Source of the DNA: an uncultured Sphingomonadales bacterium
Lineage (GTDB): Bacteria > Pseudomonadota > Alphaproteobacteria > Sphingomonadales > CAKZYD01
NCBI GenBank assembly: GCA_937884085.1
Contig: CAKZYD010000399.1
Coordinates: 1-40,446 of the forward strand
Reading direction: 5' to 3'
Length of the DNA: 40,446 nucleotides
The position numbers and the translations under genes were made by a program. The notes beneath the pieces were generated by a model, which did not search any database, had not been told where the DNA came from, and saw only the letters and a list, made by a program, of their open reading frames with translations. Below, one piece after another: positions 1-40,446 of the stretch (positions within the stretch are counted from its first letter, which is position 1; the number at the start of each line of letters is the position of its first letter).

Positions 1-40
1 GATCCCCCTCCTAATTCCTCCCCCACAAGGGGGGAGGACT
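1..40. repeat. GC-rich palindromic REP-like element (CCCCTC...CCTCCCCC-loop-GGGGGAGG type), possibly truncated at window start
   Basis: TCCTCCCCC (16-24) ACAAG GGGGGAGGA (30-38) is a perfect 9-bp stem preceded by CCCCCTCC; resembles intergenic repeats common in alphaproteobacteria; single copy in window. Confidence 0.55.
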
Positions 41-54
41 TGCTTGTTGCCTAG

Positions 55-1353
55 ATGAAGCAGGCCAATCCCACCTCTCGCCTGCCGCTTCTGCTCTATG
101 GCTTGCCAGGCTTGCCGCTGGCTATGCTGGTGGGGCCGATTTACGCGTTTTTGCCCAATTATCTCACGGAGACTGTCGGCCTCAGCGCCGTCGGCGTGGG
201 GCTTGCCTTATCGGCCACACGGATCTGGGATGTTGTGTCTGACCCAATAGGCGGCGTTGTCTCAGACCGTTTTGGCAGTCGGGCCGGTTGGATGATTGCT
301 GGGCTCCCGCTCTCGCTCATAGGCGTGTTCTTTCTGTTTGTTGAAGCGTGCCTTTTGTCCGTCACCAGCGCGGCGCTGGCGAGCATTGCCTTGTTCGCGG
401 GCTGGACGCTGACAAAGCTCAATCACGACGCTTGGGGCGCAGAACTCACGCGTGATTATGATGGGCGGACGCGCTATGCAAGCGCGCGCGAAGGGGCTGG
501 CCTGCTTGGGTTTCTGATTGTCGTTGTGTGGCTAGGCGCTGCGGATGCGCAGGGGCCAGCGGCGCTTTCAAGCGCGTTTGTCGCCTTGGGGTGGACGCTG
601 CTGCTCGCTTTGCCGCTGTGCTTTGGGTTGTCCCTCTTTATCCTCCCCTCTGGTGAGCGTGAGCGCTCGCCAGCGCGGTGGGCAGATATAAAAGCGCTGT
701 GGCAGGATAGGGCCCTGCGCAAACTGGCTATCGCCTTTCTTTTAAATGGCATTGCCGCCGCGCTGCCTGCGACGCTGTTTCTCGATTTTGTGGAGTACCG
801 GCTTGGCCGGGGGGATTGGGCTGGGCCGTTGCTCATCGTCTATTTCCTCTGCGGCGTTTTGGCGATTCCGGGCTGGATGGCCTTGTCCCGACGCTTTGAC
901 AAAGTCCTCGCTTGGCGCCTGTCCATGGGCTGGGCGACCGTCTTTTTTATAATCGTTCCATTTTTAAGGGCAGGCGATGAAATCTACTTCGCCATCATCT
1001 GCGTATTAACGGGCATAAGCTTAGGGGCTGACCTGGCGTTGCCAGCAGCAATCCAAGCCGACATTGTGGACACCCGGCGCGCAGCCACGGGACGCCAACA
1101 AACAGGCCTCTTATTTGCGCTCTTGGGTATGCTCACAAAGCTCGCTTATGCTTTTGGGATTTTGGCCTATCCAGTCCTGGCATTCGCAGGCTTCCGCACC
1201 GGCGGAAATGTTGGCGGCGATGCTGAAAGCCTGATGGTGCTGGGCCTCTTATATGGGGCCATACCGTGCGCGGCAAAATGCGGCGCAATCTGGGTGATGC
1301 GGGATTTCCCAATCACCCGGCGGCAACTCAGCGAGGCCCAAGCAACACTTTAG
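55..1353 (+). CDS. MFS transporter, GPH/MelB-like (MFS_2) family
   Basis: 432 aa, ~12 hydrophobic segments; motifs RIWDVVSDPIGGVVSDR, WGAELTRDYDGRTR, GADLALPAAIQADIVD, GLLFALLGMLTKLA. Confidence 0.85.
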   Translation: MKQANPTSRLPLLLYGLPGLPLAMLVGPIYAFLPNYLTETVGLSAVGVGLALSATRIWDVVSDPIGGVVSDRFGSRAGWMIAGLPLSLIGVFFLFVEACLLSVTSAALASIALFAGWTLTKLNHDAWGAELTRDYDGRTRYASAREGAGLLGFLIVVVWLGAADAQGPAALSSAFVALGWTLLLALPLCFGLSLFILPSGERERSPARWADIKALWQDRALRKLAIAFLLNGIAAALPATLFLDFVEYRLGRGDWAGPLLIVYFLCGVLAIPGWMALSRRFDKVLAWRLSMGWATVFFIIVPFLRAGDEIYFAIICVLTGISLGADLALPAAIQADIVDTRRAATGRQQTGLLFALLGMLTKLAYAFGILAYPVLAFAGFRTGGNVGGDAESLMVLGLLYGAIPCAAKCGAIWVMRDFPITRRQLSEAQATL

Positions 1354-1436
1354 CTCCAGCCGCAGATGTGGCTGGCAAATAGGAACACATGCGGCGCTTT
1401 GGAACGGAGGCGCTGGCAGGGAAAGACTGTGGTGGC

Positions 1437-1904
1437 ATGAACGTAGAATTGAAACAACCCGAAGCGCAGGCGTTATCGCCCTTCAGCTTCTTCCAAGGCA
1501 AAGTCGAGTTTTCCGGCTTTGTGCAAGACCTCACCGGAAAAGTCCGTCGTCATTACCGCGGCGACATCGCGTGTAAAACCGATGGACCAACCCTGGTGCT
1601 TGATGAATCGCTGTATTTTAATGACGGCGCGGATGAGAAGCGCGTCTGGGAGATTAGCCAGGTGGGCGATGCTCTCGAAGGCACAGCCAACGATTTGGTT
1701 GGCACCGCCAAAGTGACGCCCGTCAACAAAGATGAGATGCGCTGGACCTATGTGATGGAAATCGAAATTGGCGGCAAGCGGCGGCCTTTCGATTTTGAAG
1801 ACGTGTTTGTGCAAACGGACAGTCACACCATGGTGGCAAAGACCACCATGTCCAAATTCGGCATCCCACTGGCACGCCTTCTCTCCACCTACCGCCGCGT
1901 ATAG
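1437..1904 (+). CDS. DUF3833-family protein
   Basis: FFQGKVEFSGFVQDLTGKVRRHY, LVLDESLYFNDGADEKRVWEI, GTANDLVGTA, MSKFGIPL; start taken at ATG 1437 (ORF open from 1389); no lipoprotein signal visible. Confidence 0.75.
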   Translation: MNVELKQPEAQALSPFSFFQGKVEFSGFVQDLTGKVRRHYRGDIACKTDGPTLVLDESLYFNDGADEKRVWEISQVGDALEGTANDLVGTAKVTPVNKDEMRWTYVMEIEIGGKRRPFDFEDVFVQTDSHTMVAKTTMSKFGIPLARLLSTYRRV

Positions 1905-1905
1905 C

Positions 1906-1989
1906 CGCAGTCCTGGGCTCGACCCAGGAACTCGTTAAGCTGCCTGAGCGCTCCTTGGCGGGAGATGCTGAAGCAAGTTCAGCATTGCG
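1906..1989. repeat. 84-bp REP doublet (REPIN-like palindromic element), copy 1, between convergent genes
   Basis: CGCA-GT-CCTGGG-CTCGA-CCCAGG ... spacer ... ATGCTGAA-GCAAG-TTCAGCAT-TGCG; two hairpin units in inverted orientation; same layout and length as 27836-27919. Confidence 0.8.
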
Positions 1990-1996
1990 AGCTCGA

Positions 1997-2365
1997 CTAA
2001 GGTTTACAGGGAAAACGCGCCTGAAGCGCTGCCATAATCGCAGTCGCTACCGGCGTATCTGCCCCCTTTGGCGCGGCATCGAGCATTGCGTAAACATCCT
2101 GCATGGTGAGCGATTGTCCCCGTGGGGGACAAAACAAAGTCGCCGCGTCCGTCTTTTCGAGCCGTGTCTGCGCGCTGCCAATGGCTGCCATAGCGCCTTC
2201 TAAATAGAACGTCAGCCCGGTCCATTGAGCGCGGGCGCCAAAATCCCCTGTTCGCACGCTTTTTTTCAGCGCAGCAAAATCATCAACGGTGGGAGACGCA
2301 GCCTGCGCGGCATTGAGGCTACAGGCCAATCCAATCGCTGAATAGAGAGACAATTTGAGGCTCAT
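1997..2365 (-). CDS. Secreted protein, Rap1a/Tai immunity-like family
   Basis: Signal peptide ending AAQA-A; FYLEGAM, LFCPP and terminal AALQARFPC match the Rap1a-like pattern; RBS AAGGA upstream. Confidence 0.6.
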   Translation of the reverse strand: MSLKLSLYSAIGLACSLNAAQAASPTVDDFAALKKSVRTGDFGARAQWTGLTFYLEGAMAAIGSAQTRLEKTDAATLFCPPRGQSLTMQDVYAMLDAAPKGADTPVATAIMAALQARFPCKP

Positions 2366-2368
2366 AAG

Positions 2369-2429
2369 ATTCGTCCTTGAAATTCATAATTTAAAGTAAT
2401 ACTTTAATTTTTATATCGCAAGGACGAAT
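2369..2429. promoter_or_regulatory. Palindromic bidirectional sigma-70 promoter/operator
   Basis: Dyad centre 2399; TTAAAGTA-A-TACTTTAA core; 11-bp perfect arms ATTCGTCCTTG (2369-2379)/CAAGGACGAAT (2419-2429); TTGAAA-N17-TACTTT on + and TTGCGA-N17-TACTTT on -. Confidence 0.7.
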
Positions 2430-2433
2430 TTAT

Positions 2434-2958
2434 ATGATGAATCCCTATCCTGTGTCTCGCATGGCGCATACCCTCACGATTTTGGCGCGCATGGCTGCGG
2501 TCGCAATGCCTGTCATTGCTGCTCTGATCTGGTTTTTCTGGGATGATTTGGCACCACTTGCTGGCACGGGCCTTGATGTCACCGCCCTCGATACAACGGG
2601 CCGGCTTCTTGGTTTTCTCCTCTCGCTCGTCGGCGCGCTGATCCAGTCCTATGGCTTGCTGGGGCTTGCGAAGACCTTTCAGGAGGGCGCGCGGGGGGAT
2701 GCGCTCTCGCAAACGGCCGTGGCTGGGTTTCGGCGCTTTGCCTGGACGGTTCTCTTGCTCGTCCCTGTGCGGGCTCTGACCTACACGCTCACTGTCCTCC
2801 TCGTCACCATGCGCGATGCTATACCTGGCAATCAGCTGGCCATCAAAGTGGGGACACCTGAATTGAGCGGTCTCTTCATGGGCCTCATTCTGGTCTTCCT
2901 GGCGCACGTCTTTGCTGAGGGCCACGCTGCCCAAGAAGAAAACAAGGCGTTTTTGTAA
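2434..2958 (+). CDS. DUF2975-domain membrane protein
   Basis: 174 aa, 4 TM segments, C-terminal LAHVFAEGHAAQEENKAFL; directly followed by the usual XRE partner. Confidence 0.85.
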   Translation: MMNPYPVSRMAHTLTILARMAAVAMPVIAALIWFFWDDLAPLAGTGLDVTALDTTGRLLGFLLSLVGALIQSYGLLGLAKTFQEGARGDALSQTAVAGFRRFAWTVLLLVPVRALTYTLTVLLVTMRDAIPGNQLAIKVGTPELSGLFMGLILVFLAHVFAEGHAAQEENKAFL

Positions 2959-3186
2959 GTGCCCATCATCGTGAATTTGGATGTGATGCTGGCGCGGCGA
3001 AAGATGCGACTGAAGACCCTAGCGGCTGCTATTGGTGTCACCGAGCAGGCGCTCTCGGCCATCAAGACCAACAAGGTCAGAGGCGTGCGCTTTGAGACGC
3101 TGGAGAAGATGTGCCGCGTTTTAGACTGCCAGCCTGGCGACCTCTTGGAATATAGCCCACCAGCAGAGGATACTGAGCATGACTAG
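2959..3186 (+). CDS. XRE/Cro-C1 helix-turn-helix regulator (YozG-like, HTH_26)
   Basis: MPIIVNLDVMLARRKM...LSAIKTNKVRGVRFETLEKMCRVLDCQPGDLLEY; GTG start abuts the DUF2975 stop. Confidence 0.92.
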   Translation: MPIIVNLDVMLARRKMRLKTLAAAIGVTEQALSAIKTNKVRGVRFETLEKMCRVLDCQPGDLLEYSPPAEDTEHD

Positions 3187-3391
3187 GCTCGCCTTTATCG
3201 TCATGCTGTTCCTGACCAGCTGCACGCATGACAGGTTCGTTGAAGGCGGCAAGCGTTGGCGCGACGGCATTTGCCAGCAGAAATACGGCAGAGACTGCCT
3301 CGACCCGGGCCGACCTCGGCGCGGCCCGCCAAACCATAATGACCCGCTTGAGGATTTAAGTGAGACCCGGGACCATGACTTTCGGGTGTGA
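3179..3391 (+). CDS. Small hypothetical lipoprotein
   Basis: 70 aa; hydrophobic N-terminus with lipobox LTSC; GAGGA RBS; start overlaps the XRE gene end; two further Cys. Confidence 0.5.
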   Translation: MTRLAFIVMLFLTSCTHDRFVEGGKRWRDGICQQKYGRDCLDPGRPRRGPPNHNDPLEDLSETRDHDFRV

Positions 3392-3523
3392 TCAAATCTG
3401 TCCTACAGGCCTTCGCGTCGATATACTGCAAAGATCTGCCATTGCTTTGCCAGCCGCTCTTTGACCCGTATGATCCTGCCTTTATAAACCAGGTGTGACT
3501 TTTGTGACTTTTGAAACTGGCGC

Positions 3524-4540
3524 CTAACCCGGCGTTACGAATCCAGTCAGCGCTTTCACCTCGGCAATCACAGGCGCTGCGATGGCTGCAGCCCGCTCCG
3601 CGCCGTTGTCGAGGACGGTTTGGAGGTACGTCTCGTCCTCCGCCAAGGCTGCCATCTTCTCTGTGATGGGGGACAGCTTAGCAACCGCGACATCGCTCAA
3701 GGATTGCTTGAAGTCCGCAAAGCCTTTGCCGCCAAAGTCGCGCAAGACGACTTCCTGGGAGGTGCCATTCAGCGCGGCCATGATATCCACCAGATTGCGG
3801 GCTTCCGCCCGGCCTTCCAGGCCCGCTGGCTCGCTTGGCAAGTCCTCGGCATCGGTGCGGGCTTTGCGGATTTTGCGGGCGATGGTGTCCGCATCATCGG
3901 TCAGATTGATGCGCGATAAGTCCGACGGGTCTGACTTGGACATTTTCGCCGTGCCATCGCGCAGCGACATGATGCGTGCACCTTCTTCTTGGATGAGCGG
4001 CTCAGTGATCGGGAAGATGTCTGCATCATAGTCGTGATTAAACTTCTCAGCGATATCGCGCGTGAGTTCGAGATGTTGCTTCTGGTCTTCGCCGACCGGC
4101 ACATGGGTTGCCTTATAGGCCAGAATGTCGGCCGCCATCAGGGCTGGATACGTATAGAGGCCGACGGAGGCGCGCTGCTTATTCTTGCCTGCCTTGTCTT
4201 TGAACTGGGTCATCCGGTCCATCCAGCCGATGCGGGCGACGCAGCTGAAAATCCAGGCCAGCTCAGCATGGGCCGCGACTTGGCTTTGGTTGAAGAGGAT
4301 TGATGTTTCTGGGTCGATGCCTGCCGCTATAAGCGCTGCCGCGCCTTCAAAGGTTGCCTTCTTCAGCGCGGCTGGCTCCTGCCATACGGTGATGGCGTGC
4401 ATGTCAACCAGGCAATAGATGCATTCATAGCCATCCTGCAGCGCCACCCAGTTGCGAATCGCACCCAGATAATTGCCCAGATGCAGTTGGCCCGACGGCT
4501 GAACGCCGGAAAACACGCGATTGGTTGGCTGTGATGACAT
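3524..4540 (-). CDS. trpS: Tryptophan--tRNA ligase
   Basis: [17 protein letters not shown] (HIGH-like), [18 protein letters not shown]. Confidence 0.98.
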
Positions 4541-4605
4541 GCTGATGACCCGCTAGACGCGCCGCTCCCATAAGGGCGCGCAGGTGCCATGGGCGCTCGC
4601 TGATG

Positions 4606-6156
4606 TCAACTCCGCCGCATCAGAGCGCCGCGCACACGGTTTGGGTGAAAAGCCCCAAAAGCGATCCCAGCGGCCAGATAGAGCGCCATGCCGAGGGCCA
4701 CGACACCGATTAAGCTGGGCAAGGCAATCCAGGGCGTGCTTTGCAGCGGCGTGGCCATGAAATGTGTTAAACCCATCAAGCCAGCGGCCATCGCCCCAGC
4801 GGCGAGAACCATCCGCAGCACGCGCGTTGCAACCTGCAGGTCAAGGGCAAAGTGACCACGGCGCTTCAGCCCAATCCATAAACTCAGCGCGTTGACCCAG
4901 GCCGCCACCGCCGTGGCAAGGGCGAGGCCAGCATGGCCAAGTGGGCCCATTAACGCAATGCCAGCTGCGGTATTCAGCAACAGGCAGAAGAGAGAAATTC
5001 GGACCGGTGTTTTGGTGTCGCCGCGGGCGAAGAACCCCGGCGTGAATACCTTGATGAGCATATAGGCTGGCAGACCGCTGGCATAAGCGAGCAGCGCACG
5101 CACTGTTGCGGCCGTATCCTCTGGCCGGAAGGCGCCATGTTCGAACAAGATGCGGATGAAGATATCCGGCACCGTCATCAACGCAATCATGGCAGGCAGT
5201 GTGATCACCAGCACCATTTCTAGGCTCAGGTTTAGGAGCCGTTGGCCTTCTTGGCTTTGGCCCAGGCTCAAGGCACGTGATAGCGAGGGGAGGAGCGCGG
5301 TGCCGACGGCCACGCCAATCACGCCAATCGGCAATTGGACCAACCGGTCTCCATAGTAGAGTTAAGAAATAGTCCCCTCCGTCAGAAAACGTGTCGCCAA
5401 AAGAACATCGATTAGCAGATTAATCTGGACCGCGCCGGCACCGATGGCCGCTGGCGCCATTGCTTTCAACATGGCAACCAGGTTGGGCGATAGACTTGGT
5501 CTTGGCAGGCGGAGTTCGATGCCGGCTTTTGAGAGGGTCCGCAGCAACAAGAGCATTTGCAAGACCCCGGCGATGGATACTGCCGCGGCAAGCGCCTGGG
5601 CGACAGCTCTTGGTGGCTCCGGTGAGAGCAGCATGGCAAGGATCAAACAGACATTCAGCACAATGGGGACGGCGGCAGCCGCTGCAAACCGGCCAAGGCC
5701 GTTAAGAACGCCCGACAGGAGGGAGACCAAGGAGATGAGGGCCAGGAAGGGAAAGGTGAGCCGGCTTAGCTCGATGGCCAGGGCCAGTTTCTCTGGATCG
5801 CCATCTTTAAAGCCGCCAGTCAGCCCCCAGACCACGGCTGGCATGAAGATTTCAACAAGCGCGATAAAGCCGATCAAGACGGGCAGGAAGATAGATAAAA
5901 CCCGCTGCGCAAAATGCCTGCCTGCTTCTGCATCGCGGGCATAGATCGCTGAAAAATAAGGAACGAACGCAGCGGAAAAGGCGCCCTCGGCAAAGAGGCG
6001 GCGAAAAAAGTTCGGAAGCTTGAAGGCGACAAAAAAAGCGTCAGCTGCTGGTCCGGCGCCGAGCGTTAACGCCATCAGCCAATCGCGGGCAAAGCCGGCG
6101 ACGCGGCTAAGCATGGTCATCGCGCCAACAGTGACTGCAGAACGGGCTAGGTTCAT
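4606..6156 (-). pseudogene. murJ: Lipid II flippase MurJ (MviN) interrupted by one in-frame TAA at 5362-5364; probably an intact gene with a base-call error
   Basis: ORFs 5362-6156 and 4606-5343 share a frame; TMLSRVAGFARD, AFKLPNFFRRLFAEGAFSAAFVP, then GTIS*LYYGDRLVQLPIG; 516 codons plus stop if read through. Confidence 0.9.
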
Positions 6157-6164
6157 GCGCGGCG

Positions 6165-8924
6165 TTAGGCGGCTTTAGCCGCAAGCTCCACAGCTTCGAG
6201 GGCGTCCAAAATGCGCCGTTCCAGAGCTCGGATGCGGTTTCGGTTGGTTACCTTTTGGCCAAGAAGGTCGGTGACATAAAACACATCAACGGCCCTTTCG
6301 CCATAGGTTGCCGCGTGGGCCGAATGGACGGTGATTTTTGAATGGAAGAGGACGCGCGTCACTCTGAACAGGAGGGCTGGTCGGTCGAGCGCATTGACTT
6401 CTATCACAGTAAACCGGTTGGACGCGGCGTTATCGATCAGGACAACCGGTTCTATATTAAAGTTCTCGACCTTTGACCCCAGCATAATGGGCCTTGCCAG
6501 CATATCTTTGAGGTGGAGTTTGCCAAGCAGCGCGCTGATGACCCGGGTTCTGGCTCTTGCTAATCGAGCTTCGTCGTCAAACGGCTTGCCGTCCGGCGTT
6601 TGCAGCATGAAGTTGTCAAGCGCCATACCATCGTTCGTTGTATGGATTTTGGCCCCAGCAATCGTCGCGCCGGACAAACACAGCGCACCGGCAATGCGAT
6701 AGAAAATTCCAGGATGATCTGGCGCATAGACTGTGAAAAACGTCACGCCCTCAGCTTCGCGGGCAGCCCATTTGCACTCAATCTTCGTGTCGCTGGCATC
6801 GACACCCTGCATTAGGAGCGCGTTTGAGACGATCAAATCATCTGGCTCTGAGAGCCAATAGGCGTCATCAAGCCGTGCATCGAACGTCTCAAAGGCAGCG
6901 TCATCCCATTGGCTAAGGCGCGCGCGAATCTCCCTTTTTCTTGCAGCCAAGCGCGCTTGTCGGTCAAAGGAGACATGGCCGGCGACGATTTGCTCCTGCG
7001 CACTTTCATATAAGTCGCTGAGCAGCTGGGCTTTCCATCCATTCCAAATCCGCGGGCCGACTGCACGGATATCCACCACCGTCAAAACCACCATGAGCCG
7101 CAAACGCTCAGGGCTTTTTACCTCTGCGACGAAATCGCTCACGGTTTTGGGGTCGGCCAAGTCGCGTTTGAAGGCAAAATGGCTCATGAGCAGGTGATAG
7201 CGGACCAGCCAGGCAACGGTCTCGGTCTCTGCCGGTGACATCCCAAGCCTTGGGCACAGTTTCAGAGCAATCTCGCTGCCAAGGATCGAATGATTGCCGC
7301 CGCGCCCTTTGGCAATGTCATGGAGCAATACCGAGACATAGAGCGCTCGCCGCATATTCACTTTGTGAATGACCCGTGATGAGATGGGATGGTCTTCTAC
7401 AAGCTCCCCGCGCTCAATTTGCGACAACAGGCCAATGGCGCGGATAGTATGTTCATCGACAGTATAGTGATGATACATGTCAAACTGCATCTGACCGACG
7501 ATCTTGCCAAAGTCCGGTACAAATCGACCGAAAATGCCGGTCTCATTCATGCGCCTGAGAACGCGTTCCGGGTCGGTTCGAGATGTCAAACAGTGTAAGA
7601 AGGCAGCGTTCGCCCTTGGGTTTTTGCGCAGCTTTGCGTCAACCTTCTTGTGCTCCCGCCTTAAGATGCGCAGCGTATCTGGGTGGATGTCGCGCTGCGT
7701 CTTGTCCATGCCCTCAAAGATGGTCAGAAGCCGCGCCGGATTTTCCGCAAAATAGTCGGCATTTGGAGCGCGCAGCCAGTTGTCGTCGACGCTAAGGCCG
7801 TCAAGATCAGCCTTCCGCCGGCGAATCCGTGGCAAACGGATAAGCGGCTTCTTGCGATGCGTTTGGGCAAGATGGGCAATGAAGATATGCGTGAGATCGC
7901 CCACGCGCTTAGCGATCAAGAAATAATGCTTCATGAACCGCTCGACACCGGAAAGCCCCGCCCGGCTTTCTGTATAATGTAGTGCCGTAGCGAGCTCTTG
8001 CTGAATGCTGAAGGTCAGTCGCTCCTCAGCCCGACCAGTTAAATAGTGCAAGTGGCACCGCACATTCCACAGGAAGGTCTCGGCATGTCGGAAGCTGCGA
8101 TATTCCTCGGCGGTGAAAACGCCTTGTGGGACGAGTTCTTTGATTTCTTGCACGCCATAGACGTATTTGGCGATCCAGTAGAGGGTTTGCAGATCTCTCA
8201 GGCCGCCCTTACCTTCTTTGATGTTAGGTTCGACTAAGAAACGACTGTCACCCATCCGGCGATGGCGCGTTTCGCGTTCAGCAAGTTTTTGCTCAATGAA
8301 ATTGGCTTTGCTTGGCGCCACGATTGTGTCTTCGAAACGGGTCTTTGTGGCTTCAAATGTCTGCTTGTCTCCACGCAAAAGCCGCGCTTCCAAAAAGGCA
8401 GTGCGAATCGTTAGATCCTCCCGCGCCATGGCCAGCATTTCTGATTTTGAGCGTGTTGCATGACCTACCTTCAGGCCGATGTCCCACAAGAAGTACAACA
8501 GATGCTCGACCGTCGTTTCTGCCCACGGCGTGCGCTTGTAGGGCGTCAGAAATAGCAGATCGACATCCGAGAAAGGCGCCATCTCCTTGCGGCCGTAGCC
8601 TCCGACAGCCACAATCGCCAGGCGCTCAGCTTCGGTCGGATTGCTGAGCGGTGCGAGATAGGTGGTGATCATATCCCAGGCCAGGGAAATGATCTCATCC
8701 ATCAAATAGCTGTGGGTCCGCATCAAGGTCCGGCCATTGGTCTCTGGCCGCTGAGCCCAGCTACGGATCGCGGTTTGGCCGGCGAGATGCGCCTCTTTCA
8801 GCGTCTCTAATATCGCCGAACGCAGTCCGTCCGGCGAAACACTGCTGGCTTTTTCGTCAAGCTCCAGGCGCAGCCGGCGCCGGTCGATAACGTCTTTTTT
8901 GCGCAAAGTGGCGTATGCATTCAT
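6165..8924 (-). CDS. glnD: [Protein-PII] uridylyltransferase / uridylyl-removing enzyme
   Basis: AVGGYGRKEMAPFSDVDLLFL, EPNIKEGKGGLRDL, YHHYTVDEH, LLHDIAKG, two C-terminal ACT domains; start at ATG 8924 (ORF open from 8948). Confidence 0.98.
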   Translation of the reverse strand: MNAYATLRKKDVIDRRRLRLELDEKASSVSPDGLRSAILETLKEAHLAGQTAIRSWAQRPETNGRTLMRTHSYLMDEIISLAWDMITTYLAPLSNPTEAERLAIVAVGGYGRKEMAPFSDVDLLFLTPYKRTPWAETTVEHLLYFLWDIGLKVGHATRSKSEMLAMAREDLTIRTAFLEARLLRGDKQTFEATKTRFEDTIVAPSKANFIEQKLAERETRHRRMGDSRFLVEPNIKEGKGGLRDLQTLYWIAKYVYGVQEIKELVPQGVFTAEEYRSFRHAETFLWNVRCHLHYLTGRAEERLTFSIQQELATALHYTESRAGLSGVERFMKHYFLIAKRVGDLTHIFIAHLAQTHRKKPLIRLPRIRRRKADLDGLSVDDNWLRAPNADYFAENPARLLTIFEGMDKTQRDIHPDTLRILRREHKKVDAKLRKNPRANAAFLHCLTSRTDPERVLRRMNETGIFGRFVPDFGKIVGQMQFDMYHHYTVDEHTIRAIGLLSQIERGELVEDHPISSRVIHKVNMRRALYVSVLLHDIAKGRGGNHSILGSEIALKLCPRLGMSPAETETVAWLVRYHLLMSHFAFKRDLADPKTVSDFVAEVKSPERLRLMVVLTVVDIRAVGPRIWNGWKAQLLSDLYESAQEQIVAGHVSFDRQARLAARKREIRARLSQWDDAAFETFDARLDDAYWLSEPDDLIVSNALLMQGVDASDTKIECKWAAREAEGVTFFTVYAPDHPGIFYRIAGALCLSGATIAGAKIHTTNDGMALDNFMLQTPDGKPFDDEARLARARTRVISALLGKLHLKDMLARPIMLGSKVENFNIEPVVLIDNAASNRFTVIEVNALDRPALLFRVTRVLFHSKITVHSAHAATYGERAVDVFYVTDLLGQKVTNRNRIRALERRILDALEAVELAAKAA

Positions 8925-9109
8925 GCTGCTATCTTTAAGCGAATTCACTGGCTTAAGCCAGTCTTGTCCAAGAGGCTTATCGCCTCGCTCTTAATTGTTT
9001 CTAGCGGTGAAAAACTTTGTTTTGTCCGCTTAAGGTGGCTGGACTCTCACAAAGCCTGTGGCATCATGCCGACCCTAGCCCACAGCATTTTTTCAAAAGG
9101 AAGATATTC

Positions 9110-9745
9110 ATGCTCCGTCACCTTGCATCCGGAATGACTTTGATGGTCGGTTTGGCCGTCGCTATGCCAGCACCTGTATCGGCACAAGCTACTGATGCGA
9201 TTTCCGATCTGCCAAGTGGCTCTTATGAGCTCGATCTTAGCCATGCCAGCCTGCTTTGGAAGGTCAACCACATGGGTTTGTCCATGTATACGGCGCGTTT
9301 TACCAACTTTGATGCCGATGTGACGTTGGATGCCGCCGATTTGTCGAAGAGCGACGTGAGTGTCGTTATCAAGGCCGCGTCTGTTGAAACGGACTTTCCT
9401 TTTGAGACCAAGGATTGGGACAAGGAGCTGGCCGACGATGCCAAATGGTTTAACAGCGGCGAATATCCAGACATTACGTTCAAAGCCACGGGCATTGAAG
9501 TCACTGGCGACAATACCGGAAAGATTGCTGGCAATTTGACAATGCTGGGGCAAACCCATCCAACGACCCTAGACGTGACACTCAATGGCGCGATGAAGAG
9601 CCATCCTTTCAGCAAAAAGCCTGTCATGGGTTTTACGGCATCTGGCGTGATTGATCGCACCCAATGGGGCATGAAGACCTTTGCGCCGATGATTGGGAAA
9701 GACGTTGAGCTGGTGATCCAAGCCGAGTTTTACAAAGCCGAGTAA
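9110..9745 (+). CDS. yceI: YceI-family periplasmic polyisoprenoid-binding protein
   Basis: Signal peptide; GSYELDLSHASLLWKVNHMGLS, GNLTMLGQTHP, GFTASGVIDRTQWGM; RBS AAGGAAG before ATG 9110. Confidence 0.9.
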   Translation: MLRHLASGMTLMVGLAVAMPAPVSAQATDAISDLPSGSYELDLSHASLLWKVNHMGLSMYTARFTNFDADVTLDAADLSKSDVSVVIKAASVETDFPFETKDWDKELADDAKWFNSGEYPDITFKATGIEVTGDNTGKIAGNLTMLGQTHPTTLDVTLNGAMKSHPFSKKPVMGFTASGVIDRTQWGMKTFAPMIGKDVELVIQAEFYKAE

Positions 9746-9760
9746 GGCTTTGCCCAGCCG

Positions 9761-10972
9761 ATGACAACGGATCGCTATAACGCGTTTGCCGTGGCCCTGC
9801 ATTGGGCCATGGCGGTCGCGATCATTGGTATGTTGATCGGGGGCTTCGTGATGACCAGCGAACTCCTTGATAAGAGCCAGCGTTTTACGATGATCCAGTG
9901 GCACAAGGCGTTGGGTGTGCTGATGCTTCTGGCTATTGCGGCGCGCCTCGTCTTGCGTCTGGCCACGCACCCGCCCGCCCTGCCAAACTACATGATGGGC
10001 TGGGAACGCACCGCCGCCGGTCTTGGCCACATTGCCCTCTATGCTTTGATGCTCATCATGCCGATCACTGGTTGGCTGATGGTGTCATCCTCGCAATATG
10101 GCCTGCCCACTTTGGTCTTTGGTTGGTTCACATGGCCTCATTTGCCAGGGGTTGCCGCTGACGATGCGGTAAATGGGGCGGCCAAAGCGCTGCACTATTA
10201 TGCGGCCTTTGCGTTCATTGCTGTGATTGCAAGCCATTTGGCCGGCACGGTGAAACATATCTGGATGGATGGTCATGCCTTGCTCTATCGTATGTGGTTT
10301 GACACACCAAAGCGCGCTCTCCTTGGGCTTGGCGGTGTGGCAGCCAGTGTTTTGGCGCTCGCCGTCCTTCCTCTGGGCGGTGCAGCCTCCGTCTCTACGC
10401 CTAGCTTGAATGCACCTGCGGTGTCGGTCGCGGACGCAGCGCCAGGCGCCTATGTGGTTGACTATGGGGCAAGCACAGTCAGCTTTTCAGGCATTCATGC
10501 CGGGGACCAGTTTCGCGGCACCTTTTCGGAATGGAGCGCGGATATTCAGTTTGATCCAGGCGCTTTAGCAGACAGCCGCGCGGATATTCGTTTTGCCTTG
10601 TCCAGTGCGTCCACTGGCAACCCGTTTTACGATGGCACGCTGCCTGAGAGTGATTGGTTTGACATCGCCAATCATCCTGAAGGCCGGTTTGCTGCGACGT
10701 CTGTCGTGGCTGGGGACCAAGACGGCACGTTTATAATGGAGGGCGACCTTACGCTGCGCGGTAAATCCCTGCCTTTGCGTTTGCCTTTTACCTACGACGT
10801 CGTTGAGGACGGTACGGCAATCGTCAAAGGCAGCGTGATTGCGGATCGTCTCGCCTATGGCATCGGCGAAAATTCAGATGCCACGGCCGAGTGGGTATCG
10901 CAGGAGATTACTATCGACATCGATATTCGCGCTGCGCGTCAGTCAGACGACGAAAGCGACTTAAGTTCATAA
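9761..10972 (+). CDS. Cytochrome b561 (YceJ/CybB-like) fused to a C-terminal YceI domain
   Basis: TM His ligands in LHWAMA, WHKALG, LHYY, SHLAG; C-terminal YVVDYGASTVSFSG...GDLTLRGKSLP...DRLAYGIG; 3' end overlaps the mutS end by 34 bp. Confidence 0.88.
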   Translation: MTTDRYNAFAVALHWAMAVAIIGMLIGGFVMTSELLDKSQRFTMIQWHKALGVLMLLAIAARLVLRLATHPPALPNYMMGWERTAAGLGHIALYALMLIMPITGWLMVSSSQYGLPTLVFGWFTWPHLPGVAADDAVNGAAKALHYYAAFAFIAVIASHLAGTVKHIWMDGHALLYRMWFDTPKRALLGLGGVAASVLALAVLPLGGAASVSTPSLNAPAVSVADAAPGAYVVDYGASTVSFSGIHAGDQFRGTFSEWSADIQFDPGALADSRADIRFALSSASTGNPFYDGTLPESDWFDIANHPEGRFAATSVVAGDQDGTFIMEGDLTLRGKSLPLRLPFTYDVVEDGTAIVKGSVIADRLAYGIGENSDATAEWVSQEITIDIDIRAARQSDDESDLSS

Positions 10973-13611
10973 AGCGCATCTAGCGCCGCGCGCGGGGTTA
11001 AAGCATCGGGATCAAGCTTTGCCAAAGCCGCCTCTAGATCAGATGGTCCCGGCGCCTCGGCCTTCATCGGCTGCTGCGTAAAGAGCGGTAAATCATCTAA
11101 GATAGGCGCTGCGCCGCTGTGTCCAGCGCTCGCCTTGTCTTCTAGCAATGCCAGGATATCGCGGGCACGCGCTACGACGGAGCCCGGCATGCCCGCCAGC
11201 TTTGCCACCTGCACGCCATAAGACCGGTCTGCTGCGCCGGGGACCACTTCATGCAGAAAAATGAGGTCGCCGTCCCACTCGCGGGCCTTGATCGAATAGG
11301 CGGCGATACTGTCATATTGCTGCGTTAGAGCCGTCAGCTCATGGTAGTGCGTCGCAAACAGTGCGCGTGATTTGCTTTGCGTTGCCAGGTGTTCCGCAGT
11401 GGCCCAGGCGATAGAGAGCCCATCATAGGTGGACGTGCCGCGGCCAATCTCATCCAGAATAACAAAGCTGCTCGGTGTTGCCTGGTTCAAAATGGCGGCT
11501 GTTTCCACCATTTCGACCATGAAGGTCGAACGGCCGCGCGCCAAGTCATCAGAGGCGCCCACCCGGCTAAACAGTTGGTCTACGATGCCAATATGTGCCG
11601 CTTCGGCTGGCACAAAGCTGCCCGTTTGCGCCATTAGCACGATGAGCGCGTTTTGCCGAAGGAACGTCGATTTCCCGGCCATATTCGGTCCGGTGAGGAG
11701 CCAAAGACGGTGGCTTTCGGCAAGGCTGCAATCATTGGCAACAAAAACCTTGTGCTCTTCACCGAGAGCTGCCTCGACAACAGGATGGCGTCCGCCTTTG
11801 ACCTCAAAGGTCATGCTGTCATCGACTTTTGGCCGAACATAATGCTGCGCAACAGCCAGGTCTGCTAAAGCGGCTAAGACATCGAGCGTCGCAAGGGCTT
11901 GAGAACAGTCCATGAGAGCTTGTGTCTGCAGGAGAATTTTGGTTCGCAGCTCTTCAAACAGAGCCATCTCGCGCGCCAAGGCCTCATCGGCGGCCCGGGT
12001 GATGCGTCCTGCTAAATCGGCAAGTGCTTCGGTGGAAAAGCGCACGGCATTGGCCAAGGTCTGACGGTGAATAAAGGTATCATTCAGCGGGGCTGTCATC
12101 AGCGGGTCTGCATAGCGCGCTGGCAGGTCGACGTGATAGCCGAGGACATTGTTGTGTTTGATTTTCAGGGCTGTGACGGCTGTCAGCTCTTTGTACTCCG
12201 CTTCCAAAGATAGAATATGCCGACGGCCCTCCGTCTTCAGGCTGCGATGTTCGGCAAGGGCGGCGTCAAAGTCGCTGTTGATGAAATTGCCATCTCGCGC
12301 TGAAAGCGGCGCCTCTTCGAGCAGCGCGTCGGCGAGCAAGTCGGAAAGCGCGCCATGCCCTTGGAGCGGCTGAGCGATAGTTGGTAATAGGTTGGGTAAG
12401 TTCGCTAGCAGTTGGGCTTGCGCGTTATCAAGCAGGCTGCGCACATCGCTTGCGGCTTGGAGGGCTGCTGCGATGGCCAGCATATCGCGCGGGCCGCCCC
12501 GCCCCAAGCTCAGCCGGCCAAGGGCGCGCTGCATATCAGGACACGTCTTGAGCACGCGCCGAACATCATCGCGCAGGGCGCTTTGATCTACAAACCAAGC
12601 CACCATGTCTTGGCGTTCTATGATCGTTTGCACCGAGCATGAAGGGGCTGCAAACCAGTCTGCCAGAAGCCGAGCGCCTGCACCCGTAAGGCTGTGGTCA
12701 ATGCAATCCAGAAGACTGCCAGCGCGCTCTCCCATTTGTGTTTGCGTGAGTTCCAGAGAGCGCCGCGTGGCCGGATCAATGCGCATATGGGCAGTGGCGG
12801 AAACTTGGCGTGGCGGCGATAAGGGCGGCATTGCACCCTTTTGCGTGTCTTGGAGGTAGTCGATCAAAACGCCGAGCGCCAAGACGATTGGCCGGTCAAG
12901 TGACCCAAATCCTGCCAGTGTTGAGACACCATAAGCCTTATGCAGTAGCTTCTCCGCTTGGCTTGAAGAGAGGGCCCGATGGGCGCGGCTGGTCGTGTTT
13001 GTGGCAATGGGCGCCAGCTGCTCTGCCATCTCCGCGCTTAGCGTAATGACTTCTGCCGCATCCAGCCGCGCGATATCGCTGGAAAATCGGTCTGCGGTGC
13101 TGGTGAGCACTTGGACATCGCCAATAGACATATCGACCCACGCGAGGCCAATTTCACCGCGCAGTTCTGCCGCAGCCACCAGGATATTGCTTTGGCGCGC
13201 GGATAACAGCGTGTCTTCACTCAAAGTGCCGGGCGTGACCACGCGTACCACCTCGCGGCGCACGACAGCTTTGGCGCCGCGCTTCTTCGCTTCGGCCGGA
13301 TCTTCGGTTTGCTCGCAGATGGCGACGCGAAAGCCTGCGCGGATAAGGCGTGCAAGATAGCTATCGGCGGAATGCACAGGCACGCCGCACATGGGAATGT
13401 CAGCGCCTCCATGCTGCCCCCGTTTTGTCAGCGTGATATCTAAGGCCGCGGCGGCATCGACGGCATCCTCAAAGAACAGCTCATAAAAGTCGCCCATCCG
13501 ATAAAACAGGAGATAGGCGTCATATTCGGCCTTAATGCCGAGGTATTGCGCCATCATCGGCGTCGCTTGGCTGAGGTCTTTCGGCGATTTGGAGGATGCT
13601 TGGCTGGCCAT
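10939..13611 (-). CDS. mutS: DNA mismatch repair protein MutS
   Basis: TPMMAQY, FYRMGDFYELFF, LTGPNMAGKSTFLRQ, DEIGRGTSTYDG, ATHYHEL; start at ATG 13611 (ORF open from 13686). Confidence 0.98.
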   Translation of the reverse strand: MASQASSKSPKDLSQATPMMAQYLGIKAEYDAYLLFYRMGDFYELFFEDAVDAAAALDITLTKRGQHGGADIPMCGVPVHSADSYLARLIRAGFRVAICEQTEDPAEAKKRGAKAVVRREVVRVVTPGTLSEDTLLSARQSNILVAAAELRGEIGLAWVDMSIGDVQVLTSTADRFSSDIARLDAAEVITLSAEMAEQLAPIATNTTSRAHRALSSSQAEKLLHKAYGVSTLAGFGSLDRPIVLALGVLIDYLQDTQKGAMPPLSPPRQVSATAHMRIDPATRRSLELTQTQMGERAGSLLDCIDHSLTGAGARLLADWFAAPSCSVQTIIERQDMVAWFVDQSALRDDVRRVLKTCPDMQRALGRLSLGRGGPRDMLAIAAALQAASDVRSLLDNAQAQLLANLPNLLPTIAQPLQGHGALSDLLADALLEEAPLSARDGNFINSDFDAALAEHRSLKTEGRRHILSLEAEYKELTAVTALKIKHNNVLGYHVDLPARYADPLMTAPLNDTFIHRQTLANAVRFSTEALADLAGRITRAADEALAREMALFEELRTKILLQTQALMDCSQALATLDVLAALADLAVAQHYVRPKVDDSMTFEVKGGRHPVVEAALGEEHKVFVANDCSLAESHRLWLLTGPNMAGKSTFLRQNALIVLMAQTGSFVPAEAAHIGIVDQLFSRVGASDDLARGRSTFMVEMVETAAILNQATPSSFVILDEIGRGTSTYDGLSIAWATAEHLATQSKSRALFATHYHELTALTQQYDSIAAYSIKAREWDGDLIFLHEVVPGAADRSYGVQVAKLAGMPGSVVARARDILALLEDKASAGHSGAAPILDDLPLFTQQPMKAEAPGPSDLEAALAKLDPDALTPRAALDALYELKSLSSSD

Positions 13612-13749
13612 AGACCATGCTTTTATCGCGGCGTTTTCGCTGCGGCTATCCCATTCCTGATCTACGGCTCCGAATTGTCTGGCCAAGGGGGTATTAACCG
13701 CATAGGAACGCCAGCAAGATACATGAAAGCTTTTGGGGATCCGCCAACC

Positions 13750-16008
13750 ATGTCAGATCAACGCGCCAAGTTTTCCGACAAAGAAGCGCTGCTTTTTCAT
13801 TCCGCCAACCGGCCAGGAAAGCTTGAGATTATTGCTTCCAAGCCGATGGCGACGCAGCGAGATTTGTCGCTTGCCTATTCCCCTGGTGTGGCCGTTCCTG
13901 TTGAGGCGATAGCAGCTGATGCAACGACGGCTTATGATTATACCGCCAAAGGCAATTTGGTTGCCGTCATCTCCAACGGCACTGCGATTTTAGGGTTGGG
14001 TAACCTCGGCGCCATTGCTTCCAAGCCCGTTATGGAAGGCAAGGCTGTTCTCTTTAAACGTTTCGCTGATGTGGATTCGATCGACCTTGAGGTGGATTCA
14101 GAAGACGTTGACAAATTCTGCGATTGTGTAGCTTTGCTTGAGCCGAGCTTTGGCGGCGTGAACTTGGAAGACATCGCCGCGCCGGAATGCTTTATCATAG
14201 AACAGCGTCTGCGCGAGCGCATGAACATTCCCGTGTTCCATGACGACCAGCACGGTACAGCGATTATCACCGCAGCGGGCTTGATCAACGCCGTGCATCT
14301 CAGTGGACGCAGCATGCAGGACACCAGAGTTGTTATGAACGGTGCGGGCGCGGCGTCGATTGCCTGCGCTGAGCTGATTAAGGCGATGGGCGTTCCTGGT
14401 AAAAACATCTCCATGTGTGACCGCAAAGGCGTCATCTATAAGGGGCGCGAAGCGGGCATGAACCAGTGGAAATCTGCCTATGCTATTGAGACCGACTGCC
14501 GAAGCTTGGCTGAGGCCATGGAGGGCTCGGACGTTTTCATTGGGCTTTCTGTTAAAGATGCGGTGACCAAGGACATGGTCGCTAGTATGGCCGACAATCC
14601 CATTATTTTTGCCATGGCCAACCCTGACCCTGAAATCAGCCCAGAGGATGTGCGCGCTGTTCGGGACGACGCTATCATTGCTACCGGTCGCTCGGATTAT
14701 CCGAACCAGGTCAATAACGTCCTCGGATTTCCCTATATTTTCCGCGGCGCGCTCGATGTGCGGGCGACGACGATTAATGATGAGATGAAGATTGCTGCTG
14801 CTGAAGGGCTTGCAGAACTGGCCCGCGAAGATGTGCCCGATGAAGTGGCAAGTGCCTATTCCGGGGCCCGGCCGACCTTTGGACCAGACTATATTATCCC
14901 TGCGCCTTTTGACCCGCGTCTCATTGAGTTCATTCCGCCCAAAGTGGCGCAGGCGGCGATGGATACGGGCGTTGCCCGACGGCCTATCCTGGATATGGAA
15001 AGCTATAAGACTGAGCTAAAAACTAGGCTCAATCCAACCGTCGCCACCATGACCCAGATCTACGATAAAGTGCGGCGCAATCCAAAGCGCGTAGTCTTTG
15101 CTGAAGCAGAGGAAGAAAAAGTGCTCCGCGCGGCCATAAACTTCCAGTCTGATGGATATGGCGAACCCATTTTGGTGGGCCGGACGGATCGTGTGGAAGA
15201 GCAGCTGAAAAAGCTGGGCTACAGCGGCCCCGCGCTGCGGATTGAAAATAGCCGGGAAAGCGCGATTACACCAAATCTCCTTGAATTCCTCTATGGGCGT
15301 TTACAGCGGCAAGGATATTTATACCGCGATTGCCAACGCTTAGTGAATCAAGACCGCAACGTCTTCAGCGCGTGTCTGGTTGCCATGGGCGAGGCCGATG
15401 CCATGGTGACGGGCGTTACCCGGCACTATCATCAGGCTTTGGACCAGGTGAAACTGGCTCTTGATACGCGCCCAGGCGAAGTCCTTTTTGGCATGCATGT
15501 GGTTGTTGCCCGCAGCCAGACCATTTTCATCGCCGACTCTACCGTCAATGAACGCCCAACAGCAGAGCAGTTGGCGAAAATTGCCATTGAAGCAGCTGCC
15601 GCTGTGCGCAAGCTTGGCCATGAGCCGCGCGTGGCTTTTCTTAGCCACTCCAACTTTGGTAGCCCTGCGATGGAGTCCTCAGTCCATGTCCGTGAAGCCG
15701 TCGCGCTTTTGGACCAAGAGCTAGTCGATTTCGAATATGAAGGCGAGCTGTCCTCTGATGTCGCCTTGAACCAATCGATGATGGACCTCTACCCATTCTC
15801 GCGCTTATCGGGCCGGGCCAATGTACTGATTATGCCAGCGCTTCACTCTGCTAATATCTCTGCCAAAATCCTCAAGGAAATTGGAGATAGCCGCGTTATC
15901 GGGCCGTTGCTCGTTGGGCTTGAGAAGCCAGTTGAAATTGCGGCCATGACGGCAAGCATGTCCGATTTGGTGAACTTGGCGGTGATAGGCGCGGCCGAGG
16001 TTATTTAG
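13750..16008 (+). CDS. maeB: NADP-dependent malic enzyme with phosphotransacetylase-like domain
   Basis: DLSLAYSPGVA, KPVMEGKAVLFKRFAD, FHDDQHGTAI, ATGRSDYPNQVNNVLGFPYIFRGALD, then KRVVFAEAEE; start at ATG 13750. Confidence 0.97.
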   Translation: MSDQRAKFSDKEALLFHSANRPGKLEIIASKPMATQRDLSLAYSPGVAVPVEAIAADATTAYDYTAKGNLVAVISNGTAILGLGNLGAIASKPVMEGKAVLFKRFADVDSIDLEVDSEDVDKFCDCVALLEPSFGGVNLEDIAAPECFIIEQRLRERMNIPVFHDDQHGTAIITAAGLINAVHLSGRSMQDTRVVMNGAGAASIACAELIKAMGVPGKNISMCDRKGVIYKGREAGMNQWKSAYAIETDCRSLAEAMEGSDVFIGLSVKDAVTKDMVASMADNPIIFAMANPDPEISPEDVRAVRDDAIIATGRSDYPNQVNNVLGFPYIFRGALDVRATTINDEMKIAAAEGLAELAREDVPDEVASAYSGARPTFGPDYIIPAPFDPRLIEFIPPKVAQAAMDTGVARRPILDMESYKTELKTRLNPTVATMTQIYDKVRRNPKRVVFAEAEEEKVLRAAINFQSDGYGEPILVGRTDRVEEQLKKLGYSGPALRIENSRESAITPNLLEFLYGRLQRQGYLYRDCQRLVNQDRNVFSACLVAMGEADAMVTGVTRHYHQALDQVKLALDTRPGEVLFGMHVVVARSQTIFIADSTVNERPTAEQLAKIAIEAAAAVRKLGHEPRVAFLSHSNFGSPAMESSVHVREAVALLDQELVDFEYEGELSSDVALNQSMMDLYPFSRLSGRANVLIMPALHSANISAKILKEIGDSRVIGPLLVGLEKPVEIAAMTASMSDLVNLAVIGAAEVI

Positions 16009-16038
16009 TGCGGCCCCAATCGCCTGAAATTATCTGAC

Positions 16039-16908
16039 TTAGTGCAAAGGCCCTTGCGGCGCTGTTTCCACAAACTTTGAGGAATAGCGGCGCGTAATGC
16101 GTTCAACGGGCAGAAGAATGAAAACATCCGTGGTGTTGAACTGGGGATCCACCACTGCGCCGTTGCCCACATAACAGCCCAGGCGCAAATAGCCTTTTAT
16201 GAGGGGCGGCAGGGCGCGCTGCGCCAGTTTGCGGTCAAGTTTATCTGCTGAGACCATGTTCATGTCGACGAAACGATTTGGCAGGGCGGTGACACCGAGG
16301 TCATTCGGCACCAGGTGATTGTGGTACAAATAGGAGAGCGCCAAGGCATGCGCCGAAGGGTCCGTCCCTGCGAAACTGGCGCAGCCAAACATATAGCCAA
16401 TGGAATGCTGCCGCAGGTAGGAGGCGATGCCCTGCCATAGGAGAGTGATTGTTGCCGCTGTCCGGTGCTCTTTGGCGACACAGGAGCGGCCGAGTTCTAG
16501 CAGCTGTTTGCCTTCGCCGATCCGCTCTTGAAAGGTCGTGGATAGAATCCGGTCCAGATCATATTCGGTGGCGGAATAAAAGCCGCTGTGCTGCTGCGCT
16601 GTAATTTGGCGCAGCAGACGATAGGTGCCGACAACCTCAGGGCTATGCGGCGTACTATGGTCGATGACTAAGAGATGGTCACAAATCGCATCATAATCAT
16701 CAATGTCGCGGCGTTCCGCCAGCGAGCGTGGGTCGGGCTCAGCGCCCATTTCGCCATAAAAAATTTGGTAGCGAAGCGCTTGGGCTGCGTCCACTTCGGC
16801 CTGTGAAGCGGCGACGCGCACGTCCAAGGCGCCGGAGCGGGCATAAACCGGTGCATCCGTCAACATGTCGGCTGAAACCACGGTCGGTGATAAGGTTAGG
16901 TTTTCCAT
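16039..16908 (-). CDS. olsB: GNAT-family N-acyltransferase, ornithine-lipid OlsB-like
   Basis: AAQALRYQIFYGEMGA, DDYDAICDHLLV, VVGTYRLL, LELGRSCV, LPPLIKGYLRLG, DPQFNTTDV; RBS GGAGG. Confidence 0.8.
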   Translation of the reverse strand: MENLTLSPTVVSADMLTDAPVYARSGALDVRVAASQAEVDAAQALRYQIFYGEMGAEPDPRSLAERRDIDDYDAICDHLLVIDHSTPHSPEVVGTYRLLRQITAQQHSGFYSATEYDLDRILSTTFQERIGEGKQLLELGRSCVAKEHRTAATITLLWQGIASYLRQHSIGYMFGCASFAGTDPSAHALALSYLYHNHLVPNDLGVTALPNRFVDMNMVSADKLDRKLAQRALPPLIKGYLRLGCYVGNGAVVDPQFNTTDVFILLPVERITRRYSSKFVETAPQGPLH

Positions 16909-16932
16909 GGCCGCCCCTCCTAAGTGCTATCT

Positions 16933-16950
16933 ACGTCAGTTTTGTGACAT
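16933..16950 (-). promoter_or_regulatory. Candidate Pho box upstream of the olsB-like gene
   Basis: Minus strand ATGTCACAAAACTGACGT vs consensus CTGTCAT-AAAA-CTGTCAY (11-bp periodicity); unusually close to the ATG. Confidence 0.4.
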
Positions 16951-17013
16951 ATGACGCGGTATTTAAATAGATTGTAAACAAGCCGATTAAGGCTTTTCTT
17001 CGGCAATCGTGTT

Positions 17014-18372
17014 TTAGGCGAGATAGCGCCAGAGGCTGCCGACCAGCAAAAGTGCTAACAGCCCAACCGCGAAAGCTGCGACGGCGCCGCGGCTAAGACT
17101 TGCTTCACCTTGCTTTTGGCTGCGGACGGCCTCGCCTGTATAGCCGCGTCGCCACAGGACACGCAGCAGAAGAAGACCTGGCAGTGCAGCAACTGTCGTC
17201 GCGAGGAAAAAGAGAACCCAGCCCAAGCTTTCCGCGAGAAAACCTCCGGTTGAGGCCACGAACGTCCGGCCGATCACGGCAACCGACGATAAGAGGGCGT
17301 AATGCGTGCCAGTAAAAGCAATGTTGCAGAGGCCGGAAATATAGGTCGTGAAGACCGCCAAACCGACGCCGGAGGAGAAGTTCTCCAATCCAATGGCCAG
17401 AGCAAGGAAGCGAATGTCATTGCCTTGCGTTGCCAGTAGCGCAAAGAGCACGTTTGTGAGCATCATGAAGATCCCAGTGGCCAGAAGAGCCTTTGCCATG
17501 CCGAGTTTATTGAGCAGCGGCGGCCCCAGGGCTGTGCCGGCAATGAGCGCCCAAAAGCCGACCAGCTTATTGGCAAACACCACATCATCATCGGAAAACC
17601 CCAGCTCCACCATCAGCGGGGAGATCATCGTGTTGGCCAAGGCGTCGCCCACCTTATAGAGCACGATGAACGCAAGGATCAGGAGCGCGCCGTCTATGGC
17701 CAAAAAAGCTTTAAACGGAGCAGCGATGGTGCGTTCAAAATAGCTTTCGTCCGTTGGGGCCGCATCTGCAAAATCTTTTCGGGACTCGCCATAAAAGAGC
17801 GCTGCCAGCGCCCCCGGCAGCACCAACAGACCGGTCAATGCATAGGCTAGCGGCCAGCCTACATGCGTTGAAAGAAGGATCGTGCCAGCCCCGCTCGCTA
17901 GGAGGCCAAGCCGATACCCAAAATTAATGGTGGCAGAGCCATAAGCCAGTTCTTCATCGCTTAAAATTTCGATTCGATAGGCGTCAATAACGATATCTTG
18001 ACTGGCGCTGAGGAAGGCAACCACGAGAACCCATAGCGCTGTTGAAAAGATGTTTTGCGCGGGGTCAGAAAATCCAAGGCAGATCAGAGCGCCGACCAAA
18101 AGACTATGGATAAGCCAAAGCCAAAGGCGCCTATGTCCCAGTTGGCGCGAGAGAGGTAGGCGAATTTGATCTAGGAATGGCGACCAGAGGAATTTTATGG
18201 CGTACGGAACTGTCGCCAGGGCAAAAAGGCCCACCGTGCTTTTCTGGATACCCAGTTTGGACAGCCAGTAGGTGAGCGTGGCCAACACCAAGGCAAGCGG
18301 AAACCCAGACGAAATGCCAAGGAAGAAAACGGCCAGGGGGGCTGGCCGACCATAGGCAGTAAGGGCGTTCAC
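17014..18372 (-). CDS. ampG: AmpG-family muropeptide MFS permease
   Basis: LGISSGFPLAL, KFLWSPFLD, SASQDIVIDAYRIE, GTHYALLSS; GTGA overlap with the comM stop. Confidence 0.93.
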   Translation of the reverse strand: MNALTAYGRPAPLAVFFLGISSGFPLALVLATLTYWLSKLGIQKSTVGLFALATVPYAIKFLWSPFLDQIRLPLSRQLGHRRLWLWLIHSLLVGALICLGFSDPAQNIFSTALWVLVVAFLSASQDIVIDAYRIEILSDEELAYGSATINFGYRLGLLASGAGTILLSTHVGWPLAYALTGLLVLPGALAALFYGESRKDFADAAPTDESYFERTIAAPFKAFLAIDGALLILAFIVLYKVGDALANTMISPLMVELGFSDDDVVFANKLVGFWALIAGTALGPPLLNKLGMAKALLATGIFMMLTNVLFALLATQGNDIRFLALAIGLENFSSGVGLAVFTTYISGLCNIAFTGTHYALLSSVAVIGRTFVASTGGFLAESLGWVLFFLATTVAALPGLLLLRVLWRRGYTGEAVRSQKQGEASLSRGAVAAFAVGLLALLLVGSLWRYLA

Positions 18373-19877
18373 GCAGCCGGCCTAATCCGTCTGTAGCTGA
18401 GCGCCTCGGCTAAGTGAACGCGGGTGACGTTTTCTTCACCAGCTAAATCCGCCAGCGTGCGCGCCACGCGCAGAACGCGGTGGTATCCGCGGGCCGTTAG
18501 CTTGAGCTGTGCAATAGCGGTTTGCATCAAGTTTTGTCCTGCCTCGTCAAGCGCGGATGCGTTTTCCAGTACTGGTCCATCTGCCTCAGAATTCGTGGTG
18601 ATGCTATCGTCTTTATACCGTGTCATTTGAATATCTCTGGCCGCCCGGACGCGTGCGGCCACTTCGGTGCTTCCCTCGGCTGGGGGTGGCAACGTCAGGT
18701 CTGCCGCGGACACTGGCGGTACGTCCACATGAAGGTCAATGCGATCAAGCATCGGACCAGAGATTTTTGATTGATAATCGAGGCCGCATTTGGGCGCGCG
18801 TGTGCATGCCGCTTCTGGATCAGCCAAATGTCCGCATCGACATGGGTTCATGGCTGCAATCAATTGGAACTTCGCTGGAAAGGTCACATGTGCATTGGCC
18901 CTGGCCACACTTACCTCGCCGGTCTCAAGCGGTTGCCGCAGCGCATCCAGGGCATTGCGCTGAAACTCCGGCAGCTCATCTAAAAACAAAACACCGCAAT
19001 GGGCAAGGGAGCCTTCACCGGGTTTTACCTTCAGTCCGCACCCCGTTAAAGCCGCCATAGAGGCCGAATGGTGTGGGGTTCGAAACGGGCGCGCTTGACT
19101 GATCATTCCATCGGTCAGCGTTCCCGCCACCGATGAAATCATTGAGGCTTCAAGCGCTTCGCCGGGCGTGAGGTCTGGCAAAATGCCGGGCAGCGCGGCT
19201 GCCAAGAGCGATTTTCCAGCACCGGGCGGACCGCACATGAGCAACGTATGGCCACCTGCAGCGGCAATCTCCAGCGCTCTTTTTGCCGCCTCCTGGCCTT
19301 TAATGTCTTTCAGGTCCCGCTGATATGTCGGCTGCGGCGCAAGCGTGGCGACAGGCTGACTCAGCATCTGTCGGCCTTTAAAGTGGTTGAGCAGCGCCAT
19401 GAGATGGTTCGCTGCGAGAACAGGAATATCGCCAGCCCAGGCGGCCTCTGGACCTTGCTCGGCTGGACAAATCAGCCCGCGATCTTCCGCATTGGCCGCA
19501 ACGGCTGCTGGCAAAACCCCCGGTACGGGTCTCAGTGCGCCATCAAGGCCCAGTTCGCCCAGCGCGACAAAGCGCTCTGTCTCTTCAGGTGCAATGACAT
19601 CCAGCGCCATGAGGAGCGCCAAGGCGATCGGGAGATCAAAATGGCTGCCTTCTTTTGGAAGATCGGCTGGCGCCAGATTGACTGTGATACGCCGCGGCGG
19701 CAAGGCCAGGCCCACGGCCCCAAGGGCCGCGCGCACCCGTTCTTTGCTTTCAGCAACGGCTTTATCGGCTAAGCCAACGATCGTAAATGCGGGAAGACCA
19801 GAGGCAACATGCACCTGAACATCAACAGGGCGCGCTTCAATCCCCACAAATGCCATCGTTCTGAGCTGTGAAACCAT
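18369..19877 (-). CDS. comM: YifB/ComM Mg-chelatase-like AAA+ ATPase
   Basis: RITVNLAPADLPKEGSHFDLPIA, GPPGAGKS, RPFRTPHHSAS, GVLFLDELPEF, AAMNPCRCG, ISGPMLDRIDL. Confidence 0.95.
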   Translation of the reverse strand: MVSQLRTMAFVGIEARPVDVQVHVASGLPAFTIVGLADKAVAESKERVRAALGAVGLALPPRRITVNLAPADLPKEGSHFDLPIALALLMALDVIAPEETERFVALGELGLDGALRPVPGVLPAAVAANAEDRGLICPAEQGPEAAWAGDIPVLAANHLMALLNHFKGRQMLSQPVATLAPQPTYQRDLKDIKGQEAAKRALEIAAAGGHTLLMCGPPGAGKSLLAAALPGILPDLTPGEALEASMISSVAGTLTDGMISQARPFRTPHHSASMAALTGCGLKVKPGEGSLAHCGVLFLDELPEFQRNALDALRQPLETGEVSVARANAHVTFPAKFQLIAAMNPCRCGHLADPEAACTRAPKCGLDYQSKISGPMLDRIDLHVDVPPVSAADLTLPPPAEGSTEVAARVRAARDIQMTRYKDDSITTNSEADGPVLENASALDEAGQNLMQTAIAQLKLTARGYHRVLRVARTLADLAGEENVTRVHLAEALSYRRIRPAA

Positions 19878-19943
19878 AGCCTTCGAACGCCCCCCACAAG
19901 AACGCTATGCGTGTAAGCGTAGTCTATGCACCTTTGGGATGAT

Positions 19944-21776
19944 TTAAAAGTAGCGTTGGATGCGAACTTGCACGAAATCGTCGTCTTGGAAGGGCTGAAA
20001 GGCGGAGGGTTGATTGGATTGCGTGAGGATACGAGCATCTACCGAAAGGCGCCATTTTTCGCCCAGACGCGTTGAGGCTTCGACATTGATGAAGCTGCCA
20101 TCGCCATCCAAGTCGATAATGGCGCCGGCCAGCAGCTCCGTGTTTGACGTATCGTTGAAACCGATGCGCGCGCCGACAAAGACGTCTTCTTCAAAAGGCA
20201 TGGGGCTGGTTTCGCCGCGGTCATCATAGAGGAATTCAGACAGGAAACCGATATCGGCCCCGCCGATGCTGTTGAAGAGGGTGTATTCGAACCCGGCAAT
20301 GAACGCCGTATAGTCTTGCGTGGCGTCACCCCATTGATGCACGCCTTCGCCTTTTAAGAGGAGGGGCCCCAACGTGACTTGCGTATCGATGCCAACTTGC
20401 TGGATTTCATCATAATTGGGGATGAGCACCGCTTGCATGGGGTCTTCATTATCGACGCCAAGGGTGAGACGCGGGTCGCGGGCAATTCCATTGAAATAGC
20501 TCAGGCCCAGATCAATCATGTCGAAGCTGCCAAAATAGCGTGTGGCAAAACTCAGGTGCCATGGGTCATCTGACCCGTCATATGTGGCTTGGTCCAAATC
20601 GACGACCAAGGGGCCATTGGGCCTGCCATCAGGCCCTGGAAAAGTGCGTTGGCGCGCGAGCGGCATGATATAGCCTGATAGCGTCCCTAGCGGCGTAATG
20701 ACGCTCCCCGCCGCCATGAGTTCACCGCGCTTGTCCTCGTCATCAATGTCCTCAACGCCGTCAATTTGATTGATAATGTCGACCAGATGGAAGGACTCAG
20801 TTGTGCCCCAGAAAACCGTATCAAAGCCAAGCGTGACGTTGAGAGCATCAAACTCACCTGTGTATTTGGCTTCACGAATTTCCGCATGCGTGCGGCTATC
20901 ATCAGCAGCATCATAGCGACCAAACCCAGTCACCTTAAAGGCATGGGTATTGTTTAAATGCCATTCGGCAGTTGGCTGTATGGCAACAGAGCCGGTCACA
21001 CGGTCTCGGTCGCCGTCGCTTGACGCTTGCAAATACGGCCTGGCTTCGCCTTCCACATAGCCATAGAAGGCCACCTGATTAAGCTTGCGTTCCCGGCCCT
21101 TAAAGTCTGGAAGAATAGCGCGAACTGGGGGCGGGGGCCGTTCTTGCCGCCGCGGCGCAGCGGGTGCCCCGGCCATGATATCGTCACCCAAATCAGCCAC
21201 TTGCTGGCGCTCTTCTGGCTGCGTCACCGTCCATTCGAGCTTGCCGATATAGGGCTTTGCGCCTGTGCCTAACGCGACGTCTTGAGCGATGGAATCATCA
21301 AAATTTGCTGCCAAATAGCCGCGAAAGGACCACGGCTCAAAATCGATGACCATCCGCACGCCATCACCTTGCTTGGCGGGCAGAGTGAAAGTCCGCTTTG
21401 GCTCAAAACCAGTGACGCCTTCCACATAGACGGCGGTCAGTGTCGCAAGGCTGCGCTCAATGCGGGCGCTGAGGGGGCCAGCGTTTGCCACCAAGGTTTC
21501 GTCCGGCGCTTCAACACCGTCAAAGAAGATCGCAAAGCCTTCCAAATGGGCTACGATATCAGGGGCTGATGCGCCTGACATTTCAATGACCAAGCGCACG
21601 AATTCGTCATGTTCGCCTGCCCGGAGATTCTCAATGGCGGGCAGCGCTGCAATCGCCGCTGAACTGGTAAAGCTGAAGGCTGCGGCCAGGCCAAACCGCA
21701 TGCTTTGAAAAGCGGCATTCTGAGCGCTGCTGCGTGGCTTCTTGTTGCCAGCTATTTTGGAATGCCGCAGCGCCAC
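19944..21776 (-). CDS. Outer-membrane beta-barrel protein (LolA-like-associated type) with an N-terminal AMIN-like domain
   Basis: Signal peptide (alternative ATG 21701); AMIN-like IENLRAGEHDEFVRLVIEMS...FTLPA..G.RMVIDF; Pro-rich linker; barrel with VFWGTTESFHLVDIINQID and terminal VRIQRYF. Confidence 0.75.
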   Translation of the reverse strand: MALRHSKIAGNKKPRSSAQNAAFQSMRFGLAAAFSFTSSAAIAALPAIENLRAGEHDEFVRLVIEMSGASAPDIVAHLEGFAIFFDGVEAPDETLVANAGPLSARIERSLATLTAVYVEGVTGFEPKRTFTLPAKQGDGVRMVIDFEPWSFRGYLAANFDDSIAQDVALGTGAKPYIGKLEWTVTQPEERQQVADLGDDIMAGAPAAPRRQERPPPPVRAILPDFKGRERKLNQVAFYGYVEGEARPYLQASSDGDRDRVTGSVAIQPTAEWHLNNTHAFKVTGFGRYDAADDSRTHAEIREAKYTGEFDALNVTLGFDTVFWGTTESFHLVDIINQIDGVEDIDDEDKRGELMAAGSVITPLGTLSGYIMPLARQRTFPGPDGRPNGPLVVDLDQATYDGSDDPWHLSFATRYFGSFDMIDLGLSYFNGIARDPRLTLGVDNEDPMQAVLIPNYDEIQQVGIDTQVTLGPLLLKGEGVHQWGDATQDYTAFIAGFEYTLFNSIGGADIGFLSEFLYDDRGETSPMPFEEDVFVGARIGFNDTSNTELLAGAIIDLDGDGSFINVEASTRLGEKWRLSVDARILTQSNQPSAFQPFQDDDFVQVRIQRYF

Positions 21777-21939
21777 GCTCGTCTCTTATCGCTTAATCAC
21801 ATCAGACCGTTTCTTTAGGGGATGTGCGTGCCACACCAGCCTTTCCGGCTTGTGAATATCTTTGTAAAATTAAACAGAAATCCACTACATCTTGTATTCT
21901 GTTAACCAAATCTGTGCCCATGCGCAACACTGGCGCTGG

Positions 21940-22728
21940 TCAATTCTGCAGCGCAACTTGCGAAAAATCAGCATCTGAGAAGCCGTTCCCGAAGGCGAAT
22001 GTATCCCAGAGTAAATAGGTCGTTTTGCCTGAGCGATGGTTCACCATCGTCATCTGTAGAGAACGCCAAAATCGGCCTTCATACTGCCGATAATCCTGGA
22101 AAAAGAGCGTTTTGAAATGCGTGTCTTTTGTGTCGAAATAATCGACCCTTTGCAGACGGTAGTGCTCGGTGTCGAGATAGGCAATTTGTTTGCGATAGCC
22201 GGACTCAGGATCGAGCGGCACGCGCTCTAACTTAAAGCAGCTTTGCGCACCACATCGGACGGTTGCCTGATAGTGGTGCTGGTAGCGTTCAATCTCCGGC
22301 GGCAACATATCTTCATAGGAAAACTCCGACGCCATGAACGGCCCGGCGCGGTTTGTGGAAGGAACGCGCTTCACGCGCTTAATGGCTGGTAGATACAGCC
22401 ATTGCTGATCGGCTTGCGTGATTTCCGCATGGGTGAGCAGCGCTGTGCCTTTCACATCCAGCGGCTTATGAAACAGGACGAGGCTTTTCTGGCCCGATGC
22501 CTTGTCAGCGCCCTCTCTGGTTTTGATCGTTAAGAAACGCCGCGCTTCTTTCCCGGATGCATCTTGCAGCACCATCTCAACACTGGCAACGGAATCGACA
22601 AAACCAGATTCGCGGCGATCCGCTTCTTCAGCAATTTCTTGACCGCGCGCAAGCGCAGACGGCTCCGGCGCGTTGGCGGCCAGGAACAGCAAGGCAATAC
22701 TGCCAAGAAAAGGGGGCAAGATACGCAT
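21940..22728 (-). CDS. Outer-membrane lipoprotein-sorting (LolA-like) protein
   Basis: KSLVLFHKPLDVKGTALL, DQQWLYLPAIKRVKRV, GPFMASEFSYEDM; signal peptide. Confidence 0.88.
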   Translation of the reverse strand: MRILPPFLGSIALLFLAANAPEPSALARGQEIAEEADRRESGFVDSVASVEMVLQDASGKEARRFLTIKTREGADKASGQKSLVLFHKPLDVKGTALLTHAEITQADQQWLYLPAIKRVKRVPSTNRAGPFMASEFSYEDMLPPEIERYQHHYQATVRCGAQSCFKLERVPLDPESGYRKQIAYLDTEHYRLQRVDYFDTKDTHFKTLFFQDYRQYEGRFWRSLQMTMVNHRSGKTTYLLWDTFAFGNGFSDADFSQVALQN

Positions 22729-22851
22729 AACAACACCAGACTGCAGCGGTCACATTAACCAAGTCTTTATATTGCAGTACGCTGACCAGGCAGAGACAGT
22801 TTTTGGAGCGTTATTTCGCTATAGAATCAAGTTATCCCAAGTACGGCCAAG

Positions 22852-23799
22852 TCAGGCAATCGCGGCAGCGTCCTCAATCGCATCGAGAATATCGATTGCC
22901 AGATCTGGTCCGCCGAGATTTTTAATCTCCCGCAAGCCCGTCGGTGAGGTGACGTTAATCTCGGTCAGAACATCGCCGATGACATCAATCCCGACGAAAA
23001 CGAGGCCGTTCTCCTGTAAGAACGGTCCTATCGCGCCGCAGATGTAGTCTTCCCGCTCGGTCAAACGCGTTGCGACGGCCTTGCCACCCACATGCAGGTT
23101 TGACCGCGACTCTCCTTCCGCCGGGACACGGTTGACAGCGCCCACTGGCTTGCCGTTGACCAAGATGATGCGTTTATCGCCTGCGCGTACTTCCGGCAGG
23201 TATCGCTGGACCACATAGGGTTCGCGGTTAAGCCCTTCAAAGAGTTCAAGAAGCGAATTGAGGTTTTGATCTTGTTCGCTGATCCGAAAGACACCCGCGC
23301 CGCCATTGCCGTGCAGTGGCTTAACGATGATGTCTTTGTGCTCGTCGCGGAAGGCGTGAACAGCCTCTTGATCTCGGGTGATGAGCGTTGGCGGCATCAA
23401 ATCACCGAAATGGGTGACCAGTAGCTTTTCCGGTGCATTGCGCACTGCCGTTGGATTGTTCACGACAAGCACGTCATCCGTTGCATGTTCCAGCATATGG
23501 GTGACGCTGATATAGGCCATGTCAAAAGGCGGGTCTTGCCGCATAAGGACGACATCGAGGTCTGCCAAGGGACGCCTTTCCATTGCGGTGCACTCGAAAT
23601 GGTCATCAAGGGTGTCGCGCACGGTGAGGCCGTGGCCTTTTGCTTCGACCACACCGTCGCGCAGGCTGAGATGGTCCGGCAGATAGTGCCATAGACTGTG
23701 GCCCCGGCTTTGCGCTTCTAACGCCAAGGCAAAGGTGGAATCGCCTTGAATATCGATGGCGTCTATGGGGTCCATTTGAAGGCCGATTTTGAGGCTCAT
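22852..23799 (-). CDS. gshB: Glutathione synthetase
   Basis: [55 protein letters not shown]. Confidence 0.98.
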
Positions 23800-23816
23800 T
23801 GCGGGTTGTCTCTTTT

Positions 23817-24176
23817 TCACGCGGGGCAGATGTCGTGCATATGCACCGGCCAGCGCCCCGCAGCAAGGCAGAGTGCGTCAACACGCTGTTCGGCGTGCGC
23901 GAAAGCTGGGTTTTGGCTGATGAAATAGTGGGCTGCCCGGAGGATGCGGGTTTGCTGGTGGGGCGTTATGGCTTCCAGGGCAAGATCGACCGTTTTGCGC
24001 GCTTTGACTTCCACAAAAACCAGCGTGTTGCCGCGCCGTGCGATGAGGTCGATTTCGCCAACCGGACTTTTGTAGCGGTGTTCAATGATCGCATAGCCTT
24101 TAAGCCGCAAATACCAAGCGGCCAGCGTTTCGGCTCTGCGGCCCTTGCGCTCGCGCCGTTGCCGGTCCTGCGTCAA
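23817..24176 (-). CDS. yraN: YraN-family (UPF0102) nuclease
   Basis: [38 protein letters not shown]; TTG start overlapping the rsmI stop. Confidence 0.93.
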
Positions 24177-25024
24177 CGCTTACCCGCCAGCGCCAAGGCT
24201 TCCTCATACAGCGTGGATCGGGACGCGCCAGTTTCTTTCGCTACCAATTTTGCGGCCTCCCTGACCGACAGGCCGTCTGCTAGGGCTTCTTTGAGCTGCA
24301 GGGTTGGATCAACCTGGGGCTTTTGTGCTGGTCCAATGACGATAACGAACTCACCCTTGGCCGCCCGCGCTGCCCAGCGCTCTGCCAAGACGGCCAGCGT
24401 GCCATGGTCCACCTCCTCATAGAGTTTGGTCATTTCTCGGCAGACAGCAGCGGGCCTGTCCGGCATGGCGTCTGCCAGCGCGGCAAGACCGGCGGCAATG
24501 CGGTGCACGCTTTCAAACACAATCAGCGTGTGTTCTAGGCGCGCCAGCTTTGTGCAAAAGGCCTGCCGCGCGCCTGCCTTGCTCGGCAGATAGCCGAAGA
24601 AACTGAATTGGTCGGTGGCCAAACCAGACAGGGTGAGCGCCAGCAAGGGCGCGCTGGGCCCTGGCAGCGCGGTCACCGTCAGGCCCGCCGCAATGGCCTC
24701 TCGCGCCAATTTAAAGCCCGGGTCATTGATGAGTGGGGTGCCGGCGTCGCTCACCAGGGCGATAGCGTGTGTCTCAGCGTGTGCAAGAATGTCGCCGCGT
24801 TGGCTCTCGCCAGCATGGTCATCATAGCGCGATAAAGCCGCAGTGATGCCATAATGGCGCAGCAGCTTTGCGGTCACGCGGGTGTCTTCGCAATACACAC
24901 GCTCTACGCTGGAAAGAACGTCCAGCGCCCGCAAGGTGATATCACGCAGATTGCCAAGCGGCGTTGGAACGATGTAGAGGCCCGGCGTAAGAGGCGCTTT
25001 GGATAGGGAAAGGGATTGGCTCAT
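24173..25024 (-). CDS. rsmI: 16S rRNA (cytidine1402-2'-O)-methyltransferase
   Basis: LYIVPTPLGNLRDITLRAL, CEDTRVT, LVSDAGTPLINDPG, REMTKLYEE; start ATG 25024. Confidence 0.97.
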   Translation of the reverse strand: MSQSLSLSKAPLTPGLYIVPTPLGNLRDITLRALDVLSSVERVYCEDTRVTAKLLRHYGITAALSRYDDHAGESQRGDILAHAETHAIALVSDAGTPLINDPGFKLAREAIAAGLTVTALPGPSAPLLALTLSGLATDQFSFFGYLPSKAGARQAFCTKLARLEHTLIVFESVHRIAAGLAALADAMPDRPAAVCREMTKLYEEVDHGTLAVLAERWAARAAKGEFVIVIGPAQKPQVDPTLQLKEALADGLSVREAAKLVAKETGASRSTLYEEALALAGKR

Positions 25025-25070
25025 GGTGCGAGGCTTGCACAGCTGGCTGGCAGCGGGCAAGGTCCGGCCC

Positions 25071-26687
25071 ATGTCCATCCGTCTCATTCTCGCCGCAAAG
25101 CAGCGCCGTAATCCTTTTGGCCGCTGCTTGACGCTTCTCGTTGCTGCAGCCATCTCAGCATGTGCGCAGCCTCAGTCTGCGCCCCGGGTTAAGGCCCCGC
25201 CGATAGAGGCAGCGCCAATTGATATGGTGGGGTCAGGAAGCGTAGCGGACGATATCCGCATTGCTGCCGTTCTGCCCCTTTCAGGCCCTCAGGCTCGGCT
25301 CGGAGATGCTATGGCGAAAGCGGTTGAGATGGCTTTTTTCCAAGCTGCGGACCCGCGGCTTAAGCTGCGGTTCTTTGATTCCGCCGGCAGTGCGGCAACC
25401 CCTGATACCCAATTGGCGTTGAAAGACGACATTCTAGCGTTTGCGCCAGCGGCCGTCGTTGGCCCCTTGTTTTCCAGCAACGCACAAATCCTGGCAGCGG
25501 CCCTATTGGATCAATCCGTTCCGGTCTTGACGTTTTCCAATGACATGACAGCAAATGCGGCAGGCGCTATTCTACTCGGCCAGCAGCCAGAACAAGAGAT
25601 AACGCGTGTCCTGGCCCATGCAGCGCCCCAATTGGAAACGCGCCGGCTTGGCATGATTTTGCCAAGTGACATCTATGGCGACCGTGTAGCGACAGCTGTT
25701 GAAGCCACAGTGCAAGCGCTTAACTTTGTAGAGCAGCAGGATTACCAAGAGCGTTATGCTGCTTGGGAAGAGCGGCGCCGAAACGATGAGTTCGCTTTTG
25801 ACGACCCCTTGCTAGATGATGCCGCGACTGAAGGTAAGATGCCCTCGCCTCAAAGGGAGGGATTAGATCCGACAGATTTTCCTTTTGACCCTTTGCTAGA
25901 TGCAAGGCTTGTCGGGTCACCCTACCTATGGCTGGCCACCAATGTTGATCCAGCGCCAACGCTTGAGCTGTTTCAAATGACCCAGAGCGCGCGTTATGAG
26001 CGCAATTTACGCACTCTTGATGAACCGACTCGGTCGGTTGCGCAATTTGACCGCCGCACGGCCGAAGTTGAAGCAGAGCGGCTATTTTTGACGGATCTTG
26101 ATGATCCCATGGGCCTCGATTATCTCGATTCCATTCGTAATCTCGATACATTTGCACAGCCGGCCTATGATGCGCTGATCCTTGCTGAAGGCGGACAAAT
26201 CTTGCGCGCCCTTGCGCCTCTCCTCAATGTCTATGAAATCGATGAAGAGGAAGTTCAATTCATTGGCACGGGCTTATGGAATGACCCCGGGTTATCGCGA
26301 GAGCCCGCTTTGCACGGCGGTTTGTTTGCCGCAGCGCCGCCCAGCATGGGCGCGGCCTTTACTGAGCTTTATGAGGACAGCCACGGCACGCCGCCACCGC
26401 CTTTAGCCGCCATCGCTTATGACGCCATGGCTCTCATAGCGCTCGCTGGCCGTGATGAGGCGGGCGATCCAGCCCCTTTCGACCCAGCCCGCCTTTTCAA
26501 GGCAGGCGGCTTTGTCGGCGCTACGGGTTTGCTGCGGATACTGCCAAGCGGTATCGCAGAGCGCATGCTAGCGATCATGAAGATTACAGAAAGCGGGCTC
26601 ATTGTGGTCGAAGACGCGCCATCCGCCTTTCCGCCTGATCTCCAAGACCCAACAGACCCCCCTGTCCCGGAGCCTTTGGGGCGATAA
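25071..26687 (+). CDS. LpoA/LppC-like penicillin-binding protein activator lipoprotein
   Basis: Lipobox ISAC; IAAVLPLSG, VVGPLFS, FIGTGLW, LAAIAYDA, GFVGATG; divergent from rsmI as usual; has a long acidic insertion. Confidence 0.85.
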   Translation: MSIRLILAAKQRRNPFGRCLTLLVAAAISACAQPQSAPRVKAPPIEAAPIDMVGSGSVADDIRIAAVLPLSGPQARLGDAMAKAVEMAFFQAADPRLKLRFFDSAGSAATPDTQLALKDDILAFAPAAVVGPLFSSNAQILAAALLDQSVPVLTFSNDMTANAAGAILLGQQPEQEITRVLAHAAPQLETRRLGMILPSDIYGDRVATAVEATVQALNFVEQQDYQERYAAWEERRRNDEFAFDDPLLDDAATEGKMPSPQREGLDPTDFPFDPLLDARLVGSPYLWLATNVDPAPTLELFQMTQSARYERNLRTLDEPTRSVAQFDRRTAEVEAERLFLTDLDDPMGLDYLDSIRNLDTFAQPAYDALILAEGGQILRALAPLLNVYEIDEEEVQFIGTGLWNDPGLSREPALHGGLFAAAPPSMGAAFTELYEDSHGTPPPPLAAIAYDAMALIALAGRDEAGDPAPFDPARLFKAGGFVGATGLLRILPSGIAERMLAIMKITESGLIVVEDAPSAFPPDLQDPTDPPVPEPLGR

Positions 26688-26689
26688 TC

Positions 26690-27940
26690 CTAGCGGATCA
26701 GTTGTGCTAGAATTTGGTTGGCAACCGGCCAGCCTTTGTCAGTCAGCTTTAGCTGGCCGTCTAACAGCGTGAGCCATCTGTCCTCTTCCAGAGCACGAAG
26801 CGCGTTTTGATCGATTGCAGCCTCGGCTAAGCTCAGGTTGATCCCTTGGCGTAACCGCAGGCCCATCATCAACATCTCTTCCGCCCTTTCCGTGTGCGAC
26901 AAGGCAGTTGTTTCGGCGATGCCACCCCCCCTTTTTTCGACTGCTTCTAGCCAGCGTTCGGGTTTTTTATGTGCCGCCGTGGCATACCATCCATCAGGAT
27001 CAAGCCAGCGGCCATGCGCGCCTGCGCCAACGGCGGCGTAGGGCTGGCCCCGCCAATAAACCAGGTTGTGGCGGCATTCATCGCCCGGGCGGGCATGATT
27101 GGAGATTTCATAGGCGGGCAGGCCAGAGGCCTCTAAGCGCTCTTGGGTAAACTCAAACAGATCTGCCGCCCGGTCCTCATCCATCGGCGTCAACGTTCCG
27201 CGCTTGACATGCCCTTCAAAGCCCGTACCGGGCTCGATGGTCAGTTGGTAGAGCGAGAGATGATGCGTGCCGAGGCTGAGAGCTTCATCTAGCTGGCTTT
27301 GCCAATTGGCCCGGGGTTGGTTCGGCAGGGCGTAAATGAGGTCGATGCTTACCCTATCAAAGGCTCTTTGCGCCGTCTCAATGGCGGCGCGGGCTGCGTT
27401 TGCATCATGGGCGCGGCCCAGAAACCTGAGTGCGTCATCGTCAAAGCTTTGAATGCCAAGAGAGACGCGGTTGACGCCGGCCTCTGCAAAACCCGCAAAT
27501 TTGGCCGCCTCCACGCTGGAGGGGTTGGCCTCTAGTGAGATTTCCAAATCGTCTTCAGCGGAAAAAGCCTGTTTGGCTGCCGCGATAGCAGCTGCAACCG
27601 TCTCTGCGTCCATCAGAGAGGGTGTTCCGCCGCCAAAAAAGATGCTGCCCAGCGGTGGGTGGCCTGCGCGAACGCCTGCTGTGCGGATTTCGGTGACCAA
27701 CGCATCCCGATACCGGGTTTCGGGTACAGTCTCCCGAACGTGACTATTAAAGTCGCAATAGGGGCATTTGGAGACGCAGAAGGGCCAGTGGATATAGAGG
27801 CCCCACACCTGCGATGTGCCGCTTACCAATGACCCCGCATCCCCGGACTTGATCCGGGGTCTGGTGCCGAATTGCGTGCCTATTTCGGACCCAGATGCTG
27901 AATTAAGTTCAGCATGGCGGACTTCGCTTATTGGAGACAT
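26690..27940 (-). CDS. hemW: Radical SAM heme chaperone HemW
   Basis: [45 protein letters not shown]; ATG overlaps the rdgB end; REP-derived N-terminal extension. Confidence 0.95.
27836..27919. repeat. 84-bp REP doublet, copy 2, inside the hemW reading frame
   Basis: CGCA-TC-CCCGGA-CTTGA-TCCGGG ... ATGCTGAA-TTAAG-TTCAGCAT-GGCG; same architecture and length as 1906-1989. Confidence 0.8.
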
Positions 27941-28536
27941 GCCTCAACCAGCTGCGCAAAGGCGCGCGCTCTATGGGAGATGGCGTGTTTGTCCGCGGGC
28001 TCCATTTCGCCGAAGGTGATGTCATAGCCGTCGGCAATGAAAATGGGGTCATAGCCAAAGCCCTTGTCCCCGCGCGCTGGCCAAGTGATCTGGCCATAGA
28101 CTTTGCCTTCAAAGGTCTCGCAGTGGCCGTCTGGCCAAGCCAAAGAGAGGGCGCAAGTGAAATGCGCTTGGCGTTCAGTGTCTGGAATGCCCCATTCCTC
28201 CAGGGCTTCATGCACTTTGCCCATTGCCCTCGTGAAGTCCTTCTTAGGCCCGCCCCATCGGGCGGAATAGACACCTGGCTCGCCATCGAGCGCGTGGATG
28301 GAGAGCCCGCTGTCATCGGCCAGGGCGGGTAGGCCTGCGGCCTTTGCACCCGCAAGCGCTTTCACCTCTGAGATTTCGATGAAGGTCATGCCCGGCTCGA
28401 CTGGTTCAGCCAGCTCCAATTCGCCAGCGCTCACAACGGCTTTGCCGAAGGGTTCCACCAAAGCTGCAATCTCGCGCACCTTGCCCTTATTATGAGAGGC
28501 AACCAGCAGCTTTGGCTCCGTCAGTGTCCTAGGCAA
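27928..28536 (-). CDS. rdgB: Non-canonical purine NTP pyrophosphatase (RdgB/HAM1)
   Basis: [41 protein letters not shown]; TTG start at 28536 inferred (ORF open from 28575). Confidence 0.96.
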
Positions 28537-29242
28537 GAACGTCCGCCTGGGCTTGGAAAATGGCATCGCAGCCAATGCGCGCCAGGCGCAGGAGCCGCAA
28601 GAGCTGCTCTTCGGTAAAAGGCGCGCCTTCCGCCGTGCCTTGGATTTCGGCGATGCCTTGGTCCTTTAGGAGGACGAAATTGGCATCCGTTTCGGCATTG
28701 GAATCTTCCGCATAATCCAAGTCCAAAACGGGCGTGCCTTGATAGATGCCGCAGCTAATGGCGGCGACGGGGGTCTTTAGTGGGCTCTGCACAATATGGC
28801 CGCTGGCCATGAGCTTTTTTACCGCCAATGCAAGGGCCACATAGCCGCCTGAAATGGCCGCTGTGCGCGTGCCGCCATCGGCTTGGATCACGTCGCAATC
28901 GATGCGTACCTGGCGCTCGCCCAGCAGCTTCATGTCTACACAGGCCCGCAAAGAGCGGCCAATGAGGCGCTGGATTTCCTGCGTGCGGCCCGATTGTCCT
29001 CCGCGCGCGGCTTCCCGGTTCATGCGGTCATGGGTGGAGCGGGGCAGCATGCCATATTCGCCGGTTACCCAACCTTCGCCCTTATCGCGCATCCAGGGCG
29101 GCAACCTTTCTTCCACCGAGGCGGTGCATAGCACATGGGTATCGCCAAATTTGATCAGGCAGGAGCCTTCGGCATGTTTGGTGAAGTGCGGAATGATGTC
29201 AATATCGCGCATTTGGTCAGGCGCGCGGCCGGATGGGCGCAT
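28529..29242 (-). CDS. rph: Ribonuclease PH
   Basis: [53 protein letters not shown]. Confidence 0.98.
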
Positions 29243-29273
29243 GGGGCAATCTCTCTACTTGGTTGTTGGTGTG

Positions 29274-30797
29274 CTATACCTGCTGGGCTTTTGGCCGGTC
29301 CACTGAAAAGCGCTTGCGGCGTTTCAGATAGGTGTTGAGGCCAATGCCCGCCATGAGCCCGACGCTGGCTAAGACAATGGCAGCGATCACGATGTTTTGG
29401 CCATTACGGCCCAGGGGGCGCAGGAAATTCCATTTGTGGATGAGACTGAAAGACCAGCGCTCCGGCTGCTGGCTGTTTGGCAGCTTATCGACAAGAGCGC
29501 CGGTGTCGGTATCGACCCATAAGGTGGCATTGACGGGCTCGCCATAGCTTAGCTGCCAAACGGGTAGGCGCTTGTTTCTAAAGTCGTAGAGCGGGCCAAA
29601 GCGCGTCACCAGGCTGGCCTCAGGCTCAGCATCGCTGCCGGTGAACCGGGCGCCTAGATGGGCCGCCATGGCAGCGTCACCGCCGTCCCAAGGCTGACCG
29701 GTTTCTGCGTCCACATAGACGGCAGGTCCTGTCATTGGCCGGCCTTCAAATCGGGTATCGCGCAAGGCTTCCGGCGTTAGGGGCGCTGCGCCGCGGGGCG
29801 CGGCGAGGCCGAGCCGGTAAAGAAGGGAGCCTGTTGGGCTAGTGACGAGCGATAAGGCGCTGACGGGAAGGCCCTTCGTCATCGCAGTCCATTCCTGTGC
29901 CAGCGGAAAGCGCATTTCGGCCACGTCCAAGCTGCTTTGCAGGGACAGCACCCGTTCGGGCGGTGTCGCGGCGGATGTAATCAAATGATAGAGCCCGCTG
30001 GAGGTGAACATCATAATCGGCAGGGCAAGCGCATAGCCCGCCATCTGGTGCCAGCGCATGCTGCCGCGAATGGGCGTTTTGCGCCTGATGGTGATGAGCA
30101 TTAAAGCGCCCGTAATAGCCAGGCCTAAAAGGCTGCCAACAAACAGCGCTATCAAAAGCACCCGGCCCCATTCCACATCGCGCGGCAGCCAGTCCCAGGT
30201 ATGAAACCAGCGAAAGCCGGTTTGCACCGCTCGCTTGAAATCATTGGTCATCCCGGCGGATGCATTGGTCTCCGTGTAGACGTACATGGAGCGGTTATCG
30301 GCCGTCTCGAAATCCACGCGGTAGACCGGCAGCAAGCGATTGACCCAGGGGTAGTTGGGTGTGAAATCGGTTAGGAATGTGGTGGCCTTAACGGGGGCAT
30401 CAAGGCCGCTATAGTGGCGCGCGAGGAACACCGCTTGGGCTTCATCCCCGCCCTCAATCTCCGCGCCGGTTTCAAGCGAGAAGTAGCGCCGCGCCGCCAT
30501 TTGGCTGGGCGTGACTTGCAGGACACTGCCCTGCGGCCCCGCCACCACTTTAATGGCTGCGGCCTTATCTATACCTGCATCGGCCAAAGTCTTTTGGAGC
30601 GGCTTCGCAATCTCAAGACTAAGCGGCGCCATGGGCGGCATCATCACCACTTGTTGCGGCCCCCAGGTGACCATCACAATGTGGAGGAGGCCAGACAAGC
30701 CAAAGATGAAGAGCCCAGTCCCGCCAAGCAGAGCCAGGAGCTGGTGCTTAGAAATCGCCCAGCGTTTGGTGCGCAGTTTTCTTGAAAGCGTTGCCAT
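29274..30797 (-). CDS. PepSY-associated TM-helix membrane protein
   Basis: Internally duplicated (YPWVNRLLPVYRV / YDFRNKRLPVWQL); TM segments with His (SGLLH, WFHTWDW, WHQ, SGLYH, IHKWNF); follows a TonB receptor. Confidence 0.8.
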   Translation of the reverse strand: MATLSRKLRTKRWAISKHQLLALLGGTGLFIFGLSGLLHIVMVTWGPQQVVMMPPMAPLSLEIAKPLQKTLADAGIDKAAAIKVVAGPQGSVLQVTPSQMAARRYFSLETGAEIEGGDEAQAVFLARHYSGLDAPVKATTFLTDFTPNYPWVNRLLPVYRVDFETADNRSMYVYTETNASAGMTNDFKRAVQTGFRWFHTWDWLPRDVEWGRVLLIALFVGSLLGLAITGALMLITIRRKTPIRGSMRWHQMAGYALALPIMMFTSSGLYHLITSAATPPERVLSLQSSLDVAEMRFPLAQEWTAMTKGLPVSALSLVTSPTGSLLYRLGLAAPRGAAPLTPEALRDTRFEGRPMTGPAVYVDAETGQPWDGGDAAMAAHLGARFTGSDAEPEASLVTRFGPLYDFRNKRLPVWQLSYGEPVNATLWVDTDTGALVDKLPNSQQPERWSFSLIHKWNFLRPLGRNGQNIVIAAIVLASVGLMAGIGLNTYLKRRKRFSVDRPKAQQV

Positions 30798-30810
30798 GTC
30801 TTAGCTCCAG

Positions 30811-32940
30811 TTAGAACGAAATGGTCACGCCGCCAAACAGGGCGCGGCCTTGGCCGGGGGTGAAGAGCCGGTCGGTGATCTGTGCAGCGTCTGTCACGCC
30901 CGTATTTGCGACGAAGGTTTTGTCAGCGAGGTTCTCCCCACTGAGATACAGCTGAACCGCTTCATCAATGCGGTAGCCCAGGTTAAAGCCCCACAAGGCA
31001 TAGCCATCAGGCGCCACTTGGTTTGCCGAGTCGACGAACGGTCCATCGGGGATCCAGCGCACGTTCACGCCAGCAAACCACCCTTTTTCAGACGCGAGAC
31101 GCAGCTCAGAGGTATAGGCATGACGTGGCACGCCGGGCAGGCGGTTGTTACCGAAGTCTGGATCGTTGTCGAAATTGAAGGCGTTGAGCGTGTAGACGTG
31201 CCGCCAAACCAAAGCCATGTCATCTTTCTGATAAAGCTCGAAGTCGGCGCCAAGCTCAATGCCCTGGTGGATCGTGTCGCCCGCGTTGGATGTAGCGGTC
31301 ACAAAGGTGTTTTCGCCAACCTCGACGGCAAAGTCTAAAAACTCATTTTCGACCCAGCTGCGATAGTAGGTGACGTCCCAGGATACCCAGTCCAGCTGGC
31401 CGCGCGTTCCGATTTCTGCGGTCCAGCTGGTTTGCGCTTCCAGCTCCGTAAAGGGGAACGCCCCGCCTGCAGTGAGGTCGACAAGCGCCGGTGGCTCAAA
31501 CCCGCGCGAGACGTTCGCATAGACTTGGTAGTCCTCTTCAAGGGTCCAAACAAAGCCAAGCCGAGGGCTGATTTGATCAAAGGTTAGCCGGCCATTGGTG
31601 GCTGGATCGTCAAGGATGACGTCATTGTCGCGCGATGCCCAATTGTATTGGACCGTTGCCACCACCGTGAAGTCCTCGAAGACGTCTTTGCTGAGGTTGA
31701 GGTAGGCTAGAATGTTGGCAGAATCCTGATCATTGTCGGTGGAGAGGTCGCCGCGCTCCCCAAAGTCATTCTCCCAATTGCGGGCGGCATTGCTGCCCAC
31801 ATTGGCCTGGAAGCCAAAGCTCCAGCCAAAGCCAAGCTCGGAGTCGTCTTCATCGGCGCCAGCGCGGCCAAACAGGCCGTATTCCCACTCCTCCTGGTCA
31901 ATGATCCCGGCGAAGCGGGTGATGGCGTGGTCGAGCTTGCGATAGCTAACCCAGGCGCCGCCTTCGAGCGTCATGGTATCTAGCGCCAGGGCGGTTTTGT
32001 TGGAGACGCGAATAACGTCTAGGTTTCGATCCCAATCATCTTGTTCTGGGCTGCCTGCTAGCAGAATGGTTGGCCCGCCGGGGAAGAAGGGGCCGATTTC
32101 AACAGCGGGCTGCGTCTGCGTTGGATCTTCTGCAATCTCATCCAGCGTTAGGGACCCAGCCAGTTCAAAATTATCACTCAGCGCGGTGATGTAAAAACGG
32201 GTCTCGAGCCGTTCGGAAAGCTGAATGCCGACATTGGTGAAGCCGTAGACGCTGTTCACATCGGAATGGTCGCGAAAGCCTTCGCTGAAGAGGCCCGTCA
32301 CTCCTGCGTAAAAGTCGACGGTTTCGCCGGCGTGAGCGACGCGGGCGTTGGCGCGCAGGGTTTCAAAGCTGCCGCCCTCGAAGCGGAAGAAATACGGGTC
32401 TTTGACCGTGCGGCCGGTGGGCGTGATGACATTGATGGCGCCGCCTAAACTGGCCGCGCCCACTTGCATGCCGTTCGCGCCTTTTAGGACTTCCAGATAC
32501 TGGATCGATAGGGGGTCGATCTCTTGGAACTCCGTGGACCCGCTGGCCCGCGTGATCGGCACGCCATCGCGCAAAACGGTGATGCCGCGGCGCTCGAAGG
32601 CGGAATTGAGGCCTGAACCGCGGATAGAAATGCGGTTCTCGCGCTGTGCAGATGTGTCGGCGAAGACGCCAGGCGTGAAGACCAGCGTATCGCCCAGCGA
32701 CTGGGCAAAGCCGTCCAGAAACTCGCTGGCTTCGACAAAGCCGATCGCGCCTGGAATTTTGATGAGCCGCTCGCGGCGTTCCTGCGCCGAGGGGGCGGTC
32801 AGCGTTCCAGAGTTAATCGCTTGAACCTTAATCTCTTCAAGGTCGAGCAGGCGCTGGCCAATGCCTTGCGCTATGGCGGTGGTTGAAAGCAAGCTAAGAC
32901 GGGGGGCAGCGATCCATGCGCTGCGCTGCATTTGGGTCAT
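30811..32940 (-). CDS. TonB-dependent outer-membrane receptor
   Basis: Plug RISIRGSGL...LRDGVPI...EVLKGANG...LGGAINVIT; C-terminal ENLADKTF...PGQGRALFGGVTISF; start ATG 32940. Confidence 0.93.
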   Translation of the reverse strand: MTQMQRSAWIAAPRLSLLSTTAIAQGIGQRLLDLEEIKVQAINSGTLTAPSAQERRERLIKIPGAIGFVEASEFLDGFAQSLGDTLVFTPGVFADTSAQRENRISIRGSGLNSAFERRGITVLRDGVPITRASGSTEFQEIDPLSIQYLEVLKGANGMQVGAASLGGAINVITPTGRTVKDPYFFRFEGGSFETLRANARVAHAGETVDFYAGVTGLFSEGFRDHSDVNSVYGFTNVGIQLSERLETRFYITALSDNFELAGSLTLDEIAEDPTQTQPAVEIGPFFPGGPTILLAGSPEQDDWDRNLDVIRVSNKTALALDTMTLEGGAWVSYRKLDHAITRFAGIIDQEEWEYGLFGRAGADEDDSELGFGWSFGFQANVGSNAARNWENDFGERGDLSTDNDQDSANILAYLNLSKDVFEDFTVVATVQYNWASRDNDVILDDPATNGRLTFDQISPRLGFVWTLEEDYQVYANVSRGFEPPALVDLTAGGAFPFTELEAQTSWTAEIGTRGQLDWVSWDVTYYRSWVENEFLDFAVEVGENTFVTATSNAGDTIHQGIELGADFELYQKDDMALVWRHVYTLNAFNFDNDPDFGNNRLPGVPRHAYTSELRLASEKGWFAGVNVRWIPDGPFVDSANQVAPDGYALWGFNLGYRIDEAVQLYLSGENLADKTFVANTGVTDAAQITDRLFTPGQGRALFGGVTISF

Positions 32941-32990
32941 GAGTAATGACTTTCCGAAGGAACATGGGGGATGTTTGGGGTGGCCGCGCT

Positions 32991-34076
32991 TTAAAACGCT
33001 TTTTGCCAACCCACCGTCAGCGTCCAATCGGTTTCCAGCTGCGGTCCATTGAGGTTGCGATAGAGCGGCAGGCCGAACTCAAAGCCCAGCCGGTGGCCTT
33101 TAATGACGCCCTCTTGGCCGGCTAGATTGACCCCAAGCAGCGCGGTGACCGTCTCACCGCCTTGGTTTTCCGGATCAGCGGTTTGTACCGGCGCAGCGAT
33201 GAGTGGATCTTGGCCGCTAATTTTGCCTTGGTGGCGCGCTTCGACACGGCCGGATGCAGAGATCCAGGGCGCGAATTCATAAGAGAGCCAGGCAGTTGCC
33301 GCGCCGACATGGCCAAGCCTGTAGTCCTCATCATTTTCATTGATGCGCACAATGCCGCTCAGCTGGCCGCCCAAGCTCCAATCGCCGATACGGTTGCGTG
33401 AGGTCACGTTGGGGCGAAATTCAAAGCTTCCGGAGCCAAGCTGCATGGGATAAGGCAGGCGCGGTGTTGGCGTCGTATTCATGGGCGTCAGGATTTGGTC
33501 GGTATTGGTGATCGATCCAGTTGGAATGCCGAACAGTAGGGCGACATTCATTTGATCATGCTTGCTTGTGCCATCATCAAGACCGATGATGGCGCCAAGC
33601 ACGCTATCGCCAAAGCCGCTCGATTCGGTTGTAAACGTGCCAAGCCGGTTTGTGCCCATACCGCCTTGGAAGGTGATATGGTCCATTTCCAGGCTGATGA
33701 TATTGGTCATGGCCATGAGCGTGATGCGATCAGAAAGGCCATACATACCGCCAATCATATGCATGTTCATGGTCATTTGTGTTGGCACAACCCGCAGGGT
33801 GGGCGGCATACCGAAGGGGTTGGCGACTGTCGTGACAATCTCTTCGGGTGATAAAGATGTGGTGCCGTCTCGGCTTCCCTCCATGTCCATCGTCATGAAG
33901 CGGTAAGACAGCATCCATTCGCCTTTCTCATGGCGGTGGTCGGCCATAACGCCAATGGGCGCGTGGTCTGAAGCGTAGGTAACGTTTCCGCCATCGTCGT
34001 CATGCGCAAAGCTGGAAGTTGAAAAACAAGTAAGAGCGACGCCGCATTGAAAGGCGCCTGCAAGGAAGCGAAACAT
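32991..34076 (-). CDS. Met/His-rich outer-membrane barrel 'transporter' (MetA-pathway-like), candidate copper channel
   Basis: Signal peptide; DHAPIGVMADHRHEKGEWMLSYRFMTMDM, MTMNMHMIGGMYG, SGFGD, YPMQLGSGS; terminal GWQKAF. Confidence 0.75.
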   Translation of the reverse strand: MFRFLAGAFQCGVALTCFSTSSFAHDDDGGNVTYASDHAPIGVMADHRHEKGEWMLSYRFMTMDMEGSRDGTTSLSPEEIVTTVANPFGMPPTLRVVPTQMTMNMHMIGGMYGLSDRITLMAMTNIISLEMDHITFQGGMGTNRLGTFTTESSGFGDSVLGAIIGLDDGTSKHDQMNVALLFGIPTGSITNTDQILTPMNTTPTPRLPYPMQLGSGSFEFRPNVTSRNRIGDWSLGGQLSGIVRINENDEDYRLGHVGAATAWLSYEFAPWISASGRVEARHQGKISGQDPLIAAPVQTADPENQGGETVTALLGVNLAGQEGVIKGHRLGFEFGLPLYRNLNGPQLETDWTLTVGWQKAF

Positions 34077-34136
34077 AGTTTTGAAGTCCTAAAAGCGAAA
34101 AATTTGGGCGCAGCGCGGATGACTGCTGTCGTTTGC

Positions 34137-34493
34137 TTAAAGGATGGCGGGTGGCCCGTGCGGTGGTGCGCCGAGCCAAAGCTGTCTCCCAACGGAGACT
34201 TGCGCAGGTGTGATGGATCGCTGAACAAGGTCCATGATGCCGCGATATGCCGCGCTCGTGAGTGGCCGCACGGACGCATAGTCTGATGTGTTGCAATCGC
34301 CGCAGCAGGTGTTTTGCGAACTATCTTCGGGGACGGGGTCGCCAATGGCGATCTCCACAACCCCTTGTCCGTGAAGGCCGCAGAGCTGAACGGTTTCCGT
34401 ATCGGAAGAGCTTTGCGTCACATGCGCTTGCGCTCCGTTGCCAAGCAGGCAAAGAGCGGCGAACAGCAGCCAGAGTTTTTGTTTCAAGCGCAT
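34137..34493 (-). CDS. DUF2946/CruR-like leader ORF with CxxC and a C-terminal HGPP motif
   Basis: 118 aa; N-terminal hydrophobic segment, LCGLHG, CCGDC (34293-34307), PPHGPP three residues before the stop; first gene of the transporter-TBDT-PepSY block. Confidence 0.75.
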   Translation of the reverse strand: MRLKQKLWLLFAALCLLGNGAQAHVTQSSSDTETVQLCGLHGQGVVEIAIGDPVPEDSSQNTCCGDCNTSDYASVRPLTSAAYRGIMDLVQRSITPAQVSVGRQLWLGAPPHGPPAIL

Positions 34494-34500
34494 ATGTCAC

Positions 34501-34529
34501 CCGCTAACCAACGAATGTGGCGCCGTCAA
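34501..34529 (-). promoter_or_regulatory. Sigma-70-type promoter for the DUF2946 ORF (predicts a leaderless mRNA)
   Basis: TTGACG-N17-TAGCGG-N7-ATG; no Shine-Dalgarno sequence. Confidence 0.55.
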
Positions 34530-34543
34530 GTCGAAGCGCATAA

Positions 34544-34571
34544 TTGCACTGGCCCGCCGCGCGCTTTACAT
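34544..34571 (+). promoter_or_regulatory. Putative RpoH-like promoter of hrcA (near-leaderless)
   Basis: TTG(CAC)-...-CTTTACAT with 17 nt between TTG and CTTTACAT, ending 7 nt before ATG 34579. Confidence 0.45.
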
Positions 34572-34578
34572 AAGCGGG

Positions 34579-35637
34579 ATGACCACGCAGCACGATAGCC
34601 TTGCCGACTTATCTGACCGCAGCCGGGAGATTTTCCGTCTGATTGTAGACTCTTATTTGGAGACAGGCGAACCGGTCGGCTCACGCACCATTAGTCGCCA
34701 TGGCGGCCTATCGCTGTCAGCCGCCACGATCCGCAATGTGATGAGTGACCTTGAAGAGCTTGGCCTCTTAGAGGCACCGCATACATCTGCCGGTCGCCAG
34801 CCGACGGAGCGCGGCTTGCGCTTGTTTGTAGACGGTATGATGCAAATCGGTGACCTCAGCCAAGAAGAGCGGCAGGACCTGGAAGCGCGCATGCGTGTTG
34901 AGGGCCGTGAGCTTGGCAGTGTCTTAGAAACCGTATCGAACACGTTGGCTGGATTGAGCCAGGGCGCGGGCCTGGTGCTGGTTCCTAAACTGGAAAAGCA
35001 AATCAAACATCTTGAGTTTGTTCCGCTCGGTCCGGGCCGCGCGCTTGCTGTGCTAGTGGATACCGAGTCCAGCGTTGAAAACCGGGTCATCGAATTGCCT
35101 TTGGGCTTGCCGAGTTCTGCGCTCGAATCTGCGTCCAATTATCTAAATGCACGCTTGGCTGGGCGCTCTCTTGAAGAGGCGCGCGTGGATATCGAGACTG
35201 AGATCAAGACCCGCCGGGCGGAGTTGGATGACCTCACAAAAACCGTTGTCGAGCAGGGGATTGCCCAATGGTCTGGCGCCGAAGCGGGCAGTCCGGATCA
35301 GCTCATCGTGCGTGGTCGCAGCCAGCTGTTGAAGGACGTCAAAGCGATTGAGGACCTTGAGCGCATACGCCACTTGTTTGATGATTTGGAAGCCAAAGAG
35401 AACCTCATCAAAATCCTGGAACTGGCAAAACAAGGCGAGGGCGTGCGCGTCTTTATTGGCTCTGAAAACAATTTGTTTTCGTTATCGGGTTCATCTGTGA
35501 TCGCGCGCCCTTATATGAACGCCCAGGAGCAGGTGGTTGGCGTTATTGGCGTCATCGGCCCGACCCGTATGAATTATGCCCGCATCCTGCCAATGGTGGA
35601 CTTCACGGCCCAATTGCTGAGCCGGACGCTTGGCTGA
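34579..35637 (+). CDS. hrcA: Heat-inducible transcription repressor HrcA
   Basis: YLETGEPVGSRTI, LSAATIRNVMSDLEELG, PHTSAGRQPT, IGVIGPTRMNY; start ATG 34579. Confidence 0.98.
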   Translation: MTTQHDSLADLSDRSREIFRLIVDSYLETGEPVGSRTISRHGGLSLSAATIRNVMSDLEELGLLEAPHTSAGRQPTERGLRLFVDGMMQIGDLSQEERQDLEARMRVEGRELGSVLETVSNTLAGLSQGAGLVLVPKLEKQIKHLEFVPLGPGRALAVLVDTESSVENRVIELPLGLPSSALESASNYLNARLAGRSLEEARVDIETEIKTRRAELDDLTKTVVEQGIAQWSGAEAGSPDQLIVRGRSQLLKDVKAIEDLERIRHLFDDLEAKENLIKILELAKQGEGVRVFIGSENNLFSLSGSSVIARPYMNAQEQVVGVIGVIGPTRMNYARILPMVDFTAQLLSRTLG

Positions 35638-35663
35638 GATGACCAGTAAGAGAAGGACAAACA

Positions 35664-36296
35664 GTGACGGACAATAAGCCAGACGCTGCCCCAGAAGATG
35701 AGCCAGACGCAACGGCTGCCGAGACAGAGACGGATAGCGAGGCTGCTGAAGACATCAGCGAAGAGGGCGCGCTTTCAAACCGGCTTTTGAATATGGAAGC
35801 CGAGCTTACCGACACCAAAGATCGCTTGATGCGGGCGGTGGCCGAAACCGAAAACGTTCGCCGCCGCGCGGAGCGAGAAAAGCAGGATGCGAGCCAATAC
35901 GCTGTCACGAAATTTGCCCGCGATATTCTGAGTGTGGCAGACAATATGCGCCGCGCTCTGGAAGCCATTCCCGAAGAAAGCCGCGCGGACGATAGTCCAT
36001 TGAAAGGCCTTGTCGGCGGCCTTGACATGACTGAGCGTGAGCTGCTCACGGTCTTTGAACGTCATGGCATCCAGAAGCTTGATCCCACGGGCGAGAAGTT
36101 TGACCATAATTTCCACCAGGCTATGAGCGAAGTTGAAACCGACAGCACGGCGCCTGGGCATGTCGTCCAGGTGTATCAATCCGGTTATGTGCTCAATGAC
36201 CGGCTGCTTAGACCCGCCATGGTGGTGGTCGCAAAAGCAAAGCAGGCTGCAGAGCCGCCAGCGGACGCGGCGGCCGGCGTTGATAAAACGGTGTAG
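35664..36296 (+). CDS. grpE: Nucleotide exchange factor GrpE
   Basis: RAVAETENVRRR, FARDILSVADN, FDHNFHQAM, GYVLNDRLLRPAMVVV; RBS AAGGA, GTG start. Confidence 0.98.
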   Translation: MTDNKPDAAPEDEPDATAAETETDSEAAEDISEEGALSNRLLNMEAELTDTKDRLMRAVAETENVRRRAEREKQDASQYAVTKFARDILSVADNMRRALEAIPEESRADDSPLKGLVGGLDMTERELLTVFERHGIQKLDPTGEKFDHNFHQAMSEVETDSTAPGHVVQVYQSGYVLNDRLLRPAMVVVAKAKQAAEPPADAAAGVDKTV

Positions 36297-36300
36297 CGCC

Positions 36301-36618
36301 ATGGGTATTGCCATCATCGCCACGGCGAAATTTGCGCCAGAACATATTGAAGCTGTTAAAGAGGCGGCCATCATAATGGTTGAAGAAACGCGTAAAGAAA
36401 CGGGCTGCATGCTCTATGCCTTTGCGCAAGACGTGTCCGATCCAACAATCATCCGTATTGTTGAGCAGTGGGAAGATGTGTCGCATCTGGCAGCGCATAT
36501 GACGGTGCCGCATATGGCTGCTTTTCAGGCTGCACTGGCGAAAACGCCGCCGCTCTCCTTGGAAGCGACGCGCTATGATCTGGCAACATTTGGTCCTCTG
36601 GATGTGAACGCGCTTTAG
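36301..36618 (+). CDS. ABM-domain putative quinol monooxygenase (YgiN-like)
   Basis: ETRKETGCMLYAF, IVEQWED...LAAHMTVPHM; start ATG 36301. Confidence 0.85.
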   Translation: MGIAIIATAKFAPEHIEAVKEAAIIMVEETRKETGCMLYAFAQDVSDPTIIRIVEQWEDVSHLAAHMTVPHMAAFQAALAKTPPLSLEATRYDLATFGPLDVNAL

Positions 36619-36699
36619 CCACCTGTTGACCAGTCGCGCCAGGGCGCTGGAAATTCATGTCATCTGGATCATTTCCCGCTCTCGTACTGAAGAGAAGTT

Positions 36700-37953
36700 A
36701 TGTCCAGCGCCAACCAATCTATTGATGTCGCCCCCACGTCGGAAAAAGCGCCTTACACGGCGCTGTTTCTTGTCGTCTTTATTTCTTTGGTCGGCTTTGG
36801 GATTGTCATCCCGGTTTTTCCCTTTTTTGGCCAAATGGTTGGGGCGAGCGCGGAAGAGATCACGCTGGCCATGGCCGCTTATTCAGCCGGGCAATTCATC
36901 GGTGCGCCGATTTGGGGTCGCATGTCCGATCGCTATGGAAGGCGCCCAATCCTCATATGGTCCCTCGTCGCCTCCATCTTTGCTTATATCCTCATGGCGC
37001 ATGCCACGAATATTTGGTGGCTTGGCTTATCCCGGCTGCTTGGCGGGTTGCTTGCTGGAAACTTAGCTGCCGCCTTTGCCTATGTGGGGGACGTGACGAC
37101 CGATGAAACCCGGCCCAAGGCGATGGGCCTACTTGGCGCTGCCTTTGGCTCCGGCTTTATCTTTGGTCCGGCAATTGGCGGGTTTATTGCCGGCGCTGAG
37201 CCGGATCCCAACGACTTTCTCTATATCGGCTATGTATCGGCGCTCTTCACCTTCATTGCCGCGGTGCTCACCCATCTAACGGTCCCGGAAAGCATGTCTC
37301 CGGAGCGCCGCATGGCTGCCGCTGCGAGCCGTTCTGGCTCTGCATTCCAAACGCTTAGCCTGATGAAGGCAAAACCTGTCGTCTTCTGGCTATGCGTCAT
37401 CATGCTACTGGCGGTTGGGTCTGGCGCCCTCATGGAGGCCACCTTTGCGTTTCTCGCTGGAGATCTGTTTGCTTGGGGGCCGTTAGAAGTCGGCTTGAGC
37501 TTTGCCATGATCGGGACGATTGCTGCCATTGTTCAGGCGTTTGCAGCCGGCCCCCTCGCTGCCCGCTTTGGGGAAGCAACGGTTATGACCTACTCATTGA
37601 TCGTCCATGCCGGCGGGTTGATCGTGATGGGCCTGGCGCAAAGCTCCATGCATCTGATCTTTGGGCTCATCGCCATGTCGTTTGGCGTTGGCGCATTTAG
37701 CCCGGCCTATCAAAGCTATACAGCAGCCCAGTCCAACGACACGGACCGCGGCCTGGTGATGGGCCTGACCCAAAGCGCAGGATCGCTTGGCCGGGTCTTT
37801 GGTCCAGCAATCTCCGGCTTTCTCTACGTTGGAATCAGTAAACCAGCGCCATTTCTGATCGGTGGTTCGATGCTTTTGCTGACATTCGTCGTGTGTCTTT
37901 TTGTGGTTCGTAGATCTCAGAAGCGCCAGCCGGCAACGCCCGTCTCACACTGA
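36700..37953 (+). CDS. MFS drug:H+ antiporter (TetA/DHA1-like)
   Basis: Motif A GRMSDRYGRRP; GAAFGSGFIFGPAIGG; GRVFGP; ~12 TM segments. Confidence 0.9.
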   Translation: MSSANQSIDVAPTSEKAPYTALFLVVFISLVGFGIVIPVFPFFGQMVGASAEEITLAMAAYSAGQFIGAPIWGRMSDRYGRRPILIWSLVASIFAYILMAHATNIWWLGLSRLLGGLLAGNLAAAFAYVGDVTTDETRPKAMGLLGAAFGSGFIFGPAIGGFIAGAEPDPNDFLYIGYVSALFTFIAAVLTHLTVPESMSPERRMAAAASRSGSAFQTLSLMKAKPVVFWLCVIMLLAVGSGALMEATFAFLAGDLFAWGPLEVGLSFAMIGTIAAIVQAFAAGPLAARFGEATVMTYSLIVHAGGLIVMGLAQSSMHLIFGLIAMSFGVGAFSPAYQSYTAAQSNDTDRGLVMGLTQSAGSLGRVFGPAISGFLYVGISKPAPFLIGGSMLLLTFVVCLFVVRRSQKRQPATPVSH

Positions 37954-37970
37954 GCCATCTCATAGTCTGG

Positions 37971-37987
37971 TGGCGAAATTCTTTACA
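37971..37987 (+). promoter_or_regulatory. Candidate enhancer (PEP-CTERM box) for a sigma-54 activator
   Basis: TGGCGAAATTCTTTACA, near TGT-N11-ACA with a TTTACA half-site, ~75 bp upstream of the -24/-12 site. Confidence 0.55.
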
Positions 37988-38061
37988 GTTGAGCAGGCGA
38001 GACCGCTGCAGCCAGAGCGCTAACATACCAATACAACTAGTTTTTAGCTTTTTGGTCTAAT

Positions 38062-38077
38062 TGGCACGCTACTTGCT
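38062..38077 (+). promoter_or_regulatory. Sigma-54 (-24/-12) promoter
   Basis: TGGCACG-CTAC-TTGCT, exact match to TGGCACG-N4-TTGCW, ~40 bp before the PEP-CTERM ATG. Confidence 0.85.
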
Positions 38078-38118
38078 AGCACTGCACACACATAAAAGTG
38101 TTAAGTGGAGTTCAGCTC

Positions 38119-38757
38119 ATGAAAGCTATTTTGCCTGTCGCCGTTGCCGTTTTGAGTTTCTGTTCCGCCCTTAGTGCGCATGCTGTCCCCACGCCGCTGC
38201 AACAAGCTGGCTTTGCCAAAATGGATCAAGCTGGAGGAACACTCGGCAAAGACGTAGGGTTTAATGGTGCGACCACAAACGATTATACTTGGCTGCCCGG
38301 CGAAACGTTGAACTGGGACTATAGCTATGACGGTACAATGCTCAGTTTCACTTGGGCCGGCGTGACCGTCGAACAAACGATCGCGATATCTGATCCGGTT
38401 GTGGGTTTTACTGGTTATGTCCGCAATACCTTTAAAGACAATCTGCCAAGCGACTTAAGTTTGACGGTTGATATTGATCCAGTGGGTGGCACTGACCTGG
38501 CCCCAATCACTGCAAATCTAGGGGATGGTTTCATCAATTTTTCCATCAATGAGATGGTCGGTAGCACATGGAGCGTCTCCGGGACTGCGCAAGCAAACTG
38601 GACTGGGCCGCTTGCAACAAGCCCTAACTCGCGCTTTGCATTTCAAATTGATGCACTCATCGATCCAGACCCAATCGATGTCAGTGAGCCTGCTACTGTC
38701 GCGCTGCTTGGCCTGGGCCTAGTTGGTTTGGGTGTAGCAGCCCGTCGCCGTCGCTGA
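38119..38757 (+). CDS. PEP-CTERM sorting-domain surface protein
   Basis: Signal peptide ending AHA-V; Thr/Ser/Gly/Asp-rich beta body; C-terminal VSEPATVALLGLGLVGLGVAARRRR; RBS GGAG before ATG 38119. Confidence 0.9.
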   Translation: MKAILPVAVAVLSFCSALSAHAVPTPLQQAGFAKMDQAGGTLGKDVGFNGATTNDYTWLPGETLNWDYSYDGTMLSFTWAGVTVEQTIAISDPVVGFTGYVRNTFKDNLPSDLSLTVDIDPVGGTDLAPITANLGDGFINFSINEMVGSTWSVSGTAQANWTGPLATSPNSRFAFQIDALIDPDPIDVSEPATVALLGLGLVGLGVAARRRR

Positions 38758-38765
38758 CCCAACCC

Positions 38766-39212
38766 TTATCGCTTGACTTGCGCCTCTGTCGTCAAGCTTG
38801 AGCTATCTGCAAACTCGGCGGTGAGCGTAATCTGACCGTCGTCAACGGCGACTTCAGCGATATCGAACAGCATCAGATGACGGCCACCTGGCTCGAAGGT
38901 CAGCGTGCCGTCGCTGTCAATCAGAAGGGCGTCGACCTTTTTCATGCGCATGGCGCCGCCTTGGTCTTCCATGATATGAAGTTCAATGCGCCCAACTTCT
39001 GCGGATGTCACTTGCGTCAGCGCCAGGCTTGCAGGGCCTTTAATAACGCCATAGCCACCTGCAGGCCGACCCGGCGCTGGATTGAGGCGGACGGTGAAAT
39101 TTTCCGCCGACAAAACGGCAGTCCCTGCGGGCGCTGCAGCCTCTTCGCTGCATGCCGAAACGAGCGCTAGGCCAATAATCGCAGCTGACTTTGCCAAATT
39201 TAGAACTTTCAT
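38766..39212 (-). CDS. Copper chaperone PCu(A)C family lipoprotein
   Basis: Lipobox VSAC; IELHIMEDQGGAMRM...FEPGGRHLML (H-x10-M...H-x-M ligands); start ATG 39212 after AAGGA. Confidence 0.92.
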   Translation of the reverse strand: MKVLNLAKSAAIIGLALVSACSEEAAAPAGTAVLSAENFTVRLNPAPGRPAGGYGVIKGPASLALTQVTSAEVGRIELHIMEDQGGAMRMKKVDALLIDSDGTLTFEPGGRHLMLFDIAEVAVDDGQITLTAEFADSSSLTTEAQVKR

Positions 39213-39252
39213 CCGTTTTTCCTTCGTGCCGGCTCTTGTCATGCTCGCGGGG

Positions 39253-39279
39253 TTGTAGTCGCAAATGGCCTCCTTATAT
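39253..39279 (+). promoter_or_regulatory. RpoH (sigma-32) promoter of dnaK
   Basis: TTG-N17-CTTATAT, matching the alphaproteobacterial heat-shock consensus, ~115 bp before the ATG. Confidence 0.7.
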
Positions 39280-39396
39280 AGCCAACATGCCGGTGCACGC
39301 CATGCAAATCACGGTGCTGCGCGCGGAATTCAAGACGGATTGCACGGGGGTGCTTTTGCTGCACCTGCAGGGCTAGAGGAAGAATAGGAATTTGCT

Positions 39397-40446
39397 ATGG
39401 GGAAAGTCATAGGCATCGACCTTGGCACCACCAACAGCTGTGTTGCTTTGATGGATGGCGCCAAACCAAAAGTCATTGAAAACGCTGAAGGCGCACGCAC
39501 GACGCCGTCCATGGTGGCGTTCACAGAAGACGGGGAACGTCTGGTTGGCCAAAGCGCCAAGCGTCAAGCGGTGACCAACCCAAACAACACTCTATTCGCC
39601 ATTAAGCGTTTGATTGGTCGTACCTTTGATGACCCGATGACCAAAAAAGATAAGGATATGGTGCCTTATGACATTGTCCGGGCTGATAATGGCGATGCCT
39701 GGGTAGAAGCTCAGGGCGAGAAATATTCTCCAAGCCAAGTCTCCGCTTTCATCCTACAAAAGATGAAGGAAACTGCTGAAGCGTTCCTTGGCGAGACTGT
39801 TGACCAAGCGGTCATAACCATGCATTATTATTTTAACGATTCGCAGAGTCAGGCAACGAAAGACGCCGGGAAAATCGCTGGCCTTGAAGTCCTGCGGATC
39901 ATCAATGAACCGACCGCTGCAGCGCTCGCTTATGGCCTTGAGAAAAACGACGGCAAGACGATAGCCGTCTATGACCTAGGTGGCGGCACATTTGATGTGT
40001 CGATCCTGGAAATTGGCGACGGTGTGTTTGAAGTGAAGTCCACCAACGGGGACACGTTCCTTGGTGGGGAAGACTTCGACAACCGCATTATTGAGTTTTT
40101 GGCTGACGAGTTCAAAAAGGAAAAGGGCATTGACCTGACGCAGGACAAGCTGGCCCTGCAACGCCTGAAAGAGGCAGCGGAAAAAGCCAAGATCGAGCTG
40201 TCCTCTTCGACGCAAACCGAAGTCAATTTGCCGTTCATCACGGCGGACCAATCCGGCCCGCAACACCTCAACACCAAACTGACCCGCGCTAAGCTGGAGC
40301 AGCTGGTGGAGGACTTGGTTCAGCGCACGCTTGAGCCTTGCAAGAAAGCGCTCAAAGACGCTGGTATTTCCGCGTCCGACATCGATGATGTGGTACTTGT
40401 CGGCGGCATGACCCGCATGCCGAAGATCACGGAAATTGTGAAAGAC
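39397..40446 (+). CDS. dnaK: Chaperone DnaK (Hsp70), truncated by window end
   Basis: Not in the ORF track (no stop); translates [66 protein letters not shown]. Confidence 0.98.

Follow-up and report, generated by a model that had tools for sequence, protein, structure and literature searches.

Two models are available for the metal-sensing leader peptides of the DUF2946 family. [quoted passage not shown] CruR (Bp2923) of Bordetella pertussis is reported to arrest at RAPP (PMC9426467, PMC12992588). The motif is described as lying 45 residues after a CxxC and three residues from the end of the protein, and its Arg is essential. CruR also carries a predicted export signal, which is described as dispensable, and is the first gene of the order cruR-bfrG-bp2921, ahead of a TonB-dependent receptor and a PepSY_TM protein (PMC9426467). 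Its model of Rho-dependent termination involves a 162-bp intergenic region and a rut site reported to lie inside cruR; the words "Shine-Dalgarno" are absent from that paper (PMC9426467).

CutF of Rhodobacter capsulatus (cutFOG) is a 118-aa precursor according to the residue numbering of the preprint. It has a cleavable Sec signal peptide, reported as needed for its function (PMC9973294), and a Cys motif (CxxxC) about 41 residues into the mature chain (PMC9973294, 10.1101/2025.02.05.636593). Its C-terminus is given as ...P109EPEGPPPRL118, and it is described as stalling on this Pro run without an Arg. CutF acts in cis, and the unmasking of an SD sequence by melting of a stem-loop, described as intergenic, has been reported experimentally for it (PMC9973294). 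The target is a periplasmic multicopper oxidase, copper-induced and serving detoxification.

The RAPP/RGPP arrest peptides (ApdA, ApdP, ApcA, and SecM with RAGP) are likewise small and exported, end in x-[AG]-P-P near the C-terminus, and are encoded upstream of the gene they control, but they monitor Sec/YidC activity rather than metals. They are reported to stall with a Pro in each of the P and A sites, and their Arg is described as irreplaceable in ApcA, ApdA and ApdP, where all 19 substitutions abolished arrest; at the position after the Arg, a change from Ala to Gly strengthens arrest (PMC12992588). HGPP and WPP-type motifs were recovered in E. coli selections from the Buskirk laboratory, and HGPP is reported to be under-represented in proteomes (PMC12992588, PMC10951233). 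Stalling at HGPP in E. coli was context-dependent, varying with the seven residues before the motif (PMC10951233).

Here, we describe a leader ORF on a 40,446-nt contig from an uncultured Sphingomonadales bacterium (CAKZYD010000399.1, positions 1 to 40,446; hereafter the window), together with its homologues. We consider it probable, from sequence and by analogy with these systems, that the ORF encodes an exported DUF2946-type nascent peptide whose paused ribosome unmasks the SD sequence of a downstream outer-membrane barrel gene, a pause likely set by copper.

The leader ORF and its homologues

An earlier note, drawn from the sequence of the window alone, had proposed a CruR-like metal sensor at this locus. 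Its description of the ORF was confirmed throughout, including the 118-aa length, the coordinates, LCGLHG, CCGDC, the HGPP codons, the 60-nt spacer and the AGGA, as was the T/C-rich run that precedes the AGGA in the spacer. The leader has the following features.

34137..34493, minus strand: leader ORF, 118 aa plus stop; putative divergent DUF2946 (CruR/CutF-like) peptide by its homologues and hhalign
34425..34493, minus strand: predicted Sec-type signal peptide, residues 1-23, ending ...GNGAQA/H; assigned by eye from a K/R-rich start, a hydrophobic core and A-x-A
34380..34382, minus strand: codon of C38, the upstream Cys in LCGLHG; invariant in 35/35 proteins and aligned on a semi-conserved DUF2946 Cys
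34293..34307, minus strand: CCGDC, residues 63-67 (C63 C64 G65 D66 C67), a CxxC motif of metal-binding type; aligned on CGYC
34149..34178, minus strand: W-L-G-A-P-P-H-G-P-P, residues 106-115, candidate arrest module by its invariant residues, spacing and alignment on RAPP

Read from the sequence, the ORF starts with ATG at 34493 and stops with TAA at 34139-34137, and its HGPP codons are CAC GGG CCA CCC at 34160-34149. The protein begins with MRLKQKLWLLFAALCLLGNGAQA, an N-terminus of signal-peptide type, followed by HVTQ, and ends with LWLGAPPHGPPAIL directly before the stop. Cleavage at the predicted site would leave a His at the N-terminus of the mature peptide, and the block ANGAQ[AT]H around this site is kept in the family consensus.

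To define the family, we ran an exhaustive phmmer search of 1.84 billion cluster representatives, which returned 38 proteins at E<=1e-3, including the window's own; a word-indexed protein search for homologues returned the window's own protein only. Homologues with E values of 1.3e-20 and 3.9e-9 are also carried by two genomes of the same genus. The window protein and 34 small homologues were aligned (35 proteins). The three proteins left out were P0009 (298 aa), which matched over its first 73 residues only and appears to be a chimera with membrane-protein-like sequence, and P0034 (1227 aa) and P0038 (499 aa), which gave short repeated matches only.

Mean column identity across the 35 proteins was 35%. 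Eight residues were invariant, namely C38, C64, A109, P110, P111, G113, P114 and P115, and G20, G65, C67, W106, P107 and G108 were at least 90% conserved. Because this invariance occurs amid so low a mean identity, the motifs represent more than chance. The consensus ends in PRSPLWPGAPPQGPP followed by a variable tail of 2-7 residues (3 in the window), whose sequence is not conserved.

The earlier note had read the window motif as a RAPP variant with His instead of Arg and had named conservation of the Cys residues and of [RH][AG]PP as a check. C38 and C64 proved conserved, and GPP was invariant as well. The [RH] position was variable, and the invariant part of the C-terminus is WPGAPP-x-GPP. 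Residue x of xGPP is most often Q (19 of 33 members), ahead of H (4), I (4) and V (2), with single occurrences of N, R, L and T, so the change from Arg to His is not a conserved substitution, and HGPP as such is not what is conserved, His being a minority residue at this position.

We also scanned 185,579 species genomes with the pattern WPGAPPQG, taken from a 15-row sub-alignment with x fixed as Q, and obtained 32 loci, all from Henriciella, Hyphomonas or unclassified Hyphomonadaceae/Pseudomonadota MAGs. In a literature search on the C-terminal motif, the match listed was unrelated. None of the terms Hyphomonas, Henriciella, Hyphomonadaceae, PF13557 or Phenol_MetA_deg occurred in the accessible supplementary text of PMC9973294 and PMC9426467, although the large lists that accompany these two papers may already include the family.

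Relation to DUF2946

We next asked how this family relates to DUF2946 (PF11162). The window protein had no match in Pfam or NCBIfam at E<=1 and does not reach the PF11162 gathering score of 23.7 bits, and the leader ORF was missed when PF11162 was run against the whole genome at E<=10. The membership expected from the earlier note was thus not visible in the window protein itself, and came into view in its family, with 26 of 35 members touched by PF11162 at E<=1 (best 3.2e-7).

For a profile comparison, we collected a canonical set of 30 DUF2946 genes, each above the Pfam cut-off, from 301 genomes of the phylum, 57 of which had a match over the cut-off. One gene was apparently frameshifted and was left out. 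Alignment of the leader family with the remaining 29 by hhalign gave a probability of 96.1% (E 3.7e-9) over 94 columns, with C38 opposite the semi-conserved Cys, CCGDC opposite CGYC, and xGPP opposite RAPP. Between CxxC and xGPP the window protein has 44 residues, as do 27 of 33 members (range 43-46); between CxxC and RAPP, 19 of 25 canonical proteins have 45-46, comparable to the 45 of CruR. Given both the profile alignment and the spacing, the equation of HGPP with the RAPP position, already drawn in the earlier note, holds.

Based on the 26 relatives that touch PF11162, the profile-profile alignment and the family-typical spacing, the leader ORF is, by sequence comparison, a divergent, Arg-less DUF2946 (CruR/CutF-type) leader peptide. 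The proposal of a CruR-like leader is therefore borne out by alignment and spacing, while the Pfam and NCBIfam models miss the window protein. The signal peptide, which had been regarded as an addition to the CruR plan, is shared with described relatives: export is predicted for more than 95% of DUF2946 proteins according to PMC9426467, and the signal peptide is reported as required in CutF (PMC9973294). A single upstream Cys is a family trait as well, C38 aligning with the semi-conserved Cys of DUF2946.

In terms of protein geometry, the window leader shows the CxxC, the motif spacing, the export signal (by inspection) and the first position in an operon with TonB/PepSY_TM genes that characterize DUF2946 leaders. 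It differs at the C-terminal RAPP, where it has HGPP and no Arg. All 25 canonical proteins with both CxxC and the motif had Arg at that position.

The features used to define CutF-like proteins (Ozturk et al. 2023) are also present: a length of 118 aa, two PP pairs within the final 10 residues, a 60-nt spacer, and a signal peptide by inspection. By its published description, CutF shares with the leader its length, the placement of the Cys motif (about 41 residues into the mature chain) and a C-terminal G-P-P that leaves a tail of 2-3 residues. The motifs themselves differ, CutF having CxxxC and PPP (EGPPPRL) and the leader family CxxC and WPGAPP-x-GPP.

The conserved downstream gene

Three genes follow the leader on the minus strand, encoding a Phenol_MetA_deg-type protein (361 aa), a TonB-dependent receptor (738 aa) and a PepSY_TM protein (507 aa). 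The genes hrcA and grpE lie divergently upstream of the leader, and rph lies after the block.

32991..34076, minus strand: Met/His-rich outer-membrane beta-barrel of 361 aa, Phenol_MetA_deg / COG4313-like (PF13557, 26.5 bits); proposed regulated gene
30811..33027, minus strand: TonB-dependent receptor, Plug and barrel domains; listed start TTG at 33027, likely real start ATG near 32943
29274..30797, minus strand: PepSY-associated TM protein (PF03929, 30.7 bits), last of the block

The leader is separated from the barrel ATG at 34076 by 60 nt, and the spacer ranges from 45 to 71 nt across the family after correction of two start choices. Of 34 distinct loci, 32 have a barrel homologue (62-74% identity) as the next gene after the leader, and the barrel is far better conserved across loci than the leader. 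In the remaining two (L003 and L028), a TonB-dependent receptor directly follows the leader instead. Homologues of the window's TonB receptor and PepSY_TM gene follow the barrel in the window only. Since the 361-aa protein adjoins the leader in 32 of 34 loci and the receptor/PepSY_TM order is confined to the window, the 361-aa protein is the conserved partner, and these sequence data point to the barrel, not the three-gene block, as the conserved regulated gene. The coupling to a three-gene uptake block proposed in the earlier note was correct in that the leader heads a TonB-receptor/PepSY_TM block, as cruR does; its conserved partner, however, is the barrel alone.

A barrel gene between leader and receptor also distinguishes this locus from cruR. 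It likewise distinguishes it from the CutF system, whose target is a periplasmic oxidase, whereas here an outer-membrane barrel and then, in the window, uptake-type genes follow.

To characterize the barrel further, we obtained an AlphaFold2 model (pLDDT 77.9, pTM 0.77), which adopted a beta-barrel fold. Its best structural match by Foldseek was 4rl8, a COG4313 outer-membrane channel (E 2.6e-13, target-normalised TM 0.76), and it also resembled FapF; a sequence search against the PDB gave no match at E<=1. The Met content of the barrel homologues was 5.0-6.9%, and H38, H47, H49, M61, M63, M65, M101, M103, M105, M107 and M111 were invariant. The predicted mature N-terminus is H-D-D-D-G-G in the window and H-[ED]-[GD]-D-G-G in the family. 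Clusters of Met and His residues characteristically occur at Cu(I)/Cu(II) sites. From its sequence and its model, the barrel is a candidate copper channel. A literature search combining COG4313, copper and outer membrane returned only unrelated papers, and the accessible text of two DUF2946 surveys names no COG4313-like barrel neighbour (PMC9426467, PMC9973294).

We infer copper as the ligand from the family precedent, the CxxC, the Met/His-rich barrel and a nearby PCuAC gene (38766-39242, 4.3 kb away). Alternatively, the same switch might answer to another signal, the Cys motif sensing another metal or periplasmic thiol oxidation, with a disulfide pulling on the chain. The preprint on CutF presents a model in which disulfide formation relieves the stall (10.1101/2025.02.05.636593), and the nearest solved relatives of the window's TonB receptor are YncD and PqqU (E about 1e-32), not a copper receptor, with no NCBIfam family reaching its cut-off. 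Against this stand the copper response of both characterized relatives, the invariant Met/His clusters of the barrel and the PCuAC gene nearby, and we regard a different signal as quite improbable.

Pairing between the leader tail and the Shine-Dalgarno region

[quoted passage not shown]

34135..34144, minus strand: 5' arm of the helix, UCCU at 34144-34141 (Ile-Leu codons) and AAGC at 34138-34135 (last two stop-codon bases and 2 nt); from duplex prediction, minimum free energy (MFE) folding and homologous covariation
34087..34096, minus strand: 3' arm, GCUU at 34096-34093 and AGGA at 34090-34087 (the barrel SD, 10 nt before the ATG)
34109..34128, minus strand: weak inner hairpin within the helix, by folding; a degenerate form of the GC-rich hairpin found elsewhere

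The helix took different sequences in different loci.

Many loci: leader tail CUCACAAAG, RBS region CUUUGUGAG
Other loci: leader tail CUCGCAAAG, RBS region CUUUGCGAG
L042: leader tail UUCGAAAAG, RBS region CUUUUCGAA
Same-genus locus L002: leader tail AUCCUGU, RBS region ACAGGAU
Window: leader tail UCCU..AAGC, RBS region GCUU..AGGA

We compared the duplex energy of each tail with its own RBS to that of 992 non-own pairs. The means were -14.5 and -9.1 kcal/mol, respectively, and 0 of 10000 permutations reached the observed value, in a test that ignores relatedness among 32 loci that all come from one bacterial family and were retrieved with WPGAPPQG. On a MAFFT alignment that was not fitted to structure, 75.9% of the cells of a 9-bp helix were paired, compared with 66.2 +/- 1.3% after shuffling (0/500), and 29 cells showed double changes, compared with 10.4 +/- 2.6 (0/500). 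Compensatory changes occurred at five of the nine pairs, and controls in which the helix was slid along the alignment were 31-53% paired. MFE folding from the codon after GPP to the next ATG recovered pairing between tail and RBS (8-15 bp) in 32/32 loci, usually around a GC-rich hairpin, which was clear at the inner position in about 28 of the 32 (counted by eye). The mean z of these folds was -2.9, and 23 of the 32 had z < -2. A search for the best partner of the tail in the 250 nt downstream, without anchoring, was discarded, as even the positive-control family gave a mean z of only -0.5.

The 5' arm begins 0-5 nt past the last Pro codon, regardless of a tail length of 3-7 codons. Because the tail peptides vary while the start of the arm is fixed, selection appears to act on the RNA, anchored to GPP and not to the stop codon.

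Within this set, the window helix is the weakest, with 4+4 bp around a 2x2 mismatch. Its tail paired with its own RBS at -10.6 kcal/mol, compared with a mean of -5.1 kcal/mol for 31 other RBS regions, none of which did better (rank 0/31). In two foldings of the window's copy, the energy was no better than in shuffles (z 0.01 and z -0.7). As its own fold is not significant, the case for the window helix rests on positional homology and on the rank of its own duplex among the others.

Taken together, the tail:RBS pairing is well supported across the family as a predicted CutF-like SD mask: a stem-loop shielding the downstream SD was found in 32/32 loci with covariation, and is weak in the window. 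The SD-masking helix encoded by post-GPP codons, seen in 32/32 loci, is novel. It differs in placement from the intergenic CutF stem-loop, since its 5' arm sits in the last codons of the leader.

These observations also bear on whether the locus works as in the CruR model, with the arrested ribosome blocking Rho and its release leading to termination in the spacer, the helix then being incidental or a pause signal for RNA polymerase. The order of leader, TonB receptor and PepSY_TM in the window is that reported for cruR-bfrG-bp2921 (PMC9426467), the motif spacing is CruR-like, and the spacer contains a C/T-rich run. However, the spacer is 60 nt (45-71 in the family) rather than the 162 bp reported for B. 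pertussis, where the rut site lies inside cruR (PMC9426467); most of it is occupied by conserved structure, and the SD is where the covariation has its centre. A terminator scan placed both of its candidate sites on the plus strand and none on the minus strand (a sigma-70 scan found no promoter). A purely Rho-dependent mechanism therefore seems very unlikely to us. Rho action and SD masking could coexist.

Proposed mechanism

In the SD-unmasking mechanism that we favour, the leader peptide would probably do its job during its own synthesis. Its N-terminal part, with C38 and C64xxC67, would be threaded into the periplasm during translation. On reaching W-P-G-A-P-P-x-G-P-P, the ribosome would pause, its P site occupied by G-P and its A site by the last Pro codon. 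The following 8-13 nucleotides (Ile-Leu-stop in the window) would form the 5' arm of the helix, whose partner is the barrel SD region. Helicase activity of the ribosome is located some 11-13 nt away from the first base of the P site, which here falls at the beginning of the 5' arm, opposite the bases of the SD. A ribosome on GP-P would thus unwind the base of the helix and free the SD, in the manner described for CutF (PMC9973294), and on its departure the helix would re-form and mask the channel gene. The length of the pause would depend on the condition of the exported Cys motif, in all likelihood on copper binding, as in CutF and CruR.

The pause at GP-P itself is inferred. Arg is absent from 32 of 33 family members, and for this reason a strong intrinsic arrest is not assured. 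In favour of a pause, GPP is invariant in the family, and Gly at this position is the change reported to strengthen arrest in the RAPP-type peptides, while CutF is described as stalling with no Arg. The H-G-P-P of the window is literally among the stalling motifs selected in E. coli; that motif depended on seven upstream residues, and His is the minority choice in the family. The peptide model (pLDDT 67.2, pTM 0.28, low confidence) had no structure past residue 49. Because of this, the invariant W-P-G-A-P-P-x-G-P-P is hard to explain without a role in arrest.

Plain translational coupling would fit the RNA data as well, because any translating ribosome that reaches the stop codon would open the helix in passing. 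Here, the leader would be a working periplasmic copper-binding or chaperone peptide, its PP-rich end would be structural, and the two proteins would be made at a fixed ratio with no regulated pause. The missing Arg agrees with this, as does the conservation of the exported part, including the N-terminal His after predicted cleavage. However, the position of the 5' arm is fixed relative to GPP (0-5 nt) rather than to the stop codon 3-7 codons later, conservation in the protein peaks in the 10 residues that precede the variable tail, and the C-terminal half is predicted to lack secondary structure (pLDDT 52-69). In addition, the two studied relatives are described as acting in cis as nascent chains, with products reported as undetectable in cells (PMC9973294, PMC9426467). 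We therefore consider coupling with no regulated pause unlikely, and retain the paused-ribosome switch as the preferred reading.

The direction of regulation may follow either relative. Copper-repressed uptake, as in cruR-bfrG, is slightly favoured by analogy, given the TonB/PepSY genes in the window. Copper-induced expression, as in cutF-cutO, would be the less likely outcome, though a realistic one.

Implications for DUF2946 leaders

Finally, to see how far the tail-encoded mask extends, we examined 28 canonical RAPP-type loci. Their own tail:RBS duplexes averaged -11.2 kcal/mol, compared with -8.8 kcal/mol for non-own pairs (0/10000 permutations), with the downstream starts crudely predicted, and perfect anti-SD:SD helices of 7-11 bp were present in about 10 of the 28. 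Eleven downstream ORFs of canonical loci were scanned with Pfam and comprised 5 TonB receptors, 2 PepSY_TM proteins, 1 SCO1, 1 PCuAC and 2 without assignment. These sequence comparisons give hints that a tail-encoded mask is general in DUF2946. For RAPP-type cruR homologues, the Rho-dependent model is the only one in print in the sources available to us.

More tentatively, and with some doubt, we suggest that W-P-G-A-P-P-x-G-P-P may bring about arrest independently of Arg, as a different answer to the problem that RAPP solves. DUF2946 leaders in general, among them the RAPP-type cruR homologues before TonB receptor, PepSY_TM, SCO1 and PCuAC genes, may also share an as yet undescribed output, an anti-SD arm written into the few codons beyond the arrest site.

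The leader family unites the protein geometry and neighbourhood of CruR with the RNA output of CutF, and lacks the Arg for which RAPP arrest is reported to tolerate no substitute. Because this combination occurs without that Arg, the family is a natural test of what an arrest module truly needs. The RNA half of the proposed switch is backed by clean covariation, which is rare for such short leaders. Its proposed target gene is of a new kind as well, and the Met/His-rich COG4313-like barrel that it encodes is a candidate for a copper channel.

Pairing of the leader tail in canonical DUF2946 genes and in barrel-less loci

[quoted passage not shown] An anti-SD sequence encoded by the 2-9 codons that follow RAPP was also found in canonical RAPP-type DUF2946 genes, namely at L053, L054, L059, L061, L064, L069, L071, L072, L075 and L078. 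At L075, for example, UUCCUGAC pairs with GUCAGGAA, 8 nt 5' of the ATG of a TonB receptor gene.

At two loci with leader homologues, the TonB receptor gene directly follows the leader, with no barrel gene between them. By eye, the tail is still helix-paired at both, in a differing arrangement:

L003, 1404-1520, minus strand: a series of alternative pairings, the last of which is a 9-bp hairpin adjoining the start codon
L028, 6320-6400: a 9-bp pairing of the tail with a segment 5' of a second hairpin, which itself adjoins the SD

Promoter-like sequences upstream of the leader

Most of the loci L019-L049 carry a conserved promoter-like pair, GCGAC[AG]-N17-TAA.CG, upstream of the leader, which stops about 7 nt 5' of the leader ATG. 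A further conserved block, GGACA...GC[CA]GCA, lies immediately 5' of this pair. These elements, like their counterpart in the window, were identified by eye:

34494-34560 (within), minus strand: promoter-like pair TTGACG-N16-TTAGCG, followed by 8 nt and the leader ATG

These features suggest that the leader mRNA is leaderless or nearly so, and that an operator may be present.

Genomic setting

Three genomes belonging to the genus each carry a different cassette in one and the same chromosomal slot, the interval between hrcA and rph.

Cassettes in the hrcA-rph slot
Window: leader-barrel-TonB receptor-PepSY_TM
L002/L018: barrel-leader-barrel
L003: leader-TonB receptor

Elsewhere in the window, a stand-alone gene for a PCu(A)C copper chaperone (PF04314, E 3.2e-20; 38766-39242, minus strand) adjoins dnaK, 4.3 kb from the leader. 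In addition, murJ is present as two adjacent ORFs (4606-5343 and 5362-6156, minus strand), which cover positions 1-233 and 242-438 of the Pfam MurJ model; either the gene itself has been broken by a frameshift or stop, or this genome, in 433 contigs, is misassembled at this point. In the 298-aa database protein P0009, the first 73 residues are those of a leader homologue, up to CCGDC, and the rest is membrane-transporter-like sequence; the contig that encodes it has probably been rearranged or is a chimera.

Predicted N-termini of the leader and barrel

After signal-peptide cleavage, the mature leader is predicted to begin with His (AQA followed by H; 34425-34427), and the mature barrel, the Met/His-rich outer-membrane protein encoded at 32991-34076, is likewise predicted to begin with His (SFA followed by HDDDGG; AxA followed by HEGDGG in the barrel family). 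This N-terminal His, predicted in both proteins, could contribute to a copper site.
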